Source: an uncultured Gammaproteobacteria bacterium (GTDB lineage: Bacteria; Patescibacteriota; Microgenomatia; Daviesbacterales; UBA10151). Taken from it: a stretch of 64,000 nucleotides of DNA. The stretch is from assembly GCA_964394855.1 (NCBI GenBank), contig CAYMZD010000001.1, positions 120,107 to 184,106 of the forward strand. Reading direction: 5' to 3'. Numbering within the stretch: position 1 is the stretch's first letter; every line of letters begins with the position of its first letter. Below are positions 1 to 64,000 of this stretch, piece after piece. The notes below the pieces were generated by a model. That model saw nothing but the letters and a program-made list of their open reading frames with translations, made no database searches and was not told the origin of the DNA. The position numbers and the translations under genes are program-made.

Positions 1-102
1 AACCCCATGGGGGGTTGTTAACTTCCCCAATCGCGCTTGTCCCTGTTGATGAAGGATTTTGAATGAAACCATCATCCAAAAATTCTACCATATTATACCG
101 AA

Positions 103-1815
103 TTATACCGAGGCAGCTAGAGTTTTTTTCTCCAACTTTTCCATTTCAATTTTAGCCCTGCCTTTAAAGAAGTCTCTATCATTTAGGTGTTCCTTGATTT
201 TTTCCGCCAGTTCATCACCGGCAATTATTTCCGGAATTATGACCCAATCAGCTCCTTTTTGATATAAAATTTGGGCATCAGCTACACTCTCTGTCCTCAC
301 AATCACTGGAACGCTGATATGCCTTGAGTGCAAGTCCTCTAGTAAAAGTAAGTTATCATCCAAATCAGAGGCCGTGGAAATAATAATTCTAGCATCCTCC
401 AGCTTTAAAGCATCTAAAACTTCAGGATCACCCATATCTCCATAAATGGCTCTCACATTTTCCTTTAGCAAGTTTTGGACATGGTTAGGATTAAAATCCA
501 AAACAATGTGGGGAATATTTTCTCTTTTCAAAAACTTGACAATGCCACCCCCCACTCTGTGTCCTCCAATTACCACCGCATGATTTTCCAAACCGTCATC
601 TTTTATTTTCTCCTCCAAGACATTTTGATAATCTTTTCTTTCAAAAAATCCGATCACCCGAGAGAGCTTTTTAAAAAGCTTTTTGGAATGGGTTATCATG
701 ATCGAGGCAAATATCATGGACAAAACGGCAGACAAAGCTACGGTGGTCAAGGCCGATTGAGATACCACTCCTAATTCAAATCCCACCAACATGATGATCA
801 AAGAAAATTCGCTGATGTGTGTTAGAGTCAGGGCGGTTTGGAACATGGTGTGCTTTCTAAATCCGAACATACCGAAAAGAAGCATAAAAATAGTCGGTTT
901 AATAAACAAGGTATAGACGGTAAAGATCAGCGTGACAGGTAGGATTTTGCCCAGCTCGTTAAACTGTACTTGAGTGCCTAAATAGACAAAAAACAGGGTG
1001 ACGAAAAAATCACGCAATGGTTTAACTTTTCCCTGGATCTGATAATGAAAGGGCGAGGAGGCCAGGGTCAAACCTGCCAAAAAGGCTCCAATCACTGCCG
1101 AAAACCCCAATGCCAAGGCAAAAGAGATATAAATAAAACACCAGGCCAGCGCTGTAATAAACAACAGCTCCGATTGTTTGGCAACGGCTTTGAAAACCTG
1201 CGGCAAGATTACTCTGCTTAAAACTACGGCCAGGCCAAAAAGAAATAAGGCCTTTAGAAAAATAGTCAAAAGAGGAAGGGTTTGCTGCAACCCCAGACCC
1301 AAAACCGAGGTGGAAACTGTTAAAAACATCAGTAGCACCACTGCTAGAAGATCTTCCAAAAGAAGGATGCCAACGGCTAATTTCCCATAAAGGGCGCTCA
1401 AATCTTTTTTGTCAATCAAAAGCTTAATTACCAAGATGGTTGAGGAAAAGGCCAGTCCCACACCCAGATACCAGGATTCCACTCCTCCAAATCCCAAAAG
1501 ACGGGACAGGGTTGAACCAGCTATGGTGGTAATGATAATCTGCAAAGTCCCGGCCACCAGTATTGGTTTACCCAAATTTTTGATCTCGCGAAAGTCAAGC
1601 TCCATACCAACCAAGAAAAGCACAAAAGCAATACCTATTTCGGGCAGGAAATGTAGTACTGCCGAAGCTCTGGGGTCAAAAATGGTGGTTGAAGCAATTA
1701 ACAACCCACCCAAAAGATAGGCAATTAAAAGTGGTAGCTTTAATCTAACTACGCCATAACCGACGCCAGAGGCCAGTCCCAAAATGATGGCCAGTTGTAT
1801 AAAAATGTTATCCAT
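103..1815 (-). CDS. CPA2-family monovalent cation:proton antiporter with C-terminal TrkA-N/RCK NAD-binding domain (KefB/KefC-like)
   Basis: About 12 predicted TM helices, then a Rossmann-like 'VVIGGHRVGGGIVKFL...HIVLDFNPNHV' segment typical of TrkA-N. Confidence 0.7.
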   Translation of the reverse strand: MDNIFIQLAIILGLASGVGYGVVRLKLPLLIAYLLGGLLIASTTIFDPRASAVLHFLPEIGIAFVLFLVGMELDFREIKNLGKPILVAGTLQIIITTIAGSTLSRLLGFGGVESWYLGVGLAFSSTILVIKLLIDKKDLSALYGKLAVGILLLEDLLAVVLLMFLTVSTSVLGLGLQQTLPLLTIFLKALFLFGLAVVLSRVILPQVFKAVAKQSELLFITALAWCFIYISFALALGFSAVIGAFLAGLTLASSPFHYQIQGKVKPLRDFFVTLFFVYLGTQVQFNELGKILPVTLIFTVYTLFIKPTIFMLLFGMFGFRKHTMFQTALTLTHISEFSLIIMLVGFELGVVSQSALTTVALSAVLSMIFASIMITHSKKLFKKLSRVIGFFERKDYQNVLEEKIKDDGLENHAVVIGGHRVGGGIVKFLKRENIPHIVLDFNPNHVQNLLKENVRAIYGDMGDPEVLDALKLEDARIIISTASDLDDNLLLLEDLHSRHISVPVIVRTESVADAQILYQKGADWVIIPEIIAGDELAEKIKEHLNDRDFFKGRAKIEMEKLEKKTLAASV

Positions 1816-2500
1816 TTCCTGTTAAATAACTTAAAGATTTTTTCAAATCCAAAGGCAGCGGGCTCTCTATCTCCATCCAAACTCCTGATACTGGATGTTT
1901 AAATCCGATCTTTTGGGCGTGCAAAAACATCCTCGGACACCATCTTTTATCCAGTCTGTTCATCTTTCTTCCCGCATACTTATCATCCGACACTATTGGG
2001 TGAAGGATATATTTTAAATGTACCCTAATTTGGTGTGTCCGTCCAGTCTTTGGTTTAACTCTTAGTAAGCTAAATTTAGCATACCCCATTTTTGTTAATT
2101 TCCGCATTTGAGAATTATTAAAGTCAGCAAAAATCTCCCTCAATAACTGCTCACTCATAACTCTTAACTCAATTTGCTCATATTCAGTGACTGCTTCTTT
2201 CCCTGCTTCTGTGACTGTAAATTTTTTTCTTTTTCGGGGGTTTCTGCCAATCGCCATCTCCACTCTTCCAGCAGCCTCAAGTTGACCATGAACCAATGCC
2301 AAATATTCTTTTTTGATTATTCTTTGTTTAAATTGAGATTGTAAATTCCAAAGGGCCTCTGGCCCTTTGGCCACCAGTAAAACACCTGATGTATCTTTAT
2401 CTAATCGGTGCGCCAGCATACCGGGAATCTCCGTCACAACCAAACCCGGAGGTTTATCCAACACAATCACTGCATCGTCTTCAAAGATTTTTTTTATCAC
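1808..2500 (-). CDS. RluA-family pseudouridine synthase
   Basis: 'HRLDKDTSGVLLVAKG' catalytic-Asp motif and 'HQIRVHL' motif of the RluA/RsuA family. Confidence 0.75.
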   Translation of the reverse strand: MIKKIFEDDAVIVLDKPPGLVVTEIPGMLAHRLDKDTSGVLLVAKGPEALWNLQSQFKQRIIKKEYLALVHGQLEAAGRVEMAIGRNPRKRKKFTVTEAGKEAVTEYEQIELRVMSEQLLREIFADFNNSQMRKLTKMGYAKFSLLRVKPKTGRTHQIRVHLKYILHPIVSDDKYAGRKMNRLDKRWCPRMFLHAQKIGFKHPVSGVWMEIESPLPLDLKKSLSYLTGNG

Positions 2501-2524
2501 AGGCTTTAATTATACTAATAACTT

Positions 2525-3568
2525 TTAGCTTTCTCTTTCCAATACAAAATCAGCCAAGTCTGTAAGCAACTTTTGGTATCTTGGATTACCGGTAATTTGA
2601 GGGATAAATTTTTTGCCTTTTTCTACTAATTTTCTCCCCAGAGAATGCGAATACTGCAGCGCTCCCACTTTTTTGATAATATTTTTGACTCTTTCTACCT
2701 CCTCTTTTTTCAAATTATGATTACCATAACAATGTTTCAAAAACTCTAGATCATCCCCTTTTGCTTTTTCCAATGCTTTAACAATTAAAACCGTCACTTT
2801 ACTCTCCCTTAAATCTGAATCAACTGGTTTACCCAACTGCTCTTCACTGGAAAACATCCCCAACTCATCATCACGGATTTGGAAAGCCACCCCCACCGGG
2901 ATGCCGAATTGTTTAATGGCCTTTAAACTTTCATCATCAGCCCCAGCTAACATTGCCCCAATTGACAGTGGTCCTGGGATAGTATATTCAGCAGTTTTAT
3001 AACGATGAACCTCTAGGGCGTTTTTTTCACTAAATCTTCCTTCCTCTTCATAAGTAATATCTAAAGCCTGACCTAAACCCACCTCCATTAGGAGACGACT
3101 TAAAAAATAAGTGACAGAGGATAAACTCTCTGGGGGGAAATTCAAAGAATTAAGCAGCCTATAGGCAAAAAATATACCTTCATCACCAATATCAATAGCC
3201 ATAGAAATACCGTAGTGGCGTCCAAATTCTTTTTCGTAAATCTTGTGCATGGTAGGCTTGCCTCGACGAAGCGTATCCTGATCCATGATATCATCATGAA
3301 TCAGCAAAAAGGAGTGGATAATTTCAATTACCAAAGAGGCTAAAAGCGCTTCCTTTTTATCTTTTCCCCCAAATATTTCATACCCCAAAAGTATCTCGCA
3401 CCCCCTTAGCTTTTTTCCTCCCCCCAGAAAGTTTTTATAATCATCAACCAAAGAACCAGCAATAGGAGCAATCTTGCTTACCTTTTTTCTTTCATTGTTA
3501 AATATTTTCTCAATAACAGGGTCTAAGTCTTGATTATATTGCTTTAGATAGTTAACAAATTTGTCCAT
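2525..3568 (-). CDS. trans-polyprenyl diphosphate synthase (IspA/GGPPS family)
   Basis: First Asp-rich motif 'LIHDDIMDQD' and second 'FQIRDDELG'. Confidence 0.8.
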   Translation of the reverse strand: MDKFVNYLKQYNQDLDPVIEKIFNNERKKVSKIAPIAGSLVDDYKNFLGGGKKLRGCEILLGYEIFGGKDKKEALLASLVIEIIHSFLLIHDDIMDQDTLRRGKPTMHKIYEKEFGRHYGISMAIDIGDEGIFFAYRLLNSLNFPPESLSSVTYFLSRLLMEVGLGQALDITYEEEGRFSEKNALEVHRYKTAEYTIPGPLSIGAMLAGADDESLKAIKQFGIPVGVAFQIRDDELGMFSSEEQLGKPVDSDLRESKVTVLIVKALEKAKGDDLEFLKHCYGNHNLKKEEVERVKNIIKKVGALQYSHSLGRKLVEKGKKFIPQITGNPRYQKLLTDLADFVLERES

Positions 3569-3586
3569 ATTGTTCCTTACGGGGGG

Positions 3587-3940
3587 TCATTTTTTCTTAC
3601 TACAAGAAAGGCAGCGGGTAGCTGTGGGCATTACTTCTAGTCTTTTAACTTCTATGTGCTTACCACAAACTTCACAATGGCCATATTTTCCCGTTTTCAA
3701 ATTTAGCAAAGACTGCCTGGTTTTAACTAGCAGATGTTGTAAATTTTGCCCAATAGCCACAGCCCTTCCGTGAACATCAGCCAACCAGCTTTCTGTACCT
3801 GGTTCAGAACTTTGGGCTAGCTGTTCCTCTTTGATGGGGTCTTCTTTCTCTACAGAACGAATCTCTTGCTCTATCTCCTTTTGTTGTCTCAAAAGCATTT
3901 TTTTTATTTTAGCGAATGTTTTCTGGGGTATGCTTAACAT
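3587..3940 (-). CDS. DksA/TraR-family C4-type zinc-finger protein
   Basis: C-terminal 'CEVCGKHI...CLSC' four-Cys finger after a coiled-coil-like N-terminus. True start is probably an internal Met, because the ORF overlaps lgt. Confidence 0.5.
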   Translation of the reverse strand: MLSIPQKTFAKIKKMLLRQQKEIEQEIRSVEKEDPIKEEQLAQSSEPGTESWLADVHGRAVAIGQNLQHLLVKTRQSLLNLKTGKYGHCEVCGKHIEVKRLEVMPTATRCLSCSKKK

Positions 3941-4880
3941 GCCACCTCCTTAATAATTTTTTTAGTCTATATATCCGCCAGTTCCACGAAATTTTGCTAT
4001 TTTGTACTACTGATTTAAACCCATTATACCAATTTGTCTTGAAGTTTATTATAATAGTTTTCCGAGCATTATTTTCAGTAAGGAAACTTACCAACAGTTT
4101 TTTTGCTAAAATTATATCTTCGGAAAAGCTCCGTTTACTGGTTTTATAAAAAACAGTCATACCCAGAATTAAAATAATCATGGCAAATATTTGTCCTCCT
4201 TCAGTCTTGGCTCTGAAAAAATCCATTAAAAATTTAACAACTCCCAGAAGTATTAGGCTTAAACTAATGATCTTTCCTCTGAAGTGAAATTTAGAAGCTA
4301 TTGGCCAAATTTTTAAAAGTATTATCAAAAAAATCGCCGCTTCAAAAAGTTGAATGGGAAATCTCTTCCCGACTGTTCCCACTACTGTGGTGGCAAAAAA
4401 AAGATTACTAGGAAGACCTATTGCGCAACCACCCAGAAAACAACCAATATCACCAAGAACCAACCCCCCCAAAAAACCAACTGCCGAAAGATCGGCAATC
4501 TGCCAAAAATCTACCTTTAGACGACGACTAAAAAAGGCCAAAGTTAGCCATCCGCCTAAAACTCCTCCCCAAAACTCAAGTCCTGGATATTTTGTCAGCA
4601 AAAGTGCACTCACTGGATTTTGACTAAAAAAATCCCAGTTAAAACTAATAAAAAATAATCTGGCCCCTAATAATCCTCCAAAAAATGTCAGCAAAACTAA
4701 ATCAAGAATTTTTTCCTCATCTAAATCCCAGGCCCTGGCTAGTCTCCAGACTAAAAAAGTGCCGAATAAAAAACCCAAGGCTAGGAAAAAGCCAAAACTG
4801 GATATAGAAATTTGCCCCACACTAAAAAGAACAGGTAACATAACCTTTAAAAGCCTAACAAACCCGAGACACTTTTGCAA
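3909..4880 (-). CDS. lgt: prolipoprotein diacylglyceryl transferase with C-terminal extension
   Basis: Aligns motif-by-motif with E. coli Lgt: 'PVLFSVGQISISSFGFF', 'GGLLGARLFF' and 'FWGGVLGG'. Confidence 0.75.
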   Translation of the reverse strand: MQKCLGFVRLLKVMLPVLFSVGQISISSFGFFLALGFLFGTFLVWRLARAWDLDEEKILDLVLLTFFGGLLGARLFFISFNWDFFSQNPVSALLLTKYPGLEFWGGVLGGWLTLAFFSRRLKVDFWQIADLSAVGFLGGLVLGDIGCFLGGCAIGLPSNLFFATTVVGTVGKRFPIQLFEAAIFLIILLKIWPIASKFHFRGKIISLSLILLGVVKFLMDFFRAKTEGGQIFAMIILILGMTVFYKTSKRSFSEDIILAKKLLVSFLTENNARKTIIINFKTNWYNGFKSVVQNSKISWNWRIYRLKKLLRRWHVKHTPENIR

Positions 4881-4952
4881 CTTGTTGACACATCCTGTTA
4901 TACTTAATGTTAAGATTTAAAGAAACGATACGATCACGATCGTCCAAAAATT

Positions 4953-5390
4953 ATGACTGCTACAGCACATGCACTGGTGGGAGGCGCTATTGCGGCCTCC
5001 ATTTCAAATCCTGTTATTGGACTTCCTCTAGCAGCTCTGTCTCATCCTTTAATGGACATGACTCCACACTGGGATTTTGGCTGTGGATGGAGGAAAAAAA
5101 ATAAGATTATTTTATTTGGGCAATCCTGTTTTGATGTAGCACTGGGGCTTTTTTTAACCTATCTTTTTTTTGGTAGAAGTGTTGACCTAACTTATTTGGC
5201 AGCAGCTGTATTTATATCTGAAGCCTGGGACCTGTTGATGGTGCCTTACCTTTTCGGTTTAAAATTCCTACCCTTTTCAGCATTTTACAATGTCCAATCA
5301 GCCATTAATGTCAATATCAAACTTCCCTGGGGAATATTAACTCAAGTTGCCACAGTAGTGGTGACAGTGCTTTTATTAAAAGTTTTTTAA
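4953..5390 (+). CDS. hypothetical small membrane protein
   Basis: Hydrophobic 145-aa ORF in an intergenic slot. An 'atcacgatcgt' motif lies 9 nt upstream of the ATG. Confidence 0.4.
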   Translation: MTATAHALVGGAIAASISNPVIGLPLAALSHPLMDMTPHWDFGCGWRKKNKIILFGQSCFDVALGLFLTYLFFGRSVDLTYLAAAVFISEAWDLLMVPYLFGLKFLPFSAFYNVQSAINVNIKLPWGILTQVATVVVTVLLLKVF

Positions 5391-5953
5391 CCTTTAACCC
5401 TTTCTACATATTGACCAGTTCTGGTATCCACCTTAACTTTTTCTCCCACTTTCATAAAAATTGGTACTTTAATATTGAGGCCATTTTCCAAAGTGGCATC
5501 TTTGTAAACATTAGAAACCGTATTCCCACGTTCTCCCGGTCCTGTTTCAGCAATGGTATAAATTAAGTTGATGGGTAGCTCCACAGATAAGGCCTCCCCT
5601 TCTGCCACAATCAAAGTTACCTCTAAACTATCCTTTAGATACTTGGCTTGATCGCCCATCACTGATATGGACAGCGGGAACTGTTCGAAGCTCACCGGAT
5701 CCATAAAATAAAAACTATCCCCATCACGATATAAATATTGGGCTTTTTTCTTCTCTATATTGGCTTCCTCTACTTTTGAGCCGGTGATAAAAGATTTTTC
5801 CAAAGTGGTACCGGAACGCAAATTTTTGACTTTTACTTTGACATTACCAGAACCCCGACCCATTTTGACATGGTCATAGGATAAAATCTGAAAGATATTG
5901 CTACCCTCTTTAAAAAAAGTACCGTTTCGAAGATCAGTAACATTTAATGCCAT
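5387..5953 (-). CDS. efp: elongation factor P
   Basis: N-terminus 'NDLRNGTFFKEGSNIFQILSYDHVKMGRGSGNVKVKVKNLRSG' is the classic EF-P KOW domain with the modified Lys loop. Confidence 0.9.
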   Translation of the reverse strand: MALNVTDLRNGTFFKEGSNIFQILSYDHVKMGRGSGNVKVKVKNLRSGTTLEKSFITGSKVEEANIEKKKAQYLYRDGDSFYFMDPVSFEQFPLSISVMGDQAKYLKDSLEVTLIVAEGEALSVELPINLIYTIAETGPGERGNTVSNVYKDATLENGLNIKVPIFMKVGEKVKVDTRTGQYVERVKG

Positions 5954-6020
5954 ATATTTCTACTTAGTATAATCCCACTGTAAACCAAATTCAATGATCT
6001 AACTAAATTAAATCCTCATT

Positions 6021-6055
6021 AAGACATTTATATCACGATCGTAATAGATTTGTCT
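6021..6055. repeat. 35-bp direct repeat copy 1 (aagacatttatatcacgatcgtaatagatttgtct), near-palindromic core tatcACGATCGTaata
   Basis: Identical to 6567..6601. Ends exactly at the stop codon of the 6056..6565 ORF. Confidence 0.9.
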
Positions 6056-6565
6056 CTAGCGACCGACATCATCAGACTCAATAACCATTACCCAATCCTC
6101 TATCCCAACCTGCTTGATAAAATCCCTTAAAGGTTTTGTGCAGTTAACTTTAGCTGCCCAAACACTTTTCTGCCAATGCGTAAAACCCCATTGTTTTAGT
6201 TTTGATCTCAACAGATCCCGAGCTGTTCTTCTTTTTTCCGGAATATCAAAGATCACCAACCTCCATCTTCCATCCCATCTCTGGGGAAATTCTTTGATTC
6301 TTGCCCAAATAGCTCGATCTTTACCTTTATCCGTCAATCTTAATATCAACTCTTCATCAGCAATTAATTCCACAAACCCACCCTCGCGTAACCGTTGTAG
6401 AGCTTTGGATAACGATGCTTTCTTGACAGGATAATCCCAGCCGAATCCAAATGGACCTGGATGATTTAAAAAATCATTGGCTCTAACAGTTCCGTCAATG
6501 GTTTTTTCCAGAGCCAGCAGGATGAAATTGGTAACTTTTCTATATTTGGTTAAAGGTTGCGGCAT
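6056..6565 (-). CDS. winged-helix DNA-binding domain fused to a Cas2/VapD-like domain (stand-alone Cas2-fold protein, possibly PaaX-like regulator)
   Basis: C-terminal 'RLVIFDIPEKRRTARDLLRSKLKQWGFTHWQKSVW' matches the Cas2 beta1-helix1 pattern (hhhhhYDIs..krr.kl.k.L..yG.rvQ.SVf). N-terminal 100 aa look like a wHTH. Confidence 0.55.
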   Translation of the reverse strand: MPQPLTKYRKVTNFILLALEKTIDGTVRANDFLNHPGPFGFGWDYPVKKASLSKALQRLREGGFVELIADEELILRLTDKGKDRAIWARIKEFPQRWDGRWRLVIFDIPEKRRTARDLLRSKLKQWGFTHWQKSVWAAKVNCTKPLRDFIKQVGIEDWVMVIESDDVGR

Positions 6566-6566
6566 A

Positions 6567-6601
6567 AGACATTTATATCACGATCGTAATAGATTTGTCT
6601 A
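6567..6601. repeat. 35-bp direct repeat copy 2
   Basis: Perfect copy of 6021..6055. Abuts the start codon of the 6056..6565 ORF on the minus strand. Confidence 0.9.
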
Positions 6602-6677
6602 GATGCCAAATCAATTCCGAATCATTTAATGTAAAATTAATGTAATTGTTAATATAAGTTGTTATAATTACACATGA

Positions 6678-6761
6678 GCCGAGGTGGCGGAATGGTAGAC
6701 GCGAAGGTCTCAAAAACCTTTGATCCAAAAGATCGTGTGGGTTCGACTCCCACCCTCGGCA
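6678..6761 (+). tRNA. tRNA-Leu (anticodon CAA), type II with 16-nt variable arm
   Basis: Manual cloverleaf: acceptor GCCGAGG/CCTCGGC, D-stem GCG/CGC, anticodon stem AAGGT/ACCTT with loop CTCAAAA, variable hairpin tgatc-caaaa-gatcg, T-arm GTGGG-TTCGACT-CCCAC, discriminator A. CCA is not encoded. Confidence 0.85.
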
Positions 6762-6765
6762 CATT

Positions 6766-8130
6766 TTAGGCTGCGGCTGGCAGTTCCTCTCTTTCCTCTT
6801 TGGCTGCCGGAGGTCGCCCCCTGGTTTTTTCCATGCCATAAAAACGCACTCTATCTGCTCTAAACATCAGTGGAATATCCCCGGTAGGTCCATTTCTGTG
6901 TTTTTGAATATCCAAAGTGACTTGTTCCGGCTTTTCCAGATCCTCACGGTAGATAAACATCACCACATCCGCATCTTGCTCAATGGCCCCAGACTCTCGT
7001 AAATCCGCCAGTTGGGGCTTTCTGGAACCACGCGCTTCAACTGCTCGGGAGAGTTGAGAAATGGCCAGCACTGGAATTTTAAGTTCTCTGGCCAAATTTT
7101 TTAAACCCTGGGAAATTTCCGAAACTTCCTGTACTCTATTTTCCAAATTCCGCCCACGGATAAGCTGTAAATAATCAACAATCAAAAGCTTTAGTCCGTA
7201 TTCAATCTGCAAACGTCTGGCTTTGGTTCTAATTTCAGCCAAGGATGCACCCGGGGTGTCATCAATAAAAAGAGGCGCCTCGGCCAATTCCCCCATGGAA
7301 AGTGACAGTCTGTCAAAATCTTTCTCATCCAAACGGCCGGTTTTTAACTTCCAAGCATCAATGTCGGCTTGTCCCACCAACAACCTGTCCACTAACTCTT
7401 CCTGGCTCATCTCCAAAGAGAAAATTCCCACTGGCAACCCTGCTGAAACAGCCACAAACTGGGCCACATTTAAAGCAAAGCTGGTTTTTCCCTGACCCGG
7501 CCGGGAAGCCAAGATTAGCAAGTTTGAATCCTGCATGCCAGCCAGCTTGGCATCTAAATCTCTAAAACCTGTGGGCACACCTCTTAAGCGTCCTGATGAT
7601 TTTTGCAGTTCATCCAAGCGGTCAAAACTTTCAGCCAGGGCATCTTTAATGGGAATAAAATCTCTTTTGACATACTCTTGGGATAGAGAAAAAATGCCTG
7701 CCTCGGCCGACTCCAGCAGCTCATCCACTGCACCAGCTTCTTCGTAAGAAGCCTCTATCAGCCTAGTTGATTGGGCAATTAAAGTTCTTTTAATGGCGTG
7801 CTCTTTAATGATTCTGGCATAATTTTCCACATGAGCAGAGGTGGGCACCATATTGATCAAGGTAGTTAAATAACCCACCCCGCCTATTTTATCCAACATC
7901 CCTGCTTTTTTAAGTTCTTCTGAAATAGTCACCAAGTCAATTGGCTCCCGCCTCTCAAATAAACTTTGCATGGCTGAATAAATTTGACCATGAGTATCAC
8001 TGCGGTAAAAATGGGCAGGATGTAAAATTTCTGCCACTCTGACTATGGCATCTTTATCAATTAATAAGGCCCCTAATAGGGATTGCTCTGCCTCAATATT
8101 TTGCGGTGGAAGTTTAGGCTGATTTGGCAT
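6766..8130 (-). CDS. dnaB: replicative DNA helicase
   Basis: N-terminus 'PPQNIEAEQSLLGALL', Walker A 'SRPGQGKTSFALN', and 'LLIVDYLQL' then 'SQLSR' RecA-fold motifs. Confidence 0.9.
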   Translation of the reverse strand: MPNQPKLPPQNIEAEQSLLGALLIDKDAIVRVAEILHPAHFYRSDTHGQIYSAMQSLFERREPIDLVTISEELKKAGMLDKIGGVGYLTTLINMVPTSAHVENYARIIKEHAIKRTLIAQSTRLIEASYEEAGAVDELLESAEAGIFSLSQEYVKRDFIPIKDALAESFDRLDELQKSSGRLRGVPTGFRDLDAKLAGMQDSNLLILASRPGQGKTSFALNVAQFVAVSAGLPVGIFSLEMSQEELVDRLLVGQADIDAWKLKTGRLDEKDFDRLSLSMGELAEAPLFIDDTPGASLAEIRTKARRLQIEYGLKLLIVDYLQLIRGRNLENRVQEVSEISQGLKNLARELKIPVLAISQLSRAVEARGSRKPQLADLRESGAIEQDADVVMFIYREDLEKPEQVTLDIQKHRNGPTGDIPLMFRADRVRFYGMEKTRGRPPAAKEEREELPAAA

Positions 8131-8719
8131 GGCTTAAGATTGCTACCATTGGTTCAGTTGGTAGTTTGTCTTTAGTCATAGAAAGTTTTGCTTGAGGAAT
8201 TCCCCCTTCTGCTCCCAGTTCTTTTAAAAACTTAGTCCTATCTTCCCCATTGGGAATGGGAATGATAATTTTTGGTTCAAGCTGGGCTACAGCTTTGACT
8301 GAACCTAAACCTAAAATTAAAATATCAGTTTCATCAATCTCTTCAGACTCCTCGTCTGTTAAATTTTTTTGGCTCAAGCCCAAGTAAACTACTCTTACCC
8401 CATCCATGGTGATATGGTAAATGGTATCTCCATTCCTTTTTATGCCTGTAATGACTACTCCTTTTGATTCATACTCACCAGGACCATTAAAAACTAAACC
8501 AGCACCATCTTTCCCCAAGGTAATATCAGCTTCCACTCCCTTTGTGGGGTTGATCACTAAACTGGCTTCTTTACCCTTGAGTCTAAATGCAGCATTACCT
8601 AACCAATAGATATCCATTTGTCGGCTAATTCTATCAAAAAGTTCTTCGGTTTGACAATATGCTAAAATATGAACAATGCTCAAATTAACCAAAGTTTTAT
8701 CAACCAAAACATTTGTCAT
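8114..8719 (-). CDS. MBL-fold/UPF0173-like metal-dependent hydrolase (tentative)
   Basis: 'DIYWLGNAAFRLKGKE...LVINP' resembles the N-terminus of the UPF0173 beta-lactamase-fold family. Weak. Confidence 0.35.
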   Translation of the reverse strand: MTNVLVDKTLVNLSIVHILAYCQTEELFDRISRQMDIYWLGNAAFRLKGKEASLVINPTKGVEADITLGKDGAGLVFNGPGEYESKGVVITGIKRNGDTIYHITMDGVRVVYLGLSQKNLTDEESEEIDETDILILGLGSVKAVAQLEPKIIIPIPNGEDRTKFLKELGAEGGIPQAKLSMTKDKLPTEPMVAILSHAKSA

Positions 8720-9113
8720 TTCCCAAACTTTAATTCTTTTTCTTTTCCTAATCCTTTTAGGAGGACTTCACTATATTGTTAATATCCAGTATCAGAAACC
8801 GACCAAATATTCACTGCTGGGCCCCGTGACTACCAAACCGGTTTCCTTCACACTGGAAGTACAAAATCCAGACGATAGCTCCCTGGTTTTTCAGAAAAAC
8901 ATACTGATCTCTGGTAAAACTAACCCCAAGCTGCCAGTTCTTTTAAGTAGCCAATTTAATGATCAAGTCATTGAATCAAGGGAGGATGGTACTTTTTCCA
9001 GTGAATTTAGTCTGAAGGAAGGTGTCAATGAGATAAAAATTGCAGTTTTCAATGCCACTGGAGAAGAGCGGTCACTTCAAAGAACTGTCTACTATTCAAA
9101 GGAAAAAATATGA
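8676..9113 (+). CDS. hypothetical membrane-anchored protein
   Basis: Single N-terminal TM helix, rest hydrophilic. Confidence 0.4.
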   Translation: MLKLTKVLSTKTFVISQTLILFLFLILLGGLHYIVNIQYQKPTKYSLLGPVTTKPVSFTLEVQNPDDSSLVFQKNILISGKTNPKLPVLLSSQFNDQVIESREDGTFSSEFSLKEGVNEIKIAVFNATGEERSLQRTVYYSKEKI

Positions 9114-9781
9114 GAAAATTTTTTTATATAATTATTATAATATTTATAAATTTTATAATTTTTATTCCAGCTTCTGCGCAAGCTATAGAGTCTACCCCTT
9201 CTGCCTCCATCCAACAAAAATTAGATATGCTCAAACAAGCTGTTGCTTCCAAAGCAGCCAAATTAAAACAGGAAATAAATGATAAACTGCAGAACAAAGC
9301 TTATGTGGGAATTATCAAATCTATGTCCATATCATCTATCACCCTAGCCTCTGAAACCAATACCAAACTAGTAACTGTCAACCAGGATACAGTTTATGAA
9401 GGAAAAAGACCAAAAGAGGAAAATTATATTGCCGCCTTGGGGGATATAGATGAAACAGCTACCTTAACTGCCAAAAAAGTGGTGCTTCTTTCTTTAGATG
9501 TCAAGAGCGAACAAGCCAAAACTTATCTTTGGGGCCAAATAATTTCCACTTCTGACGAACTGATAACTTTAAAGGATAAAGAATCTAAAATTTTATCAGT
9601 ATCCACTGCCAAAATTAATACTAAATTTAAAAACGGCGATTTTGTGATTATCACAGGTTACCTGAGCAAAAATAAGATCTTGGAAGCCAGTTTCCTCCAT
9701 ATCATTCCCCAAGGAGTAATTCTTAAGCCTAAATTTAAAGAATCCACCCCATCCGCCACTAAATCAGGTAAATCTAGCTAG
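9110..9781 (+). CDS. hypothetical secreted protein
   Basis: N-terminal signal peptide 'IIIIFINFIIFIPASAQA'. 4-bp overlap with the upstream ORF. Confidence 0.45.
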   Translation: MRKFFYIIIIIFINFIIFIPASAQAIESTPSASIQQKLDMLKQAVASKAAKLKQEINDKLQNKAYVGIIKSMSISSITLASETNTKLVTVNQDTVYEGKRPKEENYIAALGDIDETATLTAKKVVLLSLDVKSEQAKTYLWGQIISTSDELITLKDKESKILSVSTAKINTKFKNGDFVIITGYLSKNKILEASFLHIIPQGVILKPKFKESTPSATKSGKSS

Positions 9782-9847
9782 TTGGAAAAGGTAATATAAT
9801 ATGTTAAAATTGTTAAAACATTTCTTTCCTACTAAGGTCAGGTAAGT

Positions 9848-10552
9848 TTGTTAAACGAGAAAGAAGAAAAGTTTTATATGTTTGAATTAGAACAAAGAAA
9901 ATTGAGGCTGGGGATGCCAAAAGAAAACCGTTTGACAGTTAATTCCGAAGAGCTTCTTAGGAAAGCTGGCCTCAGGTTTAGAAGTCCCACCACAGATGGA
10001 AGATTACGCGTACCAGTGGCGAATCTCCCAATAGATCTTTACTACTTCAGAAGCCGCGATATGGTCAGGGTCATGGAGAGAGGCGCCATTGATTTAGGCA
10101 TCAATGGCGAGGATACAGTTGCAGAGTTGGGAAAAGGAGTAACAGAGGTACTTCCTTTAAATATTGGTGAGTGTAGACTGATAGTTGCAGTCCCAAGAAA
10201 ATCCGGGTATAAAAGTGTTGAAGATCTAAATGGCAAGGAGATCGCCACTCCTTATCCGCACCTTGCTGAAAGATTTTTCCAAGAGAATGGTGTCGATTGC
10301 GAATTTTACTATCAAAGAGGTTCCCTGGAGATTACCCCTAGATTGAGGTTAGCAGAGGCCATATTTGATATAACTAACACAGGTCGAGCAGTGAACAGAC
10401 ACAGATTAAGGGAACTAGCTGAAGCTAGACCAGTTCAAGCCGCCTTGTTCGCCCGTCCAGGACTAGAAATAGGTTCTGAAAGGATAGCATGGTTTATAGA
10501 TCTGTTAAGAAATACGGTTTTAGGTAGCCAGCCGGAATTGGCTAGTGAGTAA
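9848..10552 (+). CDS. hisG: ATP phosphoribosyltransferase, short (HisZ-dependent) form
   Basis: Collinear with E. coli HisG: 'LRLGMPKENRL', 'PIDLYYFRSRDMVRVMERGAIDLGINGED', 'GKEIATPYPHLAERFF', 'ITNTGRAVNRHRL'. Lacks the C-terminal regulatory domain. Confidence 0.8.
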   Translation: MLNEKEEKFYMFELEQRKLRLGMPKENRLTVNSEELLRKAGLRFRSPTTDGRLRVPVANLPIDLYYFRSRDMVRVMERGAIDLGINGEDTVAELGKGVTEVLPLNIGECRLIVAVPRKSGYKSVEDLNGKEIATPYPHLAERFFQENGVDCEFYYQRGSLEITPRLRLAEAIFDITNTGRAVNRHRLRELAEARPVQAALFARPGLEIGSERIAWFIDLLRNTVLGSQPELASE

Positions 10553-10565
10553 AAGTTTGACAAAA

Positions 10566-10594
10566 TTGACGAACTTAGTTTTTGGTAGTATAAT
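10566..10594 (+). promoter_or_regulatory. sigma70-like promoter (TTGACG, 17-nt spacer, TATAAT)
   Basis: Near-consensus -35 at 10566-10571 and -10 at 10589-10594. Confidence 0.55.
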
Positions 10595-10600
10595 AACGTT

Positions 10601-10771
10601 TACAATTGAATATTTAAAAAGCGTTTGTACTGGAGTCACGATCCAGGAGTTGATCCCCAAAATGGGATACGGAAAGTTCGAAGCCGTATAAAGAAGAACA
10701 GTCAGTGTCGGATTACGGAGCTGGCCTAATTGGTAAATTTAGTCCACAAGACCCGTAAGGGTCTTTTTTTA
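10601..10771 (+). ncRNA. candidate structured leader RNA / small RNA of about 165 nt between hisG and hisZ
   Basis: Begins just after a consensus promoter and ends at an intrinsic terminator. Contains several local hairpins (ctgga-gtcacga-tccag, atccc-caaaat-gggat, acgg-aaagttcgaag-ccgt) and no ORF. Confidence 0.4.
10749..10771 (+). terminator. Rho-independent terminator (agaccc-gtaa-gggtct plus T7)
   Basis: 6-bp GC-rich stem, tetraloop and seven T residues, 34 nt upstream of the hisZ ATG. Confidence 0.6.
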
Positions 10772-10804
10772 TAGATTATTTAAGTTGTGTGTTAGGATAA
10801 AGAT

Positions 10805-11725
10805 ATGCTTAAAGCACCGCCAACACCAAAAGGGTTTAGGGATATCCCACCTCCTCTGGCCAAGAAGAGACGGGAAGTAATCAACAAAATTGCCTCTTGC
10901 CTGGAGGGGGCTGGTTTTGTACCCATTGACACCCCCACGATTGAATTTGCCGAGGTGCTGCTGGGAAAATATGGAGAAGAAGCTGATCGACTAATTTATC
11001 AATTCAAAGATAGAGGTGGAAGAAAATTGGGTCTTCGCTATGACTTAACAGTTCCGCTAGCCCGATATGTGGCTACTTATAATCCCCCTCTCCCTTTCAG
11101 AAGATATCAAATAGGCCAGGTTTTTCGTGGCGAAAATCCCCAAAAAGGCAGATGGAGAGAGTTTACCCAATTTGACATTGACACTGTCGGCTCAAGCGAT
11201 CTGGTAGAGGATGCAAAAATTATCGCCGCAGTCATCAAAGCTGTCAAAGTAGTAGGTTTGGATAAACCAGTCATGATGATAAATGACAGAAAAAATTTCG
11301 AAGGATTAGATAAGGATGTGATCACCACCATTGACAAGCTTGACAAAATTGGTGACAAGGGAGTTACTCAAGAATTAGTAGCTAAAGGAGTGTCCGAAAA
11401 AGAAGCTGTTAACACCCTCAAGGAGATTAAAAATAAAAAGCCCACGCCGGATTTGGAGGAAATTTTTAAATACTTAAAACAGCTGGGCGTTAGGGAAGAT
11501 GAATATCAATTTGTTCCCACTCTGGCACGAGGGCTTGATTATTATACAGGAACAATTTTTGAACTTAAAGTAGGTACATACGGATTGTCTGTTGGTGGTG
11601 GTGGCAGATATGACAACTTAATTGGCATGTTTGTTTACCCCGACAAAGGAGGGGTCAAAAAACAAATTCCAGCTGTTGGATTTGGTTTAGGACTGGACAG
11701 ACTTTTAGAAATTCTCAACTTGTGA
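10805..11725 (+). CDS. hisZ: ATP phosphoribosyltransferase regulatory subunit (HisS paralog lacking the anticodon-binding domain)
   Basis: Class-II aaRS motifs of HisS ('GLRYDLTVPLARY', 'FRRYQIGQVFRGENPQKGRWREFTQFDID', 'GGGGRYDNL...PAVGFGLGLDRL'). The protein ends right after motif 3 at 306 aa, and it sits next to short-form hisG. Confidence 0.7.
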   Translation: MLKAPPTPKGFRDIPPPLAKKRREVINKIASCLEGAGFVPIDTPTIEFAEVLLGKYGEEADRLIYQFKDRGGRKLGLRYDLTVPLARYVATYNPPLPFRRYQIGQVFRGENPQKGRWREFTQFDIDTVGSSDLVEDAKIIAAVIKAVKVVGLDKPVMMINDRKNFEGLDKDVITTIDKLDKIGDKGVTQELVAKGVSEKEAVNTLKEIKNKKPTPDLEEIFKYLKQLGVREDEYQFVPTLARGLDYYTGTIFELKVGTYGLSVGGGGRYDNLIGMFVYPDKGGVKKQIPAVGFGLGLDRLLEILNL

Positions 11726-11737
11726 TACTTTTAAATC

Positions 11738-12685
11738 ATGACCTCTGCTATTTTTACTAAACCCTGGCCATATCTAGCCTTAATTTTAGCCAATGTAATT
11801 TGGGGAGGTAATTTCGTAGTAGCCAAAATCACCTTGCAGGAGTTCCCCATCTTCTCTTTGGCCTTTTTCCGCTTTGCTTTAGCAGCATTACTATTGGCTC
11901 CTTTTTTTTGGACAGCAACACCCCTTGGAGGCAAAAAGATTGAAATTGACAAGAAAGATTTACCCAGGCTGGTGGCCACAGGAGTGTTGATCATCACTTT
12001 AAATGTGACGTTCTTTTTTGCCGGTATTCAAAAAACTACAGCCATAAATGCTTCGGTTTTAACCTTAATTATTCCCCTTATCTCTGTACTCTTGGGCTGG
12101 TGGTTCTTGCACGAGCATATCTATTTAATAAATATTTTGGGGGTGGTGCTGGGACTCGGGGGAGCAATCATCATTATTGGCCTGCCTCAAATATTTTTGG
12201 GAAGTTTCTCTCCTACTGTTTTAATGGGAAATTTATTAATCATTTTAGCTTCAATTTCCTGGGTTTGGGGAGCTGTCTTGTCCAGACAACTTTTAACGAA
12301 ATATCCTTCACTGACAGTAACAGCTTTTGCCTTTGGGGTGGGGGCAGTAACTTTTCTGGTACCGGCAATCAATGAGTATTTACAAAATCCCGGTTGGCCA
12401 GATAAGGTGAGTATGCTGGGGATATTGGGGCTAACTTACATGATTTTATTATCCTCTATTTCCGCCTATTTTTTGTTTGAATGGGGCCTAAGTAGGACTT
12501 CTGTTTCCAAAGCTAATCTTTTTCAGTATTTAGAACCTTTTGTGGCTACTGGACTGGCTCTTCTTGTTTTGGGAGAGGTAATTTCCATGCCTTTTTTGGT
12601 GGGGGCGGTTTTAATAGCAGTGGGGGTTTACTGGGGTACTTTGGCTAAAGAAACTCATCACCACCACAAAATCCACAGACATTGA
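11738..12685 (+). CDS. EamA/DMT-family transporter
   Basis: About 10 TM helices in two halves and a His-rich C-terminal tail. Confidence 0.65.
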   Translation: MTSAIFTKPWPYLALILANVIWGGNFVVAKITLQEFPIFSLAFFRFALAALLLAPFFWTATPLGGKKIEIDKKDLPRLVATGVLIITLNVTFFFAGIQKTTAINASVLTLIIPLISVLLGWWFLHEHIYLINILGVVLGLGGAIIIIGLPQIFLGSFSPTVLMGNLLIILASISWVWGAVLSRQLLTKYPSLTVTAFAFGVGAVTFLVPAINEYLQNPGWPDKVSMLGILGLTYMILLSSISAYFLFEWGLSRTSVSKANLFQYLEPFVATGLALLVLGEVISMPFLVGAVLIAVGVYWGTLAKETHHHHKIHRH

Positions 12686-12730
12686 TGTTGACAGAACTTA
12701 TAATAAGTTGTATAAAGTAATTACAAAAAT

Positions 12731-13276
12731 ATGTTACCAGAAAGATCAGCCGTAGAGGAAGCCAGAGCTAATATAGCTCGAGAGCGTGAAGCTGTTAGAC
12801 AACAACAAGAAGCAGATAAGCTATTTGCCCAAATGTATATAGATTGTGCCACTTTACTTGAGGGATCACCTGAAAGTAGAGTCCGTGGTAATTTATACAG
12901 AAGATTTTTATTGGGCTTGCCTTTAATAATTCTCGCAAGTTTATTTCCTCCATGGTTTCACCTTAGAAGAATACCAAACATTGATCTAGTAGATTTCAGA
13001 AGAATAACTACTTCACTAAACGGTACCGGTGAACCCATAGAGGTCACTTTACGAAGTGATAATGCTGTTCCCACTAAATTAAAATCTCCTGTTGATCTAT
13101 CTATACCCGGTCTTCAAGAAACATTAAGGATGCATCCCACTCATGCAGATATATTGTCTCCAGATATATATAATAATCCACATTCTGAATATAGTTGTTT
13201 TATTAGGAAAGCCAATTTAATGGATGTTTCCCGTTTTCAACCAGTAGTCTGGGAATTAACCCAACCTCACGCTTGA
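12731..13276 (+). CDS. hypothetical protein
   Basis: ORF only, no recognisable motif. Confidence 0.3.
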
Positions 13277-13301
13277 TCCTGAATTCAGTTATTGGTATAC
13301 T
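13273..13301 (+). promoter_or_regulatory. sigma70-like promoter (TTGATC, 17 nt, TATACT) giving a leaderless or near-leaderless rpmE transcript
   Basis: -10 ends 9 nt before the rpmE ATG. No Shine-Dalgarno. Confidence 0.4.
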
Positions 13302-13310
13302 ACACATATT

Positions 13311-13637
13311 ATGAAAGCCAATATTCATCCTGTTTGGTACCCGGAAGCCAAGGTTGCTTGCGCCTGTGGAAATATATTTACCACCGGCTCTACTCTGCCG
13401 GAAATTCGGGTAGAAATTTGCAGCATGTGCCACCCCTTTTTTACCGGCCAGCAAAAGTTTGTGGATACTTTGGGTCAAGTGGAAAGATTCCAAAAAAAGA
13501 CTGAACTAGCTAAATCAAAACAGGCTGAAAGAAAACGTATTTTAGAAGCTAAAAAGCAAAAGACCGAAGAGATCAAAAGAGAAAAACCAACTCTTCGTGA
13601 TCTTCTCATGCAGGCCCGCAAACAAGCAGCGGGATAG
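13311..13637 (+). CDS. rpmE: 50S ribosomal protein L31 with Lys-rich C-terminal extension
   Basis: '[21 protein letters not shown]...[17 protein letters not shown]' with the CxxC...CxxC zinc ribbon. Confidence 0.8.
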
Positions 13638-14528
13638 ATGAGCAGTTATATTCAACAACAATTAGCAGAAATTGATCAGAAAATAGCTCAAAATACAGAG
13701 CTGCTAAATGATCCCGAGCTTTTAGATTTAGCCAGGACTGAAATTGAGGAATTAAAAAAACAAAAGGAAGAACTACAAATCTTGAATAATAACTCTACAA
13801 TAGAGATGGACAATAGCTGCATATTGGAAATCCGCTCTGCCGCAGGAGGTGATGAAGCGGGAATTTTTGCCGGTGATTTGCTGCGGATGTATACAAGATT
13901 TGCTCAAAATAAAGGTTGGTTAATAGAAGAGTTAGATCGTTCGGAAGGAAAACTTGGTCAAGTTAAAGAAATTGTCCTCAAAATTAAGGGAAAGGGTTGC
14001 TATAACTATCTTAAATATGAATCGGGAGTTCACCGAGTACAAAGAGTACCCAAAACAGAATCCGGCGGAAGAATTCATACATCAACAGCCACTGTGGCAA
14101 TTTTACCGGAAATTTCCGAAAAAGAAATTTACATTAACCCTAGTGATATTGAATTTGAGGCTTTTCGTTCTGGTGGAGCCGGAGGACAACATGTCAATAA
14201 AGTTTCCACGGCCGTGAGGCTCAATCATATACCAACAGGTATTGTAGTTACTGCCCAAACGCAAAGATCTCAACTACAAAACAGGGATTTTGCCATGGAA
14301 CTTTTAAGATCCAGACTCTGGGATTTAGAGCAACAAAAAACTCACGGTAGCCTAAGCCAGCAAAGAGCCATGCAAGTAGGCAGTGGACAGAGAAGCGAAA
14401 AAGTGAGGACCTACAATTTTCCACAAAACAGAGTGACAGATCACCGAATCGGAAAATCCTGGCATAATTTGGAAGGAATCCTAAATGGCGAGCTTGAAAA
14501 AATTATCAGCGCACTCAAAAGCGCCTAA
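13638..14528 (+). CDS. prfA: peptide chain release factor 1 (N-terminally shortened)
   Basis: 'EIRSAAGGDEAGIFAGDLLRMY', GGQ motif 'SGGAGGQHVNKVSTAVRL', and a PxT-type region. Directly downstream of rpmE. Confidence 0.85.
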   Translation: MSSYIQQQLAEIDQKIAQNTELLNDPELLDLARTEIEELKKQKEELQILNNNSTIEMDNSCILEIRSAAGGDEAGIFAGDLLRMYTRFAQNKGWLIEELDRSEGKLGQVKEIVLKIKGKGCYNYLKYESGVHRVQRVPKTESGGRIHTSTATVAILPEISEKEIYINPSDIEFEAFRSGGAGGQHVNKVSTAVRLNHIPTGIVVTAQTQRSQLQNRDFAMELLRSRLWDLEQQKTHGSLSQQRAMQVGSGQRSEKVRTYNFPQNRVTDHRIGKSWHNLEGILNGELEKIISALKSA

Positions 14529-15189
14529 ACAATACATTCAGGGCTGGGTAGAATTTTACAAGTTAAAATTTAAAGTTACTCCTGATGTTTTAATCCCCAG
14601 GCCCGAAACAGAACTTCTAGTTGATGAGGTACTCAAAACTATAAACAATAAACCATATACCATATGCGATATAGGTACTGGTTCTGGAAATATTGCCATT
14701 AGTTTAGCTTGCAACCTGAAAGGTTACAACGTAAATATAATCGCTACTGATATTTCTCCAAAAGCCTTAAAAATAGCCAAGCAAAATGCCAAATTGCATG
14801 GAGTTGAAGATAAAATAACTTTTATTAAAAGTGGTTTGCTAAGTGAAATAGCAAGAAGTGACATAGATATTATGGTGGCTAATCTTCCTTATATTCCTAC
14901 TTCAAGAATTCCCTATCTTGACTCATCAGTCAAAAATTTTGAACCAAAAATTGCCTTGGATGGAGGTCCAGATGGATTTAAAATTTACAGAAAGTTATTC
15001 CAGCAAATCGTGCGGCAACCTTTCAGGTTACTGCCTAAACTTATTGTTTGTGAAATTGATTATACACATGGGGAACTGGCTATAAATGAAGCTTTAAAAT
15101 ATTTTCCCCATGCCCAAGTGGAGGTCAAAAAAGATCTAACCCAAAAACAAAGAATATTAACTATTCAGCAGGCAGCTCTTCCAATGTAG
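14485..15189 (+). CDS. prmC: release-factor glutamine N5-methyltransferase (methyltransferase domain only)
   Basis: 'VLIPRPETE', SAM motif 'DIGTGSGNIAISLA', catalytic 'NLPYIP' (NPPY variant). Follows prfA. Confidence 0.75.
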   Translation: MASLKKLSAHSKAPKQYIQGWVEFYKLKFKVTPDVLIPRPETELLVDEVLKTINNKPYTICDIGTGSGNIAISLACNLKGYNVNIIATDISPKALKIAKQNAKLHGVEDKITFIKSGLLSEIARSDIDIMVANLPYIPTSRIPYLDSSVKNFEPKIALDGGPDGFKIYRKLFQQIVRQPFRLLPKLIVCEIDYTHGELAINEALKYFPHAQVEVKKDLTQKQRILTIQQAALPM

Positions 15190-16264
15190 CTGTCATGTTC
15201 AGCTCTTGTCCTTTTCTCCAAACTGTTAGCTCCATTCTAGACCCAATTGAGCTACCTGATACAGCTTCTGCTACTTTATTTTCATTATCCACAGATTTCC
15301 CATTGATTTTGATAATAATATCCCCTTCTTTGACTCCTACCTTTTCAGCTGGTCCCCCTTTCACCACTTCTTGAATAAAAGCTCCTTGGGGAACTTCATT
15401 TAAGATGGCCACATCTTTGGCAATAAAACGATACCTGATCCCCAAGAAAGGTCTGGAAACTGAACCTTTAGCCACAAACTCATCCACAATAGCCTTAACC
15501 GAATTTATGGGGATGGCAAAGCCAATATTTTGCGCTCCTTCTGTGGTGGCTACATTCACTCCAATCACCTGCCCAGCACTATTTAGTAGTGGCCCCCCCG
15601 AATTTCCCGGATTAATGGCCGCATCCGTTTGAATTAAGTTATCTAAACTTTCAAAGCTACTCCCAAAAGGATCCCCTGCCACCACTCTTCTGCCTAAACC
15701 CGAAACAACACCGGTGGTAACAGTGTTGGTAAACCTGCCCAAGGCATTGCCTATTGCTATCACCGTTTGTCCCACTTTTAACTTGGACGAATCCCCCAAC
15801 TCCAGTGGTTTTAAGTTGGGAGCATCAATTTGTATCACTGCCAAATCTAGCAGAGGATCACGATAAATTCTTCTCACCTCATATTTTTGATTATCTTTGG
15901 TGATCACAGTATATTTTGTCCCGCTCTCCGAAACTACGTGTTTATTGGTCACAATGATCCCTTTGCCGGATACTACAAAACCTGTCCCAATGGTACTTTC
16001 TTTGCTTTTGGGCAGAGCGAAAGGATCAAAGGGGTTAATGACTCGCTGCGTTATTCCAATAGCCACCACTGAAGGGGAGGTTTTCTCTACCACCGAGATA
16101 GTGGCATTTTCCTCCTGAATGACAGTTCGGGTTTCCAAAGGTTGAGGCAAACTAATTTTACCTTGGGGCAACAGTCCACGAACTTGGGCCTGATAAAGTC
16201 CCACTGCCACCACTATCCCTAAGAAAGCGGCCAAAATTAAGCTAGAAAATTGAATTTTGGGCAT
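15161..16264 (-). CDS. HtrA/DegP-family serine protease with PDZ domain
   Basis: Catalytic 'GNSGGPLLNSAGQVIGVN', a Ser of the His/Asp/Ser triad, C-terminal PDZ, and an N-terminal TM anchor. Confidence 0.85.
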   Translation of the reverse strand: MPKIQFSSLILAAFLGIVVAVGLYQAQVRGLLPQGKISLPQPLETRTVIQEENATISVVEKTSPSVVAIGITQRVINPFDPFALPKSKESTIGTGFVVSGKGIIVTNKHVVSESGTKYTVITKDNQKYEVRRIYRDPLLDLAVIQIDAPNLKPLELGDSSKLKVGQTVIAIGNALGRFTNTVTTGVVSGLGRRVVAGDPFGSSFESLDNLIQTDAAINPGNSGGPLLNSAGQVIGVNVATTEGAQNIGFAIPINSVKAIVDEFVAKGSVSRPFLGIRYRFIAKDVAILNEVPQGAFIQEVVKGGPAEKVGVKEGDIIIKINGKSVDNENKVAEAVSGSSIGSRMELTVWRKGQELNMTATLEELPAE

Positions 16265-16265
16265 C

Positions 16266-17495
16266 TCAATATTTGACTAACAACTCTAAAGCTTTTTCCA
16301 GTTGTGGATCCTGATCTTTTTCCAAATCCTTGGGCATTTCTATTTTAACATCTGGTTTGAGCCCATCCGTTTCATTAACCCAATACCCTTTGGGGGTCAA
16401 CCATTTGGCAGTGGTAATATGGACTCCAGTACCACCCGGCAATTCTTCCGCCTCCTGGATAGTCCCCTTGCCAAAAGACTGCTCACCCACCAGTTTAGCT
16501 CTTTTTCTATCTTGCAGGGCTCCGGCCACAATTTCTGATGCAGAGGCAGATCCTTTATTAATCAATACCACCATAGGCAGCTTCAGTAATTTTCCCTGCC
16601 TGTTGACTTGATAAGGCAATCTTTCACCTCTTTGATTTTCTTGAAAAACTATCGTTCCATCTTCCAAAAACTCGGAAGCGATAAAAACCGCTCCTTCTAA
16701 AAATCCTCCTGGATTATTCCGTAAATCTAAAACTATTCCTTGTGGAGCTTTACTCAAAACATCCGAAACCGCCTTTTGCCATTCATCTTGGGTTCTCTCT
16801 CCGAAACGTGAAAGTCTCAAAACAGCCATCTTTTTAGCCGATTTTGTTTCTTTTATTTCCCAAACCACACTTTTAACAATAATGGTATCTCGCACAATTT
16901 TATAGTCTTTGGTATCTTCTTCTCCTTCTCTAAAAACAGTCAGGGTAATTTGACTACCCTTGAGACCTCTAATCAACTTCACAGCTTCCGGCAGAGTAAT
17001 GGAGGTGGTATCTTTACCATCAATTTTGATAATTAAATCCTGTGGTTTAAGTCCTGCCCGCTCGGCTGGTGTCCCATCCAAAGGAGCAATCACTACCAGA
17101 CGTTTATCTTTATTAAAACCTAGCTGAATACCCACCCCCTCAAAACTCCCATTCAAGCCCTCTTGAGTGGATTTCTGGGCGTCAGGTGGTAAAAAGACCG
17201 TATAAGGATCACCTATTCCTTGCACCATCCCCTGGATGGCACCATAAAACATCTTAGTAGGATCAACTGCTTTCTTATCCAAATATTCACGGGAAACCAA
17301 ATCCCAAGTATCCCAAAAAAGTTTAAAATCAATATTGATATTTTGGGGTGGTTCTTTGTTGACGATGGAAATGGTGGGACGAAATTTACTCCAAGCAATT
17401 TGCATATCACGGTGTCCGAGCTGCCATCCCAAAACAAAAGTCAAAATGGCCAAAAGGATAGTAAATAAGTTTAAGCGCTTAAAGATATTGTTCAT
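16266..17495 (-). CDS. ctpA: carboxyl-terminal processing peptidase (S41) with PDZ domain
   Basis: 'VVLINKGSASASEIVAGALQD' S41 catalytic Ser region, a PDZ segment, and an N-terminal anchor. Confidence 0.8.
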   Translation of the reverse strand: MNNIFKRLNLFTILLAILTFVLGWQLGHRDMQIAWSKFRPTISIVNKEPPQNINIDFKLFWDTWDLVSREYLDKKAVDPTKMFYGAIQGMVQGIGDPYTVFLPPDAQKSTQEGLNGSFEGVGIQLGFNKDKRLVVIAPLDGTPAERAGLKPQDLIIKIDGKDTTSITLPEAVKLIRGLKGSQITLTVFREGEEDTKDYKIVRDTIIVKSVVWEIKETKSAKKMAVLRLSRFGERTQDEWQKAVSDVLSKAPQGIVLDLRNNPGGFLEGAVFIASEFLEDGTIVFQENQRGERLPYQVNRQGKLLKLPMVVLINKGSASASEIVAGALQDRKRAKLVGEQSFGKGTIQEAEELPGGTGVHITTAKWLTPKGYWVNETDGLKPDVKIEMPKDLEKDQDPQLEKALELLVKY

Positions 17496-17497
17496 TT

Positions 17498-18640
17498 TTA
17501 AGAAATTACCTCTACATTAGGAAAGGGAACTTTAATAGTTCTGGATTTAGTTTTTAAAGTAATCATATAACTTCTAATCTGCGATGGCAAAAGAGTGGGA
17601 GTTTTATCAATAGTGATAACTTTTCCCTGTTCTCCCATGAAGGGTGAAGAAATCACCCTGACTGTTTGACCCACCTCAAGCTCTAAAGCCTCTAGCTCAT
17701 CCACTGGTTCTACCAATGAAGCTTCAGAAAACGGCAGATGAGTTTTTCTTATCCTCAACATACAATCAGATTGATATGCAGGACAAATCAGTTTACCTCT
17801 ATTGCCATCAAGAATAACAAATCTGTCTTGATATTTTAATAAAACTAAAAAAATATCCTCCCCAATTGGTATTGAACCAAAACCCTCTGTGATAAAAAGA
17901 CCCAGCCCAATATCAGATCCAAAACTACGTTTTAAGGACATCTCTCCGCCCGACAGCACCTTGTAATCAACAGCATTTATTCCTCCTGTAATTATACCAT
18001 GTATTCCATCATTGATTGCTTGAGAAATGGCTCCACTATAAATTAAACCCCCTCCTACAATAATATGACCAGAAAGTGATTTAGTAATCTCTTTTCTGTT
18101 AATTAAATCTCCTCTTTTACCCAAAATCTTCAACAGCCCATCTCTTTCTCTACCCATACCCAATACCCCATGAAGAATCGTAGCCTCTGTTTTAATAATG
18201 AGTTCACCTCGTTTTTGATCAATTTTCTCCACTACCCCATAAACTGCCGATGGTAGTGATGTCTCGTGAGATAAAAATTTCAATCTCAATTCACCAGAGA
18301 CATCATCATATGAATAAATCACCCCATCTGTGGGAGAGATGACCATTTTCTTACTGCTGAATAAGCTGCCCTTTTTTAAAGCCAGTAGTTCTCCTTGATA
18401 AATTGTCTGTCCCAGCTCTCTCTGCAAATATTTCTTGGCATCTTTGGGTGAAGTGGCCAGAGCCTCTGCAATATTAATGCTTCTAAAACCTGCTGATGTT
18501 TCTGCCTTGCCCAAAATATCTGAAGGAGATACTTCTTGGCCTTCTTGAACAAAAATTACCCCTCTAGTGGATAATTTTCTTTTTATATGAGTGATAATAT
18601 TTTCCTTCACCCTGACTCGTCTGTTAGCAAAAAGGCTCAT
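17498..18640 (-). CDS. conserved hypothetical protein (possible barrel-sandwich N-domain; Gly-rich 'GGGLIYSGAISQAINDGIHGIITGG' segment loosely NqrA/RnfC-like)
   Basis: No catalytic motif recognised. Embedded in the rpsF-ssb-rpsR ... ctpA-htrA run with 2-4 bp gene spacings. Confidence 0.4.
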   Translation of the reverse strand: MSLFANRRVRVKENIITHIKRKLSTRGVIFVQEGQEVSPSDILGKAETSAGFRSINIAEALATSPKDAKKYLQRELGQTIYQGELLALKKGSLFSSKKMVISPTDGVIYSYDDVSGELRLKFLSHETSLPSAVYGVVEKIDQKRGELIIKTEATILHGVLGMGRERDGLLKILGKRGDLINRKEITKSLSGHIIVGGGLIYSGAISQAINDGIHGIITGGINAVDYKVLSGGEMSLKRSFGSDIGLGLFITEGFGSIPIGEDIFLVLLKYQDRFVILDGNRGKLICPAYQSDCMLRIRKTHLPFSEASLVEPVDELEALELEVGQTVRVISSPFMGEQGKVITIDKTPTLLPSQIRSYMITLKTKSRTIKVPFPNVEVIS

Positions 18641-19251
18641 TTTCGCCTCCCATCAACCACCAAACCCAACTCTCCTCCGGATATTTCAATAAAATCTTGC
18701 TTTTTCCCGGAAATTTTGGCATTTTCTGATTTGAAGTTAATATGACACCTCTCTTTCACACAGGGAATAATTGTCAGTGAATTTTCCTTAATCAAATAAT
18801 TTCTACCTTCCACACTCAGTTGAAGAAAGTTTTTTCCACCAGGTGTAGAAACGCTAAATTGAGGATTGATAATTGAACCTACTATAAGTTGCTTACCATT
18901 TTCCAACAAAATTACCCTGGTAATATCTTTTGGCTTGAATGCATCAATATATGCCCAAACAATTCTGGGAAGGGAAGAAAACCTACCAATAAAATTTTTA
19001 GGAATCAAAATTCTGCCTTTTTTTTCATCAAAAAAACGATGATCTCTTTTGAGAACCTCACGCAAAATTGCCAAATCCGCCTCCGCATCAAAATCTGTCA
19101 CTGGTGCAGATTGAGGATATAAAATTTTATTGGCTAGATAATTTTCCAAATAATATGGCGGTGGGGTTGATTTTAACCAGGTGGCAAAATCCTCGATGGG
19201 AATTTGATCAAGATCTTTAAATTCTTCAAAAACTCCACCAATCTTGGACAT
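18637..19251 (-). CDS. hypothetical protein
   Basis: 4-bp overlap with the downstream gene and 17-bp gap after rpsR. No motif recognised. Confidence 0.4.
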   Translation of the reverse strand: MSKIGGVFEEFKDLDQIPIEDFATWLKSTPPPYYLENYLANKILYPQSAPVTDFDAEADLAILREVLKRDHRFFDEKKGRILIPKNFIGRFSSLPRIVWAYIDAFKPKDITRVILLENGKQLIVGSIINPQFSVSTPGGKNFLQLSVEGRNYLIKENSLTIIPCVKERCHINFKSENAKISGKKQDFIEISGGELGLVVDGRRK

Positions 19252-19268
19252 GTATAAGATAAAGTGTA

Positions 19269-19487
19269 CTACACCTCTAGAGTGAACGGAAGTAGGGCCA
19301 GATGACGAGCATGCTTAATTTCTCTTGCCAGCGCTCTTTGGTGTTTACTGCACACCCCTGACCTAAGTTTGGGCACAATTTTTCCTCTGGTGGAAACAAA
19401 ACGACGCAAAGTCACTGCATCAGTATAAATAGGTTTAACTTTGTTGTCACAAAAATGGCAACTTTTGCTTTTAGTGCTTTCAGCCAT
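19269..19487 (-). CDS. rpsR: 30S ribosomal protein S18
   Basis: 'CHFCDNKVKPIYTDAVTLRRFVSTRGKIVPKLRSGVCSKHQRALAREIKHARHLALLPF'. Confidence 0.9.
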   Translation of the reverse strand: MAESTKSKSCHFCDNKVKPIYTDAVTLRRFVSTRGKIVPKLRSGVCSKHQRALAREIKHARHLALLPFTLEV

Positions 19488-19502
19488 AGCAATAATTATA
19501 AC

Positions 19503-19970
19503 TTAAAATGGTATATCGTCATCGCCTACAACCTCTTCGTTTTTTTTCTTTGATTTATCTGATGCTTCTGTTGCTACTGGTTCTGCCATGGGTTCAATAA
19601 TACCCTCCTCCATGGGAGTGACCACTTCACCATTACCTTTGGGAGTTAAAATAATCATATCCTCCATCACAATTTCAGTCACCTGGCGAGTTTGACCATC
19701 TTGACCTTCCCAGGATCTGGTTTGAAGTCTCCCAGAGATAAAAACCCGCATTCCTTTTTTAAGCAGTTGATGACAAAGCTCTGCCAGCTTATTCCAAGCC
19801 ACCAGCCTGTGAAAATCTACCTCTTCTTTTTTCTCGCCTTCAGAAACAAAGGTGCGGTTGGTGGCCAGACCAACAGTACAAACTGCAGCTCCATTAGGAG
19901 TGTAACGAAGTTCAGGATCTCTTGTTAAATTACCAATTAGCTCAACTCTATTCCAACTTCGACTTGCCAT
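19503..19970 (-). CDS. ssb: single-stranded DNA-binding protein
   Basis: OB-fold 'NRVELIGNLTRDPELRYTPNGAAVCTVGLATNR' and acidic tail ending in 'DDDIPF'. Confidence 0.9.
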   Translation of the reverse strand: MASRSWNRVELIGNLTRDPELRYTPNGAAVCTVGLATNRTFVSEGEKKEEVDFHRLVAWNKLAELCHQLLKKGMRVFISGRLQTRSWEGQDGQTRQVTEIVMEDMIILTPKGNGEVVTPMEEGIIEPMAEPVATEASDKSKKKNEEVVGDDDIPF

Positions 19971-20252
19971 TTATTTCCTTACCAGTAAATAACGTATAAT
20001 ATCTTCCTCTACTTTTAAACTTTTGTCAAGATCTTTGACCGTCTTTGGCTCTCCCTCCAGTTCAAAATGGACGTAATAACCTTTGGTTTGTTTTTGAATG
20101 GGATAAGCCAGCTCCCTTACTCCCCACAAATCTTCCTTGACCAGCTTACCACCATCTCCGGTGGCTTTTGCCTTGACATTTTCCAAAAGCTTCTGACGAG
20201 CTTCATCGTTTAAATCTGGCTTTAAAACTAAAGTTAAATAATAACTACTCAC
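19971..20252 (-). CDS. rpsF: 30S ribosomal protein S6
   Basis: 'YYLTLVLKPDLNDEA...ELAYPIQKQTKGYYVHFELEG'. Confidence 0.85.
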   Translation of the reverse strand: MSSYYLTLVLKPDLNDEARQKLLENVKAKATGDGGKLVKEDLWGVRELAYPIQKQTKGYYVHFELEGEPKTVKDLDKSLKVEEDIIRYLLVRK

Positions 20253-20289
20253 AGGCTATAATTTTATCAAGAAGGTATTATAAATTCAA

Positions 20290-21003
20290 TTAGGGAATAT
20301 TAACCACAGTTTGACAACTAGAAAGGCCTTCATATAGAAGAACTGTATCCGTGCCTAAACCACCGTCACAATAATCCTCTCCTGCCCCTGGACCACCAAA
20401 CTCTGGTCCTCCAAATAATGTATCGCTACCATTCTCGCCATAAAGATAATCTCTATCAATAGTTGCAGGATCAAAATCAGCAGCACCACCCGTCAAAATA
20501 TCATCTCCATTTCCCCCGAAAAGTGTATCAAGACCTTCATTCCCATCTAAATTATCATTATTATTCCCACCATAGAGTGTATCATTACCACCTCGACCAT
20601 ACAAGCTATCATTACCAATCTCTCCGTACAAGATATCATTACCATCTCCTCCGAGTAAAGTATCATCATCGTTTCCACCATACATGATATCACTGCCCGG
20701 CTCACCCATCATACTGACGAGCCCGTCTTTTCCATCCCCACCATATAGAGTATCATTACCTACCCCCCCACAAATTAAATCATCACCTTTGCCTCCCCAA
20801 ATAATATCATTTCCACCCAAACCCGCAATTATATCATTACCATCTGTGCCTACTATAACATCATCTCCCTCAGTTCCCACTATGGTGGCTACCTGACCTA
20901 CACAAGTAACTGCTGAAGCCCTAACCCGATCAGATGAACCTGCGACCACCAATACCACCCCTACCACTATTATAATTGCCAAAAATACTATAATTCTTCC
21001 CAT
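20290..21003 (-). CDS. secreted/anchored protein with hemolysin-type (RTX) calcium-binding nonapeptide repeats
   Basis: N-terminal hydrophobic anchor, then about 12 tandem GGxGxDxLx repeats ('GGNDIIWGGKGDDLICGGVGNDTLYGGDGKD...'). Confidence 0.7.
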   Translation of the reverse strand: MGRIIVFLAIIIVVGVVLVVAGSSDRVRASAVTCVGQVATIVGTEGDDVIVGTDGNDIIAGLGGNDIIWGGKGDDLICGGVGNDTLYGGDGKDGLVSMMGEPGSDIMYGGNDDDTLLGGDGNDILYGEIGNDSLYGRGGNDTLYGGNNNDNLDGNEGLDTLFGGNGDDILTGGAADFDPATIDRDYLYGENGSDTLFGGPEFGGPGAGEDYCDGGLGTDTVLLYEGLSSCQTVVNIP

Positions 21004-21096
21004 ATAATTTTCTCTATAAGATTAACGTACACTTTTTAACACAACTTGTCAAGACCCAAACTTGCAAATTCAAAAGAAAAATAATAGTATATCTTT

Positions 21097-21408
21097 ATGC
21101 TTGAGATAGGAGAACAACCTCACCACGTTGAATCTGGCACAACCAGCAAACACCCCCTAGGGGAGGCTCTTGGAAGATTAATAAGATATGGCTTTGATGC
21201 GGGGGTTTTCTTTTTTTGTACCACATTAACTATCAGTATTATGGCAGGATCTTTAGGTGCAGGTTTTATAACCTGGAAGATGATTGAAAGCGGAAATCAT
21301 CTATTGGCTGTACCATTTGCCCTGGCAACTGCCGCCGGTGGATGGGCCTCATTGGTATTCTCCCACGGCACAGTACAATACCTAGGAGAACATCTAACTT
21401 TTAGTTAA
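21097..21408 (+). CDS. hypothetical small membrane protein
   Basis: Two to three hydrophobic helices. Divergent from the RTX gene. Confidence 0.3.
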   Translation: MLEIGEQPHHVESGTTSKHPLGEALGRLIRYGFDAGVFFFCTTLTISIMAGSLGAGFITWKMIESGNHLLAVPFALATAAGGWASLVFSHGTVQYLGEHLTFS

Positions 21409-21421
21409 TTGGGCAAAGAAG

Positions 21422-22363
21422 TTAATTACTCACTAAAAATTCAATCACATCCCCATCTTGAACAATGTAATCCTTGCCTTCCGTCCTAATCCAACCCTTT
21501 TTCTTAGCTTCCCCATATGATCCTGCTTCAATCAACTTTTCATATTCTATCACTTGAGCTCTGATAAAATTTTTCATAAAATCAGTATGTATAACGCCGG
21601 AGGCCATTTGGGCATTTGTTCCGGACTTAATAGTCCAGGCACGAACCTCTTTTGGCCCGGCTGTTAAAAAGGAAATTAAACCAAGCAGTTTATATGCAAC
21701 CTTAATTAACCTTTCCAAACCTGTTTGCTCCAAACCCACTGATTTTAAGTACTCAATCCTTTCTTCTTCAGATAAATCCACCAGATCTTCTTCCAGTTTG
21801 GCACATATGACTATCTCACTACCTGTAATCATTTTTTCTCGATCGAGAAATTTTGATTTATATTCTTTTTCACCCACATTGTATACATAAAGCACAGGCT
21901 TCGTGGATAATTTATCATCCACCTTGTCAATATCAGCCAAAGCTAGTTCTGTTTCCACCAGCTCTTTATCTTCTTGGGGATTTACTGAACCACCAGCTCT
22001 AACTACATTTTCATCAGCAAAATCCCTTAACACATGAATTATGGCATCAACTTCTCTAATATGAGACAAGAACTGGTTTCCCAATCCTTCTCCCTTGTGG
22101 GCTCCTTTAACTAAACCGGCAATATCCACAAACTGAACGGTAGCCGGTATTACCGGTGGTAAATGATCCATCTTTTCTTCATTTTTTACTAACTCCCCCA
22201 ATTTCCCCAATCTTTCATCTGGTACAGCAACAACACCAATGTTTGGTTCAACCGTGGCAAAAGGATAATTAGCAGACAAAGCTACTCTTTTTTTCAAAAG
22301 TGCATTAAAAAGTGTAGACTTGCCCACATTAGGAAGGCCCACTATCCCAACTTTTAAACTCAT
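21422..22363 (-). CDS. ychF: ribosome-binding ATPase YchF (Obg-family GTPase with C-terminal TGS domain)
   Basis: P-loop 'VGIVGLPNVGKSTLFNAL' and C-terminal TGS-like 'GVIHTDFMKNFIRAQVIEYEKL...DGDVIEF'. Confidence 0.8.
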   Translation of the reverse strand: MSLKVGIVGLPNVGKSTLFNALLKKRVALSANYPFATVEPNIGVVAVPDERLGKLGELVKNEEKMDHLPPVIPATVQFVDIAGLVKGAHKGEGLGNQFLSHIREVDAIIHVLRDFADENVVRAGGSVNPQEDKELVETELALADIDKVDDKLSTKPVLYVYNVGEKEYKSKFLDREKMITGSEIVICAKLEEDLVDLSEEERIEYLKSVGLEQTGLERLIKVAYKLLGLISFLTAGPKEVRAWTIKSGTNAQMASGVIHTDFMKNFIRAQVIEYEKLIEAGSYGEAKKKGWIRTEGKDYIVQDGDVIEFLVSN

Positions 22364-22384
22364 GGGGATATGATAACAGAAATC

Positions 22385-22837
22385 TTAATTTAAGAGCACT
22401 ATGGATAAGTTTAAAATGGAAGCAAAGCTAACCCAGGCAAGATATGGAATCAAAAGATAAGATGCGGGTTTTGAGATCGGATAAAAAGCTTTGATTGTCA
22501 AAACAATTGCTATCCATAAAGCCACAATATCTACCAAAGCAAGGCTAGGATTTTGCAAGCCAAAAAATATGATTGACCAAACTGCATTTAAAATCAGCTG
22601 TGTCCAAAAAACAGTAGGAACTTTATTTTTTATCCAAACAAGATATAAAGAAATCCCCATTAAAATATAAAGAGTTGTCCAAACAGGTCCAAAAATCCAA
22701 TTTGGAGGGGAAAAGAAAGGTTTGTTTAAGGTAACATACCAAGTTGGAATTGAGGAGAATGTAAAGATTGACCCCACTCCTCCTGCCCCTAAACAAACTC
22801 CAACAGCTAAAATCAGTTTTGGAATATTAATAGGCAT
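22385..22837 (-). CDS. TspO/MBR (tryptophan-rich sensory protein) family membrane protein
   Basis: Five TM helices, Trp-rich, with the signature 'WYVTLNKPFFSPPNWIFGPVWTTLYILMG'. Confidence 0.7.
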   Translation of the reverse strand: MPINIPKLILAVGVCLGAGGVGSIFTFSSIPTWYVTLNKPFFSPPNWIFGPVWTTLYILMGISLYLVWIKNKVPTVFWTQLILNAVWSIIFFGLQNPSLALVDIVALWIAIVLTIKAFYPISKPASYLLIPYLAWVSFASILNLSIVLLN

Positions 22838-22905
22838 TATTTACAGTATACCAGAATCTACCCCCCTCCAAAAACTCTAAATTTTAGGACTTTCTATGTG
22901 GTGAG

Positions 22906-23127
22906 TCACTTTGACAAGCTCAGTGTAAACTCTGTTGAACCAGACTTTTGGGGATAATAGTAAACTGCTGCGCCTTTTCTTTCTTTTCTAATAAACCCTC
23001 TTTTAATTAAGGTATTTCTTAAACTGGCAGTGTGGGGAATATTTAATAATTTGTTTAGTTTAGATGGTCTTATCCCAGGATTTTCCTTGATTATGGAAAG
23101 CATCTTTACCAGCAATTCTTCATTCAT
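22906..23127 (-). CDS. small winged-helix DNA-binding protein (tentative)
   Basis: 73 aa with an HTH-like 'PSKLNKLLNIPHTASLRNTLIKRGFI' segment. Confidence 0.35.
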   Translation of the reverse strand: MNEELLVKMLSIIKENPGIRPSKLNKLLNIPHTASLRNTLIKRGFIRKERKGAAVYYYPQKSGSTEFTLSLSK

Positions 23128-23130
23128 AAT

Positions 23131-23463
23131 TTATGGAATATCATCTTTCGTGGCATCAGTTGTAATCATCTCACCTTTTTTAATGTCGCGGATTGCGACA
23201 TCTGCTTGAATAACATGGTCTGGATTTGTATTCGGATCTCCTGAATGATTAACATATCTTTCCGGTTCTGAGTAAAGATCAATTTGACCACGGTGGATGT
23301 GAGTAAACATCTTTTCGCTTTCAGGTAATTTTTTATAATCTTCTTCTGTTAGGGGTTTAAGGTGATATTTAATAACAACCTCGCCCTTATTAAAATCTCT
23401 ACCTGCATAAACTCCCCTTCCAGCTAAGTTACCTTTACCAATGATTAAGTCACTCATAAGCAA
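23131..23463 (-). CDS. SET-domain protein (putative protein-lysine methyltransferase)
   Basis: 'RYVNHSGDPNT' matches the SET NHSCxPN motif. Upstream 'GRGVYAGRDFNKGEVV' matches the SET N-region. Confidence 0.6.
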   Translation of the reverse strand: MLMSDLIIGKGNLAGRGVYAGRDFNKGEVVIKYHLKPLTEEDYKKLPESEKMFTHIHRGQIDLYSEPERYVNHSGDPNTNPDHVIQADVAIRDIKKGEMITTDATKDDIP

Positions 23464-23717
23464 ATTATACCCCTTTTTTTGTGGGTAATTTCCAGATTAA
23501 GAAATGATCTAGTTCCCAATATTAGGAAAATAATAAATAAAGGTGTATCAAATAGTTTTGCAATAAAGGCAAAAAAGAATAGCAACCCTAAGTAAATTAT
23601 AGAAGGAAGCTTTTCAGATATAAATCTATATATGCATATTTCCACTGCCTTTTTAAGGGTTATAGATCCAGCCATTTTCACAGATTTATTAATGTTAGTA
23701 TATTCGATGTTTCTCAT
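23454..23717 (-). CDS. hypothetical small membrane protein
   Basis: ORF with two hydrophobic segments. Confidence 0.3.
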   Translation of the reverse strand: MRNIEYTNINKSVKMAGSITLKKAVEICIYRFISEKLPSIIYLGLLFFFAFIAKLFDTPLFIIFLILGTRSFLNLEITHKKRGIICL

Positions 23718-23768
23718 AACAAAATGTTAGAAAACAAAAGTATTTAAAGGCAATGGGTATTTTTCCAT

Positions 23769-23794
23769 TAAAAAAGCCCAGCTTCCGCTGGGCT
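23769..23794 (-). terminator. Rho-independent terminator on the minus strand (agcccagc-ggaa-gctgggct then T5)
   Basis: 8-bp GC-rich stem at 23775-23794 followed on the minus strand by TTTTT. About 175 nt downstream of the cupredoxin stop codon. Confidence 0.45.
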
Positions 23795-23971
23795 AAAATT
23801 GCCCTAATATAGTTATTATATCATATTAGAAACTAATTGTAGGGGTGGATTAGATAGGACACCTAGGGATTTTGGCTCACATGGCTCATGGCTCACACAC
23901 CAGGTGTGTGCGGAATAGACACATCGGGATTTTTATCTCATTAAATCAAACTTTTGGGAGAAAACTACCAG

Positions 23972-24253
23972 TTACTCAACTAAAATATTACCCACCATTG
24001 AATCTGCATGGGCACTGCAGTGATAAGGGTATATCCCGTTCCTTTCAAAAACTATTGAATAACTTTCCCCTTTTTTCAAAGCTTTAGAATTTTGGGCAAT
24101 GTAGTAAGTATGCGCCGGATGCGAATCTGTATTTATATAATGCTCTACCCCATCATCATTAATCCATGTCACTTTGGTCCCTTTACTAATTTTGATATTT
24201 TGGGGATCAAACCTAATTTGGGACAACTTTATTTTCTTTCTTTTGTCATCCAT
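23972..24253 (-). CDS. small type-1 copper (cupredoxin/plastocyanin-like) protein
   Basis: C-terminal ligand set 'YHCSAHADSM' (Cys-x2-His-x3-Met) plus an upstream His ('GVEHY'). Confidence 0.55.
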   Translation of the reverse strand: MDDKRKKIKLSQIRFDPQNIKISKGTKVTWINDDGVEHYINTDSHPAHTYYIAQNSKALKKGESYSIVFERNGIYPYHCSAHADSMVGNILVE

Positions 24254-24654
24254 CTGTATAAATTGCCCTTTTCATAACCCTGATGCTCATAATATTCATG
24301 AAGTCCTGGATTTTCTTCCTCCACCAAAATATTCAGTTCTGTATAACCTCTCCTAAACAATTCTCTTTCTGCTCCCTCCATTAAAGCTCTACCTATTCCT
24401 CTATTTCTGTATTCTGGATTAACAGCCAGTCTAAAAATAAAAGCCATACTGCCATCTTCCAATAACCGCACTGTTCCAACTATCCTCTCGGCTTCAGTAG
24501 CTACAAGAATAGATCTTGGGTCTTTAGAAATTTTTTCTGATAATCTTTCTGGAGAATCAAAAGGTTCGTAATATAATCCACCATCCGCAAGTAGCTGTTT
24601 TACTGATTCATAGTCAGTTATTGTATAGCTCCTAATATTATTCTGATTTTGCAT
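24229..24654 (-). CDS. GNAT-family N-acetyltransferase
   Basis: Acetyl-CoA motif 'RNRGIGRALMEGAE'. Confidence 0.7.
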   Translation of the reverse strand: MQNQNNIRSYTITDYESVKQLLADGGLYYEPFDSPERLSEKISKDPRSILVATEAERIVGTVRLLEDGSMAFIFRLAVNPEYRNRGIGRALMEGAERELFRRGYTELNILVEEENPGLHEYYEHQGYEKGNLYRWMTKERK

Positions 24655-24691
24655 ATGGCTGATTATAGCATTTTGAGGCTAGGACAACAAT

Positions 24692-25444
24692 TCAAAGAGG
24701 GGTATCCGGACGCAGAATTTTGACAACACGAGGCTCTATCGGCTTTGCAGGAGGGTGGGAAAAAACTCGAAGAACCGAAATTCTTCTTCTCTTGCACGCT
24801 GCAATATACCCCCACTCAACAAGTGGTTCGGACGAACAATAATCTAGAAACTTTTCCCACTCTTCCTGCTTTAGCAAATGAAATCCCCAATAATGGAAAG
24901 ATGCGCCAGAATTTAAAACAAAGCCTGGACTCCAGCTGCTCATCAATTTAGAAATATCATCCAATTTTTCCTCAGTTGGCTCACATCCAAAATCAAGCAT
25001 TGGTATGTGTGCATACGTTCCATCAGTCAGTTTAATTCGCGAGACTATCCCCATTGCGTAAAAAGGTTTGTATCTTTCAAATCCATCCAAAAGCTTGTCG
25101 ATTTCATCTAGAGGTGGATTAGAAGTTATATGATCTGCCATTTTCCGAAGAAACTTCCCTGTTATGGGCTTTGGCAACTCTTTAACTTCTTGAAAATCAA
25201 TATCTTCCTCAGAAGTCCTGTCAACATTATAAACACCATAAAATAGCTGCTCTATTTCCGGAAATGCTGTCAGAATCTCGAGTAAGATATCCACTGCGGT
25301 GGAACCAATACCAACTCTTTCTGGAACTTTGTATTCTCGCCCTAATTCTGAAAAAGAAAGTTGTGTGGCAACTTGTAGTGGACTTTCTTTACTAACCCCA
25401 GACATATATTGCATATTATCATATGGGCACATTAAAAATCCCAA
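24692..25444 (-). CDS. hypothetical protein
   Basis: 250-aa ORF, Trp-rich C-terminal half, no motif recognised. Confidence 0.35.
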   Translation of the reverse strand: MGFLMCPYDNMQYMSGVSKESPLQVATQLSFSELGREYKVPERVGIGSTAVDILLEILTAFPEIEQLFYGVYNVDRTSEEDIDFQEVKELPKPITGKFLRKMADHITSNPPLDEIDKLLDGFERYKPFYAMGIVSRIKLTDGTYAHIPMLDFGCEPTEEKLDDISKLMSSWSPGFVLNSGASFHYWGFHLLKQEEWEKFLDYCSSEPLVEWGYIAACKRRRISVLRVFSHPPAKPIEPRVVKILRPDTPL

Positions 25445-25453
25445 GTCAATTAC

Positions 25454-26485
25454 TTATTCACCTTTTAGAAACTTGTCAAAAAAGGAAACGGAGCGGGACA
25501 TGGCAGTTGAAAAATTACCTGACAAGTTATGGTCATCGCCCTCATAGGTATAAAGCTTAACTTCTTTTCCCACCTTTTTCATCTGTTCTAGGAGCTTTTG
25601 GGAAAAAGCCACCGGCACAGAGCTGTCCCCTGTCCCGTGGTGAAGCTGCAATGGTCCTGAAATATCAGATAAATAGGAATTAGCAGAAAGGGAATTCCAA
25701 AACTGCGGGTTTTGACCTGGCTCGCCAAATTGCTCAACCAAACTTTGTCTCCAACTACTTCTGACTCCCGGAGGTGGGGTAAAGCTTCTTCTTCGCCAAT
25801 TGTAAAAAAGGTCTTCATATGAGGCCACCACCCCTGCCCAAATCACACCTGCCTTGACATCTTTGGAAATAACCATGATCCGAAGTGTCAAAAATCCGCC
25901 CAAAGAATGCCCCCACATACCGACTTTTTGCGGATTAACACCTGCATATTTTTTAATTGAAGAGACTGCATTTAAAACATCAATTGTATATCCGTTTGAA
26001 CCATATGCTCCTGCGGGTTGACCCTCGGAATTTCCATGTCCGCGGTAATCGGGTTTAAAAACTACATATCCGCTCCTGGCAAAACCGTCAACGTAAGAAA
26101 CATACCGCTCAATGGTTTTATATTCTGTGGGTGGAATGTAACCATGATTAAAAATAATGGCCGGGAAGCCGCCCTCCGGCAAAGTAGCATTGGGAACAGT
26201 CAACAAAGCATAAATTTTTAGTCCTTCTGATTTATATGAGGCAATATAGCGTTTGTAATTTGTGCCACTGTCCAAAGTCTCTTCAATGACAATATCGGAG
26301 GCTGGATATTGACCTTTTCGAAGTGATTCTATGGAAAGTGAGTGTGGCTCACTAGTTAGCTCTCCCTCGCCTCCGGGCAGATTAAACTGCTGTATCGGCG
26401 CTTTGCTAAAAAACCCGTTTTTACCTGCCAAAATGCCCGCACCCAATAAAATGATAATAAAAAATAGAACAAGGGGTTTCTTCAT
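25454..26485 (-). CDS. secreted alpha/beta-hydrolase (S9 prolyl-oligopeptidase/dienelactone-hydrolase-like)
   Basis: Signal peptide, nucleophile elbow 'GMWGHSLGG', and a C-terminal Asp/His region ('HHGTGDSSVP'). Confidence 0.7.
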   Translation of the reverse strand: MKKPLVLFFIIILLGAGILAGKNGFFSKAPIQQFNLPGGEGELTSEPHSLSIESLRKGQYPASDIVIEETLDSGTNYKRYIASYKSEGLKIYALLTVPNATLPEGGFPAIIFNHGYIPPTEYKTIERYVSYVDGFARSGYVVFKPDYRGHGNSEGQPAGAYGSNGYTIDVLNAVSSIKKYAGVNPQKVGMWGHSLGGFLTLRIMVISKDVKAGVIWAGVVASYEDLFYNWRRRSFTPPPGVRSSWRQSLVEQFGEPGQNPQFWNSLSANSYLSDISGPLQLHHGTGDSSVPVAFSQKLLEQMKKVGKEVKLYTYEGDDHNLSGNFSTAMSRSVSFFDKFLKGE

Positions 26486-26510
26486 TTTCTGTTATTGCCA
26501 GAAGTATATA

Positions 26511-27287
26511 TTAGTCGGCGTAAATGACAAAGGTGAATAATTTGTTCCCCAAACCAAAATCCCTTTCAAAAACTGCTACACGACCCTGTTTTTTAACTAA
26601 TTCTCCCCACTCCGAGGGATTATTAAAGTTGCCTTGACCCGGGCGTAGAAGTGTTTGACTAAGAGTTGTACTAGCGTCAAGATGAGCATAAATTAATTCC
26701 AACTCATCGTAATCATGTTGATTAGGATGCTGATTGGTTTCCGGATTACTGGTATAGTCCATACAGCTGCCTAAATTGGCATTGTCAAAATTTACGTCCT
26801 GATGGTCCAACCCCAAAGTATGACCCACCTCCTGGCACATCACCAGATTACGCCAGGGAGTAGTATTGTAGGTTGAAGTATTAAAATAAGTATCATTTAC
26901 TTTGGTCACCCCTTGCACAATGTGCAGGTTGCTATTAACCCAAATTTGCGCCAGACCCAGCCAGCCGTTATTTCCATAGTTGGAGTTGCATACTTCCACC
27001 CGGCCCGAAGTTGCTCGGCAATTACGGGCTTTGGTGCCACCAGGCACAATTGTGGTATCCAAAACAGAAGAAAGACTCCAATCAAAAGAAGTAGTAGCAA
27101 GAATTGGGTCCCAGACCGAAGAAAGATTATCGCCTAATTTCAAATTAAAAGGATTAACAGTCCTGGCCCAATGATAACCGCCCCAGGAGTGGCTGGCAGA
27201 GGCAGTGGCAGGAAGAAAGACACTCAAAACAATTGCCGCGACAAACAAAAATAAAGCCGGAATAAGCTTGGAGCGAATATTATGCAT
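26511..27287 (-). CDS. secreted metzincin-like zinc metalloprotease with variant motif
   Basis: Signal peptide. 'CQEVGHTLGLDHQD' fits HExxHxxGxxH except that the first His is Gln. Confidence 0.5.
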   Translation of the reverse strand: MHNIRSKLIPALFLFVAAIVLSVFLPATASASHSWGGYHWARTVNPFNLKLGDNLSSVWDPILATTSFDWSLSSVLDTTIVPGGTKARNCRATSGRVEVCNSNYGNNGWLGLAQIWVNSNLHIVQGVTKVNDTYFNTSTYNTTPWRNLVMCQEVGHTLGLDHQDVNFDNANLGSCMDYTSNPETNQHPNQHDYDELELIYAHLDASTTLSQTLLRPGQGNFNNPSEWGELVKKQGRVAVFERDFGLGNKLFTFVIYAD

Positions 27288-27368
27288 TCTTATACACTAT
27301 TACAAATTACCCTTTCGATGTCAATCCCTCGTAGAAAATTACTCTTTAGTAATATGGATGAACTTGGG

Positions 27369-30300
27369 TTATGGAGCATCCCAGAAGGTAATATCTGCAA
27401 AAGATTGAGAAGTCTTTGGGGTAGCTTTACCCGGGACAGGAAGCGGAGGACTAATAATGATGGTGTCTCCGCTATTATTATAAACATCCAGCAAGCCTGT
27501 ATAAAGTTGCATCCCGTTTATATTCTCTAAATTATAAGCAATATCTGCTGCAGTGATATTCGATTGAACAGTAGAGGAACACCCAAAGGCCACACAATTT
27601 AATTTAGCTGTTACTAATTGCTGCAGCAGCACCATTCTGGCTTTATCAACTTCACCCCGTTGAGCGAGTTTTCCTTTGCCAGTTGATTTCATGGAAATAT
27701 TTGAGTAGTAAGCACCAAAGAGTTGGCTTTGTTTAGGAACCTGGAAATTTGTAATTGACCCTTTATGAGGAGCAGTGCCGATTAGCATGCCACCAGAGAA
27801 GTGGGTTGCAAAAACTGTAGATGTAAAACTGGTATGAGTCTGCCAAAAACCCTGGGTTCTGGTGGGACCGGGCTTGAAGTTATTGAACGTGCAGGTTACT
27901 TCTGCAGCCGGATCAAGAGAAATAATAACACTTGTACCATTCACCACTATATTTGTGTATGGTGATCGGTCACTATCATTGATACAATTTATTCCTTGAA
28001 ACTGCCAAAATGCAGGTAAAGTCTCCCCGGCAGTATAAACCGCGTTTGCAGAAAGATTTTCAAAGGTCTTTGCTTGCGGGTAATTAGTTCCCGTCGGATC
28101 TTGAACCCCGGCATCATCATCTAGGAAAAAATTATCCTTGCCAGTGAATGAAAATTCAAAATCCTGGGCGTCATTAGGAGTAGCATCTTTAACTATAGTA
28201 ACTTTACCTTGTTTTGTATTAGTAAATGTACAGGTTACTACATCCCCATTATGCAAGGTTATTGAAGCTGGGGTATTGCCTTCCCCATTACACACTCCCC
28301 CATCACTATCCCAGTCAGTAACCGCACCTTCGGAAACACTGTATGTTCCAAGCGCAAGGAAGCCGGAATCATTTTGCTGACCGTCAATTAAGTTAAAGGT
28401 GGCACCACTGTTGTAGCTCGGAGTAAATGTAAAGCTCTGACTACTACCGTCTGGCAATGTTTGCTTGACAACAATTATCTTGCCGGCTACAAAAGTTTTG
28501 GTGGCATCTTCACTGGAACCGTGGGTGCCATCAGTTGCTCGAGCGAGTGAAACACCGCCTACATTAAGAGTAACCGTGGCATGAATCGTAACTGTACCAG
28601 GCGAAGCACTGGTAAAGACGATTATACATTGGCCGCTTACATCTGTATTTGGTCCGGCGTCATCACAAGTGCTGGCAGTATTGTCAAGAACCGATACAGC
28701 TCCACCTGAATCCGCGAGCGTGAAGTCAACGTGCTCACCTGCGGCCGGCGTAGCACCTGTACCGGGATCTTTGGTTACGGTAACTGTTACTGTGTGTGGA
28801 GCGTTGACGTTGTTTTCAGCGGTTAACGGACTCAGCGCGATATTTGCATCAACATAAGTCTTAGTAGCTGGACCGGAATTGTCTCCAACCCCGTTTGTCT
28901 GAAGTTTGAATTCAACGCCGTTAACAACAACTGTCGAACGGGCGGTGATCGTAAAGACTCCAGCAACACTTGAATTTATCGTTACCGTGCACTGACCGCT
29001 TGCGTTTACACCATCATTACAATCCGAAACGTCAAGACTTGTTGATGGACTAACAATCGCATTTGCAAGTGTACCTTCAGGAACCGGAACGAATCCTGAA
29101 CCAGTGTTTTGTTCAACTGTCACGATGAAATCGTGTGAATTTCCGACTTCGTTGGTTGAAGTATTGGGAGTAATACTAATCCGAGCATTTACATAGTCTT
29201 TTTGTGCATCGGCGCTATTGTCTCCGCCTGTTCCAGTTGAAACATTTAGAGTAACACCAAGCACAGTTGGACTGGCTGAAGCGTTAACAACTACATGACC
29301 CGGAGTTGGGGAATTGATAGTTATCGAACAAGCACCACCGGTAGTAGTACAGGTATTAGGACTTGCGGGAACAAATACTGCTGTCGCGCCATTTGAATTA
29401 GTAATTGAGAAAGTAATAGTTGTACCATCAGCAGCTGGTCCCCATACACCATCGCCATTTTGAACCTGAACATTTGCCGAGATTACGTGATCATCTCCAA
29501 TTTTGTTTGCATCCGTAAGAGGAGTAAGGTCAATCTGTGCTGCCGGCTTATTGTTTGTGAAGGTACACGTGACATCTTCGCCTGCTGCAATGTTAAAGGT
29601 TGCGATTCCTGTCTTAATATCTCCCGTACTGTCACCATCGTTACATGTAATATTCGTTAATGCCCAACCGCTAAGCACGGCTTCCGTTGAGCTATACACG
29701 CCTGGGACTACTTCTTCGGTTGCAGTGTCGCCGTCGCCTAATGTTCCTGCAACATTACCCGTAAATATGAACTCCGCTGGATCTCCGTCAGGAATTGTTT
29801 GTTTCTCAATTGTTATGTGACCCTTTCTTGTATTCGTGATTGTGCAAGTCTTGTCATCTCCGGCAGCAAGTGTAATAGTACCAGCGGTAGCTGTACCTCC
29901 ACAGCCTACTCCACTAACAACACTCGTATAATCACTTAAGTTTGTTCCCGTTCCAGCTGCTTCTGCAAAAGTATTGGAACCAATGTTGGCAAACTGAGCG
30001 TTAGTTGTCCCTCCATTGCTAACATCTGTAACATATTGGGTGCCGTTAATTGAGAGGTTGAATTTGCCGGTATCATTTGTGGGATCGGTTACTTTAACAA
30101 CTGTTAATTTTGGCTTCTTGGTGTTAGTAAAAGTACAGGTAGTGGTTTGTCCGGCTACTACGGTCACACCCGTTACCCCATTTGTTCCGGCAGTAAATGC
30201 CTTATCACAAGAGGCAGAACCAAAATTCCAGCCAGAAGGAACAGTTTCCGTAATAGCATAGTTTGTACCTGAATTAACTGGGGTAGGACCGCTTGAGCCA

Positions 30301-31982
30301 GTACCTCCGGAGGTGGTAATGCTGGGAGTCAAAGGTGTGGGACCGGTAACACTATAATTAAATGTCATATCCCCACCAGTGGTATTTTTTACGATTACCA
30401 AATTCCCCTGCTGAAGGGTATTAATAAAGGTACAAGTTACATTTTCCCCCTCTTTTAAATTAATTGTCGCGGTTGATCCGCTAACTGATTGTGTGCCACC
30501 ATTAGGACTAGTGACAGAACATGAGGCCGAATCAAATCCCCAACCAGTAGGAACTGGTGTTTCATTAACAGAGTATGTCTGGAAATCTACGATATTAGAA
30601 AACACCCTTGTGTTTGCTGATGTGCCATCATCAACAAGCGAGAAATTTGTTAAAGGTGAAGGAGATGCTGTAAATAGAAAAGAAGTTGATCCGTTTGGTG
30701 TCGCGTCTTTGATAATTGTTATTGATCCGGGAAAAATAACTGCGGCTGCGGAAAGTGATCTGTCCTGATTGCCGCCACTTCCGTCAAGATCAATAAGTCT
30801 GGTATGGTACGGAGATCCCGAAATATTCACTGCTGAATTATCCAATCCCCAATCAGCTCTAGTAGAAATATGCCCACCCCAAGCCAGCACCGGATTAGCA
30901 ACACTGGCAGTAAATGTAATTGTAATTCTTGCTGATTTATCACCGGTAAAACCCGTACCATCTGCGTATGAATAGGGGCTAACAGCAGTAATGGTTCCAC
31001 CATAAAGTGTGAAATTACCGGCAATTGGAGTTACTCCGGCTCCGGTCACTTGCGGATCCGCCGGTATAGGATCAGTGTTTAGACTACCACATCCACTAAC
31101 CCCTAAACATGGATTAGCTGTTGCTACCGTTTGATTAAAAGTTGTCAGATAATCAATTGCATGTTTACTGCTTTTAGTTGTATCCCATTCTATGGTGACT
31201 GTATGTGAAGCAAGACTTAAGTTGTCAAATGTTAATCTGTAAGGAATTGAATCACCTTCAAAGTACGAAGATTTACTTGCGCCAAGATTTCCGTTTACCC
31301 AATCGCTGGCACTGGCACTGCAACCATCGGTACTTGGAGATGGAGCCGGATCATTTGCACATTGATCCAGCCTAGCAGATGGATTAGCGTCTGTAAATGT
31401 TGTTGTTGCAACAATATTGCCTGAAGAATCCTTGAGTTCTACTTCATAGTTGGGTCTGTAAGTTCCATCTAACTGATAAGCATAAACAAATTCTCCTTTT
31501 TCGTTTGTTGTCACTTGGGTGCTAAACTCAAGTGCCGGGGGGCCGTCTGAAGTAATCACAAGAGTGTAAGTGGTATTTACTTTCAAACCTGTTCCGGAGA
31601 TAACTACCGTATCTGTTGGGGCATAGTCTGCTTTATCTGTAATCAAAGAAGCAGAGCTTGTTACATCAACCGGATCTAAATCAAGGCTGGTAACAGAGCT
31701 GGCTGAGGTATCCGATAAAACAACTGCTGTTAACTGCCCTTCGGCAGTGGGTGATGGGGATGGTGAAACTTCTGGAGTTGCGGTTGGTCCCGATTCAATC
31801 GGGGTTGGGGTAGGAGTCTCAGAGGGTGTAGGAGAAGGTGAAGGTTCAGAAGAAGGACTAATGGTTGGTTCTGCTGTAGACGTGGCTTCCTGGGCATAGG
31901 CCAAAGGACCAAGAGTATTAAAAACTAAAAGAAGAGAGGTAATGAAAGAAAAAAATTTACGAGAAATGCTTCTTCTATTCAT
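27369..31982 (-). CDS. giant (1537 aa) cell-surface protein: signal peptide, Pro/Thr/Ser-rich linker, at least 6 tandem Ig-like (DUF11/'conserved repeat domain'-type) modules, and a distinct 260-aa C-terminal domain
   Basis: N-terminal 'LLVFNTLGPLAYAQEA', 'PSPSPTPSETPTPTP', and recurring module ends 'VTCTFINT', 'TTCTFTNTKKPK', 'KTCTITNTRKG', 'VTCTFTNNKPAA', 'VTCTFTNTKQGK', 'VTCTFNNFKPG'. Confidence 0.75.
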   Translation of the reverse strand: MNRRSISRKFFSFITSLLLVFNTLGPLAYAQEATSTAEPTISPSSEPSPSPTPSETPTPTPIESGPTATPEVSPSPSPTAEGQLTAVVLSDTSASSVTSLDLDPVDVTSSASLITDKADYAPTDTVVISGTGLKVNTTYTLVITSDGPPALEFSTQVTTNEKGEFVYAYQLDGTYRPNYEVELKDSSGNIVATTTFTDANPSARLDQCANDPAPSPSTDGCSASASDWVNGNLGASKSSYFEGDSIPYRLTFDNLSLASHTVTIEWDTTKSSKHAIDYLTTFNQTVATANPCLGVSGCGSLNTDPIPADPQVTGAGVTPIAGNFTLYGGTITAVSPYSYADGTGFTGDKSARITITFTASVANPVLAWGGHISTRADWGLDNSAVNISGSPYHTRLIDLDGSGGNQDRSLSAAAVIFPGSITIIKDATPNGSTSFLFTASPSPLTNFSLVDDGTSANTRVFSNIVDFQTYSVNETPVPTGWGFDSASCSVTSPNGGTQSVSGSTATINLKEGENVTCTFINTLQQGNLVIVKNTTGGDMTFNYSVTGPTPLTPSITTSGGTGSSGPTPVNSGTNYAITETVPSGWNFGSASCDKAFTAGTNGVTGVTVVAGQTTTCTFTNTKKPKLTVVKVTDPTNDTGKFNLSINGTQYVTDVSNGGTTNAQFANIGSNTFAEAAGTGTNLSDYTSVVSGVGCGGTATAGTITLAAGDDKTCTITNTRKGHITIEKQTIPDGDPAEFIFTGNVAGTLGDGDTATEEVVPGVYSSTEAVLSGWALTNITCNDGDSTGDIKTGIATFNIAAGEDVTCTFTNNKPAAQIDLTPLTDANKIGDDHVISANVQVQNGDGVWGPAADGTTITFSITNSNGATAVFVPASPNTCTTTGGACSITINSPTPGHVVVNASASPTVLGVTLNVSTGTGGDNSADAQKDYVNARISITPNTSTNEVGNSHDFIVTVEQNTGSGFVPVPEGTLANAIVSPSTSLDVSDCNDGVNASGQCTVTINSSVAGVFTITARSTVVVNGVEFKLQTNGVGDNSGPATKTYVDANIALSPLTAENNVNAPHTVTVTVTKDPGTGATPAAGEHVDFTLADSGGAVSVLDNTASTCDDAGPNTDVSGQCIIVFTSASPGTVTIHATVTLNVGGVSLARATDGTHGSSEDATKTFVAGKIIVVKQTLPDGSSQSFTFTPSYNSGATFNLIDGQQNDSGFLALGTYSVSEGAVTDWDSDGGVCNGEGNTPASITLHNGDVVTCTFTNTKQGKVTIVKDATPNDAQDFEFSFTGKDNFFLDDDAGVQDPTGTNYPQAKTFENLSANAVYTAGETLPAFWQFQGINCINDSDRSPYTNIVVNGTSVIISLDPAAEVTCTFNNFKPGPTRTQGFWQTHTSFTSTVFATHFSGGMLIGTAPHKGSITNFQVPKQSQLFGAYYSNISMKSTGKGKLAQRGEVDKARMVLLQQLVTAKLNCVAFGCSSTVQSNITAADIAYNLENINGMQLYTGLLDVYNNSGDTIIISPPLPVPGKATPKTSQSFADITFWDAP

Positions 31983-32069
31983 CTAAATGTTGTATAACAT
32001 ATTTAAATAACTCATTGCAATACCCCATTTTTCCCCTGTATTTCTATATCCTCCTTTTGTTTTTTTAAT

Positions 32070-32103
32070 CATCAAATAGTATTAGAATCAAATAGTATTA
32101 GAA
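32070..32103. repeat. tandem direct repeat 2 x 17 bp ((a)tcaaatagtattagaa)
   Basis: Two adjacent copies about 90-120 bp upstream of the giant surface-protein start codon, in a divergent intergenic region. Confidence 0.8.
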
Positions 32104-32377
32104 TAAAGTAAGCAGTCTATTCTACTATGAATTTAGGATTACATCATTTATGGGAACGCTCCAGGAAACTGGAAAATGAGACTGTGGATTTTTTTATCGC
32201 CTCATTATTTTGGCTCTTATACGGCCTGGTTCACAAAGCCAAACCCCTGATCTATACCAATATCTATCGCAGCCCTTTTCCTGCATTTTCTCATTATCCT
32301 GGGTATTATCTTACATCGTCTTTAGTTTGTTTCTTTATACTTGATGTGAATATTAAATATATTGTATAATTTAAGAC

Positions 32378-33508
32378 GTGCGCAAAAGAAGGGTCGCTAT
32401 TTTTTTAGGGTTATGCTTTTTGGGTTTGGTATTTTTTATAATCAACAAAAATTTTATTGAGCATACTAATTCCGACTCTTCAAAACAAAAATTAGAGGTA
32501 GTTACCAAAGAAAAAAAACAGCTGGAAATTGTGGCTAAAAATCTGGATGTGCCTTGGGCCTTGGCTTTTCTGCCAAACGGCGATCTTTTATTTACCGAAA
32601 GAGTTGGCAACATCAAATTGATTAAAAAGGATTTTAGCGAACCACCAATCTTAGTTGCCAAAATACCCGATGTCTTACAAAGCGTGGAATCAGGACTTCA
32701 CGGCATTGCGGTTCACCCTAATTATCCTAATGAACCTTACATATTTGTTTACTATACTTATCAGTCCGAAAGCAGTGGTTCCCCTAATAATTTAAACAAG
32801 GTGGTCCGTTTTAAATTTTATCCTGCTGTTACGGGTGACAAAGCGTATCAGCTCTCGGAAGAAACTATTATGGTTGATAAAATTCCCGGGGCTAACTTCC
32901 ATGACGGAGGAAGAATTAAATTTGGACCTAATAAAAATTTATATATCACCACCGGCGATGCTACTAACCCTTCTCTATCCCAAGATCTAAATTCTCCGGC
33001 AGGTAAGATTTTAAAAATTAGTAAAGACCACTTGGAAGAAAACGCCCCGGTGGAAATTTTTTCCCTTGGCCATCGCAATCCCCAAGGCATTACCTGGGAT
33101 AACAAAGAAAATCTTTGGGAGGCAGAACACGGCTCCGATGCCTTTGATGAAATTAATTTTATAGAAAAAGGTAAAAATTACGGCTGGCCCGAAATACGCG
33201 GATATCAGGAAAAGGAGAATATGGAAAAACCTATTTTGCACAGTGGCCAAGATACCTGGGCCCCGGCCGGGATGGCTTTTTTTGAAGGATCTTTGTATTT
33301 TGGGGGATTACGGGGACAAGCTCTTTACCAATATGATATCGAAAAGAAAGAATTAAAAACTTATTTAAAAGGTCAGCTGGGCAGAATTCGCGATGTAGTT
33401 TTAGGACCGGATAATCTTTTATATATTACTACTAGCAACCGCGATGGTAGAGGAACTCCCTCATCCCGTGACGATAAAATTCTCCGATTGGATCCAATAA
33501 CTCTCTAA
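32378..33508 (+). CDS. PQQ-dependent (soluble) sugar/aldose dehydrogenase beta-propeller protein
   Basis: N-terminal anchor. 'LDVPWALAFLPNGDLLFTERVGNIKLI' and 'GLHGIAVHPNY' are typical of YliI/sGDH family blades. Confidence 0.65.
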   Translation: MRKRRVAIFLGLCFLGLVFFIINKNFIEHTNSDSSKQKLEVVTKEKKQLEIVAKNLDVPWALAFLPNGDLLFTERVGNIKLIKKDFSEPPILVAKIPDVLQSVESGLHGIAVHPNYPNEPYIFVYYTYQSESSGSPNNLNKVVRFKFYPAVTGDKAYQLSEETIMVDKIPGANFHDGGRIKFGPNKNLYITTGDATNPSLSQDLNSPAGKILKISKDHLEENAPVEIFSLGHRNPQGITWDNKENLWEAEHGSDAFDEINFIEKGKNYGWPEIRGYQEKENMEKPILHSGQDTWAPAGMAFFEGSLYFGGLRGQALYQYDIEKKELKTYLKGQLGRIRDVVLGPDNLLYITTSNRDGRGTPSSRDDKILRLDPITL

Positions 33509-33520
33509 CCAAATGCAAAC

Positions 33521-33982
33521 CTAGGCATTTTTGGATGTTAATAACTTAAATGTATAAAAGGCTGCTATAACCTCAACCATCAACATCAACAAATTTAAGC
33601 CATCTGACGAGGAACTCATCCAACCTGATGATAAATAAAATACGTTATTTAAAAAAGCTCCCCCTAAAAGTCCCATCAAAAGTAAACTCAAAATTAATTT
33701 ATTACCCTGTTTTTTAAGTAGCAACCAGACTAAGGAAATAAAAAGTGACAACCCCACCAGTGTTTCCCCCCACATGGTTAAGCTGCCAAATAAAGATGCA
33801 TTGGGTATGGCTACAGACCGCAAGAAATCTTTAACAAGAGGGTAAGGATTCCCTTCAACAAATTTTTTTAATGTCCCTTCCATTCCCGCCACAAATTTTC
33901 CACCGCTTAATTTTCCGTACGAACTGCGAAGCCAAATAAAATCAATTACCAAAAGTATAAACAGCAGATATCGATTAAACAT
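33521..33982 (-). CDS. DoxX-like small membrane protein (tentative)
   Basis: Four TM helices, 153 aa. Confidence 0.4.
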   Translation of the reverse strand: MFNRYLLFILLVIDFIWLRSSYGKLSGGKFVAGMEGTLKKFVEGNPYPLVKDFLRSVAIPNASLFGSLTMWGETLVGLSLFISLVWLLLKKQGNKLILSLLLMGLLGGAFLNNVFYLSSGWMSSSSDGLNLLMLMVEVIAAFYTFKLLTSKNA

Positions 33983-34079
33983 TTTATCTCACCTCTTTAT
34001 AGATAGGGTAAACTGATGTTTTGTCAATAGTCAACACCTTTTAAAAATTAGGGACTTGACAAATAAATAAATTAAATAG

Positions 34080-34754
34080 ATGATTAATTTAGTGAATAAA
34101 TTTTCTGCCCAAAAAGGCCCCACCAGCGAGCTAGGTGTTGTTAGCCCCATTATCATCGTGGTAGGTGTGGTAGTGTTAATAGCGGTGGTACTGTTGGCTT
34201 CAGGAGCCCTTAAATTTAGTGCTAATATTAAAAGTGGTAGTCAGCCTTCCAGTTCTTCCTCTCAAAAAGCACCTGAAAAACCCAAAGTGGAACTGACTGA
34301 AACTTACACCAATCAGGATTTAGGAATTTCCATAAAATATCCTAACAAGTGGGAGGTTGATACTTCCCAAAAAGTACCAATTATTTATTCCACAGATTGG
34401 GATGCCAAATCAGCTAATGATAGCCCAGCAGGGGTAATTTTAGCTTCTACCAAAAGAGCTGACCAGACCAAAGACATGAGTAAAGCCACGGTTTATGATA
34501 TCCGTAAAATTGAGCTGCAGAAAGAATATCCGGGAGCAACTTTTGGTGAGGATAAAGACATTCAATTGGGTAGTATTGATGCCCATGTTTATGAATTTAC
34601 CTATGTCAATGTCAAAAACGATTTTGAGGGAAGATATTACTTGGTGGTAACTGAAAATAAGTTATATGGATTATTAGCTACAGCTATCAAAGCAAAGTGG
34701 GCAGATTATGAAGATGTCCTCTCTCGCATAGTTCAAACATTAACACTACTTTAA
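34080..34754 (+). CDS. hypothetical membrane-anchored protein
   Basis: N-terminal TM helix, Ser-rich linker, globular C-terminus. Confidence 0.4.
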   Translation: MINLVNKFSAQKGPTSELGVVSPIIIVVGVVVLIAVVLLASGALKFSANIKSGSQPSSSSSQKAPEKPKVELTETYTNQDLGISIKYPNKWEVDTSQKVPIIYSTDWDAKSANDSPAGVILASTKRADQTKDMSKATVYDIRKIELQKEYPGATFGEDKDIQLGSIDAHVYEFTYVNVKNDFEGRYYLVVTENKLYGLLATAIKAKWADYEDVLSRIVQTLTLL

Positions 34755-34765
34755 AAACTTTCTGA

Positions 34766-36010
34766 TTATTTTATTTTACTAGTGAGACGTTGCAAAGCCA
34801 AAATATAGGCGGCTTTTCTTAAATTCACTTTTTCTTGTCCTCGTATATTCCATACCTCACCAAAGGCTTTGATCATTTTTGCTTTAAGTTTACTAACCAC
34901 TTTTTGATATGGCCAATTTTCTGCTTTCATGTTTTGCCACCACTCAAAATAGGAAACTGTCACACCGCCGCAGTTGCCCAAAACATCAGGTACCACCATC
35001 ACTTTTTTCTTTTCCAGAATTTCATCTGCCTCGACAGAAGTTGGCCCGTTAGCCATTTCTAAAATAATTTTAGCTTTTATTTGGGAAGCATTTTTCCCAG
35101 TTATAACACCCTCCAAAGCAGCTGGAATCAAAATATCAACAGGCAGCTCAAGCAGTTCCTTGTTTGAGATCAAACCATCTTTTTGCTTGCTTGCTAAATC
35201 ACAAACGCTACCTTTGCAGTAACAATCAGCAATTAAACCTTTCTCCAACTTACAAACTTTAACAAGTTGTATATTAAAGCCATCATTACTTTTGTCATAA
35301 ATTGCTCCCCGGGAATCAGACAAAGCCACCACTTTGTATCCATGCCGGTGGAGTAGCGCTGCCAAGTGCGAACCAACATTACCAAACCCTTGTATTGCCA
35401 CAGTCAGTGGTTTTTTTAGTTTAATTTTTTTAATCAGCTCCTCTAACACAAAGAATCCACCCAAACCCGTAGCCTCTTCTCTTCCTGCTGATCCACCATG
35501 TTGTAGCGATTTTCCAGTCACCACGGCAGGATTACCATACTCATCAGCAATCCAATCCATCACTTGTGAGTTAGTATTAACATCAGGAGCCGGCACATCA
35601 ATTGTTGGACCAATATTGGCAGCCAGAGCTTTTGTAAAAGCTCGGGTTAATCTTTCCAGCTCTTTTTTGGATAAAGTTTTGGGGTCTATTTGAAGACCCC
35701 CTTTGCCTCCACCAAAAGGAACTCCCACCAGGGCATTTTTAATCATCATCCAAAAAGATAAAGCCTTAACCTCATCTAAACTAACATTGGGATGATAACG
35801 CAAACCTCCTTTATAAGGACCCAACCAGTTGTTGTACTGGACTCTATACCCCCTAACAAGTTGATGTTTACCATTATCCAGTTTTAAAGGGATGTTAACT
35901 TCAATCTGCCTCTGCGGTATAGATAAAATTTGCAAAACATCAGCCGGAATTTTTAAAATTTGGGATGTTTTTTTAAGCTGCACCAGAGCATTATCAAAAG
36001 TGTTCATCAA
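34766..36010 (-). CDS. gdh: NAD(P)-dependent glutamate dehydrogenase (Glu/Leu/Phe/Val dehydrogenase family)
   Basis: 'VPFGGGKGGLQIDPK' Lys-containing active-site motif and 'GFGNVGSH' Rossmann motif. Confidence 0.85.
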   Translation of the reverse strand: MMNTFDNALVQLKKTSQILKIPADVLQILSIPQRQIEVNIPLKLDNGKHQLVRGYRVQYNNWLGPYKGGLRYHPNVSLDEVKALSFWMMIKNALVGVPFGGGKGGLQIDPKTLSKKELERLTRAFTKALAANIGPTIDVPAPDVNTNSQVMDWIADEYGNPAVVTGKSLQHGGSAGREEATGLGGFFVLEELIKKIKLKKPLTVAIQGFGNVGSHLAALLHRHGYKVVALSDSRGAIYDKSNDGFNIQLVKVCKLEKGLIADCYCKGSVCDLASKQKDGLISNKELLELPVDILIPAALEGVITGKNASQIKAKIILEMANGPTSVEADEILEKKKVMVVPDVLGNCGGVTVSYFEWWQNMKAENWPYQKVVSKLKAKMIKAFGEVWNIRGQEKVNLRKAAYILALQRLTSKIK

Positions 36011-37269
36011 TTTAAAATCTTGGCAAATTTATTCTTTGATTTAAAAGGACCAATTATTTGCAAATTAAATTTATTTTTTTGAAAAAGTTCTTGGGCCACT
36101 ACCTGTACATCCTCTGCGGTAACCCCATCAATTTTAGACAAATATTCTTCAAAAGTTTCTATTTTCCTATCCAAGACAAATTCCGTACCAAAGTGTTCTG
36201 CTAAAAAATTAGTGGACTCCGAACGGATAGCTAATCTCCCCCTAATCATTTCCTTGGCTTTTTTTAATTCCTCGCTACTGACTTTTTCTAAAATTATCTT
36301 TTGAAGTTCACTCAAAATAACCCTTAATCCTTCCTCAACATTTTCTATTTTCAAACCGGCATAGACTGCAAAAATACCACAATCAATGTAGCAATCATGA
36401 CCAGCACTTACATGATATGCTAAACCCCGCCTTTCTCGAATCTGCAAAAAAAGCCTTGATGACATTCCCTCCCCTAAAATTGTCCCCAGCACTCTGGCCG
36501 CATATCTTTTTTTATTAAATCTGTCAAATCCTTCCGTACCCAAAACCAAATGAGCTTGATCTGTCTGCTTGAAAAACAAATTTGTCTTTGGTTTATTTTG
36601 TTTTTCTTTTTTAAATGGAGTTGCTTTAAATTTACCTCTTTTAGGCAAACCCAAAAAATATTTTTCTGCCTCTTTTTCAATGTTTTTAGGAAAATTTCCG
36701 GCAAAAACTAAAGACATATTATTAGGAGAATAAATACTTCTCACATAATTTACAAAATCCTGTCTGGTCAATGATTTAATAGAGTCTTCACTCCCACCGA
36801 GATCCCAACCCAAGGGCTGATTTCCAAATTGCAGCATTTCGTATAGAGTCCATATATACCTTGCCGGATCATCTTTAATCATCCTCATCTCTTCAATAAT
36901 GATCCCTTTTTCTTTCTCTATTTCTTTCCCTGAAAGAAGTGACTCTTTTAACATCGATGATAAAATATCCATAGAGAGTTCCAGATTTTTGGCTGAAGAT
37001 TTTATCCAATAATAAGTAAATTCTTTGCTGGTGGCGGCATTATTAACAGCACCTATTCCATCAATCAAAGTGGAAATTTGCTCGGCAGAAGGGAATTTTC
37101 TGCTTCCTTTAAAAAACATGTGTTCTAAAAAGTGAGAAATACCCTTAATTTTTTTTGTTTCATATCTTGATCCTGCACCTACTGCCACCAGGGTTGTCAC
37201 AGAATCAAGATGGGGCATGGGAATGGTGATTAAAGTCAGACCATTTTTCAATGTGGTTTTAGAAAACAT
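36007..37269 (-). CDS. M16-family (pitrilysin/insulinase-like) zinc peptidase
   Basis: Inverted zinc motif 'HFLEHMFFKG' (HxxEH) and a downstream Glu region. Confidence 0.75.
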   Translation of the reverse strand: MFSKTTLKNGLTLITIPMPHLDSVTTLVAVGAGSRYETKKIKGISHFLEHMFFKGSRKFPSAEQISTLIDGIGAVNNAATSKEFTYYWIKSSAKNLELSMDILSSMLKESLLSGKEIEKEKGIIIEEMRMIKDDPARYIWTLYEMLQFGNQPLGWDLGGSEDSIKSLTRQDFVNYVRSIYSPNNMSLVFAGNFPKNIEKEAEKYFLGLPKRGKFKATPFKKEKQNKPKTNLFFKQTDQAHLVLGTEGFDRFNKKRYAARVLGTILGEGMSSRLFLQIRERRGLAYHVSAGHDCYIDCGIFAVYAGLKIENVEEGLRVILSELQKIILEKVSSEELKKAKEMIRGRLAIRSESTNFLAEHFGTEFVLDRKIETFEEYLSKIDGVTAEDVQVVAQELFQKNKFNLQIIGPFKSKNKFAKILN

Positions 37270-37292
37270 AAACGTAAGTGTAGCAGGGTTTG

Positions 37293-37757
37293 TTATCTAA
37301 TTCCACCATGCAGAGTAAACCCGGGATGAACGGCATAGTATGAGTGAATTTGTCTACCTGGTTTGTCGCCATAACCTTCTGGCACTTTTCCGTTTGCTGG
37401 TCTAGGATTTAATCTCTCCCTCAATGCATTTCTTAATGAACTGGTCAGCAATATCTGAGCTGATCTTCTAGAAAGTCCCCTTTCTTCAACTGCATCCAAC
37501 AACGATGCTTGTCTTTTTTTGTGTGATGTAATAACTACCAAACCATTCAAAATCTCATCTTTCCTGAATCTTAATCTACCACGATTAATATCGGGAGTAT
37601 TTAAAATAATTCCCATCATTTCGGCAAGACCACCCAAGATCTCCTCCTGCAGATCAGGAGTTAATGTTGGATATCTCTTACTTCTCCTTAAAGCCACTTC
37701 TGCAATAGACCTATTTATATCTGCGTTTTCGGATACTCTATCTTGCATATAATTCAA
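37293..37757 (-). CDS. hypothetical protein
   Basis: Fills the 484-nt slot between the M16 peptidase gene and cysS with a 4-bp overlap. No motif recognised. Confidence 0.35.
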   Translation of the reverse strand: MNYMQDRVSENADINRSIAEVALRRSKRYPTLTPDLQEEILGGLAEMMGIILNTPDINRGRLRFRKDEILNGLVVITSHKKRQASLLDAVEERGLSRRSAQILLTSSLRNALRERLNPRPANGKVPEGYGDKPGRQIHSYYAVHPGFTLHGGIR

Positions 37758-39136
37758 GAGGCTTGTATTTTTGGCCCCCCTGGAGTATCTTCTATCTCAA
37801 AACCTTGCTTTTTGACTTCTTTACGCAGTTCATCAGCTTTTTTAAAGTTGCCGGCTTTTCTTAAATTCTCCCGTTTTTCCACCAGTTCCATGATATTTTT
37901 TGGCACCTCCAAGGGTTTACCTAAATACTGATCCAGACCAAGACCCAAAATCTTATCCATCTCCACAAGATCTTGTACTCTACTAGATGTTGAGGGATTA
38001 CTATGTACCATTTGCCAAAGTACCGCAACAGCTTGTGGTAGATTTAAGTCATTATTAGCAGCTTCCAAAAACTTCTGCCAATATTGGCCGCTACCACCTT
38101 TAGGTTGTTGCCACGGCCTTATCTCTTCTCTTAATTTATTTAAAGCAGCCTGGGCAGCTCCTAAAGATTTCCAGGTAAAATTTAACTTATCCCGGTAATG
38201 GGCTGTTAAAAATAAGTAGCGAAGGGCCAATGGATCAAATCCTTTTTCCTTAACATCATCAATGGTATAAAAATTCTTTTTACTTTTACTCATTTTCTCA
38301 CCATCTACTACTAAAAATTCATGATGCACCCAATATTTAACAAATGGTTTGCCAATTGCACCCTCTGATTGGGCAATTTCATTTTCATGATGCACTGGAA
38401 TATGATCCACCCCGCCGGTATGAATATCTAATGAGTCTCCCAGATACTCCATACTCATGGCCGAACATTCAATATGCCAGCCCGGGAAACCTTCACCCCA
38501 AGGTGAGGGCCATCTCATGGTATGATCCTTAAATTTGCCGACTGTAAAAAACCACAGGGCAAAATCTTGGGGATGTTTTTTTGCTTTATCAACCACCACT
38601 TCTTTTCTGGCGCCGGTTTTTTGCTCCTCCAGCTTTTGACCGGACAGCTTGCCGTAACTGGGGAATTTGGCAATATTAAAATAAATTGCCTCTTCTGTCT
38701 GATACGTAAAACTTTTTTTAACCAGCTTTTCAATCAGCTTAATTTGTTCGCCGATGTGTTCTGTGGCTCGACAGACTACATGGGGTCGTAAAACATTAAC
38801 TTGCTCCAATGACTTATAAAAGTAATCTGTAAAAAAATTGGCCACTTCCCAAACAGTTTCTCCACGATCTTTGGCTCCTTTTTCCAGTTTATCGTCACCT
38901 TCATCAGCGTCAGAAGTTAAATGACCTACGTCAGTGACATTTTGGACATGTTTAACATCAAATCCATTGGCCACCAAAACCCTTCTTAAAAGATCATCGC
39001 CAATATATTTTCTTAAATGCCCAATATGGGTATAGTCATAAACAGTTTGTCCGCAAGTATACATACCAACATGAGGTGGTTTAGTTGGTTTAAATTCCTC
39101 TACTTTTCTACTTAGGGTATTAAAAAGCTTCAGCAT
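37754..39136 (-). CDS. cysS: cysteinyl-tRNA synthetase
   Basis: 'CGQTVYDYTHIGHLRKY' (HIGH) and 'KMSKSKKN' (KMSKS). Zinc-ligand Cys/His positions conserved. Confidence 0.9.
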   Translation of the reverse strand: MLKLFNTLSRKVEEFKPTKPPHVGMYTCGQTVYDYTHIGHLRKYIGDDLLRRVLVANGFDVKHVQNVTDVGHLTSDADEGDDKLEKGAKDRGETVWEVANFFTDYFYKSLEQVNVLRPHVVCRATEHIGEQIKLIEKLVKKSFTYQTEEAIYFNIAKFPSYGKLSGQKLEEQKTGARKEVVVDKAKKHPQDFALWFFTVGKFKDHTMRWPSPWGEGFPGWHIECSAMSMEYLGDSLDIHTGGVDHIPVHHENEIAQSEGAIGKPFVKYWVHHEFLVVDGEKMSKSKKNFYTIDDVKEKGFDPLALRYLFLTAHYRDKLNFTWKSLGAAQAALNKLREEIRPWQQPKGGSGQYWQKFLEAANNDLNLPQAVAVLWQMVHSNPSTSSRVQDLVEMDKILGLGLDQYLGKPLEVPKNIMELVEKRENLRKAGNFKKADELRKEVKKQGFEIEDTPGGPKIQAS

Positions 39137-39179
39137 TAGCTAAAAGTATAAACCAAGCTTGAAATTTTATCCAGAGGGG

Positions 39180-39539
39180 TTATATTTTCTTAAGAAGTCT
39201 TCCATCAGGTGTAATCTCAATTCCCATCCTTTGATAAAATCCTCTAACTACATTTTCGTAACCCGATTCTGGAGCAAAGATTCCGGTTAACCGCCTGGCG
39301 CCAAACATCCTAGCAACACCTATAACATCAAATAATAATCCTTTCCCAATACCTTGACCCCTAACACACCTATTTACCTGGATTAGATCTAAATTTAATC
39401 CATCTTTTTCCTCTAAGGCTGCCACAGCACAACCAACGGTCTGCCCGTTTTCGGCTTGAGCAATAACCCTAAAAGATTTATCCCCAATATTAAATTCCAC
39501 TCTATTTTGCATAATAAAAAAACGACCCCTCTGAGTCAT
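39180..39539 (-). CDS. GNAT-family acetyltransferase (small)
   Basis: 'VRGQGIGKGLLFDVIGVARMFGA' acetyl-CoA binding pattern. Confidence 0.55.
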   Translation of the reverse strand: MTQRGRFFIMQNRVEFNIGDKSFRVIAQAENGQTVGCAVAALEEKDGLNLDLIQVNRCVRGQGIGKGLLFDVIGVARMFGARRLTGIFAPESGYENVVRGFYQRMGIEITPDGRLLKKI

Positions 39540-39611
39540 CTAACTATAAGTTATTATATCACAAATACTTAGCTAGTCAAGCAATATACTAATTTTAGCT
39601 CTTCTCACTTT

Positions 39612-40037
39612 TTAACCTCCAACTCCACCTTTTATTTCTGTTTTTCTTTGAGTTCTGACTAAATTTATATCCTTTTTTTGTTTTTTCACAATTTCAAATT
39701 GTTTAACTTGTTTTTGCTGTGCCATGGTTTGAAGCCGCTGCATTTCCTTTTGTTTTTGCGCTTCCCTTAACTTTCTTTGAGCTTCATCCAAACTTCTCCA
39801 CCAGGCTACTTTTCTTCTGGCTTCTGTCAGCTTATTTTGGGTATCTTGTTGTTTCTGTTGGATCTGCTGGGGAGTCAGTTGTTTTGGTCCGGCCACCACA
39901 GCCTTCACTCCAGATTCGATGGCTTTTCCCACTTCATCTGCTACCGGTTTTACCACAGCATCGCTCACATCTTCAAATGTCCCGCCAATAATATTCTTGG
40001 ACATTTCTAACCCTCCTAATTCTAATATTATAGTCAC
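39612..40037 (-). CDS. hypothetical Lys/Gln-rich coiled-coil protein
   Basis: Low-complexity KQ-rich ORF. Likely true start at the internal 'MSKNIIGG'. Confidence 0.3.
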   Translation of the reverse strand: MTIILELGGLEMSKNIIGGTFEDVSDAVVKPVADEVGKAIESGVKAVVAGPKQLTPQQIQQKQQDTQNKLTEARRKVAWWRSLDEAQRKLREAQKQKEMQRLQTMAQQKQVKQFEIVKKQKKDINLVRTQRKTEIKGGVGG

Positions 40038-40071
40038 GTTACCGAAATGTCCAGCACGTATCTTTTAATGT

Positions 40072-41367
40072 TTAAAGAATTGATAAAATTTCAGTAAATT
40101 TTTTAATATGTGCTTTGGAATTTTCAATTGGGCCTTGCACCACTAAATTAAGTTTACTAAAATCCCAATATTTTTGCATAAACTCCATGATATCTTTTTT
40201 GGTGACTTTTTTAATCAACTTAACATATTCTTCCGGGGTGTATATTTTATCTTCCCACAGTAAATCATTTTCCATCCAACCGGCAATTGAATTCGGATGA
40301 TCAAACTGCATTAAGGCATTATTAACCCGGTAATTTTTGGCAAAATCAATTTCCTCACTGGTTGGCCCATTTTTTATGAATGCGGATAACTCTTCTGTGA
40401 TCAGCCTTAATACCTCTTCTGTGTGCTCCGTGGAACTTTCCGTAGAAATACCACTGTAAGCAAAATGTTGATAAATTGCCGTATAAAGATTCAAATTATA
40501 AACCAAACCCCTTCTCTGCACTAACAATCTCCACAGTCTACTGGCATGTAGCCCAGTTAAAATAGTGCGAATCAGTGTCTGTGGAAGCTGTACGGGTAAT
40601 GGATAATCATCACTGATTGATGGAAAAGATAAATTTATGCTGCAACTTTTTAAATTATTATCTTCTCTAATATCTACAGTTCTTACTGATAAATGGTTGT
40701 TGGTAAGTTTAGGAAATCCGGAAAATTTTTTAGGTGAGTAATTTTTAAAAGCTTGAGAAACAATACTTTTGATATGATCATTTTTGAATCCTCCCACCAA
40801 AACCAAATAGGTATTTTTAGGAAAGAAAAAACTTTCCCAGTAACTTACCAGATTTTTTCTGTTAAGTTTTGTGACTACTTCTGCTAAACCACCTCCATCT
40901 AATAAAAGGGGGTGCCCTTTTCTAAATCTGACCCTGGAGAAAAATTGAGATTTTTTATACCAATCCTGATTTTGTCTTTCTCTAATTTCTTCCAAAATAA
41001 CTTCTCTGCCTTTTTCTATGGCTTCTTGGGGAAATAACGGTTGAAAAAACACTTCACCTATAATTTTTAAAATATCTTCTAGGTGCGGGGCAGGAGCATT
41101 CATGTATAATCTGATTATTTGACTACCCGTATATGCTCCAAAACTGCCTGACAATTTTTCAATAAAATCTGTTAAAGTTTCAATATTGGGGAAGCTGGGA
41201 GTTCCCTCAAATAAAATATGTTCCATAAAATGGGCGGTGCCGGAGGTTTTCTCTGTATCAAAAATAGAGCCTGCCTTGACAGCTACGGAGACATAAACAG
41301 ATCTCATTTGAGGAATGCAGTAAGTTGCTACTTTCATGCCATTTTTTAAAGTAAAAGTTTGAAGCAT
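40072..41367 (-). CDS. M16-family zinc peptidase (second copy)
   Basis: 'HFMEHILFEG' HxxEH motif. 1-bp overlap with recR. Confidence 0.7.
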   Translation of the reverse strand: MLQTFTLKNGMKVATYCIPQMRSVYVSVAVKAGSIFDTEKTSGTAHFMEHILFEGTPSFPNIETLTDFIEKLSGSFGAYTGSQIIRLYMNAPAPHLEDILKIIGEVFFQPLFPQEAIEKGREVILEEIRERQNQDWYKKSQFFSRVRFRKGHPLLLDGGGLAEVVTKLNRKNLVSYWESFFFPKNTYLVLVGGFKNDHIKSIVSQAFKNYSPKKFSGFPKLTNNHLSVRTVDIREDNNLKSCSINLSFPSISDDYPLPVQLPQTLIRTILTGLHASRLWRLLVQRRGLVYNLNLYTAIYQHFAYSGISTESSTEHTEEVLRLITEELSAFIKNGPTSEEIDFAKNYRVNNALMQFDHPNSIAGWMENDLLWEDKIYTPEEYVKLIKKVTKKDIMEFMQKYWDFSKLNLVVQGPIENSKAHIKKFTEILSIL

Positions 41368-41960
41368 TAGTACTCCTTTCTTCCTTCCAGCGCTCGGGAA
41401 AGCGTAGTTTCATCAGCATACTCCAAATCCCCACCGACCGGTAGTCCCCTGGCAATTCTGGTAATTTTTACACCCAAGGGGGAAATTAATCTTTGGATAT
41501 ACATGGCCGTGGCCTCACCTTCCATGGTGGGATTGGTAGCTAGGATAATCTCTTTTATTTGTCCGTTTTTTAAACGACCCAGAATCTCCCGGATGTGAAG
41601 CTGGTCTGGCCCGATATTTTCCAAAGGGGCAATGACCCCATGTAAAACATGGTACAACCCCTTGTAGCCAGCCCGCTCCATTGCCAATACATCTAGTGGA
41701 TCTTCCACTATGGCCATTACTGATGAGTCACGACCAGAATCAACACACACCTGGCAGGGATCTTCTTCTCCAATGTTAAAACAGATACTACAAAGAATAG
41801 TTTTTTCTTTCATATCTTGGGCTGATTTGGCAAGATTCTCTGCTTCTTCTTTGGGGGCATGAAGTAGATAGTAAGTGAGCCTTTGGGCTGTTTTGGGACC
41901 AATTCCGGGAAGTCTTTCAAATGCCTCAATTAAATTTTGCACACTCTTGGGAACTTGCAT
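41367..41960 (-). CDS. recR: recombination protein RecR
   Basis: HhH N-terminus, C4 zinc finger 'CSICFNIGEEDPCQVC', and a Toprim domain. Confidence 0.9.
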   Translation of the reverse strand: MQVPKSVQNLIEAFERLPGIGPKTAQRLTYYLLHAPKEEAENLAKSAQDMKEKTILCSICFNIGEEDPCQVCVDSGRDSSVMAIVEDPLDVLAMERAGYKGLYHVLHGVIAPLENIGPDQLHIREILGRLKNGQIKEIILATNPTMEGEATAMYIQRLISPLGVKITRIARGLPVGGDLEYADETTLSRALEGRKEY

Positions 41961-41979
41961 GAGGCAATTCTATCACAAA

Positions 41980-42258
41980 TTACATTCCTGGTAATCCCAT
42001 ACCACCCAGCATAGGTTTCATTTCATCCGCTGCCACTTTTTGACATTGCTTCATGGCCTCATTAACAGCATGAGTGACTTTTTCAAGATCGGGCTGGCCT
42101 GTAATTGACACAACTTTTTGATCGGCAGTCATCACCACTGTAACTCCTTGATGTTCTACGGTAATGCGGATTTGGGCCAATTTTTTCTGCATCTCTAAGG
42201 CAGAATCCCGCATTTTTTTCAAATCCCCTAATTGTTTTAAATTATCTAAGAGTCCCAT
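41980..42258 (-). CDS. ybaB: nucleoid-associated protein YbaB/EbfC
   Basis: 92 aa, 'MGLLDNLKQLGDLKKMRDSALEMQKKL...VTVVMTADQKVVSI'. Confidence 0.85.
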   Translation of the reverse strand: MGLLDNLKQLGDLKKMRDSALEMQKKLAQIRITVEHQGVTVVMTADQKVVSITGQPDLEKVTHAVNEAMKQCQKVAADEMKPMLGGMGLPGM

Positions 42259-42273
42259 GATATATATTTTACA

Positions 42274-43005
42274 TTATCCTTTTGGATATTGCTCAATAGC
42301 TAGTTTTTTTGCCCTTTCTAAAATAGAATATTCTTCCGGTAAAATTAATCTGCTGGTTCTATTGCAAGTGACAATACCTAAAGCTGCATCTTTCCAAAAA
42401 TCAATCTGAAGTCTGTGTTCCACTGGCAACACCCTGGCAGCTAGCTCTTCCGGGCTATCTTCACCCATTATCTTAACTTTACTGGTTGCTACTAAATCCC
42501 CTTTGTCATATATCTCATTGACTTGATGAATTGTGGCTGCAGTTGAAAAAGGTCTTTTAACCCCTCTCACAAAATTTAAAACAGCAGCATGGACTCTTAA
42601 ACCATACATTCCTTGTCCACCAAAATCAGGATATCCTGGATCAAGTGGTCCTGGGTGTTGATTAACAATCCTGCCTGTAAATTCTTTTACTACATTGGGA
42701 GGGGTCAAAATCATCCAGCCATTTTGAGAAATATGAGTGACATTGTACCGTGATAATTTATCTAAGAGGGCTTCCCCATATTTTAATCTTGATGCCATTA
42801 CGTCTTCTTCTCCATTTTTAAAAACCTTAAAAGGCGCCCTTGGCATAATTTCCACCGGTACATCTAATCTTTTGGCTTTCTCTACCACTCCTGCGTCAGC
42901 GTTATTACAAATAACTAATACCACATCAACAACCCTGGATTTTATAATCGCTTCAGCGGTAGTTCCTCCACCTGAAGCCAAAATTGCTAAACTTATTCTT
43001 TCCAT
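42274..43005 (-). CDS. formyltransferase-family protein (PurN/Fmt N-terminal catalytic domain only)
   Basis: 'ILASGGGTTAE' (SGxGSN-like) and 'VNQHPGPLDPGYPDFGG' (NxHPSLLP-like). Too short for canonical Fmt. Confidence 0.45.
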   Translation of the reverse strand: MERISLAILASGGGTTAEAIIKSRVVDVVLVICNNADAGVVEKAKRLDVPVEIMPRAPFKVFKNGEEDVMASRLKYGEALLDKLSRYNVTHISQNGWMILTPPNVVKEFTGRIVNQHPGPLDPGYPDFGGQGMYGLRVHAAVLNFVRGVKRPFSTAATIHQVNEIYDKGDLVATSKVKIMGEDSPEELAARVLPVEHRLQIDFWKDAALGIVTCNRTSRLILPEEYSILERAKKLAIEQYPKG

Positions 43006-44507
43006 TAATCAACTAGTTTACCATTAAAAATTTCCGAGGCCATAGAAATAATTTCATCATCAGCTGCCACCTCCACATTGGCAATATCCTCTATCCGCTG
43101 GGGTCTTGTCCCCAAAACAGTAGAAACTTTGACTGGTTTAGATAAAACATCAGATAAAACTGATTCTAATAAGTCTTTACTTTTAGCAGCTTCCAAAATT
43201 CGCTGATGAAAAGAATATGGCACTTCCAAAAGTACCACCCCATTTGAGCAATCGGCAATTTTAACGCTGCGAAGAAGAGCTTCCAGTGAAAAATTAAAAG
43301 GCCTAATGGTTTCCAAAACAAAAGTCCATTTTTCTTTTATTTTGGATAATTCTGACATATCTCCTTTTTCTGCTTGAGGATCTTCTACAGAATTATCCAT
43401 TTTTTGATTTTTATCACTTTCTTTACTGAAAGTATTATCGTTTCCACATATTTCTACCACTGCTATTTCCAGCGGTAATGATGGAATTGAAGCTACTTTT
43501 AATTTCTCCCCAGCCTCTTGTAATTTATCCAAGCCACTTATTACCTCTGATGTAGAAAGCTTATCCGCCAACTCCAGCAAAATATCATATTTATCACTAC
43601 CCACTTCTTCTTTCACCAGCTGCAAGCCCAATCCATTTTTTATAAAAAGTAACTGTCTTAAAAAACCCATTAATGATGAAGTCAACTCTTTGGCATTTAT
43701 TCCCTTTTCCATCTGCTGGTTAACTTGTGACAGTGCCAAGGAACTATCTTTTTTGGCTAAAGCTTGTAAAAGTTCAACTGTCACTTGAAAATCACTCACC
43801 TTTATCCCTTCGTTTACTAATCTTTCTGTAATTTCTTGACCAGTTGATGCCAACTGATCCAATAGTTTTACCGCGTCTCTGAAACTTCCTTCAGCTGTTT
43901 TGGCCAAAAGTCTTAAAGCTCCCTCTGTAGTTTTGATTTTTTCCGGCTTTGCCACCACCTCTAAAGCTTGCACCAAATCAGTCATGGAAGCCAATTTAAA
44001 ATCTAACCTTTGCACACGAGATAAAATTGTCTGGGGAATTTTCGAGCTTTCAGTGGTAGCTAAAATAAATAGAGCATGAGAAGGAGGTTCTTCTAGGGTT
44101 TTAAGCAGTGCATTAAAGGCTTCTGTAGTGAGCATATGCACCTCATCAATAATATAGACTTTCTTTTGAGCAGAGCTGGGGACCAACTTGATATTCTCAC
44201 GCAGCGCTCGAACATCATCTATCCCCCTATTAGAGGCGGCATCAATCTCTATTAAATCAAGGTTGGATCCATCTGTAATACTTAAACACATACTACATTT
44301 ATTACACGGAGGATTTTTGTCCTGGCAATTAACCATTTTGGCTAAAATTCGAGCTGTTGAGGTTTTACCTGTTCCCCGAGGACCCACCAAAAGATAAGCA
44401 TGAGCAAGTTTTCCCGCTTTAAAAGCATCAGTCAGGGTTTTTTTAACAGCTGGCTGCCCCACCAGCTCTTCTAAAGTTTGTGGTCTGTATTTTCGATATA
44501 AAACCAT
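43005..44507 (-). CDS. dnaX: DNA polymerase III subunit gamma/tau
   Basis: 'YRKYRPQTLEELVGQ', Walker A 'GPRGTGKTSTARILAK', zinc module 'CNKCSMC', 'IIDEVHMLT', and SRC 'ILSRVQ'. Confidence 0.85.
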   Translation of the reverse strand: MVLYRKYRPQTLEELVGQPAVKKTLTDAFKAGKLAHAYLLVGPRGTGKTSTARILAKMVNCQDKNPPCNKCSMCLSITDGSNLDLIEIDAASNRGIDDVRALRENIKLVPSSAQKKVYIIDEVHMLTTEAFNALLKTLEEPPSHALFILATTESSKIPQTILSRVQRLDFKLASMTDLVQALEVVAKPEKIKTTEGALRLLAKTAEGSFRDAVKLLDQLASTGQEITERLVNEGIKVSDFQVTVELLQALAKKDSSLALSQVNQQMEKGINAKELTSSLMGFLRQLLFIKNGLGLQLVKEEVGSDKYDILLELADKLSTSEVISGLDKLQEAGEKLKVASIPSLPLEIAVVEICGNDNTFSKESDKNQKMDNSVEDPQAEKGDMSELSKIKEKWTFVLETIRPFNFSLEALLRSVKIADCSNGVVLLEVPYSFHQRILEAAKSKDLLESVLSDVLSKPVKVSTVLGTRPQRIEDIANVEVAADDEIISMASEIFNGKLVD

Positions 44508-44929
44508 TAATTTTCACCTGCATGATGAATGCCTAGTAGGTGCAAAACTCCATGTTCTACCAAAGCTTTAATCTCCTCGTCAACAGAAATACCGTCTAAT
44601 CCGGCATCTTCTACCACTTGAGGATAGGATAAAACAATATCACCCAATCGCAAAATTTTATCAGGCGCTGTCACAAATCCGACTCTGGGGATGTGCTGCA
44701 AGAAAGCTGGACTGGAGTCTTCCAGGGCAAAAGATAAGATATCAGTACTTTCATCAATTCCCCTATATTTTCTATTCAATTCATGCATTTTCCTATCACC
44801 CACCACATTAATACCTACTTCAATTCTGCCCTTAATATTATGTCTAGATAATGCCTCTAATACAGCAGCTCTAATACCAGCTTTGTTAATAGTATATCTT
44901 GAATCAGATGAAATTATGATGTTGATCAT
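44507..44929 (-). CDS. ybeY: rRNA maturation endoribonuclease YbeY
   Basis: 'HGVLHLLGIHH' H3xH5xH zinc motif. Confidence 0.8.
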   Translation of the reverse strand: MINIIISSDSRYTINKAGIRAAVLEALSRHNIKGRIEVGINVVGDRKMHELNRKYRGIDESTDILSFALEDSSPAFLQHIPRVGFVTAPDKILRLGDIVLSYPQVVEDAGLDGISVDEEIKALVEHGVLHLLGIHHAGEN

Positions 44930-45375
44930 TGGCTGTTTAGTTTTTCCTTTACCAGGGCACTTACTCTACTCCCATCTACTTGGCCTGCCACCCTACTCAT
45001 TACCACTCCCATTACTTTGCCCAAATCAGTTAAAGAATTTGCCCCTAATTCTTTTATAACCTCATCTACCACTTCTGTCAACTCCGTATCTGAAAGTTGG
45101 CTTGGCAAGTACTTTGCTAATATTTGCGCCTCTAGGTCTTCTTTTTGAGCCTGCTGCTGCCTCTCTCCTTGTCTAAATCCCAAAGCAGCTTCTTTTCTTT
45201 TTTTAATTTCCCGTTGGATAATTAAGATTATATCCCCATCAGATATTTCTTTTTCTTGTCCAAGAAGAATTTGGCTGTTATGGATCTCTGATAAAAGAAG
45301 TCTCAACACTGAAACCTTTAGTTCGTCTCTGGCAAGTTGAGCTTTCTTTAAATCTTCTTGTAGTTGAGCCAGCAT
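44926..45375 (-). CDS. GatB/YqeY-domain protein
   Basis: N-terminus 'LKKAQLARDELKVSVLRLLLSEI' typical of YqeY. Confidence 0.65.
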   Translation of the reverse strand: MLAQLQEDLKKAQLARDELKVSVLRLLLSEIHNSQILLGQEKEISDGDIILIIQREIKKRKEAALGFRQGERQQQAQKEDLEAQILAKYLPSQLSDTELTEVVDEVIKELGANSLTDLGKVMGVVMSRVAGQVDGSRVSALVKEKLNSQ

Positions 45376-45377
45376 CT

Positions 45378-45575
45378 TTATATTCCTAGCCTACGAGCTC
45401 GCATAATTTTGCGACGCTTTTCTGCTAAATATTCTTGACGAAGCTGTGATGGTTTCTTATGAGCCACCCTATCTCTTATTTCTTGAATAATACCTTCAGC
45501 AACCACCTGTTTTTGAAATCTTCTAATGACTGAATCTGTATTATCATTTGCTCCTGCTTTTATGACAATTGCCAT
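45378..45575 (-). CDS. rpsU: 30S ribosomal protein S21
   Basis: 'SVIRRFQKQVVAEGIIQEIRDRVAHKKPSQLRQ...RRK'. Confidence 0.85.
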   Translation of the reverse strand: MAIVIKAGANDNTDSVIRRFQKQVVAEGIIQEIRDRVAHKKPSQLRQEYLAEKRRKIMRARRLGI

Positions 45576-45597
45576 ATTTTATTAAAACACCTCCTTA

Positions 45598-45930
45598 CTA
45601 TACCATCTTCTTCCAGTGTCCACCTAAAAAGTGAAAATGTAAATGGGGAAGATGTTGGGCAGAACCCCCATTTACCACCAAACGATATAAATCCTGTTCC
45701 AGATGATTTGCGTCTACCAACCTTTTAGCCACTTCAAAAACTTCAGTTAAAATCTGACTGTGCCCTTCATCAATCTCTCCCATCCCCCTGATATGTTCCT
45801 TAGGCACAATTAAAAGATGAATGGCTGCCGAAGGATTAATATCAGGAAAAGCCACTACTTTGTCTGATTCATAGACAAAGTTGGTCGGAATTTCTTTTTT
45901 AATGATTTTGCAAAAAATGCAACTGCCCAC
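45598..45930 (-). CDS. HIT-family (histidine triad) nucleotide hydrolase
   Basis: 'CIFCKII' zinc-ribbon start and 'HLPHLHFHFLGG' histidine triad. Confidence 0.8.
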   Translation of the reverse strand: MGSCIFCKIIKKEIPTNFVYESDKVVAFPDINPSAAIHLLIVPKEHIRGMGEIDEGHSQILTEVFEVAKRLVDANHLEQDLYRLVVNGGSAQHLPHLHFHFLGGHWKKMV

Positions 45931-45944
45931 TTTTTTATTTTAAC

Positions 45945-47012
45945 TTAAACAACAACCAAATTCTTAAGCAGATTGAGTGTTCTTGTTTGACGAAGAGCAT
46001 GACGTAAATGTAACCTGGGTTCCTCTACCTCAAACTGCTGCTTGACACGAGCATCTTGAATTTTATCAATTTCCGCTTGGAGTTCTTGATCGCTGATGGT
46101 GACATTTTCCATTCTGGCAATCTCCGCCAGACCCAGCTCCATCCGCACATTTTTTTCAGCTTGGGGTTTCCATTCACGGCGGAGCTGTTCTAGGGTTTTT
46201 CCCTGACTCCGCAAATAGTCTTCCATTAAAAGTCCTGTGTCAGAAACTCGCCTCTGTAGAGAAACCAGCATTCTATTTAAATCATCTTCAATTAAAATAT
46301 CAGGTAGCTCGACCGTGGTAATTTTTTCCACTTCTTGTAAAATGGCTTCTTCAAAATCTAATTCATTATTAAAGGAGTTGTGGTTTTCTAGGTCTTTTCG
46401 AATTTTCATCTTTAATTCAGTCAGGCTGATTGCTCCCATGGCTTTGGCAAAGTTATCATCTGGCCCTAAAGTTTGTCCATTTGGTTGAAAATTTATTGAT
46501 CCTGCTTGGTTTACTGGCTTGTCTGATGGCTGTTTCGCCTGCTCCGCCGGCAGGCGAGTCTTCCATCTTTTATATAAATCATCAATGACTTTATTGACCT
46601 CTTCTTCGGTGATAGGTTTTAAAGGGGGTCTTGTCACTCGGATAGTTTTGTAATTTCCCACAGTAACTGTTGGCCTGTTGGTCACACTGGCTTTATACAC
46701 TAAACCCTGACCCTTAACAAATGAGGTCACTTGGTATTTGGGGAAATCAATTGGCACGATATCAGTCCCTTTTAGGGCCTCAATTAAAAAAACAGGCATG
46801 GCATCTTTTAAGGCCTCATCTTGAAGTTTTACTCCCAGGGAGTTTTCTGCCATATTTAGTGGAACTTGGCCTTTTCTAAAACCCGGCTGTTCCATATCTT
46901 GAGTAAGTCTTTGCAGAGTTTCATTCCATTTGGGCTCCAAATCAGCCCACGGAACGCTCACTTCCACCTCCACCAAAGATTTAGGGTGTTTACTAATATT
47001 TTTACTAATCAT
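45945..47012 (-). CDS. tig: trigger factor (short form)
   Basis: N-terminal ribosome-binding signature 'GFRKGQVP'. Domain order fits TF, though it is short at 355 aa. Confidence 0.65.
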   Translation of the reverse strand: MISKNISKHPKSLVEVEVSVPWADLEPKWNETLQRLTQDMEQPGFRKGQVPLNMAENSLGVKLQDEALKDAMPVFLIEALKGTDIVPIDFPKYQVTSFVKGQGLVYKASVTNRPTVTVGNYKTIRVTRPPLKPITEEEVNKVIDDLYKRWKTRLPAEQAKQPSDKPVNQAGSINFQPNGQTLGPDDNFAKAMGAISLTELKMKIRKDLENHNSFNNELDFEEAILQEVEKITTVELPDILIEDDLNRMLVSLQRRVSDTGLLMEDYLRSQGKTLEQLRREWKPQAEKNVRMELGLAEIARMENVTISDQELQAEIDKIQDARVKQQFEVEEPRLHLRHALRQTRTLNLLKNLVVV

Positions 47013-47049
47013 TTTATTCTTGTTACTTTATCAGAAGATGAGTTTAAAA

Positions 47050-47244
47050 TCAACTGAGGTTCAAATCAACCCAACAATCTTCTGGACCAAAATCTCTTCC
47101 CAATACCTCCCTTAAGTATTGTTTCGGCCACTCATCAAGTTCTTTTCCTCGGGGTGGACGGTTATTTCTTTCCATAAATACTCTTCTATATAAATCCTCT
47201 GGTTCTATAATCCTTGGTTCACCTTCACTTGGTTCATTTTCCAC
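47050..47244 (-). CDS. hypothetical small acidic protein
   Basis: Fits exactly between tig and proS. Nothing else supports it. Confidence 0.25.
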   Translation of the reverse strand: MENEPSEGEPRIIEPEDLYRRVFMERNNRPPRGKELDEWPKQYLREVLGRDFGPEDCWVDLNLS

Positions 47245-47248
47245 AGTC

Positions 47249-48490
47249 CTATAATTTTAACATATCTAACAATTCTTTTAAAGTCAAAAATTGGGTTTGC
47301 TTTTCAGATCTTTTTTTAATTTCCAGTTTACTTTGCTCCTCGAAGCCTTGGCGAAGTGGGGTCGTCTTTTTAGATATCACCACCCGATATGGAATTCCAA
47401 TTAAATCGCTATCTGCAAATTTTTCCCCGGCGCTAACCTGCCTATCATCAAACAAAACCTCCATCCCTTCGGCCTGCAATAATTTATATTCTCTTTCCCC
47501 CAATCCATCAAGCCCAACCAGATGCACCTGAAATGGTGCCACTGCCTCCGGCCAAATAATCCCTTTCTCATCATGATAAATCTCTACAAGCGCACCCATG
47601 GTCCGGGAAATTCCCAAACCATAACATCCAGCCGATACAATCTTTTTTTCACCATCTTTATCGGTAAACTTTAAGTCAAAAACCTCGGCATAAGCCCGTT
47701 TTAAAGGAAAGATATTTCCTACCTCAATGGCTTTTTCCATCTTTAAACTCCCTCCACAGTCCAAACACTTTTTATCCTCCACAATTTCCCGATTGGTGGT
47801 ACTGCCACACTCCTTGCATACCAAAACAATATCTTCACCCGAGGGAGTGAGAGTTTGAAATTCCTCTGATAAATCGGAAAATGTTCCTCCACTGGCTTTC
47901 GTCTTAACCACAGGTAGTTCTATACGTTTAAAAATTTTAAAGTAGGCTTCCCTCACCTTTTGGTAGTATTCATCTCGATCCTCATCGCTAGTATGAAAAC
48001 TATAAAGGTCCTTCATTAAAAATTCCCTGCCTCGCAGTATGCCGGCTTTGGCCCGCGGTTCATTTCTAAATTTCATCTGTATTTGATAAAGATAAAGCGG
48101 TAAATCTTTATATGATTGAATGTATTCGGAAAGGAGTGGATAAATTATCTCTTCGTGGGTGGGACCCAAAACTAGATCGGCTCCGGCAGCTCCTTTGAGT
48201 TTAAATAACACATCAAATGAGTTGAACCGACCGGTTTTTTTCCATGGTTCTCCGGGATGAAGCGCCGGCATTAAAACTTCCTGGCCCCCAATGGCATTCA
48301 TTTCCTCACGAACAATATCGGAAATCTTATCCAAGACTTTCCAACCTAAAGGTAAGTATGTATAAACCCCGGCCATTTCCTGATGGATAAAACCTGCCCT
48401 AATGAGTAGTTGATGATTCACCGATACTGTATCACTCGGAGCTTTCCTTAATGTTTTAGGAAAAGTTAAAGAATATTTCATACTTAACAT
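47249..48490 (-). CDS. proS: prolyl-tRNA synthetase (compact form without editing domain; contains an inserted Cys4 zinc ribbon)
   Basis: Class-II motifs ('YLPLGWKVL', 'FRNEPRAKAGILRGREF', 'GCYGLGISR') and insert 'CKECGSTT...CLDCGG'. Confidence 0.8.
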   Translation of the reverse strand: MLSMKYSLTFPKTLRKAPSDTVSVNHQLLIRAGFIHQEMAGVYTYLPLGWKVLDKISDIVREEMNAIGGQEVLMPALHPGEPWKKTGRFNSFDVLFKLKGAAGADLVLGPTHEEIIYPLLSEYIQSYKDLPLYLYQIQMKFRNEPRAKAGILRGREFLMKDLYSFHTSDEDRDEYYQKVREAYFKIFKRIELPVVKTKASGGTFSDLSEEFQTLTPSGEDIVLVCKECGSTTNREIVEDKKCLDCGGSLKMEKAIEVGNIFPLKRAYAEVFDLKFTDKDGEKKIVSAGCYGLGISRTMGALVEIYHDEKGIIWPEAVAPFQVHLVGLDGLGEREYKLLQAEGMEVLFDDRQVSAGEKFADSDLIGIPYRVVISKKTTPLRQGFEEQSKLEIKKRSEKQTQFLTLKELLDMLKL

Positions 48491-48510
48491 AGTTTAACAC
48501 TAAGGAAGAG

Positions 48511-49647
48511 TTAAGGAAATAATTTGCGGATGTCAGAAAAGGTTACCAACATCATTAAAGTTAGTAAAATTGCCATACCCACCGTATGAACCCATCTTTC
48601 CACATCTTGATGGACTCGTTTTCTGGTAATGGCCTCAATGAGGAGGAAAAATAATCTCCCCCCATCCAGAGCCGGAAAGGGTAAGATATTTAAAACAGCC
48701 AGATTAAGCGAGAGTAGTGCCATAAAATCTAAATAAGAAATGAGTGGATTTTGGCTTTGAGTCAAAATATCATTTACCAAAGAGGTAATCCCCACTGGCC
48801 CGGACACAGAATGAGATAATGGCTCTACGCTTTTAGCTTGAAAAGCTTGGCCTATTAATCTGCCAAAAATTTTGCCAGAATAAACCACAATATTGGTGGC
48901 ATGGATTGGGCCGGATAATATCTTTTGGGGGAGAGTTTGATATGCTAAATTGGCCAGCTGAAATTGAGCCAAACTTATCCCCAGCGGACCTTCTCCTTCC
49001 GGAGGATTTACTCTGGGAGTTACCACCACCATCCTAAATTTGGTTTTATCAGCATCAGATAGGGTCAGTTCCGTTTTTTCCGCGGACAAAGATTTGGTTT
49101 TATCTATTAAATCTTGAGCTGATTTGATAAATTCATTGTTTATGGCTATAACTCTTTCCCCATCTTTAATGCCTGCTATATCTGCGGGAGAGTTTTTGTT
49201 GATGCCTCGGACAATTACCACTACTTCATTTTGCTGATTTACTCCCCAAAAATTGTGTTCTAATAAAAGCGGCAGTTCTGTCTTAAAACCTCTAGCAAAA
49301 AGGGTGGCATAAAGTAATATCCAAGCCAAAATGAGGTTCATCACCACTCCAGCTACCACCACAGTGATTCTTTTTCCCACTGTTTGGGAAGCAAAAGAGC
49401 GCTTACTTTCTAAAACCTGCCGATCCGTTTCATCCTCTCCCAGCAGTTTGACAAACCCCCCAAAAGGTAACCAGTTTAGGGAAACCAAAGTTTCTCCTAT
49501 TTTTTTGCCCCAAGCACGAGGCGGTATGCCAAAACCAAATTCCTCCACCTTAATTCCAAACTTTTTAGCCAAGAGAAAATGTCCCAGCTCGTGGATAACT
49601 ACTAAAAATAAAAGGGTTAGTATAAATATTATAACGGTTATAATCAT
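48511..49647 (-). CDS. rseP: RseP-type site-2 protease (M50) with PDZ domain
   Basis: 'IHELGHFLLAKKFG' HExxH in TM1, PDZ, and distal 'LNLAVLNILPFPALDGG' motif. Confidence 0.8.
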   Translation of the reverse strand: MIITVIIFILTLLFLVVIHELGHFLLAKKFGIKVEEFGFGIPPRAWGKKIGETLVSLNWLPFGGFVKLLGEDETDRQVLESKRSFASQTVGKRITVVVAGVVMNLILAWILLYATLFARGFKTELPLLLEHNFWGVNQQNEVVVIVRGINKNSPADIAGIKDGERVIAINNEFIKSAQDLIDKTKSLSAEKTELTLSDADKTKFRMVVVTPRVNPPEGEGPLGISLAQFQLANLAYQTLPQKILSGPIHATNIVVYSGKIFGRLIGQAFQAKSVEPLSHSVSGPVGITSLVNDILTQSQNPLISYLDFMALLSLNLAVLNILPFPALDGGRLFFLLIEAITRKRVHQDVERWVHTVGMAILLTLMMLVTFSDIRKLFP

Positions 49648-49655
49648 TATAAAAA

Positions 49656-50210
49656 TTATATTTCTGTTAATTCTTCTTCTTTTGCCTTACCCAAACTATC
49701 TATTTCTTCCATATTTTTATCTATCAACTCCTGCAATAGCCTTTCCCTTCTAAAGAGTTCGTCTTCTCCAATTTCATCTCCCTCTTTTTGCCTTTCCCAA
49801 TTTTGCCTTGTATCTTGTCTTACTTGCCTTACTTGTACTCTTGCCTCCTCTTGTTTTTGGTGTACCACCTTCACAAACTCCTGCCTTCTTTCTTCTGTCA
49901 GGGGTGGAATGGGTAAACGGATTAAATTCCCTTCACCAGCGGGGTTTAACCCCAAGTTCGCTCCCTGGATGGCTTTAACTACATTATCTATAATAGACGC
50001 GTCCCACACTTGCACTGTTAAAAGTGAGGGTTGGGGAGCGCTAATAGTTCCTACTTCCACCAGTTTCATTTTTCCGCCGTATACATCAACTGGAATATTT
50101 TCCACCAAAGCGGGATTGGCCCGACCGGCCCGGATGGATGAAAGCTCCGTTTTGAAATGGTTTAAGGCGGTTTCTATTTTTTGATTTGGTTCAGTTAGAG
50201 TTGGATCCAT
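49656..50210 (-). CDS. frr: ribosome recycling factor
   Basis: 'FKTELSSIRAGRANPALVENIPVDVYG'. Confidence 0.9.
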   Translation of the reverse strand: MDPTLTEPNQKIETALNHFKTELSSIRAGRANPALVENIPVDVYGGKMKLVEVGTISAPQPSLLTVQVWDASIIDNVVKAIQGANLGLNPAGEGNLIRLPIPPLTEERRQEFVKVVHQKQEEARVQVRQVRQDTRQNWERQKEGDEIGEDELFRRERLLQELIDKNMEEIDSLGKAKEEELTEI

Positions 50211-50233
50211 CCTTCGACTCCGCTCGGGACAAG

Positions 50234-50683
50234 TTACCCTCCCAAGGCGATTCTTTCAAATCTTCCTATTTGAATATTTTCTCCCAGTTTTGCCACCACA
50301 GATTTTATCAAATTTTCCACACTCATTCCTTGATCCCTGATGTATTCTTGTTCCAGTAACTCTTCTACTGAAGATGGGTTCATGGAGGCCACTTGCAGGG
50401 AAATTTCATGAGCCAAATTTTTAAATTCTGCTGTTTTGGCCACAAAATCGGTTTCACAAAGAAGTTCTACCAAAACCCCTACTTTACCGCCATGGGAATA
50501 AACCTCTACTAACCCTGCCTTGACTTCCCTCTCGCTTTTTAAAGATGCCTTATCCAATCCTTTTTTCTTTAAAATTTCTTTAGCTTTTTCCATATCACCC
50601 TTTGCCTCTTCTAGAGCTGCCCTGCAATCGGCAATACCTGCCCCCGAATCTTGCCTTAGTTTCTTAATGTCTAGTAAGCTCAT
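50234..50683 (-). CDS. tsf: elongation factor Ts (short form)
   Basis: UBA-like N-terminus 'IKKLRQDSGAGIADCRAALEEAKGDMEKAKEILKKKG'. Confidence 0.8.
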   Translation of the reverse strand: MSLLDIKKLRQDSGAGIADCRAALEEAKGDMEKAKEILKKKGLDKASLKSEREVKAGLVEVYSHGGKVGVLVELLCETDFVAKTAEFKNLAHEISLQVASMNPSSVEELLEQEYIRDQGMSVENLIKSVVAKLGENIQIGRFERIALGG

Positions 50684-50690
50684 GTGTTGA

Positions 50691-51551
50691 TTATTCTACC
50701 ACCCTTTCTGCTTCTCTAACTTCTTCTTTTTCTACTATTTCTTCTACAGCAGCTACATCTTCAGCCATCTCCTTGGGAACCTCCTCTTCTTCTTTTTTGG
50801 CTTCATCTTTTAACCTTTTCTTCTCAACTTTTTCCGCCTCTTTACCAGCTAATTTCTGTCCCTCTTCATATGCTAGCGCTATAGTTTCTAGTATTATTTT
50901 AATAGATTTGATGGCATCATCGTTACCAGGAATTGGATAATCCATTAAACTGGGGTCGCAGTTGCTATCAGCAATGGCCACCACCATTACTCCTTTTCTT
51001 TGTGCTTCTTTTAAGGAAGTTACATCCCTGGCTCCATCCACTACAAATATAGCATCAGGTGTTTTTTCCAAATCCAAAACTCCGCCGTAATCTTGTGTCA
51101 GTTTTTGAATCGTTCGAGAAATTAACAGTTGCTCTTTTTTGGTATATTTGGCCAGCTCGCCTCGCTCTTTAGCTTCTGTCAGCTCTTTTAGTCTTTTGAT
51201 ATTTTTGGCAATCTCTTCAAAATTAGTTAAAAAACCTCCAATCCAGCGAGAAGTTAAATACGGTGCACCTAATTTTTGGGCCAGTTCTTTTGTTGGTTCC
51301 TGGGCTTGTTTTTTGGTACCTACAAAAAGTAAAGTTCCACCCCGTCTTCCCAAATCCCTCACATACTCACATGCTTCTCTTAAATATCTTTCCGATAAAG
51401 TCAAATCAATAATAGCCACCCCATCTCTGGCTCCATAAATAAAAGGTTTCATCCGGGGATGGCCACGGGAAACTTTGTGTCCAAAATGAACACCAGCTTC
51501 AAGTAATTGCTGCGGGCTTGGAATTTGCATAGTCTCTTTTTTCCTCCTCAC
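50691..51551 (-). CDS. rpsB: 30S ribosomal protein S2 with acidic/Lys-rich C-terminal tail
   Basis: 'LLEAGVHFGHKVSRGHPRMKPFIYGARDGVAIIDL'. Strong SD (GAGGAGG) upstream. Confidence 0.9.
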   Translation of the reverse strand: MRRKKETMQIPSPQQLLEAGVHFGHKVSRGHPRMKPFIYGARDGVAIIDLTLSERYLREACEYVRDLGRRGGTLLFVGTKKQAQEPTKELAQKLGAPYLTSRWIGGFLTNFEEIAKNIKRLKELTEAKERGELAKYTKKEQLLISRTIQKLTQDYGGVLDLEKTPDAIFVVDGARDVTSLKEAQRKGVMVVAIADSNCDPSLMDYPIPGNDDAIKSIKIILETIALAYEEGQKLAGKEAEKVEKKRLKDEAKKEEEEVPKEMAEDVAAVEEIVEKEEVREAERVVE

Positions 51552-51624
51552 AAGTTATGGTATCAGAGACTTTACCTCTTGCGAGTGTGTAATGGTGATA
51601 TTTTAAAGCTTTATGTTTTGAAAG

Positions 51625-51840
51625 TCAACGCCTGCCATCTCTAGGGAACCTGGGCATGTCTCTTTTGATAATATGGGCCTGTTCAACTGTTAATGGTAAT
51701 GGTACTACCACCAATCTTCTGGGTGAATAAACCATTGTATCTGGTAATCTTCCAGCTAACCGATTGACTCCTTTCCAGAACTTACTTCTTTCTTTATGCC
51801 CACCCTTATTACTGTAATGATCTCTTAATGTTTCTGTCAT
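51625..51840 (-). CDS. hypothetical small basic protein (doubtful)
   Basis: No SD. Overlaps a likely terminator hairpin of the upstream gene. Confidence 0.2.
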   Translation of the reverse strand: MTETLRDHYSNKGGHKERSKFWKGVNRLAGRLPDTMVYSPRRLVVVPLPLTVEQAHIIKRDMPRFPRDGRR

Positions 51841-51909
51841 TTTAATAAAAACTGCCCTTTTTAAAAAAGCAGTTACTTTTGTTTTACAAAATTTTTATGG
51901 ATTAGTCAA

Positions 51910-53706
51910 TTAGGAAAATCGTTCCTCGATTTCCGCTAATTTTCTCTGTATCCGCTTCATCGCTTCCATTCTTTCTAAGTTTTGACGCCTGTTAGTCATG
52001 TCCACAAACTGTTCACTACCTTGTTGAAGTGAGGCTAGAAATGGATAAATCTTTTGTGCCTGAATGGCCATATCTTGAGCCACAGTCCTATAACTAAAGT
52101 GGCCTTGGGGAATACTACGAAGTTCTGTCACCCAAATCCCCTCCCTTAAATCCATCCCCATATACCAACGCATATAATTAGCTAGGGTTGTTAAATATTG
52201 GGCTTCTTCGGAAAAATCTGGAGCCACCATATTATAAGCATACCCCATTTTTCCCATAGTTTCTGCAAATTCTCTTTCCAGCTTAATTGCCTCAAATTCA
52301 ACCGGCATATCATATCCAAACTCTGTGGTGTAGGCTTGTCTTTGTTGAGTAAGCATTCGCTGACGCTGCAAGTCTCGATAAATTCCAAAGTTTCCTAAAA
52401 TATCAAATACCAGCTCATATCCGGAGATTTCAAAGGCGCGGGGTGGTTTGTGACGACGATTAGTGCGCAGTCTTAAACTATCATGCAAGATATCTCCCAC
52501 TATACTTGGATCTGCCCCCCTCAATATATCAATTAATTGCCTTAAGGGTAAACGTGCATACGGATAAAGTAATCCTGCTGCAATATTAATTTCTGGATTT
52601 GGATCCATTTTGACTAATTCAACCCTGCTCGACTCATCCGGTTTTATCCCAGTTAAAAGTTCTTTTGCTCTTCGCTGCAGTGCAGCTTCAGTTTGCCTTA
52701 AATAGGTTTGATAAGCTTCACCTTTATCATTATCAATCACCTCAAAAAATTCTGGTAAAACTTTTTTTAACTGTACAGTTGCCCCACTAGCAATCATCTG
52801 CATTTCAGCCAATGGATGAGCCATCATCTTGGTCATTAAATAACCAAAGGCCCTGGCATTACCTGATTCTCCAATATTCGTCAGGGTGGAGGCTGGCAAA
52901 AGAACCCTTGCCACATCACAAGCTTTGGCACGAATTGATTGCCTATAAGCTGTTCTTGCAGCCCTAATTGAACGTTCATCCTTTAGATCTCCAAAAGGAA
53001 TTTGTGGTTTTTCTTCCAAATCCGATGATAAATCTGAAAATGATTGTGACTCAATAGGTATTTGCTTCTGGAAATAATTCTGCAGGGCGGCAAAACTTCT
53101 AGCGTACACTTCAAAACAAGCTCTGGAAGATTCAAGGTAAAGTTCTCTGTAGTCTGAATCCATTATCCTGGGATCTTTAAAAAAAGCATAATCTCCATCA
53201 GGACCTTTTTGGTCAAAAGCTACAAACCTGGTTGATTTCTCAATTGGCGAAATACCTATTCTAGCATCTTCAATTACTTTAGCTGCGGGTTGAGAAACTC
53301 TATTTAGAAACAGTTTTACTCCACCCATTTCATAAACCGAATCATCCCCGTATTGATTAAGCACTCTCTCTGCCATACTCCTTGCTCTACGATAGTCGAA
53401 TATCACTCTTAAAGCTTCCATTCCTCCATCAATGACCTCCCAGGGAATATCTTTTTTATGAGCCACAAATTCCCGCCAGATCAGTTGCCGGGCAGATAAA
53501 TCTGTTCTTGAATATCTTGCTATAATTAAGGCTGCATAAAGTTCTGGTACATATGGAGTAAACGCATAAAAAGGTCCGTCTGGATCAGTCACAAAATGCT
53601 CAATAGCTACTCTGGCAGCAGTTTCTTCCTCTGGATCTCCGGAAAAACTTAATTGTTCTTTGATTGGAGGATTATAAAATTTGGCTCTTTCTACGAGTTC
53701 GTTCAT
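51910..53706 (-). CDS. ThyX-like flavin-dependent thymidylate synthase, atypically long (about 598 aa from the Met right after the tmk stop)
   Basis: 'RRHKPPRAFEISGYE' resembles the ThyX RHRx7S signature (T. maritima 'RHRIASYNELSGRY'). 'IARYSRTDLSARQ' resembles the first ThyX motif. Sits directly downstream of tmk and dcd. Confidence 0.4.
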   Translation of the reverse strand: MNELVERAKFYNPPIKEQLSFSGDPEEETAARVAIEHFVTDPDGPFYAFTPYVPELYAALIIARYSRTDLSARQLIWREFVAHKKDIPWEVIDGGMEALRVIFDYRRARSMAERVLNQYGDDSVYEMGGVKLFLNRVSQPAAKVIEDARIGISPIEKSTRFVAFDQKGPDGDYAFFKDPRIMDSDYRELYLESSRACFEVYARSFAALQNYFQKQIPIESQSFSDLSSDLEEKPQIPFGDLKDERSIRAARTAYRQSIRAKACDVARVLLPASTLTNIGESGNARAFGYLMTKMMAHPLAEMQMIASGATVQLKKVLPEFFEVIDNDKGEAYQTYLRQTEAALQRRAKELLTGIKPDESSRVELVKMDPNPEINIAAGLLYPYARLPLRQLIDILRGADPSIVGDILHDSLRLRTNRRHKPPRAFEISGYELVFDILGNFGIYRDLQRQRMLTQQRQAYTTEFGYDMPVEFEAIKLEREFAETMGKMGYAYNMVAPDFSEEAQYLTTLANYMRWYMGMDLREGIWVTELRSIPQGHFSYRTVAQDMAIQAQKIYPFLASLQQGSEQFVDMTNRRQNLERMEAMKRIQRKLAEIEERFS

Positions 53707-53708
53707 TT

Positions 53709-54365
53709 TTATTCTTTTCCCTTTAAAATAAGGTTGGGCTTTATCAAGGTAACAATTTTTTGATGTATTTCTTCCGGTGTTAAAGTTCCATCCAATAAAG
53801 CTACTGTCCAAGCATGATCCTCTTTATATTTTAAATATCCCTCTCTGACCTTTATGGCAAATTCTAAACCTTGTTCTTCATAAATAAGATCTTGCCCAAC
53901 ATTATCAACATTTCCTCTCCTTCTAAAACTTTCCTCTGCCGGAATATCTAAAATTACCAGCAGATCCAGCCTACAACCACTTAGGGTAACAACTTTCTGG
54001 CCTAAAACTTTCAAGAATTCTGCATCTACACCCTGAACATATCCTTGATAGACCCAAGTTGATGGTTCAAAACGATCAGTTATAACAGTAATTCCCGCTT
54101 CCAAATTTGGTTTAACCACTTGACTAAGAAATTCTTGTCTGGCTGCATAAAAAAGGAGTGCTTGAGTATCCGGACTCATTATTTCCTCTCTTGGTTTTAA
54201 AAGCACTTGCCTAATTTCTTCCCCCACCTCTGTACCACCGGGTTCTCTGGTCTGGATCACTTCGAGGCCCCTACCTTCCAGATATTGAGCCAATAACCCT
54301 GCCTGGGTAGTTTTCCCACAATTGTCAATCCCTTCTAAAACAACGAATAATCCTTTTTCAACCAT
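53709..54365 (-). CDS. tmk: thymidylate kinase
   Basis: P-loop 'FVVLEGIDNCGKTTQ', 'TREPGGT', and the DRF-type 'TDRFEPS' motif. Confidence 0.85.
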   Translation of the reverse strand: MVEKGLFVVLEGIDNCGKTTQAGLLAQYLEGRGLEVIQTREPGGTEVGEEIRQVLLKPREEIMSPDTQALLFYAARQEFLSQVVKPNLEAGITVITDRFEPSTWVYQGYVQGVDAEFLKVLGQKVVTLSGCRLDLLVILDIPAEESFRRRGNVDNVGQDLIYEEQGLEFAIKVREGYLKYKEDHAWTVALLDGTLTPEEIHQKIVTLIKPNLILKGKE

Positions 54366-55194
54366 TTAAGAACTCCTTTATAAAAACTTCTGTCCAAGAC
54401 TCAACTGAAATCATTGGATCTGCCATATACTTTTCCAGTGTTGCTAGTGTATCTTTAAACGGAATCCACCAGACAGTTCTCACCTCTCTTAAAGCAAATC
54501 TTAATTCAGTGATAGAAGAAGGGTCAAGTTCAATCATCACTGGTAGACCAAGATGAACCCAACCTACTTGGACTTTATCAGCAGGATTGGTGACTCTATT
54601 ATCTAAAAAGGCTCCCGAAAGCCTTACTCCTTTAATATCATGGGGCTTAATCCCTAACTCTTCTTCTACTTCTGCGAATAAACCTCTGGATGGTCCTAGC
54701 GCGCGCTCCAAGAATCTTTGTAAACCGGGAACTAGTGGTGAAAGCATCAGCTGTTCTGGTGGAGTTAAATGAATATCTTCTTCTGTTTTATGTCCTCCAA
54801 AACCAATGGAGTATTTTCCCAGCAATCTTTCGTCTCCCAAAAGTTCTGGTGGAATAGTAGCAGTAGTTTGACTACCAGCTCTTTGATACCAAAGCAGTCT
54901 ATCATTAGCTAAAATGGCGGCATAAAAAATGACCTGTTTTTTGGTGGGATCTTCTTCTAAAAAAGAACGCTGTCCCACCTCTCCATAATCTGCAATAGCC
55001 GTTAAAACCGGTGTGACATCTTTTGCCACCAAAATATCTGGTAAAACAGTGGCTGGTTGAAATTGACAGCTTTCCAATCTCTCGGCCGGAACAAAGAGTG
55101 CAGTTCTACTTGATCTAGGCTTATTTTTTCCAGGAGAAATAGGATCTGCTCCATCAGGCAGGGGAATTTTAATTACTCCAAATTCTTGTTCCAT
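54358..55194 (-). CDS. hypothetical protein (degenerate Nudix-like box?)
   Basis: 'GLQRFLE...AEVEEELGI' loosely resembles Gx5Ex7REUxEExGU with a longer spacer and R replaced by A. Sits between dcd and tmk. Confidence 0.3.
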   Translation of the reverse strand: MEQEFGVIKIPLPDGADPISPGKNKPRSSRTALFVPAERLESCQFQPATVLPDILVAKDVTPVLTAIADYGEVGQRSFLEEDPTKKQVIFYAAILANDRLLWYQRAGSQTTATIPPELLGDERLLGKYSIGFGGHKTEEDIHLTPPEQLMLSPLVPGLQRFLERALGPSRGLFAEVEEELGIKPHDIKGVRLSGAFLDNRVTNPADKVQVGWVHLGLPVMIELDPSSITELRFALREVRTVWWIPFKDTLATLEKYMADPMISVESWTEVFIKEFLNG

Positions 55195-55199
55195 TATTC

Positions 55200-55901
55200 T
55201 TATATTTTTTTTAACCTGGGCAACATATTTTCTGGTCCCCAGCTAGCCTTAACTTCTTCCAAGGTTTTTCCTTGTTGATAACTTCCCTTGACATAATATT
55301 GAGTTGTTTCCTCTGGTGAGACCGCAAAAAAAACGATCTGGGCAATGGGCTGACCCACACAAAGTACTATCCATTCTTGGGAAAGTTTATTATGTATCTC
55401 CATTGTCCAGCGGTTAATAAAACCCACATCACCCCAACCGGCATCACCACACACAGATAAAAATACCCTTCCCCAAGTAGACCGGGCTTGCATGGTGGTA
55501 GTAATTAAATCTTTTCCCCCAATAAATTCTTCAGTATGAGCCAGTATGGTCTCATTTGGTCTAAGTATAATAACCCGATCATCTAAATCAAGCCCATTAA
55601 AATCTTTCTCCACCGCATAATCTTTAAATGGGCCCTCTTCTAGGTGCCACCTAATTGTACTTGCTCGCCATGGTCCATTCCAAAGCTTACGAATATGGTC
55701 TGGGTTAAATGGATTAATTAGGCGGATTCCAGGATGTTCTGCTGGTGTAACCCAGAAATGTTCACCCAGGCCAACATCATAGCTTGAGGTTTGCACTCTT
55801 TCTTGCCTAAAAGGATCAATCACCACCAGTCCAGCCTCTCTGGCCCTTCTAATTCCTTCACCCGATAGAACTGAATGTGGAAATCCCGAAACTGTTTCCA
55901 T
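55200..55901 (-). CDS. dcd: dCTP deaminase / dUTPase-superfamily protein
   Basis: 'GLVVIDPFRQERVQTSSYDVGLGEHF' matches the Dcd N-terminus. 'ARSTWGRVFL', 'GDAGWGD' and 'TMEIHN' match Dcd catalytic segments. Confidence 0.7.
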   Translation of the reverse strand: METVSGFPHSVLSGEGIRRAREAGLVVIDPFRQERVQTSSYDVGLGEHFWVTPAEHPGIRLINPFNPDHIRKLWNGPWRASTIRWHLEEGPFKDYAVEKDFNGLDLDDRVIILRPNETILAHTEEFIGGKDLITTTMQARSTWGRVFLSVCGDAGWGDVGFINRWTMEIHNKLSQEWIVLCVGQPIAQIVFFAVSPEETTQYYVKGSYQQGKTLEEVKASWGPENMLPRLKKI

Positions 55902-55950
55902 AGATTTTAAATTTATACAACTTATAAAAATTTTTCAAGAGGGCAGATTT

Positions 55951-56265
55951 TTATCTGGCAGAAACTTCCCTGTAGGCTACAGAGTTAGCATAAGTTCTTA
56001 AATCAAAATCCGCCCCTCCAACTAACTTGGTCAATCTTTCCAAATCTGCACCTGAAATTTGTCCCTTCTGGTGGAGCGCTTTAATCTCTGTTATAGTATC
56101 ATGAACCCTTGTTGCCAAATTTCCCACCGTCTCAATTGCTAACATTTCTTCTCTGGTTAATCTGCGCCTGGATATTTCTAACCCATCACCACTCGGTTCC
56201 TCAATAGGACCCAGTCCATTACAATTAATAACTGACCCTCTTCTTTCTGGGGTTACTGGATTCAT
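55951..56265 (-). CDS. hypothetical protein
   Basis: 104-aa ORF with no motif. Confidence 0.3.
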   Translation of the reverse strand: MNPVTPERRGSVINCNGLGPIEEPSGDGLEISRRRLTREEMLAIETVGNLATRVHDTITEIKALHQKGQISGADLERLTKLVGGADFDLRTYANSVAYREVSAR

Positions 56266-56328
56266 TTTAATAAGGGAAATCCTTCGACTGCGCTTAAGGA
56301 CAAGTTTTTGAGGCCCTCTTTATATTTA

Positions 56329-58329
56329 TCAGGACTTGGAGGTTTTGTCAACCCCGATTAAATTCGTCCCGATTGAATCGGGATCGGGGTCAACCCCCGG
56401 TTTTGTCCAAGAAGCAAATTTGCAAGATGGGTAGTTTCGACATCCATAAAAAGTCCTTCTTTTTTTGGTGTGCCTTACCACAATTTCCCCTCCATCCAAG
56501 GGACATGTGGCATTTATCACCTCTTCCAAACTTTCTGTGTGTTTACAATCAGGGAAACCGGAGCAGGCCAAAAATTTTCCAAATTTTCCCACTCTCACAA
56601 TCAATTCTTTATTGCATTCCGGGCATTTTCTACCCGCAAATTCCACTGCCACCTTAACTCTTTCCGCCACAACACCCACTTCCTCCAGTTTTTTCTCAAA
56701 TGGAGTATAAAAATCTTTTATAACAGGTACCCACTGCCTTTCCCCCCGCGAAATTTCATCAAAGCTCTCTTCCATTTGGGCTGTAAATTTATAGTCAAAA
56801 ACATCGGGAAAGTATTTAATTAAAAAATCCGACACGGCAAAACCTAAAGCAGTAGGAATAAATTTCCTCTCTTCCCGCTCCACATAAAACCGCTCTTGAA
56901 TAGTTGAAATAATGGGGACATAAGTAGAGGGTCTTCCAATTCCTAACTCTTCCAGTTTTTTTATTAAAGAGGCTTCCGTATATCTGGCAGGAGGTTCTGT
57001 AAAATGCTGGCCGGGAATAAGTTTAATTAAATTTAAATTTTCTCCTTCATGAAGTTCCGGTAATATTTTTTCTGTTTCATCATCTTCTATTTTTCCGTAA
57101 ATTTTTAACCAACCGTCAAATTTAATAACAGAACCAGTAGCCCGAAGTAAATAATTGCCTGCTTGCACATCAACTGTGGTTTGACTCACCAAGGCCTCAC
57201 TCATTTGGCAAGCCACAAATCTCTTCCAGATCAAATCATAAAGTTTTTGGTGATCTCTATCGCCTCGCAAGGTCTCACTTTGTGTGCGTACATCTGTCGG
57301 ACGTATGGCTTCATGAGCTTCCTGGGCATTTTTAGATTTGGTCTTAAAAAATCTTGGGGCTTTGGGCAAATAATTTTTGCCGTATTCTTTTTCTAAAAAT
57401 TGCCTGACAGATGAAACTGCGCTTGGGGCCAAATTTAGCGAATCGGTTCTCATGTAAGTTATCAAACCCCTCTCATATAAATCCTGGGCCAGTTTCATGG
57501 TTTTTTTAGAAGTAAACCCCAATTTATTAACACCTGCCTGCTGCATGGTGGAAGTGGTAAAAGGAGGACTGGGGAATTTTTTAACCTCCTTTTGAGTAAT
57601 TTTGAGAACTTCGTAATTTGCTTTTTCTAAATTGGCAACATGTTCTTTGGCTTCTTTTTCATTTTTGATAGTTAATTTTTTTCCATCTTTTTCTATTAAA
57701 GCAGCCAAAAACCTTGATTCTTGATTCTTGTTGCTTAATTCTAATTCCGCTTCTATACTCCAATATTCTCGGGGTAAAAAGGCGGAGATTTCTCGCTCAC
57801 GCTCCACTATTAAACGAAGAGCCACAGACTGAACTCTACCTGCAGACAAACCTCTTTTTACCTTTGTCCAAAGCAGGGGGGAAAGTTTATAACCAACCAG
57901 GCGATCTAAAATCCTTCTAGCTTGTTGAGCATCAACCAACTGCATATCCATGTTACGGGGATGTTGGAAAGCTTCTCTTATAGCCTCTTCTGTAATTTCA
58001 TGAAACACTACTCTTTTTATCTTCTTCCCCTTATCATTTATCACTTGTCCTAGATGCCAAGCAATGGCTTCGCCTTCTCTGTCCGGATCTGTGGCCAGCC
58101 ACAAAGTCTTAGCTTCCATTGCCTCCCTTTTTAACTCATTAACCAGTTTTCTTTTAGCTCGCGGGATAATGTATTGGGGAGCAAAGTTATGGTCTAAATC
58201 TATGCCAAACTCACTCTTGGGCAAATCCCTGACATGCCCCATGGAGGCCATTATTTGATACTGACTTCCTAAAAATCGCTCCAGGGTTCTGGCTTTCGTC
58301 GGGCTTTCTACAATAACTAGATTGTTCAT
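56329..58329 (-). CDS. topA: DNA topoisomerase I with C-terminal C4 zinc ribbons
   Basis: Toprim 'LVIVESPTKARTL', catalytic Tyr region 'GLITYMRTDS', and C-terminal 'CPECNKEL...CSGFPDC' and 'CPLDGG...CRNYPSC'. Start taken at the internal 'MNNLVIVE'. Confidence 0.9.
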   Translation of the reverse strand: MNNLVIVESPTKARTLERFLGSQYQIMASMGHVRDLPKSEFGIDLDHNFAPQYIIPRAKRKLVNELKREAMEAKTLWLATDPDREGEAIAWHLGQVINDKGKKIKRVVFHEITEEAIREAFQHPRNMDMQLVDAQQARRILDRLVGYKLSPLLWTKVKRGLSAGRVQSVALRLIVEREREISAFLPREYWSIEAELELSNKNQESRFLAALIEKDGKKLTIKNEKEAKEHVANLEKANYEVLKITQKEVKKFPSPPFTTSTMQQAGVNKLGFTSKKTMKLAQDLYERGLITYMRTDSLNLAPSAVSSVRQFLEKEYGKNYLPKAPRFFKTKSKNAQEAHEAIRPTDVRTQSETLRGDRDHQKLYDLIWKRFVACQMSEALVSQTTVDVQAGNYLLRATGSVIKFDGWLKIYGKIEDDETEKILPELHEGENLNLIKLIPGQHFTEPPARYTEASLIKKLEELGIGRPSTYVPIISTIQERFYVEREERKFIPTALGFAVSDFLIKYFPDVFDYKFTAQMEESFDEISRGERQWVPVIKDFYTPFEKKLEEVGVVAERVKVAVEFAGRKCPECNKELIVRVGKFGKFLACSGFPDCKHTESLEEVINATCPLDGGEIVVRHTKKRRTFYGCRNYPSCKFASWTKPGVDPDPDSIGTNLIGVDKTSKS

Positions 58330-58382
58330 TAATATATCCTTATCAATGAAGTTTACCTTGATAGAAGTTGAAGGGTCAAGAG

Positions 58383-58694
58383 TTAATGCCAATAATCAAT
58401 ATCAGTAACGTGATCAAATCTATGAATAGCAGATAATCTATCTGACAAATGTAATACTCTCAAGTGGGAAAATACGGTTATAGCCGTAACTACCGCTATA
58501 CTAAGAATTTCCAAAAGCAGTGTAGATCCTCGTGGCGCACTTACATTTAATCCCATACCTTCAGCTATTTTCTCCACCGCTCCACATTCAACAGCTACCA
58601 TACCTGCTAAAACCGCTGTAGAACCATTTCTAGCCCATTGCCAATTTTTTAAGTCTGCGCGAACTTCCCCTACTTGAGCCTCTAGTTTAGTCAT
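58383..58694 (-). CDS. hypothetical small membrane protein
   Basis: Two hydrophobic helices. Confidence 0.3.
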   Translation of the reverse strand: MTKLEAQVGEVRADLKNWQWARNGSTAVLAGMVAVECGAVEKIAEGMGLNVSAPRGSTLLLEILSIAVVTAITVFSHLRVLHLSDRLSAIHRFDHVTDIDYWH

Positions 58695-58712
58695 AAACTG
58701 ATAGTAAATCTT

Positions 58713-58967
58713 TTAGAGTACCTTGTCAAGAACTTCAAAATCACTATCCAAAACTTGGGGATCAACTGAATCTAGCTCTTTTTGTAAATCAGTAGTTGAA
58801 TCAAATTTAAAAGTTTGAGGTGAGGGGCTGGGGGTGGAAGTAGGCTTGCTGGTTGATACCCCGGGACTTATCAAATTTTTTTCTACCCTTTGTTGATTTC
58901 TGAATATAATCGTTATAAAAATTATAAAAGTTATAATAATTATAAAAGTTAAGATTTTTTTATTCAT
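58713..58967 (-). CDS. hypothetical small anchored protein
   Basis: N-terminal TM helix and Ser/Thr/Pro linker. Confidence 0.3.
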   Translation of the reverse strand: MNKKILTFIIIITFIIFITIIFRNQQRVEKNLISPGVSTSKPTSTPSPSPQTFKFDSTTDLQKELDSVDPQVLDSDFEVLDKVL

Positions 58968-59331
58968 TAAGTGCCTTTCTAACTTGCGTTTTAGCCCGTA
59001 AAATTTTATTAGCTAAAATTTGCAGGGAGTATTTCAAATCACCCCCAGAAGAATATTTCTGGGCTTTTTGAAAGGCTAGCGCTTCTGCTGTATATGTAAT
59101 CCAGTAATCAGCTCGCTCAACTTCGTTTTGGGGAGTGCCAAAAGCCACTAAAGTTTTTTGTCCTGCCAAGCCCTTCCTTGCCTTTAACTCCTCCATAATG
59201 CCCGAGAGTTTATTAATGTCTTCTTCAAATCGCCAACAAACTTGCTGGTTAATTTGATCTAGTGAGGGAGTGGCAAAAACTGTCACTGGAAAAATTAAAA
59301 CCATTACCCCTATTAAAATCCATTTTTTCAT
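58960..59331 (-). CDS. hypothetical secreted protein
   Basis: Signal peptide 'ILIGVMVLIFPVTVFA'. Confidence 0.35.
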   Translation of the reverse strand: MKKWILIGVMVLIFPVTVFATPSLDQINQQVCWRFEEDINKLSGIMEELKARKGLAGQKTLVAFGTPQNEVERADYWITYTAEALAFQKAQKYSSGGDLKYSLQILANKILRAKTQVRKALNE

Positions 59332-61841
59332 CCTAGCAGTTCTACTCCGGCTTTAAAGAGTTGACCCTTAACCAGTTTATTTTCCAAAATCAAATGGGAA
59401 AGGTTTGCTTCCAGGGTGTCTTGGATTAAACGACGAAGGGGTCTGGCTCCCAGGACTGAATCAAAGCCACGTTTGGCCAGTTCTACTACCAAACCTTCAT
59501 CAAACTCCACCAGAAAACCATTTTCCCTCATCTGATTTTGTAAACCTGCCAGTTTTAAGGTGACAATTTTTTGTAAATTATCTTTGGATAAAGGTTTAAA
59601 AAGTACCACATCATCAAAGCGATTGATTAGTTCCGGTTTAAAAATTTGCAACAGCTCCTCACTCACTTGGCTTTTTAGCTCTTCCAAACTTTGTCCTTTC
59701 TCCAGACCATGAGCGATGGTGAGCGAGGCGGCATTGGAAGTGGCAATAATAATGGTATTGGTAAAATCAACCGTCTTTCCTGCTCCATCAGTTAAACGAC
59801 CATCCTCCAAAACTTGTAAGAAAAGTGTTAAAATTTTTTGATCGGCTTTTTCCAGTTCATCAAGCAGTAAAAGAGCGAAAGGCTTTTCTCTGACAGCTTC
59901 TGTCAGCTGGCCTCCTTCATCCTGTGAACCAATTAACCTACCCACCGCATCACTACTTTGGTATTCAGACATGTCAAAACGCAAAAATGCCCCCTGGTTT
60001 TTAAAGTAAACTTCTGCCAAGGTTTTAGCAGCTTCAGTCTTACCCACTCCGGTTGGCCCCACAAACAAGAATGACCCCATGGGTCTGGTCTCTTCTCGCA
60101 GTCCAATGGCACTGCGGCGCAAACTATCTGCTACCACCCTGACCGCTTCTTCCTGATCTATCAAACGTTGATGAATTGCTTCCTCCAGATTTAACAATTT
60201 CTCTTTGGCCACATTACCTAGTTCCACCACTGGTACACTGACCCTCTCTGAAACTATTTGTGATACCACTTGTTGTGTAATCCAACCACTTCTTGGTTGA
60301 GTTTGGGCTTCACGGAAAATAAACAGGGCACTATCTGGCAAAACCCTGTCCTTAATTAGGCGTGCTCCTAATTCAGCCATTTTACCTATAGCCAAATAGG
60401 AAGTTCTAATCTTTCTTTCTCTTTCGAAACTGATAGCTGCTTTCTCCAAAATCTCTACCGTCTCATCCAAGCTGGCAGGTGGAATTTCTATTTTAGTAAA
60501 CAGTCTGGCAAAAGCTGCCTGTTTTTCTAAAATCTTGGAATAATTTTCTTGTTCGGTAGTGGCAATAAATTGAAAGCTGGATGATTCCATATAGGGCAGC
60601 ATTAAAGAGTATAAATTCATGGTGGTAGCTACCTCACCTATTCCTAAATTATGTATCTCCTCCACCACTAAAATAATATTTTGGACAAAACTAACTTCTG
60701 CAAAAATATTTTTTACTCTATCTGCCAACTCACCTTGGGTCCTCATTCCTGATAAAAGCTTGGTGTTATCCAAAGCAACTACTCTCTTGGTGGCCAAAGA
60801 GGGAGGAGCGTCACCTGCTAAAATCTGTTTAGCTAAATATTGGATCAGCGCTGTTTTACCAGTACCTGGTGAACCAACTAAAACTACATTCTGTCTTAAA
60901 TCCTGGGATAAGACATTAACAAGTTCCCTCACCAGTGAAGTTCTACCCAAAAATTCCTCAAAACCCACCTTACTCGCTTCCCTGGTTAAATCTTGGGAAA
61001 CACTATCCAAGGTAGGAGTAGGCGCTCCTAACCAACCCCTGTTGACACCCCTAAGATGGCGGATGTTAAAATCATCATCCCAAAAAAAGACCAATCTCTG
61101 GCTATTTTTTTTCTTTTCTTGATAAAAAAGAGTTCCTGCAAAATCTGCCAGTTCTAAACTAAATTGTGCCAAATGGTTTTCAATTTGGGGATATATTTTT
61201 AAATAGGCCACAAAAAAATGGCTCACCCCAATGTATTTTGCACTTGTTCTTTTGGCCAAATTAAATGCTTCTTCTCCCACCTTTTCTATATTGATGGAGG
61301 AAAAATTTAAGGTTTTAAAAATATCTGGTGATTTTTCCAAATATGCCAGCAGGTTGATTACCTCGTGATGCAACAGCAGTTTAGTAAAATTCAATTTCTC
61401 CTTGGCCACTAAAGAAGCGGCCCAAAAATCATCTCCTTGGTGAACTTGCCATAGAGTTTTATGTGGATGAGACAAATGGCGAATCAAAAATAAACCCATG
61501 CCAGTCAAAAGCAATATCAAGCTTAAAATTCCACTAAATCCCCAAATCGCTGCCACTGGCAAAGCGAACCACAAAATTGCCAATGCTACCATCATGATAG
61601 TAGCCAAGGCAAAAGCAAAAAGACCTAACAAGATCCTCACTAAACGAAAGATGAAACTTAAAATGTGTCCGACTAAAGAACTATCATGAAAAAGTGGTAC
61701 AAAAAGAAGTTTCCACATCAAGCCAAATCCCAAATCTTCTTCCAGATAGAGGATTAAATTTTTCCAAGTTAAAATAAAAAAACTTAAAGATTCTACATAC
61801 CAAAACTTTAAAAGATGAGTAGGCAGCAAAAAATATTTCAT
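59328..61841 (-). CDS. ClpA/ClpC-like double-AAA+ ATPase with an N-terminal multi-TM domain in place of the Clp-N domain
   Basis: About 4 TM helices in the first 130 aa. Walker A-1 'LVGSPGTGKTALIQYL', Walker A-2 'FLFVGPTGVGKTEAAKTL', Walker B 'ALLLLDELEKA', and sensor 'ELINRFDDVVLFKPL'. AAA1-AAA2 spacing (about 290 aa) is ClpA-like rather than ClpB-like. Confidence 0.65.
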   Translation of the reverse strand: MKYFLLPTHLLKFWYVESLSFFILTWKNLILYLEEDLGFGLMWKLLFVPLFHDSSLVGHILSFIFRLVRILLGLFAFALATIMMVALAILWFALPVAAIWGFSGILSLILLLTGMGLFLIRHLSHPHKTLWQVHQGDDFWAASLVAKEKLNFTKLLLHHEVINLLAYLEKSPDIFKTLNFSSINIEKVGEEAFNLAKRTSAKYIGVSHFFVAYLKIYPQIENHLAQFSLELADFAGTLFYQEKKKNSQRLVFFWDDDFNIRHLRGVNRGWLGAPTPTLDSVSQDLTREASKVGFEEFLGRTSLVRELVNVLSQDLRQNVVLVGSPGTGKTALIQYLAKQILAGDAPPSLATKRVVALDNTKLLSGMRTQGELADRVKNIFAEVSFVQNIILVVEEIHNLGIGEVATTMNLYSLMLPYMESSSFQFIATTEQENYSKILEKQAAFARLFTKIEIPPASLDETVEILEKAAISFERERKIRTSYLAIGKMAELGARLIKDRVLPDSALFIFREAQTQPRSGWITQQVVSQIVSERVSVPVVELGNVAKEKLLNLEEAIHQRLIDQEEAVRVVADSLRRSAIGLREETRPMGSFLFVGPTGVGKTEAAKTLAEVYFKNQGAFLRFDMSEYQSSDAVGRLIGSQDEGGQLTEAVREKPFALLLLDELEKADQKILTLFLQVLEDGRLTDGAGKTVDFTNTIIIATSNAASLTIAHGLEKGQSLEELKSQVSEELLQIFKPELINRFDDVVLFKPLSKDNLQKIVTLKLAGLQNQMRENGFLVEFDEGLVVELAKRGFDSVLGARPLRRLIQDTLEANLSHLILENKLVKGQLFKAGVELLG

Positions 61842-61846
61842 GTGAG

Positions 61847-62203
61847 CTATTTAACCCTGATTAAATTACCTTGTATGTCAAGCTCTACAAAATGCTTGGC
61901 TCTACCTTCTAAATAGGCGGAACACTGGTTCTGCGCTAAATCATCCATTGCTTGTCTGGGACGATGAGCCACATCTGCTACCCACCCAGGAATTAAATCA
62001 TTGGAAAGACAAGGACCACCAGATAAATCTTCACTCAAATTTTTTCTAATTTGAAAAAGTCGTTTAGCTTGATCAATGGCTTTATCGGCTTCTGGCCAAA
62101 CTCCCGGCTTATAAAAATGCTCCCTGGTTCGATTGGTGTACACTAAATACGAAGAAACTAAAATCACCGCTAAGCTAGCAACTAATAAGGCAGGTTTTGA
62201 CAT
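61847..62203 (-). CDS. hypothetical membrane-anchored protein
   Basis: N-terminal TM helix. Confidence 0.3.
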   Translation of the reverse strand: MSKPALLVASLAVILVSSYLVYTNRTREHFYKPGVWPEADKAIDQAKRLFQIRKNLSEDLSGGPCLSNDLIPGWVADVAHRPRQAMDDLAQNQCSAYLEGRAKHFVELDIQGNLIRVK

Positions 62204-62212
62204 ACATTTTTA

Positions 62213-63316
62213 TTATACCTTACAATAAATGCCGTTACCTAGATTTCGCACTATTCCCAGAATCTCCATTTTTAACAAGTCGGCACTAACTTCTGCGGCA
62301 GATAAATTGAGCTCCCGGCAAATCTCATCAATATGTTTATTTTCATTTTGCAAAGTTTCCAGAAGTTGCTTTTCCCCTGGGGAAAGTTCCTGTTTCCCTA
62401 AATTGGCCTGATCGGACCGATTAGATTTATCCCAACCCAGTTCTTCTAAAATTTCATTTGCTTCAAAAGTAAGCCTGGCTCCTTCTTTGATTAAATCTGC
62501 TGGACCACGAGATAGCTCTGATGTCACAGGGCCGGGAATGGCAAACACATCCCTACCTTGTTCCAGAGCCAAGCGGGCAGTGATTAAAGAACCGCTATCA
62601 CTACTAGCTTCAGTCACCAAAACTGCCCGCGACAAACCAGAAATAATCCTGTTTCTGGCAGGGAAATTACCCGGCATAGACGGATAATCAGGAGGAAATT
62701 CTGTTAAAACCGCGCCAGCTGTTTGGATTTGTTTTGCCAGTAAAGTATTTTCCGGGGGATAAATATTATTTAAACCTCCACCCAAAACAGCCAAGGTACG
62801 GCCACCTTCTGTCAAGGCCGCCTGGTGGGCGCATGCATCAACCCCTCTAGCCAGACCCGACACAATGGTCAAACCCGCTGCTACCAAATCTTTGGTAAAT
62901 TTTTCAGTCACCAGCTTTCCATAGCCTGTCATCTTGCGGGTACCCACTACGGCAATCGCTTTTTCATCTTGTGGTAAAATTTCCCCTTTATAATATAAAA
63001 CAACAGGTGGATCGTAAATTTGTTTTAAGTTTTTGGGGTAGCATTCATCAAAAATTGTCAGCCATTTTATACCAGATTCTTCAATGGATTTTGCATAGTC
63101 TTCTGGACTAAAATTTCTACGAGTTTCTACTAATATCTCTACTGTATTTCTGGGAATACCCAATTCTATTAATTGTTTTTGATCAGCTTCCCATGCCAGT
63201 TTCGGGTCTTGAAAATGGTCAAGAACAGCTTTTAATCTCATTGGTCCCAAACCATCAATTGAATGAAGTGCTAAAAGATATGGAAGATTTTTTATGATCA
63301 CAAGTGGATTATACAA
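62213..63316 (-). CDS. dprA: DNA processing protein A (Smf)
   Basis: Rossmann-like 'GTRKMTGYGKLVTEKFTKDLVAAGLTIVSGLARGVDACAHQAAL' and a C-terminal wHTH (DML1-like) domain. Confidence 0.85.
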   Translation of the reverse strand: MYNPLVIIKNLPYLLALHSIDGLGPMRLKAVLDHFQDPKLAWEADQKQLIELGIPRNTVEILVETRRNFSPEDYAKSIEESGIKWLTIFDECYPKNLKQIYDPPVVLYYKGEILPQDEKAIAVVGTRKMTGYGKLVTEKFTKDLVAAGLTIVSGLARGVDACAHQAALTEGGRTLAVLGGGLNNIYPPENTLLAKQIQTAGAVLTEFPPDYPSMPGNFPARNRIISGLSRAVLVTEASSDSGSLITARLALEQGRDVFAIPGPVTSELSRGPADLIKEGARLTFEANEILEELGWDKSNRSDQANLGKQELSPGEKQLLETLQNENKHIDEICRELNLSAAEVSADLLKMEILGIVRNLGNGIYCKV

Positions 63317-63515
63317 TATCAGCTAGTAGTTGACTCGTATCCGCGGCGCTGTAAAAAAATTCTCAAATTAATTCCCGCGACAGATAAGTAAGTTCCCAAT
63401 AAACCCACTGTTCCCAGACCACATAGGTCACATAGGTATTAAATAATCATTTTTACTCGATCGAAAAATTTTGTCAATAATGCAAGGTACTTAACACTTA
63501 CACTTGACAGATAAC

Positions 63516-63544
63516 AATAAATAAGTATAATTTATGCTCAAAGA
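63516..63544 (+). promoter_or_regulatory. sigma70-like promoter (TTGACA, 16 nt, TATAAT)
   Basis: Consensus hexamers about 10-35 nt upstream of the 63553 ORF. Diverges from dprA. Confidence 0.45.
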
Positions 63545-63552
63545 GGTTATTT

Positions 63553-63795
63553 ATGGCAGAACAAGAACCAAACAGGTCAGAATCACGAAGAACGGATGTC
63601 TACTGGACTACTCGGTTTAGGGCTGTTTCAGAAAGAGATGTATTGGCAGCCATGTATTTGGCTCAAATCTGCGGAGATACAGATCAAAGCCCCGAAGAAA
63701 TTCTTAACCAAATGGGTATGAATAACCCAATTGTTCAGGGACTTGCTGAAGATCTAATCAGTTATCAAAGCTCTCAAGACCCTCAAACAGCTTAA
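63553..63795 (+). CDS. hypothetical small protein
   Basis: 80-aa ORF behind a consensus promoter. GAGG 7 nt upstream of the ATG. Confidence 0.3.
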   Translation: MAEQEPNRSESRRTDVYWTTRFRAVSERDVLAAMYLAQICGDTDQSPEEILNQMGMNNPIVQGLAEDLISYQSSQDPQTA

Positions 63796-64000
63796 ACCAA
63801 ATTATTATTCCCCCAAGGTTCTGGCTGATTCCGAGGCCACACCTCCAAGATCTTGAATTAAATTTTTCTTATCTTCTGAAAAATACCATCTTAATATTTC
63901 TTTAGCCACAGGGGCTGCTACACTTGATCCTTCTCCTCCACCCTCTATTAAAACTGTCACTGCTAGTTTGGGATCATCACTTGGTGCAAAAGAGGCATAC

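Follow-up and report, generated by a model that had tools for sequence, protein, structure and literature searches.

A mini-PaaX gene of a Daviesbacteria bacterium bracketed by two copies of a palindrome, candidate operators for its own product

In a 64,000-nt stretch of DNA from an uncultured Daviesbacteria bacterium of the Candidate Phyla Radiation (CPR), hereafter the window, a gene for a 169-aa protein lies exactly between two identical direct repeats and close to a tRNA gene. The locus raises the question of what two matched sequences do at the two ends of a single gene. The original prediction had offered a gene cassette inserted by duplication of a promoter or target site at a tRNA-proximal hotspot, or else a small autoregulated regulon of a stand-alone Cas2-like regulator. 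We favor a reading, to which we assign a probability of about 0.6 on comparative sequence evidence, in which the 36-nt repeat is the cognate operator of an autorepressor encoded between the copies, the upstream copy being a promoter-operator and the downstream copy an auxiliary operator. The features of the locus are as follows.

6056..6565, minus strand: 'mini-PaaX' gene, 169 aa, two domains (from the ORF and domain profiles)
6565..6601, minus strand: upstream copy, predicted promoter and operator (from sequence and family comparison)
6020..6055, minus strand: downstream copy, predicted auxiliary operator, with core CGATCG at 6041-6036
6678..6762, plus strand: tRNA-Leu(CAA), transcribed divergently from the mini-PaaX gene, with 77 nt between it and the repeat
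5387..5953, minus strand: efp (elongation factor P; Pfam EFP_N/EFP/Elong-fact-P_C), co-oriented, downstream
4933..4943, no strand assigned: third occurrence of the inner 11-mer, 9 nt 5′ of the ATG at 4953
4953..5390, plus strand: membrane-like ORF, 145 aa, with its ATG 9 nt after the 11-mer

The direct repeat, TAAGACATTTATATCACGATCGTAATAGATTTGTCT, is perfect over 36 nt, with copies at 6020-6055 and 6565-6600, and a match arose in 0 of 100 shuffles of the sequence. It had been described as a 35-bp pair at 6021-6055 and 6567-6601; the pair is real and perfect and the first interval is right, but the second copy of that 35-mer lies at 6566-6600 and the true length is 36 nt. The ORF does sit flush between the copies, as claimed: on the minus strand, the final base of the upstream copy is the A of the ATG (6565), and the first base of the downstream copy lies directly 3′ of the TAG stop (6058-6056). 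What had been seen as an imperfect 16-bp palindrome is indeed palindromic, but extends to ~34 bp as AGACAAAT...ATTTGTCT around a CGATCG centre. The 11-mer ATCACGATCGT was also correctly placed 9 nt before the plus-strand ORF at 4953, at 4933-4943, and has five matches with at most one mismatch against 0.29 expected. This 4933 site has the inner 11 nt alone in common with the repeat, its outer arms being different, and fails the full generic palindrome pattern; judged from its bases, it could possibly be a weak or half operator. The 145-aa ORF that follows it matched no Pfam family, and synteny with a 144-aa neighbour at a homologous locus (L003) was rejected since the two show no similarity. 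No third full cognate palindrome was found across the 64-kb window.

The encoded protein combines a winged helix-turn-helix at the N terminus (wHTH; recognition helix ~49-61, wing 65-77) with a C-terminal Cas2-like ferredoxin fold (residues ~95-167) in which an invariant aspartate, D107, ends strand 1. Its Pfam match to PF20803 PaaX_M covers residues 95-167 at E 3.1e-22 and 78.9 bits against a cutoff of 24, whereas Cas2 PF09827 reaches 22.7 bits, under its 23.8 cutoff. TIGR01573 cas2 scores 26.5, just over its cutoff of 24.5, and TIGR02277 PaaX_trns_reg scores 33.4 bits, far under its equivalog cutoff of 264.55. The PaaX winged helix PF07848 gave no match at E<=1, with a weak MarR_2 hit instead (E 0.03), and the winged-helix fold is present in the AlphaFold prediction of the N-terminal part (pLDDT 76 for the model, 85-93 for the C-terminal domain). 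The best PDB matches by Foldseek were E. coli PaaX 8a39 (E 1e-5), Rv0674 3kfw and 3l09, and the matches include Cas2 chains; in an alignment with Cas2 3exc, D107 falls on the Cas2 Asp, and the sequence motifs LVIFDIPE...Q.SVW are common to Cas2/VapD. Pfam returned no match to PF08223 PaaX_C, the chain stopping at residue 169, directly behind the Cas2-like domain, no VapD family at E<=1 and no transposase domain.

Both parts of the proposed architecture, a Cas2/VapD-type fold and an N-terminal winged helix, therefore hold, and the profile search that the original prediction had called for finds a Cas2-like central domain, but with PF20803 as the best match and PaaX as the closest family. The protein is a mini-PaaX, a winged helix joined to the Cas2-like central domain of PaaX without PaaX_C, and not a CRISPR Cas2. 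As had been stated, the 64 kb contains no CRISPR-like array by tandem-repeat search, and at the inspected family loci we found no Cas families among the called neighbours and no conserved antitoxin-like small partner ORF beside the gene. Several family members are labelled 'CRISPR-associated endonuclease Cas2' at NCBI, and this database name is corrected here, as they are not CRISPR Cas2.

The protein has 752 close homologues and belongs to a wider family of 2826 cluster representatives at E<=1e-10, corresponding to no fewer than 2,800 clusters at the 50% identity level, with several paralogues per genome of ~0.8 Mb. These paralogues are old, with 40-65% identity and each in a conserved chromosomal context, and we saw no identical gene copies within one genome. 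A palindrome with the consensus CA-N8-A-CGRYCG-T-N8-TG (~34 bp) flanks the gene, with one copy just ahead of the start codon and a second at the stop. In a comparison anchored on CGRYCG, the upstream and downstream copies were at least 18/28 identical in 64 of 80 distinct homologues, and in an unanchored comparison 65 of 80 had upstream and downstream flanks that matched better than 99% of the same-locus controls, related genes being treated as independent in these family statistics. Relatives carrying the gene without flanking repeats, which would have spoken against the original prediction, are thus the opposite of what is seen. The bracket is also present in other paralogues at unrelated chromosomal positions and in more distant members; a recognisable downstream copy is absent from 16 of the 80 close homologues and from two of four distant two-domain representatives (L208, L209). 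Long relatives, some with PaaX_C, have an extra copy inside the ORF (positions 910-954 in L210 and 899-937 in L211, the latter with an additional copy after the stop). Perfect or near-perfect flank pairs occur in the window (36/36) and in L028 (35/35), L067 (33/33) and L021 (30/30). Our search of the literature on PaaX, PaaX-like proteins, CPR regulators and Cas2-wHTH proteins found no description of such an architecture.

The loci (~480 kb) and the window together contain 71 strict palindromes of the form CA-N8-ACGRYCGT-N8-TG, every one at a family-gene flank, and at 64 loci there is no third cognate site within ±2.5 kb of the gene. Predicted sites found solely at the flanks of family genes are a textbook mark of an autoregulated transcription factor, here a regulator with no obvious output, as the sites detectable in the loci and the window flank its own gene only. 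We also scanned metagenomes for orphan sites with the pattern CAAA-N6-ACGATCGT-N6-TTTG and rejected the result as regulon evidence: 58 of 131 matches were near-perfect palindromes, and most resembled bidirectional terminators (A-tract, GC stem, T-tract) of unrelated organisms, so that the pattern selects terminators and is therefore uninformative on a regulon. The same scan returned 24 matches adjoining family genes and added double-flank examples (L123, L141, L142, L152, L159, L194).

The upstream copy carries elements resembling a sigma70-type promoter interleaved with the palindrome.

6601-6596, minus strand: −35 TAGACA
6586-6581, minus strand: core CGATCG, within the 18-nt spacer
6580-6579, minus strand: extended −10 TG
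6577-6572, minus strand: −10 TATAAA, followed by 6 nt to the A of the ATG (6565)

Across the family, the bases belonging to these elements distinguish the two copies: the −35 G is found in 35/64 upstream vs 11/64 downstream copies (p=2e-5), the first T of the −10 in 44/64 vs 15/64 (p=4e-7) and the extended −10 G in 39/64 vs 21/64. Downstream copies have usually lost such promoter bases and keep the symmetric positions, with C−14, A−13, A−4, T+3, T+12 and G+13 equally kept in both copies. In 41 of 68 genes, 18-19 nt separate the centre of the palindrome from the start codon that follows, so that this codon falls 7-8 nt past the −10, and TAnnnT boxes stand 5-8 nt before the start codons of 21 of 50 window genes. 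A strict promoter scan does not list the upstream-copy promoter because TATAAA lacks the conserved final T. This placement predicts a leaderless mRNA transcribed from a sigma70-like promoter; the leaderless-like start proposed for this copy is supported in outline, with predicted promoter elements positioned accordingly.

The two copies also co-evolve within genes, as judged by their sequences. Within a gene, the copies remain 21.8-23/28 identical throughout, and upstream-to-upstream identity between nearest relatives falls from 27.2 to 13.9/28 as protein identity drops. In close orthologues, upstream copies match each other at 27.2 and downstream copies at 27.0 of 28 positions, against 23.0 for upstream vs downstream; these differences are stably inherited, so homogenisation is rare at best. 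The excess identity between copies spans −17 to +18, symmetric about the centre, and at variable positions the arms are complementary at 4.5-4.8 of 8 positions vs 2.7-3.0 for mismatched arms (permutation p<0.0005), which suggests a dimer site. The recognition helix, KK.SL..ALKRLRE, is near-invariant across paralogues whereas the operator arms differ, and the within-pair matching may for this reason reflect occasional gene conversion or common descent instead of recognition specific to each paralogue. A search for protein-DNA specificity covariation was set aside, as it gave no clean residue-base correlation separable from phylogeny.

These observations are consistent with the following model. 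A dimeric wHTH regulator of the PaaX lineage would bind both palindrome copies flanking its own gene; that the encoded protein is the binder is plausible given its wHTH and PaaX-type dimerisation domain, and we infer as much from the distribution of the sites. The upstream copy would double as a sigma70-type promoter from which transcription would begin at the A of the ATG or at an adjacent base, and bound protein, covering −35 to +1, would turn off its own synthesis. The downstream copy would most likely cooperate with the upstream copy, either through a DNA loop of ~545 bp that encloses the gene or, at the gene's 3′ end, as a roadblock formed by bound protein, and in the window it may additionally fire towards efp, because it is an exact copy with an intact −10. 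The transcription start, repression and looping or roadblock roles are all deduced from sequence. The distance between the two centres has maxima at 528, 538, 548 and 558 (Rayleigh p~0.03, uncorrected, including for relatedness), which hints weakly that the sites are helically phased. The earlier idea of an autoregulated Cas2-like regulator is in this outline supported by the promoter elements, the dimer-type palindrome and the restriction of sites to family genes.

The part of this model most exposed to other explanations is the downstream copy, which in 37 of 68 genes has its centre of symmetry 14-16 nt past the stop codon. Were it simply a promoter and operator for the next gene, here efp, a small local regulon would result with neither loop nor roadblock. 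The window copy is well suited to this, being exact and retaining the −10 and extended −10, with GAGACA rather than TAGACA as its −35, and the efp start is 66 nt beyond it (67 nt in the original prediction, which was right that efp adjoins). Downstream neighbours are co-oriented in 50 of 74 cases, and paralogue groups keep their own downstream gene (M1 aminopeptidase, DprA-like, Mur-ligase-like, ZIP-like). Yet the other 24 of 74 neighbours are convergent, and neither the conservation of the downstream copy (22.8/28 with a co-oriented vs 21.9/28 with a convergent next gene) nor its promoter score (2.0 vs 2.3 of 6, against 3.9 for upstream copies) depends on neighbour orientation. In most downstream copies the −35 G and the initial T of the −10 are missing, and the long relatives have their second copy within the ORF. 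In addition, efp has its own promoter-like site in the promoter scan (TTGAAT-17-TATACT, 5994..5966, minus strand), apparently also in L009, the only other locus in which efp directly follows the gene. The regulon part of the original claim is weak on these grounds, and we regard a purely local regulon as unlikely. We consider it highly improbable that the copy acts as RNA, be it as a terminator, a 3′ stabiliser or an RNA target of the Cas2-like domain. It would be a palindromic site in a 3′ UTR, and the window copy folds at −9.7 kcal/mol (z −2.0), but homologous copies fold no better than shuffles (z +0.1, +1.4), no T-run follows the palindrome because its right arm is A-rich, the invariant CGRYCG centre would be the loop, and copies exist inside ORFs. 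G/T mismatches slightly exceed A/C mismatches in downstream copies (46 vs 27), with an equal excess in upstream copies (66 vs 38), which are presumably untranscribed; a hairpin or terminator was rejected on the weak folding, the missing T-run and the failure of this mismatch test to separate the two copies. By these comparisons, the downstream copy is more than a terminator or the promoter of the next gene.

Other explanations concern the pair as a whole. The palindromes could be bound by another common factor, or be structural DNA, with the encoded protein doing something else. The CA, ACGRYCGT and TG parts are invariant in all paralogues, so a single factor could recognise all sites, in keeping with a recognition helix that hardly varies; we nonetheless find this quite unlikely, given a strict palindrome confined to family-gene flanks in ~480 kb, sites that co-evolve gene by gene, and a wHTH and dimerisation domain in the protein itself. 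Alternatively, the Cas2-like domain may act on or bridge its own palindromes, by nicking, cutting, cis-capture of the nascent protein or obligatory insulating looping, making a self-contained repeat-gene-repeat module outside CRISPR. If so, its action would preserve the match between the copies during evolution, but we think this very unlikely. There is only a faint chance that the locus is a self-propagating or excisable cassette acted on by the Cas2-like domain, or that recombination between the repeats switches the gene off: palindrome copies in direct orientation bracket the gene exactly, the Cas2-type Asp D107 is invariant, several paralogues occur per genome, flank pairs evolve in concert and some pairs are perfect or nearly so (the window, L028, L067, L021), and against this stand the age and conserved contexts of the paralogues, the lack of identical copies within the genomes seen and the stable inheritance of upstream/downstream differences. 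Also against a cassette, there were no relatives in the viral contigs searched and no PHROG match for the protein; a mobile or phage origin was rejected on these grounds, PADLOC giving only weak Cas2 matches. The faintest chance attaches to recent insertion of a cassette at a tRNA-proximal hotspot with duplication of a target site or promoter. The 36/36 identity, the flush boundaries and the tRNA-Leu(CAA), which does lie 77 nt away at 6678-6762 (plus strand) as first reported, make it attractive in the window. However, a homologue with the same bracket lies beside a divergent tRNA-Leu(CAA), with dnaB beyond, in at least 12 other genomes with diverged sequences (protein identity 41-64%), other paralogues carry the bracket at unrelated positions, and no integrase-type neighbours were seen at the inspected family loci. 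A tRNA stands within 400 nt at 21 of 80 homologous loci, mostly divergent and 77-113 nt upstream, and at 15 of these 21 it is tRNA-Leu(CAA) with dnaB beyond; this tRNA is a conserved neighbour, not an insertion target. With synteny kept across at least 12 genomes and a family-wide bracket, we conclude from sequence comparison that the bracket is ancient and inherited rather than a fresh duplication scar, and the insertion claim is contradicted by the same synteny and by the 64 of 80 bracketed homologues.

The CPR makes up a large share of bacterial diversity, and to our knowledge almost nothing is known of gene regulation in these bacteria. The mini-PaaX family may be among the main CPR regulator families, and its bracket gives each member a predicted promoter, a predicted transcription start and two candidate binding sites.

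PaaX itself is a phenylacetyl-CoA-responsive repressor of paa operons in E. coli and Pseudomonas. It is the best structural match over both domains (8a39, 3l09), with PF20803 and an N-terminal wHTH in common, but has ~316 aa and a PaaX_C ligand-binding domain where mini-PaaX has 169 aa and no PaaX_C, and it is linked to paa genes. None is found among the gene's neighbours in the window: lgt, a membrane ORF, efp, tRNA-Leu, dnaB and an MBL-fold protein. At Px, its own promoter, PaaX acts as a repressor that sterically hinders RNA polymerase, and it binds the inverted repeat TGATTC-N27-GAATCA (PMC9493321). The predicted mini-PaaX operator, a ~34-bp palindrome with a CGRYCG centre, is unlike this repeat, and PaaX is not known to have a further operator at its stop codon. 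Scanning the region around E. coli paaX with the PaaX box from the literature gave matches no more often than chance.

With Cas2 and VapD, mini-PaaX has the ferredoxin-like fold, motifs and strand-1 Asp in common; it differs from Cas2 in its fusion to a wHTH, its several paralogues per genome and the lack of an array in the window. RAYT transposases are flanked by REP palindromes and integron cassettes by attC, so that in each case, as here, a single gene is bracketed by palindromes that its product is thought to recognise. Unlike REP sequences, the mini-PaaX palindromes are not dispersed (0/71 strict sites away from family genes), and unlike RAYT genes and integron cassettes, mini-PaaX genes occupy fixed syntenic positions without an HUH or tyrosine recombinase. 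The C proteins of restriction-modification systems are small dimeric HTH autoregulators; the palindromic boxes that they bind overlap a promoter from which a leaderless transcript is made. Mini-PaaX resembles them as a small HTH-type putative autoregulator with a promoter-overlapping palindrome, but C-boxes occur upstream only, the C-protein fold is different and no restriction-modification genes were seen at the mini-PaaX locus.

The closest parallels to the second site are auxiliary operators, such as LacI O2 inside lacZ, GalR OI inside galE and those of DeoR, which raise repression by looping or roadblock. They too lie hundreds of bp downstream of the promoter, and in L210 and L211 the second mini-PaaX copy is likewise within the coding sequence; they serve catabolic operons and not the regulator's own gene, however, and we know of no tie of their positions to start or stop codons, nor of any family-wide conservation of this trait. 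Lambda CI is translated from a leaderless mRNA whose promoter is overlapped by its own operator, and for lambda CI (OR, OL) and 186 CI (flanking sites), operators on the far side give cooperative looping and tighter autoregulation. The lambda loop of ~2.3 kb spans other genes, and its tripartite operators control lytic promoters. Mini-PaaX has a predicted promoter-operator and far-side operator like those of the two CI proteins, in a protein of unrelated fold, whereas, unlike lambda, it has one palindrome per site and a loop, if formed, containing the regulator gene alone. If the second operator does loop or act as a roadblock, the mini-PaaX bracket would be a family-wide, hard-wired form of a design known from a few model repressors.

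A repeat search of the window returned TAAGACATTTATATCACGATCGTAATAGATTTGTCT as a perfect 36-nt direct repeat at 6020-6055 and 6565-6600, and none of 100 shuffles of the window yielded any matching repeat. The 35-bp pair of the original prediction is real and perfect, but its second copy had been placed one base off (the 35-mer lies at 6021-6055 and 6566-6600). As that prediction also held, the repeats stand flush around ORF 6056..6565 on the minus strand: the upstream copy has the A of the ATG as its last base, the downstream copy has the base after the TAG as its first, and the 36-nt pair brackets the gene exactly. Each copy is an imperfect palindrome of ~34 bp, AGACAAAT...ATTTGTCT, with CGATCG at its centre. 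The surrounding features are:

5387..5953, minus strand: efp, downstream of the bracketed gene
6601-6596, minus strand: TAGACA of the predicted upstream-copy promoter, followed by an 18-nt spacer, TGaTATAAA, 6 nt and the ATG (read from the sequence)
6678-6762, opposite strand to the bracketed gene: tRNA-Leu(CAA)

The predicted third occurrence of the 11-mer ATCACGATCGT was found at 4933-4943, 9 nt ahead of an ORF, where it is part of a short stutter, ACGAT-ACGATC-ACGATCGT (4924-4943); the ORF encodes a membrane-like protein of 145 aa that matched no Pfam family. On the minus strand the downstream copy is followed at 6019-6008 by ATG AGG ATT TAA, a three-codon mini-ORF whose ATG begins one base later than the ATG after the upstream copy and falls where a leaderless start would be expected; it could be left over from a duplication that took the start codon along, or have arisen by chance. 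A single ACGGCCGT, the inner 8-mer with the other core type, occurs without palindromic arms at 14208-14215 within ORF 13638-14528, probably by chance, and a 27-nt tandem repeat (4.2 copies, 74% matches) lies at 20580-20692.

We refer to the two-domain protein of ORF 6056..6565 as mini-PaaX. It matches PF20803, the central Cas2-like domain of PaaX, in Pfam (E = 3e-22), falls just under the threshold of the Pfam Cas2 model and just over that of the NCBIfam cas2 model TIGR01573 (26.5 vs a cutoff of 24.5), and scores far under the cutoff of the NCBIfam PaaX equivalog. Its best whole-chain PDB matches are E. coli PaaX (8a39), Rv0674 and 3l09, with PadR-like winged helices and Cas2 chains matching its halves separately; D107, which is invariant, aligns with an Asp of a Cas2 structure, and the chain ends where the ligand-binding C-terminal domain of PaaX would start. 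NCBI lists an identical protein, from a Candidatus Daviesbacteria genome, under the name ‘CRISPR-associated endonuclease Cas2’, and several homologous wHTH + PaaX_M proteins (P0001, P0039, P0113) bear that name too, a naming accounted for by the TIGR01573 score just over cutoff. No CRISPR-like array was detected in the 64-kb window, and given this lack of CRISPR context the Cas2 name on wHTH + PaaX_M proteins is probably a systematic misannotation. The mini-PaaX family is large: it comprises 752 close clusters, species-representative genomes contain 302 loci, with several paralogues in each genome, and a threshold of E ≤ 1e-10 yields 2,826 representatives, most of them 165-200 aa long. Many homologous loci (L008, L011, L013, L015 and others) have typical Daviesbacteria/Microgenomates gene content, yet come from TPA assemblies labelled ‘uncultured Gammaproteobacteria bacterium isolate binchicken_...’; the Gammaproteobacteria label on such assemblies looks wrong.

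The bracket recurs across the family. The first three homologous loci that we opened all carried a palindrome of ~35 nt immediately ahead of the start codon, with a diverged counterpart at the stop codon. Our survey then covered 80 distinct homologues for which both flanks were available. When the 96-nt segments spanning start and stop were compared without an anchor, 65 of the 80 genes exceeded the 99th percentile of control segments from the same locus. The core CG[AG][TC]CG was present within 70 nt upstream in 76/80 genes and near the stop in 71/80, with a background of 0.64 per kb, and copy pairs anchored on this core were identical at ≥18 of 28 positions in 64/80. The distance from the palindrome centre to the start codon is 18-19 nt in 41 of 68 genes, and in 37 of these 68 the downstream centre follows the stop codon by 14-16 nt; several cases with 11-12 nt between centre and start appear to be start-codon miscalls, such as locus L002 with its in-frame ATG at +18. 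Among more distant members, the bracket is present at L083, L084, L205/L206 and L207 and absent at L208 and L209. Besides its palindrome, the distant member at L205 (1311-1390) / L206 (202-277) carries three upstream direct half-site repeats (AAAAGGGTATGCGA...) at a 21-nt spacing, which equals two helical turns. As a curiosity, the invariant centre CGRYCG of the putative operators covers CGATCG and CGGCCG, the PvuI and EagI sites, and the degenerate BsiEI-type site.

Several observations suggest that the copies are cognate sites of the protein they flank. At the variable positions of the arms, palindromic complementarity reached 4.5-4.8 of 8, vs 2.7-3.0 for mismatched arms (p<0.0005), and all 71 strict family-type palindromes in ~480 kb lay at flanks of family genes. 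No third cognate site was found within 2.5 kb in 64 loci, or in the 64-kb window except for the partial 11-mer at 4933. Within a gene, the two copies evolve in concert: their mutual identity stays near 22/28, and among nearest relatives upstream-upstream and downstream-downstream identity falls from 27 to 14 of 28 as the proteins diverge. The window upstream copy matches its own downstream copy at 28/28 positions and other upstream copies of the tRNA-Leu group at 13-24/28. Excess identity between copies is limited to -17..+18, symmetric around the centre. Differences between upstream and downstream copies are stably inherited among close orthologues, so any homogenisation must be infrequent. 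The recognition helix is almost invariant across the family, so the matched variable positions within a pair may reflect either paralogue-specific recognition or occasional gene conversion.

Symmetric positions (C-14, A-13, A-4, CGRYCG, T+3, T+12, G+13, numbered from the palindrome centre) are equally frequent in both copies. Upstream copies additionally contain a sigma70-like promoter, with a TTGACA-like element at -18..-13, an 18-nt spacer, TG at +3/+4 and TAnnnW at +6..+11, whose bases are mostly missing from the downstream copies (64 pairs): the -35 G occurs in 35/64 upstream vs 11/64 downstream copies, the first T of the -10 in 44/64 vs 15/64, and the extended -10 G in 39/64 vs 21/64. In downstream copies, the stop codon stands where the TTG of the -35 would be. 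As the -10 ends at +11 and the start codon lies at +18/+19, transcription is predicted to begin at the start codon, and the upstream copy should give rise to a leaderless mRNA. Such a start is plausible for this organism, since Shine-Dalgarno-like motifs accompany few of the window's long ORFs (15/50), whereas 21/50 have a TAnnnT box whose end is 5-8 nt away from the start codon, peaking at 6-7 nt with ~1-2 at each other offset; leaderless gene starts seem common in its genome. A strict promoter scan did not report the predicted upstream-copy promoter of the window because its hexamer lacks the final T.

The downstream copy could be a mere promoter for the next gene, but the downstream neighbour is convergent in 24 of 74 loci, the site is equally conserved for co-oriented and convergent neighbours, and efp has its own promoter-like site in the window and in the homologous locus L009; we therefore consider this reading unlikely. 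We rejected a terminator, as folding energies are ordinary and a T-run is absent after the site. Long relatives that retain PaaX_C carry a second palindrome copy in frame within the ORF (L210 910-954, L211 899-937), which in L211 encodes the peptide ..EYLIVAHDRGKMLNS.., and L211 has a third copy past its stop at 1140-1178, three in all. An in-ORF site several hundred bp downstream of the promoter resembles auxiliary operators and is the most telling case. Together with the arguments against the promoter and terminator readings, these sites favour a role for the downstream copy as a putative auxiliary operator, in which mini-PaaX would bind both copies cooperatively and close a ~540 bp loop around its gene or, alternatively, form a roadblock at the gene end. 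The distance between the centres of the two copies shows peaks at 528, 538, 548 and 558 (Rayleigh p~0.03, uncorrected for relatedness), a weak hint of helical phasing. In the window, the downstream copy duplicates the upstream one exactly and keeps its -10, but has a weaker -35 (GAGACA); it may also drive transcription towards efp.

The original prediction had also offered insertion of a cassette at a tRNA-proximal hotspot. A divergent tRNA lies ≤400 nt upstream in 21/80 loci, mostly at 77-113 nt; 15 of these 21 are tRNA-Leu(CAA), and 12 loci or more have dnaB past the tRNA. The tRNA-Leu/dnaB orthologous group, which includes the window gene, has kept this position despite protein identities down to 41-64%, ruling out a recent insertion at a tRNA hotspot. 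Conserved neighbours of a different kind, for instance an M1 aminopeptidase or a DprA-like gene, mark the other paralogue groups. In loci L008-L065, the co-oriented gene downstream is characteristic of each paralogue group; Pfam was used to check the M1 peptidase and efp, and the others were identified by reading the sequence.

Co-oriented genes downstream of mini-PaaX homologues
M1 aminopeptidase: tRNA-Leu/dnaB-linked group; Pfam
DprA/Smf-like: nine loci; read from sequence
Mur-ligase-like: three loci; read from sequence
ZIP-transporter-like: three loci; read from sequence
EamA-like: two loci; read from sequence

Sequence comparison thus supports the product of the window gene as a probable winged-helix repressor that regulates itself, its gene lying between a conserved putative promoter-operator and a putative auxiliary operator. 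The stand-alone autoregulated regulator originally proposed is thereby supported and extended, and the bracketed arrangement is widespread in CPR bacteria. Literature searches turned up no description of this arrangement. PaaX proper combines a wHTH with a dimerisation motif and a C-terminal domain; its target is TGATTC-N27-GAATCA, and it acts as a repressor of its own promoter, Px (PMC9493321). Its first two domains are common to the mini-PaaX family and autorepression is presumably shared, whereas mini-PaaX lacks the C-terminal domain, an equivalog-level score and paa gene context. Unlike Cas2, mini-PaaX is accompanied by neither cas1 (among called neighbours at inspected loci) nor an array (in the 64-kb window). 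Lambda CI acts with OR and OL, and LacI, GalR and DeoR with auxiliary operators; the mini-PaaX bracket resembles both designs, but unlike in these systems it is fixed, throughout the family, to both ends of the regulator's own reading frame, its start codon and its stop codon.

Follow-up and report, generated by a model that had tools for sequence, protein, structure and literature searches.

A tRNA-His T-box decoding module without its switching half between hisG and hisZ of a Daviesbacterium, and the related leaders of Microgenomates

We describe here a computational analysis of the spacer between hisG and hisZ of a Daviesbacterium. The window, by which we mean the whole stretch of DNA that was analysed, comprises 64,000 nucleotides. 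The spacer is homologous to a family of complete tRNA-His T-box leaders found in Microgenomates and retains their 5' module intact, it has neither the bulge nor the antiterminator of these leaders, and the hisZ gene located downstream has a separate promoter. In our moderately confident opinion, the locus is best explained by an orphaned T-box decoding module, which always terminates transcription and does not regulate hisZ.

In the window the hisG stop codon (10552) is followed by a promoter, an RNA of about 170 nt, a terminator and, after a further 34 nt, the ATG of hisZ (10805). The features of the locus, each with the evidence for it, are listed below.

9914-10552, + strand: hisG, short form (Pfam HisG, E 9e-38; gene calls)
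10566-10594, + strand: sigma-70-type promoter TTGACG-17-TATAAT (11/12 consensus positions)
10601-10619, + strand: conserved A/U-rich 5' leader ACAAUUGAAUAUUUAAAAA (conserved alignment columns)
10620-10651, + strand: ultrashort Stem I with the specifier hairpin (covariation in both helices)
10620-10622 with 10649-10651, + strand: base helix of Stem I (92% paired; 2 pairs changed on both sides)
10630-10634 with 10642-10646, + strand: upper helix of Stem I (99.7% paired; 2 pairs changed on both sides)
10635-10641, + strand: 7-nt terminal loop GUCACGA, with the specifier codon CAC at 10637-10639
10653-10668, + strand: Stem II hairpin AUCCC-CAAAAU-GGGAU (4 of 5 pairs changed on both sides; loop conserved)
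10669-10699, + strand: IIA/B region, including Stem IIA formed by ACGG (10669-10672) with CCGU (10684-10687) (covariation)
10676-10679 with 10696-10699, + strand: pseudoknot IIB, GUUC with GAAC (covariation)
10701-10725, + strand: extra hairpin GUCAGUGUCGG-AUUA-CGGAGCUGGC (internal loop conserved; 5 pairs changed on both sides)
10726-10747, + strand: non-conserved linker, which holds 'taattggtaaa' (gaps and divergence in the alignment)
10748-10770, + strand: intrinsic terminator AAGACCC-GUAA-GGGUCUU (10748-10765) followed by a U run (folding energy; MAFFT alignment)
10790-10798, + strand: extended -10 promoter of hisZ, TGTTAGGAT (same motif at the same place in 11 of the 23 hisZ relatives whose start codon could be aligned)
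10805-11725, + strand: hisZ, HisRS-like regulatory subunit of ATP phosphoribosyltransferase (gene call)

The sequence of the locus is the same in three assemblies, i.e. an NCBI MAG of Candidatus Daviesbacteria and two independent Logan assemblies, and for this reason the junction is not an assembly artefact; every other copy of the locus that was retrieved is 100% identical. The hisG gene, for which alternative starts exist at 9848 and 9878, lies upstream of the T-box-derived element and is not under its control. Among 5.8 billion proteins the HisG of the window had no relative at E < 1e-40 but itself, and it shares 28-36% identity with the long-form hisG products of the relatives, whereas the neighbouring HisZ has relatives with up to 78% identity. 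Either the short-form hisG evolves fast or it came from a lineage not yet sampled. Two short ORFs (10545-10691 and 10625-10729) overlap the element. A scan of the 64 kb with the covariance model R1, described below, revealed no second or complete copy of the element. The gene of tRNA-Leu (CAA) at 6678-6762 is the sole tRNA gene in the window, that of tRNA-His being located outside it.

Relatives of the element were collected in two ways. A set of 80 hisZ loci, fetched from species-representative genomes, was searched by blastn and nhmmer, and a match to positions 10566-10730 was obtained in four of them (L004, L005, L006 and L074). The element is not adjacent to hisZ in any of these loci: it is found upstream of hisG in L005, L006 and L074, while in L004 it is followed by two unknown ORFs and then by NYN and hisZ. 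In these relatives the shared hairpins are succeeded by AGGAUGGGACCGCGGGAGG, which is a T-box sequence, and by a long terminator. A pattern made from the shared 5' part, which could find only copies with an intact 5' motif, was then used on metagenomes and gave 92 stretches, nearly all of them with UGGGACC located 123-194 nt past the specifier hairpin. Altogether, more than 85 distinct homologous sequences from Microgenomates genomes and metagenomes were obtained, and nearly all are complete tRNA-His T-box leaders.

Model R1, a covariance model of the 5' module, was built from 67 complete members with the window left out. It matched the window at 10616-10728 over its full length and with no broken pairs (90.6 bits, E 6e-15), the scores being 65-124 bits for complete members and 91-96 bits for the subtypes nearest to the window. 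All parts of the 5' module of the Microgenomates His T-box, namely Stem I, Stem II, the IIA/B region and the extra hairpin, are present in the window. The comparison with the Rfam T-box model (RF00230), which an earlier note on this DNA had proposed, gave no T-box match even at E up to 10: the gathering-threshold scan of the window returned only the tRNA at 6678-6761, and with permissive settings the segment 10400-10950 yielded nothing beyond a terminator-like match due to chance. On complete members the same model either scores 39.9-48.3 bits or gives no match, its gathering threshold being 93; in L074 (39.9 bits) it aligns Stem IIA, the F-box region and the T-box sequence.

The score of the element promoter is tied for the best within the 6 kb that were scanned. 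Sites of at least 9/12 are no commoner in this region than in shuffles, thus the match alone is a weak proof; a promoter of 10-12/12 is kept in 79 of the 86 homologous elements, and in most of them 28-38 nt separate its end from the first hairpin. Transcription would start near 10600-10604. The terminator has a predicted energy of -10.5 kcal/mol, and none of 200 shuffles folded as well. In the MAFFT alignment it is placed, together with its U run, on T1 of the complete members, GGACC-GCGGGA-GGUCC-U6. Three observations of the earlier note are borne out by these data: the near-consensus promoter at 10566-10594, the hairpin-bearing, ORF-free RNA of about 165 nt (in our estimate about 170 nt, with no conserved ORF and with hairpins of the 5' domain supported by covariation) and the clean intrinsic terminator 34 nt ahead of hisZ.

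Conservation and covariation of the spacer, which had been suggested as a check, were both found in the homologs. In the alignments of the 5' domain (67-81 homologs) 91.5% of cells are paired, as against 78% in shuffles and 25-40% with slid partners; 18 pairs across the domain show changes on both sides, and six helices contain compensatory changes. Folded as a single sequence, the whole RNA does not stand out (z = -1.36). An RNA read from the minus strand was considered and rejected, as its fold is no better than that of shuffles (z = -0.15) and the model matches the plus strand only.

The first 20 or so nucleotides of the transcript, with the consensus ACAAYUNAAUAUUUAAAA, are conserved in the family and lie outside all supported helices; folding predicts that the A run of this leader pairs with the U run of the terminator. 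Within Stem I an internal loop separates the base helix from the upper one, and the terminal loop GUCACGA presents the His codon CAC, as had been noticed from the sequence before. This loop is invariant in all homologs that were found without imposing it, and GGAGUCACGAUCC is invariant in the alignment. Most members have GA/GA at the base of Stem I, where the window and about a quarter of members carry one extra base; a K-turn at this place in family members is suggested by sequence. Stem IIA of the window is followed by the F-box-like CCGUAUAAA, and the position of pseudoknot IIB is occupied across homologs by more than 10 different complementary tetranucleotide pairs. The extra hairpin is the last part that the window has in common with complete T-boxes. 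Homology to the family stops after GGCCUAA at 10729, and the linker (10726-10747) is situated where complete members have Stem III and the UGGGACC bulge.

In the complete family the elements are arranged in the order ultrashort Stem I, Stem II, IIA/B pseudoknot, extra hairpin, Stem III, UGGGACC bulge, antiterminator and two terminators. In Stem I an internal loop separates a base helix of 3 bp from a helix of 5 bp, which is capped by the 7-nt loop GUCACGA; the loop of Stem II is CAAAAU, and Stem IIA comes with CCGU(A/U)AAA. A long Stem I with a distal tRNA-elbow platform, a trait of class I, is absent, Stem I having only 3 + 5 bp, and there is no room for it because most promoters end 28-38 nt before the specifier hairpin. 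In the downstream half, Stem III is followed first by helix A1 and then by the UGGGACC bulge and helix A2, the 3' strand of A2 being the 5' arm of a strong terminator, T2. The A2' strand is present in 71 of the 72 complete members and occurs as a variant in the remaining one. In complete relatives A2 folds spontaneously once transcribed, before the 3' arm of the terminator exists. All homologs with enough downstream sequence have the bulge UGGGACC (UGGGGCC in L128 and L157), with the exception of the window, L089 and the L090 group.

The two terminators of complete members stand in tandem, e.g. at 652-760 in L004 and at about 1640-1750 in L174. In 72 of 73 complete members the 5' arm of T1 is made of the last five bases of the bulge (GGACC) and the hairpin ends at a U run, its predicted energy being about -9.8 kcal/mol; as T1 is built from the bulge, pairing of the tRNA 3' end could block T1 before the 3' strand of the antiterminator is transcribed. 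Three features of the family agree on tRNA-His: the specifier CAC, the UGGG bulge facing a C73-CCA end, and the downstream genes, which are hisG, hisZ, hisD or tRNA-His. The tRNA-His genes in the loci of the relatives do carry the C73 discriminator, so that their C73-CCA end is matched by UGGG. Judged by its sequences, the family is an unannotated T-box variant in CPR bacteria, missed at the Rfam threshold, and a literature search found no papers linking T-boxes with CPR bacteria. Some further, weaker matches to the model of the decoding module were observed at other places. L118 carries a second, divergent copy (5575-5696, minus strand; 41.9 bits) and L112 a partial inverted copy at a contig end (1-73, plus strand). 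A WWE3 T-box (L054, 2410-2504; 35 bits) has a different Stem I and the same UGGGACC bulge, and is located upstream of a putative HisZ/HisRS-like ORF of 422 aa.

In T-boxes of the ultrashort class the specifier sits in the terminal loop. Actinobacterial ileS T-boxes with an ultrashort or intermediate Stem I were described by Sherwood et al. in 2015, as summarised in PMC7583486. The Microgenomates family is a new variant in that an ultrashort Stem I is combined with transcription termination. A long Stem I carrying the tRNA-elbow platform is as a rule required in transcriptional T-boxes, ultrashort and intermediate forms being known in the translational actinobacterial ileS T-boxes (PMC7583486). 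With the latter (PMC7583486) the family has in common a truncated Stem I, the lack of an elbow platform and tRNA binding via Stem II and IIA/B. They differ in that the ileS T-boxes are translational, acting by Shine-Dalgarno sequestration, and Ile-specific, whereas the family employs intrinsic terminators, is specific for His and belongs to Microgenomates (CPR).

With transcriptional T-boxes (RF00230; Bacillus tyrS and glyQS; his T-boxes of Firmicutes, PMC9413887) the family shares the cognate specifier codon, Stem II, the IIA/B pseudoknot with the F-box, Stem III, the 7-nt UGGN ACC bulge and the A1/A2 helices competing with the terminator, and it has his genes downstream as in Firmicutes. It is set apart by a Stem I that is a plain hairpin, in which the terminal loop carries the codon and a distal elbow platform is lacking, by the extra hairpin past the pseudoknot, and by T1, formed from the bulge before the main terminator. 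The specifier, Stem II and the pseudoknot are what the window copy has in common with transcriptional T-boxes; it differs from them by the loss of Stem III, bulge and antiterminator, and therefore it is not a switch.

No TGGNACC motif occurs downstream of the module in the window, and Stem III, the UGGG bulge, the A2' and A1' strands and the second terminator T2 are all missing there. Constrained folding gave no antiterminator in the window, nor in the truncated copies L089 and L090. The only upstream partner of the 5' arm of the terminator is the specifier hairpin, at a cost of 5.1 kcal/mol and with Stem I unfolded; the mutually exclusive antiterminator that folding was expected to reveal, one sequestering the 5' arm, is thus not there. 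The earlier note had seen in the layout an attenuation leader controlling hisZ, such as a T-box responding to tRNA-His. The front half is indeed T-box related and His-specific, and the bulge and the antiterminator of such a leader are absent; the control of hisZ by attenuation is unlikely in view of the missing antiterminator, with the cost given above, and the separate promoter of hisZ. The segment 'taattggtaaa', which had been compared with the T-box sequence, was also rejected, since relatives have the true T-box sequence, AGGAUGGGACCGCG, which the window lacks, the segment is conserved in no homolog, and its UGGU misfits C73 of tRNA-His.

The motif TGTTAGGAT lies between the terminator and the start codon and ends 6 nt ahead of the hisZ ATG, therefore the hisZ mRNA is probably leaderless, forming its own transcription unit from this site. 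The motif is conserved in relatives with no T-box adjoining hisZ. An extended -10 motif (TGnTAnnnT) was noticed 5-8 nt before the ATG at 12 of the 58 ORFs in the window, few with a Shine-Dalgarno sequence (examples are found at 8660-8675, 10790-10804 and 11722-11737). At the level of sequence, widespread leaderless transcription units are suggested for this Daviesbacterium.

Of the 66 distinct elements for which 500 nt or more of sequence past the T-box was available, 34 are followed by a tRNA-His gene on the same strand. The tRNA-His (anticodon GTG) is the first downstream gene in about half of the complete members, and examples of the T-box followed by it are found in L174 (1450-1824), L136 (51-353), L123 (684-986) and L090 (7133-7446). 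For the 39 distinct elements followed by tRNA-His, a median of 12 nt separates the last U run from the 5' end of the tRNA, and no promoter-like site of at least 9/12 is present in between. Some of these tRNA-His genes are followed by hisG and others by unrelated genes. The simplest reading is that the T-box controls transcription of the gene of its own ligand.

An NYN-domain gene (predicted RNase) is located between hisG and hisZ in L004 (2412-3008), L005 (2404-2931) and L174 (3405-3926); in the relatives it belongs to the unit after the T-box and tRNA-His, and it is absent from the window. A tRNA-His gene on the same strand, less than 3 kb upstream of a HisZ/HisRS-like gene, was also observed in L019, L042, L047, L059, L062, L063, L067, L070, L071 and L073, the gap between the two genes being about 60 nt in L062 and L070. 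Model R1 gave no match in these ten loci. Linkage of tRNA-His to the HisRS paralog seems to be wider than the T-box family.

The closest relative of the window HisZ (78% identity) is encoded in L174, in a locus that holds a complete T-box and has the order T-box - tRNA-His - LOG-like gene - hisG(long) - NYN - hisZ - EamA - L31 - RF1. The order hisZ - EamA - L31 - RF1 is common to L174 and the window. Truncated copies make up three of about 87 distinct sequences, namely those of the window, L089 and the L090 group. All three have their nearest neighbours among complete T-boxes (74-85% identity, compared with 61-70% to the other truncated copies), hence they are independent singletons which form no clade; as far as the sequences can tell, this points to sporadic recent losses. 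The module of the window is 75% identical to its nearest complete relative and has no uncompensated change at family-invariant positions. L089 and the L090 group show the same layout as the window, with a promoter, an intact module and a strong terminator immediately after it; conservation among the three does not extend to the linker. The terminator of L090 is followed after 50 nt by a tRNA-His gene, with no recognisable promoter in between, which suggests that at least this truncated copy has kept a role in cis. Leaders with the bulge and T1 and without the antiterminator were considered as an intermediate class and rejected: there are none among the 72 complete members, all of which have the A2' strand or its variant.

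According to the reading that we prefer, positions 10566-10770 would constitute a self-contained transcription unit encoding the tRNA-anticodon-binding module of a tRNA-His T-box. Transcripts from the promoter at 10566 would always terminate near 10770 and give an RNA about 170 nt long, read-through from hisG would stop at the same terminator (10748-10770), and hisZ would be transcribed alone and leaderless from TGTTAGGAT. A rearrangement would have removed the block extending from the 3' half of the T-box through tRNA-His and further genes to hisG(long) and NYN; what may be the lost block is still located upstream of hisZ in L174, the closest relative. The RNA of the window could still bind the anticodon of tRNA-His and would be unable to sense charging or to switch. 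Against a mere relic speak the near-consensus promoter and the module kept intact despite 25% divergence, which fit purifying selection as well as a recent loss, and also the same layout shown independently by L089 and the L090 group.

Alternatively, the transcript of about 170 nt could be a functional stand-alone sRNA, which would bind the anticodon arm of tRNA-His in trans, for example as a buffer, sensor or chaperone. We give this a minor, though real, share of probability: the RNA has a strong promoter of its own, which hisZ does not need, and a strong terminator, its module is as well preserved as in working T-boxes, and three independent lineages converge on the layout, each of them keeping exactly the decoding module. 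However, the truncated copies are singletons among about 87 sequences, without the clades expected of a long-lived functional class, and ascertainment through the search with the 5' motif explains in part why L089 and L090 are intact. The independent sRNA had been named as an alternative from the start, and a small independent transcript does come closer to the layout than an attenuator. That a free tRNA-His-binding module acting in trans, or a charge-independent attenuator responding to the tRNA level, has arisen at least three times in Microgenomates, out of a T-box family that usually has the tRNA-His gene as its first target, seems to us rather unlikely. The SAM riboswitches SreA and SreB of Listeria are terminated leaders acting as small RNAs; the RNA of the window resembles them in being riboswitch-derived and in ending at its own terminator as a separate short transcript, but they are still complete, ligand-responsive riboswitches, whereas the window RNA has lost the switching half.

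A non-canonical attenuator acting in cis, in which tRNA-His or another signal modulates the terminator at 10748-10770 and read-through feeds hisZ, is in our judgement improbable. The element does lie directly upstream of hisZ on the same strand, the genes past the truncated leader in L089 (an ORF of 108 aa and hisZ) and L090 (tRNA-His) have no promoter of their own of at least 9/12, and in complete members T1 overlaps the tRNA-binding bulge, so that competition between tRNA and hairpin exists in the family. Such a mechanism would nevertheless have to work with no UGGN bulge, the UGGU of the linker requiring A73 where the tRNA-His of relatives have C73. In L089 and L090, as in the window, neither arm of the terminator has an alternative pairing (it would cost 5-8 kcal/mol, and there is no conserved helix), the linker differs among the three truncated copies, and hisZ has its own promoter. 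It is very hard to believe that the region is just the 3' UTR and terminator of hisG, or a small-protein gene, with incidental RNA structure. The terminator would stop hisG transcripts too, and two short ORFs overlap the region, but sequence conservation follows RNA pairing, six helices showing compensatory changes, and in relatives the element is located upstream of genes and not after hisG, with a conserved promoter before it. An orphaned decoding module accordingly remains our preferred reading.

If the RNA of the window is functional, it would represent a novel type of small RNA; otherwise the locus would give a dated picture of how a riboswitch decays and how hisG and hisZ are rewired in a reduced genome. 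In the complete relatives, should the T-box indeed control the tRNA-His gene behind it, a riboswitch would control synthesis of its own ligand. The combination of an ultrashort Stem I with transcription termination provides a natural test of tRNA capture by a minimal T-box during transcription. As a whole, the family shows the Candidate Phyla Radiation to possess T-box riboswitches, of a form which standard annotation misses.

What the first reader, a model, noticed from the sequence alone, without database searches (positions are those of the whole stretch)
25454..31982. Co-directional secreted module: 1537-aa Ig-repeat surface protein, metzincin-like protease and S9 hydrolase
Three consecutive minus-strand genes all carry signal peptides. 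The first is a giant protein with a PT-rich stalk, at least six Ig-like modules each ending in a 'CTFTNTK'-type strand, and a distinct 260-aa C-terminal domain without an LPxTG sorting signal or a TM anchor. The other two are a zinc protease and a Ser hydrolase. In an organism with a reduced genome, inferred to be possibly epibiotic, such a block is a candidate host-attachment or feeding apparatus. The C-terminal domain of the giant protein ('GPTRTQGFWQTHTSF...') is uncharacterised and could be the functional head.
Basis: partly seen in the sequence, partly recalled or inferred. Interest (0 to 1): 0.55.

Follow-up and report, generated by a model that had tools for sequence, protein, structure and literature searches.

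The report
Giant surface fibre with unknown tail
A tiny-genome groundwater bacterium (Candidatus Daviesbacteria) encodes a 1537-residue rod-like surface protein that ends in a previously undescribed basic helical tail domain, which is probably its cell-attachment end, but the two neighbouring enzyme genes are not a conserved partner set.

Summary
The three minus-strand ORFs exist as described, and the source is a Candidatus Daviesbacteria (CPR) genome.

**The giant protein.** It is a fibrillar-adhesin-like protein. Its parts, in order:
- a cleavable signal peptide and a PT-rich linker;
- two unclassified N-terminal domains (D1, D2);
- six SpaA_4 modules, each keeping a CnaB-type Lys/Glu/Asn triad and a Cys pair;
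- three Big_1-like modules, which interrupt the SpaA run after the fourth module;
- a 166-aa (not 260-aa) C-terminal domain (CTD).

**The CTD.**
- It folds confidently as a helical domain (pLDDT 90).
- It has no Pfam, NCBIfam, PDB or BFVD relative.
- It defines about 980 protein clusters, mostly CPR plus some DPANN archaea.
- It is always at the extreme C-terminus.
- It is always the basic part (pI about 9) of a very acidic protein (pI about 4).
- Homologous stalks or heads elsewhere end in LPXTG/sortase or T9SS sorting signals.

I therefore read the CTD as the cell-proximal anchor and D1–D2 as the distal head.

**The module.** It is not conserved from any of the three genes' viewpoints.

**The "zinc protease".** It belongs to a huge unannotated family with an invariant QExxHxxGxxH motif.

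The parts
31893..31982 (-). Giant protein, signal peptide (aa 1-30, MNRRSISRKFFSFITSLLLVFNTLGPLAYA|QE)
   Evidence: This is the only Kyte-Doolittle window of 19 residues scoring at least 1.6 in the protein. An A-Y-A|Q site is read directly from the sequence. Relatives show the same [AVT]-x-A|Q[DE] pattern.
31698..31892 (-). Linker (aa 31-95): rich in P/T/S/E over aa 31 to about 80, then an S/T/D-rich run up to D1
   Evidence: The P+T+S+E fraction is 0.7-0.95 in 20-aa windows over aa 31-80.
31389..31697 (-). D1, a non-repeat N-terminal domain (aa 96-198) with no family assignment
   Evidence: No Pfam hit. It is found near the N-terminus of 52 of 106 long CTD proteins and is 79% identical in L007.
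30723..31388 (-). D2, a conserved four-Cys domain (aa 199-420) and the proposed distal head
   Evidence: 411 homologues, up to 85% identical, with no Pfam or PDB match. It lies near the N-terminus in 63 of 106 long CTD proteins. A D2-like domain heads a Persicobacter protein that ends in a T9SS tail.
29547..30722 (-). SpaA_4 (CnaB-like, prealbumin-fold) modules 1-4 (aa 421-812)
   Evidence: Pfam PF24514 E 5.7e-39, 5 stretches. Alignment A5 shows invariant K7, E56, C99 and N103.
28485..29546 (-). Three Big_1-like Ig modules (aa 813-1166), each with one Cys pair
   Evidence: Pfam Big_1 E 1.4e-6 with 3 stretches, below the gathering score. The modules are 34-35% identical to each other, and self-tblastn confirms the repeat.
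27870..28484 (-). SpaA_4 modules 5-6 (aa 1167-1371)
27372..27869 (-). CTD: unclassified basic helical C-terminal domain (aa 1372-1537; RTQGFWQTH ... NCxxFGC ... NNSGD ... FWDAP-end), the proposed cell-proximal anchor
   Evidence: AF2 pLDDT 90.2 and pTM 0.88, helical. No PDB or BFVD fold match. 982 representative proteins, and the domain is always C-terminal among the 150 listed. Its pI is 9.17 against 4.28 for the mature protein.
26511..27287 (-). Secreted metzincin-like protein (258 aa) with a non-canonical QExxHxxGxxH site
   Evidence: More than 7,900 homologues. The invariant residues are listed. Weak Pfam matches fall on DUF4953, M10 and Reprolysin.
26796..26834 (-). Active-site-like motif QEVGHTLGLDHQD (aa 152-164); CMDY (aa 175-178, nt 26754-26765) is the candidate Met-turn
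   Evidence: 119 of 120 homologues carry CQExGHxxGxxHQD. The Gln aligns with the first His of the ADAMTS-5 HEIGHLLGLSH motif.
25454..26485 (-). Alpha/beta-hydrolase of the S9/S15/S33 type (343 aa) with an N-terminal hydrophobic segment and GHSLG at aa 192-196
   Evidence: Pfam Peptidase_S9 4e-17, Hydrolase_4 2.2e-16 and Peptidase_S15 1.5e-12.

Best explanation
The 1537-aa gene encodes a Sec-exported fibrillar-adhesin-type surface fibre.

**Shown**
- A signal peptide is followed by a flexible PT-rich linker.
- Two non-repeat domains (D1, D2) come next, then nine beta-sandwich stalk modules (six SpaA_4, three Big_1-like).
- Every domain has an even number of Cys.
- Every SpaA_4 module keeps the Lys/Glu/Asn triad typical of CnaB-type isopeptide domains.
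- The protein ends in a 166-aa basic helical domain.

**Inferred**
- Intramolecular isopeptide and disulfide bonds make the stalk rigid and protease-resistant.
- The basic CTD holds the strongly acidic fibre on the cell's own anionic envelope. It does so non-covalently, in the place that LPXTG/sortase or T9SS tails occupy in related proteins.
- The N-terminal D1-D2 pair is the distal, exchangeable binding head.

**The neighbours**
- The two downstream genes are independent secreted or envelope enzymes: a QExxH metzincin-like protein and an S9-type hydrolase.
- They happen to lie in the same variable stretch of an otherwise syntenic region.
- At most there is a loose tendency for the metzincin-like gene to sit near large surface-protein genes.
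For: **Architecture**
- Pfam SpaA_4 E 5.7e-39. Six modules share invariant K7/E56/N103 and C99.
- SpaA_4 is listed among CnaB-like isopeptide families with a Lys/Glu/Asn triad (PMC12617251).
- All 24 Cys fall in pairs within domains.
- There is no LPxTG and no TM segment beyond the signal peptide.

**CTD**
- The AF2 model has pLDDT 90.2.
- 982 representative proteins match at E<=1e-3. In all 150 listed, the domain ends at the protein's end, in proteins up to 2802 aa.
- In 69 genome loci, 0-3 residues follow the match in nearly all of the closer relatives (at least 30% identity) and 11-28 in the weak myxobacterial and Porticoccus matches.
- 133 of 144 proteins end in [FYW]W[DN]x(1-3)P.
- The CTD is more basic than the rest of the protein in 108 of 108 cases, median pI 9.13 against 4.07.
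- Stalk types vary (SpaA_2, SpaA_4, Big_3_5, DUF11, DUF7507) while the CTD stays constant.

**Polarity**
- D2 lies near the N-terminus in 63 of 106 long members.
- D2 is exchanged between close relatives. L007 is D1 79%, D2 26%, CTD 72% identical; L028 is D2 75%, CTD 50%.
- A giant whose SpaA modules are up to 52% identical ends in LPATG plus a TM segment plus a basic tail, next to a sortase gene.
- A D2-like head sits on a Persicobacter protein that ends in a T9SS Por_Secre_tail.
[quoted passage not shown] About half of such proteins lack any known anchor (PMC8286594).

**Module not conserved**
Against: - No experiment and no structural relative ties the CTD to envelope binding. A basic domain could equally bind an anionic host surface.
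- The CTD occurs in both bacteria and archaea, whose envelopes differ, so a specific ligand is hard to name.
- Only one CTD protein was found per genome locus set. A general sorting signal would usually mark several proteins.
- Weak myxobacterial relatives look like small lipoproteins made mostly of the domain, where it cannot be the anchor.
- The PT-rich linker, which is usually wall-spanning in Gram-positive proteins, sits at the N-terminal end here.
- D1 and D2 have no detectable adhesive-domain homology.
Confidence: 0.5

Rival explanations
1. The CTD is the distal functional head that contacts the host, and the protein is held on the cell by its N-terminal end or by another protein.
For: - The PT-rich linker lies directly after the signal peptide. 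In Gram-positive proteins such linkers usually adjoin the anchor.
- The CTD has many invariant polar residues (R3, H11, R70, R77, K88, N90, D127, N130, D134), as a binding or catalytic site would.
- Distant myxobacterial homologues look like lipoproteins that display the domain.
- A basic domain could bind anionic host envelopes.
Against: - The signal peptide has a good A-x-A|Q cleavage site that is conserved in relatives, so the N-terminus is probably free.
- In many members D2 starts right after the signal peptide, with no linker.
- The CTD is the constant part of the family, while D2 and the stalk are shuffled.
- The same C-terminal slot holds LPXTG or a T9SS tail in proteins with a homologous stalk or head.
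Confidence: 0.2
2. The giant is an S-layer or sheath-forming structural protein rather than an adhesin. Its Ig-like modules form a lattice and the CTD anchors it.
For: - It is large, very acidic (pI 4.3) and Thr/Ser/Gly-rich, with Ig-like repeats and a basic terminal domain.
- S-layer proteins with Ig-like domains and novel anchoring domains are predicted in Patescibacteria (bioRxiv 10.1101/2024.05.28.596244).
- Only one copy was found per genome locus set.
Against: - CnaB-type tandem modules with isopeptide triads are characteristic of linear stalks (PMC12617251).
- Length varies from 367 to 2802 aa and the stalk type varies freely between relatives, which does not fit a conserved lattice.
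- The gene is absent from the syntenic position in three related Daviesbacteria.
Confidence: 0.15
3. The three genes form one functional unit, such as an operon for attachment plus feeding. For example, the metzincin-like enzyme processes the giant, or degrades host envelope together with the hydrolase.
For: - The intergenic gaps are short (81 bp and 25 bp) and no terminator-like site lies on the minus strand.
- The protease homologue is directly next to CTD giants in L008 and L016.
- In 4 of 10 protease contexts a surface protein of more than 1500 aa lies within 3 kb. In 2 of 10 a sortase lies within about 1 kb of the protease gene.
- S8 proteases flank CTD giants in 5 loci.
Against: - The trio is found nowhere else. 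The hydrolase is never near either partner, in 0 of 69 and 0 of 80 loci.
- The giants beside protease homologues are non-homologous: LTD/fn3, PKD or SpaA+LPXTG types.
- A promoter-like TTGACA-17-AATAGT lies between the giant and the protease gene, though such hits are at chance frequency.
- All 15 ORFs of at least 120 aa between 15161 and 31982 are co-directional anyway.
Confidence: 0.1
4. The CTD is a polymorphic-toxin or effector domain delivered to the host.
For: It sits at the extreme C-terminus of very long repeat proteins in contact-dependent organisms.
Against: - The CTD is conserved at 45-72% identity across phyla rather than being polymorphic.
- No conserved small downstream (immunity-like) gene appears in 69 loci.
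- It matches no toxin family.
Confidence: 0.03

Closest known systems
Gram-positive fibrillar adhesins and pilus-type proteins with CnaB/SpaA stalk domains (e.g. Cna, SdrD, SpaA-type; FA-like proteins sensu Monzon et al. 2021, PMC8286594)
   Same: - Sec signal peptide.
- Non-repeat N-terminal domains followed by tandem SpaA_4/Big beta-sandwich modules.
- Lys/Glu/Asn triad in each SpaA_4 module.
- A homologous stalk in L161 carries LPATG and lies next to a sortase gene.
   Different: - No LPXTG, TM segment, SLH, LysM, GW or other known anchor. Instead there is a 166-aa basic helical domain with no family assignment.
- The head domains D1 and D2 match no known adhesive domain.
- Each module also has a Cys pair.
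Non-covalent C-terminal wall-binding modules of monoderm surface proteins (SLH, GW, WxL, and the basic C-terminal domain of Lactobacillus S-layer proteins), named from established knowledge
   Same: - A terminal domain of roughly 150-190 aa.
- Basic, on an acidic extracellular protein.
- Conserved while the rest of the protein varies.
- Trp-containing motifs at its start and at the very end.
   Different: - No sequence or fold match to any of them. Pfam gives nothing at E<=10 and Foldseek against the PDB gives nothing.
- It is also found in DPANN archaea, which lack peptidoglycan.
- Binding has not been tested.
Volvox carteri VMP3, a QEXXHXXGXXH matrix-metalloproteinase-like enzyme that prefers copper (Heitzer & Hallmann 2002, cited in bioRxiv 10.1101/2020.06.30.165720)
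   Same: The 258-aa protein has exactly QEXXHXXGXXH followed by a Met-containing turn, and it is secreted.
   Different: - No detectable homology beyond the motif. There is no Peptidase_M11 or M10 hit above threshold.
- It is bacterial and about 225 aa when mature.
- It has an invariant N-terminal HSWGxYHWAR.
- Metal preference and activity are untested.
T9SS-secreted giant adhesins of Bacteroidota (SprB-like)
   Same: The Persicobacter 3221-aa protein shares the D2-like N-terminal domain and the overall plan of head, long repeat stalk and C-terminal sorting domain.
   Different: - The stalk repeats differ (SprB, HYR, malectin).
- Its C-terminal domain is Por_Secre_tail.
- It comes from a diderm organism.

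Membership tests
Fibrillar adhesin-like protein (stalk + adhesive domain + anchor) | Tandem stalk domains of beta-sandwich type | tested here: met
   SpaA_4 scores above the gathering cut-off, 133.7 against 27.3 bits. Six SpaA and three Big-like modules align.
Fibrillar adhesin-like protein (stalk + adhesive domain + anchor) | Recognised adhesive (ligand-binding) domain | tested here: inconclusive
   D1 and D2 are non-repeat terminal domains but match no Pfam, NCBIfam or PDB family.
Fibrillar adhesin-like protein (stalk + adhesive domain + anchor) | Known cell-surface anchor (LPXTG, SLH, LysM, GW, choline-binding, TM) | tested here: not met
   A regex finds no [LIV]Px[TSA][GNDAS] motif, and there is no hydrophobic window after aa 30. 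No anchor family appears in Pfam.
CnaB-like intramolecular isopeptide domain (SpaA_4, PF24514) | Lys in the first strand, catalytic Glu, Asn in the last strand | tested here: met
   K7, E56 and N103 are invariant in all six modules. The family triad Lys704/Glu766/Asn814 is listed in PMC12617251.
CnaB-like intramolecular isopeptide domain (SpaA_4, PF24514) | The covalent Lys-Asn bond actually forms | not testable with these tools
   This needs mass spectrometry or a crystal structure.
Metzincin metallopeptidase | HEXXHXXGXXH/D zinc-binding motif | tested here: not met
   The motif is QEVGHTLGLDH. Gln is invariant in 119 of 120 homologues and aligns with the first His of ADAMTS-5.
Metzincin metallopeptidase | Met-turn downstream of the third ligand | tested here: inconclusive
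   M176 in CMDY is invariant and lies 14 residues after H162. Its structural role was not verified because the AF2 model is poor, pLDDT 49.
Metzincin metallopeptidase | Family-level sequence or fold match | tested here: not met
   The best Pfam hits are below the cut-offs: DUF4953 at 13.8 against 24.2 bits and Peptidase_M10 at 13.2 against 24 bits. Weak hits recur in 18-22 of 30 members. Foldseek on the low-confidence model gave nothing meaningful.
Peptidase S9 / alpha-beta hydrolase | Family HMM above threshold and a GxSxG nucleophile elbow | tested here: met
   Peptidase_S9 scores 62.8 against 22.6 bits, and several other abhydrolase families also match. GHSLG lies at aa 192-196. Candidate Asp (GTGDSS, from aa 284) and His (GDDHNL, from aa 316) were read from the sequence only.
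Conserved three-gene module or operon | The same gene set is adjacent in related genomes | tested here: not met
   
Polymorphic toxin system | Variable C-terminal toxin plus an adjacent immunity gene | tested here: not met
   The CTD is conserved and there is no conserved downstream gene family.

The most novel reading that the evidence does not exclude
The CTD is a new class of non-covalent envelope-attachment domain. It is shared across domains of life by ultra-small episymbionts (CPR bacteria and DPANN archaea). It takes the place of sortase or T9SS signals on isopeptide-stabilised fibres, whose exchangeable D2 heads set host specificity.

Separately, the neighbouring QExxH protein would represent a very large bacterial family of copper-type metzincins that act on the cell surface.
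Probability: 0.35. Interest if true: 0.6.

Novelty: new variant of a known kind. Interest (0 to 1): 0.45.

Why it matters
- How CPR bacteria and DPANN archaea hold on to their hosts is largely unknown beyond type IV pili.
- About half of all predicted fibrillar adhesins have no recognisable anchor (PMC8286594).
- This family offers a defined, confidently folding, always-terminal basic domain. It spans roughly 1000 protein clusters and both prokaryotic domains, so it is a concrete candidate anchor that can be expressed and tested.
- Its partner head domain D2 occurs with different C-terminal signals, which makes it a handle for host-specificity studies.
- The finding also corrects an attractive but unsupported "feeding module" reading.
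- It flags an unannotated QExxH metzincin-like family with thousands of members.

Tried and rejected
- AF2 on the protease family alignment gave a poor model (pLDDT 49). Its Foldseek search was uninformative, as expected.
- Sequence and profile searches of the PDB found nothing usable for the giant, the CTD, D2 or the protease.
- NCBIfam gave nothing for the giant or the protease.
- An exact look-up of the protease found no record.
- Promoter and terminator scans were at chance level.
- A search for a dedicated processing or sorting enzyme next to CTD genes found no consistently co-located family. CAP-domain genes appear in 8 loci, type IV pilus genes in 5 and S8 proteases in 5.
- Rejected as identities for the CTD: WxL and SLH domains (no sequence or fold match) and a toxin reading.
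- The plasmid collection holds no CTD relative.
- The search for homologous proteins returned only hits of 405 aa or shorter for the domain queries. Architectures were therefore taken from genome loci and the 50% library instead.


Full report
**Observation**

The ORF list confirms three consecutive minus-strand genes: 27369-31982 (1537 aa), 26511-27287 (258 aa) and 25454-26485 (343 aa). Co-directionality carries little weight, because all 15 ORFs of at least 120 aa between 15161 and 31982 are on the minus strand. The 258-aa protein is 100% identical to a Candidatus Daviesbacteria protein. The giant is encoded on GCA_016198215.1 contig JACQJA010000003.1. The lineage is Patescibacteria group / Microgenomates, so the "reduced-genome, possibly epibiotic" inference about the organism is reasonable.

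**Anatomy of the giant**

- Residues 1-30 form the only hydrophobic segment and end in A-Y-A|Q. A P/T/S/E-rich linker follows (aa 31 to about 80). There is no LPxTG-like motif and no C-terminal TM segment.
- Pfam finds SpaA_4 (PF24514, E 5.7e-39, five stretches).
- Six modules end in CTF[TIN]N. Aligned, they share invariant Lys7, Glu56, Cys99 and Asn103.
- SpaA_4 is one of the CnaB-like families predicted to carry a Lys/Glu/Asn intramolecular isopeptide bond (PMC12617251). The triad is present in every module, but the bond itself is inferred.
- Between modules 4 and 5 lie three Big_1-like modules. They are 34-35% identical to each other and score below the Pfam cut-off.
- Upstream of the stalk are two non-repeat domains, D1 (aa 96-198) and D2 (aa 199-420).
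- All 24 Cys fall in pairs within domains, which fits an extracellular disulfide-bonded protein.
- The distinct C-terminal domain (CTD) is aa 1372-1537, which is 166 aa and not 260.

**The CTD**

- It has no Pfam hit even at E<=10, no NCBIfam hit and no PDB sequence or profile hit.
- An alignment of 20 homologues gave a confident AF2 model (pLDDT 90.2, pTM 0.88), mostly helical.
- Foldseek against the PDB found nothing (best E 0.76, TM about 0.2).
- Foldseek against BFVD found only a weak Pithovirus match.
- A profile search of 1.84 billion representative proteins found 982 at E<=1e-3 and 719 at E<=1e-10. In all 150 listed, the domain ends at the end of the protein, in proteins up to 2802 aa. 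P0273 in that list is the window's own protein.
- A scan of species-representative genomes found 69 loci. By record title, 37 are CPR lineages and 5 are archaea (Woesearchaeota, Iainarchaeum, Methanosuratincola and others). A few are Bacillota, Coprothermobacter, Chloroflexota, Acidobacteriota or Actinobacteria, and there are weak myxobacterial matches.
- In those loci the domain again sits at the C-terminus. Zero to three residues follow the match in nearly all of the closer relatives, and 11-28 in the weak myxobacterial and Porticoccus matches.
- 133 of 144 proteins end in [FYW]W[DN]x(1-3)P.
- The stalk in front of it varies: SpaA_2, SpaA_4, Big_3_5, DUF11 or DUF7507.

**Which end is which**

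- The mature protein is very acidic (pI 4.28), and the CTD is its only clearly basic domain (pI 9.17; one SpaA module sits at pI 8.0).
- Across 108 long family members the CTD is always more basic than the rest, with median pI 9.13 against 4.07.
- D2 lies near the N-terminus in 63 of 106 long members and often starts right after the signal peptide.
- D2 is exchanged independently of the CTD. L007 is D1 79%, D2 26% and CTD 72% identical. L028 is D2 75% and CTD 50%. L066 is D2 74% and CTD 34%.
- Two "slot" comparisons bear on polarity:
  - A giant in L161 has SpaA modules up to 52% identical to the window's. It ends in LPATG plus a hydrophobic segment plus RRK, and lies next to a sortase gene.
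  - A 3221-aa Persicobacter protein starts with a D2-like domain (31.7% identity, E 9e-12, with the W..GN...Y.E..SIP.R and AxGxH.S.R.DWG..NS motifs shared). It ends in a T9SS Por_Secre_tail.

Together these favour the CTD as the cell-proximal attachment module and D1-D2 as the distal head. This is inference. A basic domain could also bind a host surface, the PT linker is at the N-terminal end, and only one CTD protein was seen per genome locus set.

**The neighbours**

*The 258-aa protein*
- It has a canonical signal peptide and the motif QEVGHTLGLDHQD followed by CMDY.
- The Gln aligns with the first His of the ADAMTS-5 HEIGHLLGLSH motif.
- It is invariant: 119 of 120 homologues carry CQExGHxxGxxHQD.
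- The family is very large, with 7963 of 8000 scored candidates at E<=1e-3, and is 62-70% identical across Microgenomates.
- It reaches no Pfam or NCBIfam threshold. Weak hits to DUF4953, Peptidase_M10 and Reprolysin_2 recur in 18-22 of 30 members.
- A Streptomyces plasmid homologue (61% identical) is annotated as hypothetical.
- The only documented QEXXHXXGXXH enzyme found in the literature search is Volvox VMP3, which is active and prefers copper.
- AF2 on this family failed (pLDDT 49).

*The 343-aa protein*
- It is an ordinary S9/alpha-beta hydrolase with GHSLG.

**Is it a module?**

It is not a conserved trio.
- Protease orthologues that are 77-89% identical, in other Daviesbacteria, have different neighbours. 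One sits behind an unrelated 1930-aa LTD/fn3 giant.
- The backbone of protease ... YchF-S6-SSB-S18 is syntenic with L001, whereas the giant and the hydrolase are absent there.
- Of 69 CTD-giant loci, a protease homologue is adjacent in two (L008, L016). The hydrolase is adjacent in none.
- 80 metagenome loci with a hydrolase homologue (48-74% identical) have neither partner within 8 kb.
- A looser pattern does exist. In 4 of 10 protease contexts a surface protein of more than 1500 aa lies within 3 kb, and in 2 of 10 a sortase lies within about 1 kb of the protease gene. S8 proteases flank CTD giants in five loci. No background statistic was computed for these counts.

**Verdict**

The giant is a fibrillar-adhesin-type protein of a known general kind. 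It carries two conserved domain families that no curated library describes. One of them, the CTD, is a good candidate for a new envelope-attachment module shared by CPR and DPANN organisms. The "feeding module" reading and the "C-terminal head" reading are not supported. I rate this a new variant of a known kind, of moderate interest.

Noticed in passing
window 26511-27287; L001, L003, L005, L159-L164, L076: The 258-aa protein belongs to a very large unannotated family. Members have an invariant CQExGHxxGxxHQD motif (Gln in place of the first zinc-binding His), and most carry a mature N-terminus xHSWGxYHWAR (100 of 120). The family is 62-70% identical across Microgenomates, and a 61%-identical copy sits on a Streptomyces mirabilis plasmid. 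The gene tends to lie near large surface-protein genes (4 of 10 contexts) or sortase genes (2 of 10).
   Followed up: partly
window 23972-24253 (minus strand); L001 7886-8347: A small cupredoxin (plastocyanin/azurin family, PF00127 E 1e-13) lies about 2.3 kb from the QExxH gene, and a cupredoxin also lies two genes from its orthologue in L001. Volvox VMP3, which has the same QEXXH motif, prefers copper, so a copper link is conceivable. It was not tested.
   Followed up: no
L161 9026-12771 (minus strand) and 7493-8092: A SpaA_4 giant has modules up to 52% identical to the window's. It ends in LPATG plus a TM segment plus RRK and has a sortase gene close by. CPR genomes therefore use both sortase signals and the CTD on homologous stalks.
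   Followed up: partly
L158 11845-21507 (Persicobacter sp. JZB09, CP012852.1): An unannotated 3221-aa ORF has a D2-like N-terminal domain, SprB/HYR/malectin repeats and a T9SS sorting tail. The 1.58-Mb record carries only 2 annotated features. A second ORF of 3310 aa lies just upstream.
   Followed up: partly
L008, L013, L036, L037: MAGs titled 'uncultured Gammaproteobacteria bacterium' carry CPR-type CTD giants, and one of them is a 915-kb 'chromosome'. L008 also carries a 60%-identical QExxH homologue. The taxonomic labels look doubtful.
   Followed up: no
L003 4158-9950: In another Daviesbacteria genome, an unrelated 1930-aa giant (LTD, Bact_surface_Ig-like, SdrD_B, fn3) occupies the position directly upstream of the QExxH orthologue. 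The slot appears to accept different giant surface genes.
   Followed up: partly
window 24692-25444 (minus strand): A 250-aa ORF with an AEP-like (archaeo-eukaryotic primase 1D-like, PF24387) domain starts 9 bp downstream of the hydrolase gene. It is followed by a GNAT acetyltransferase whose 3' end overlaps the start of the cupredoxin gene.
   Followed up: no
L009, L023, L032, L044, L049: Type IV pilus genes (PilB/PilC-like ATPase and platform, and pilins) lie within 10 kb of CTD giants in five loci. CAP-domain secreted proteins occur in eight loci.
   Followed up: no
window 28001-30000: GC content rises to 0.458 inside the giant gene, against about 0.39 for the window. This probably reflects its Thr/Gly/Ala/Pro-rich composition, but a foreign origin was not excluded. 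D2 is 74-85% identical to copies in other phyla.
   Followed up: no
CTD model me1869c82f823: The only fold match with a notable probability was an uncharacterised Pithovirus LCPAC001 protein (A0A481Z1W0; prob 0.87, TMq 0.43, E 0.12).
   Followed up: no
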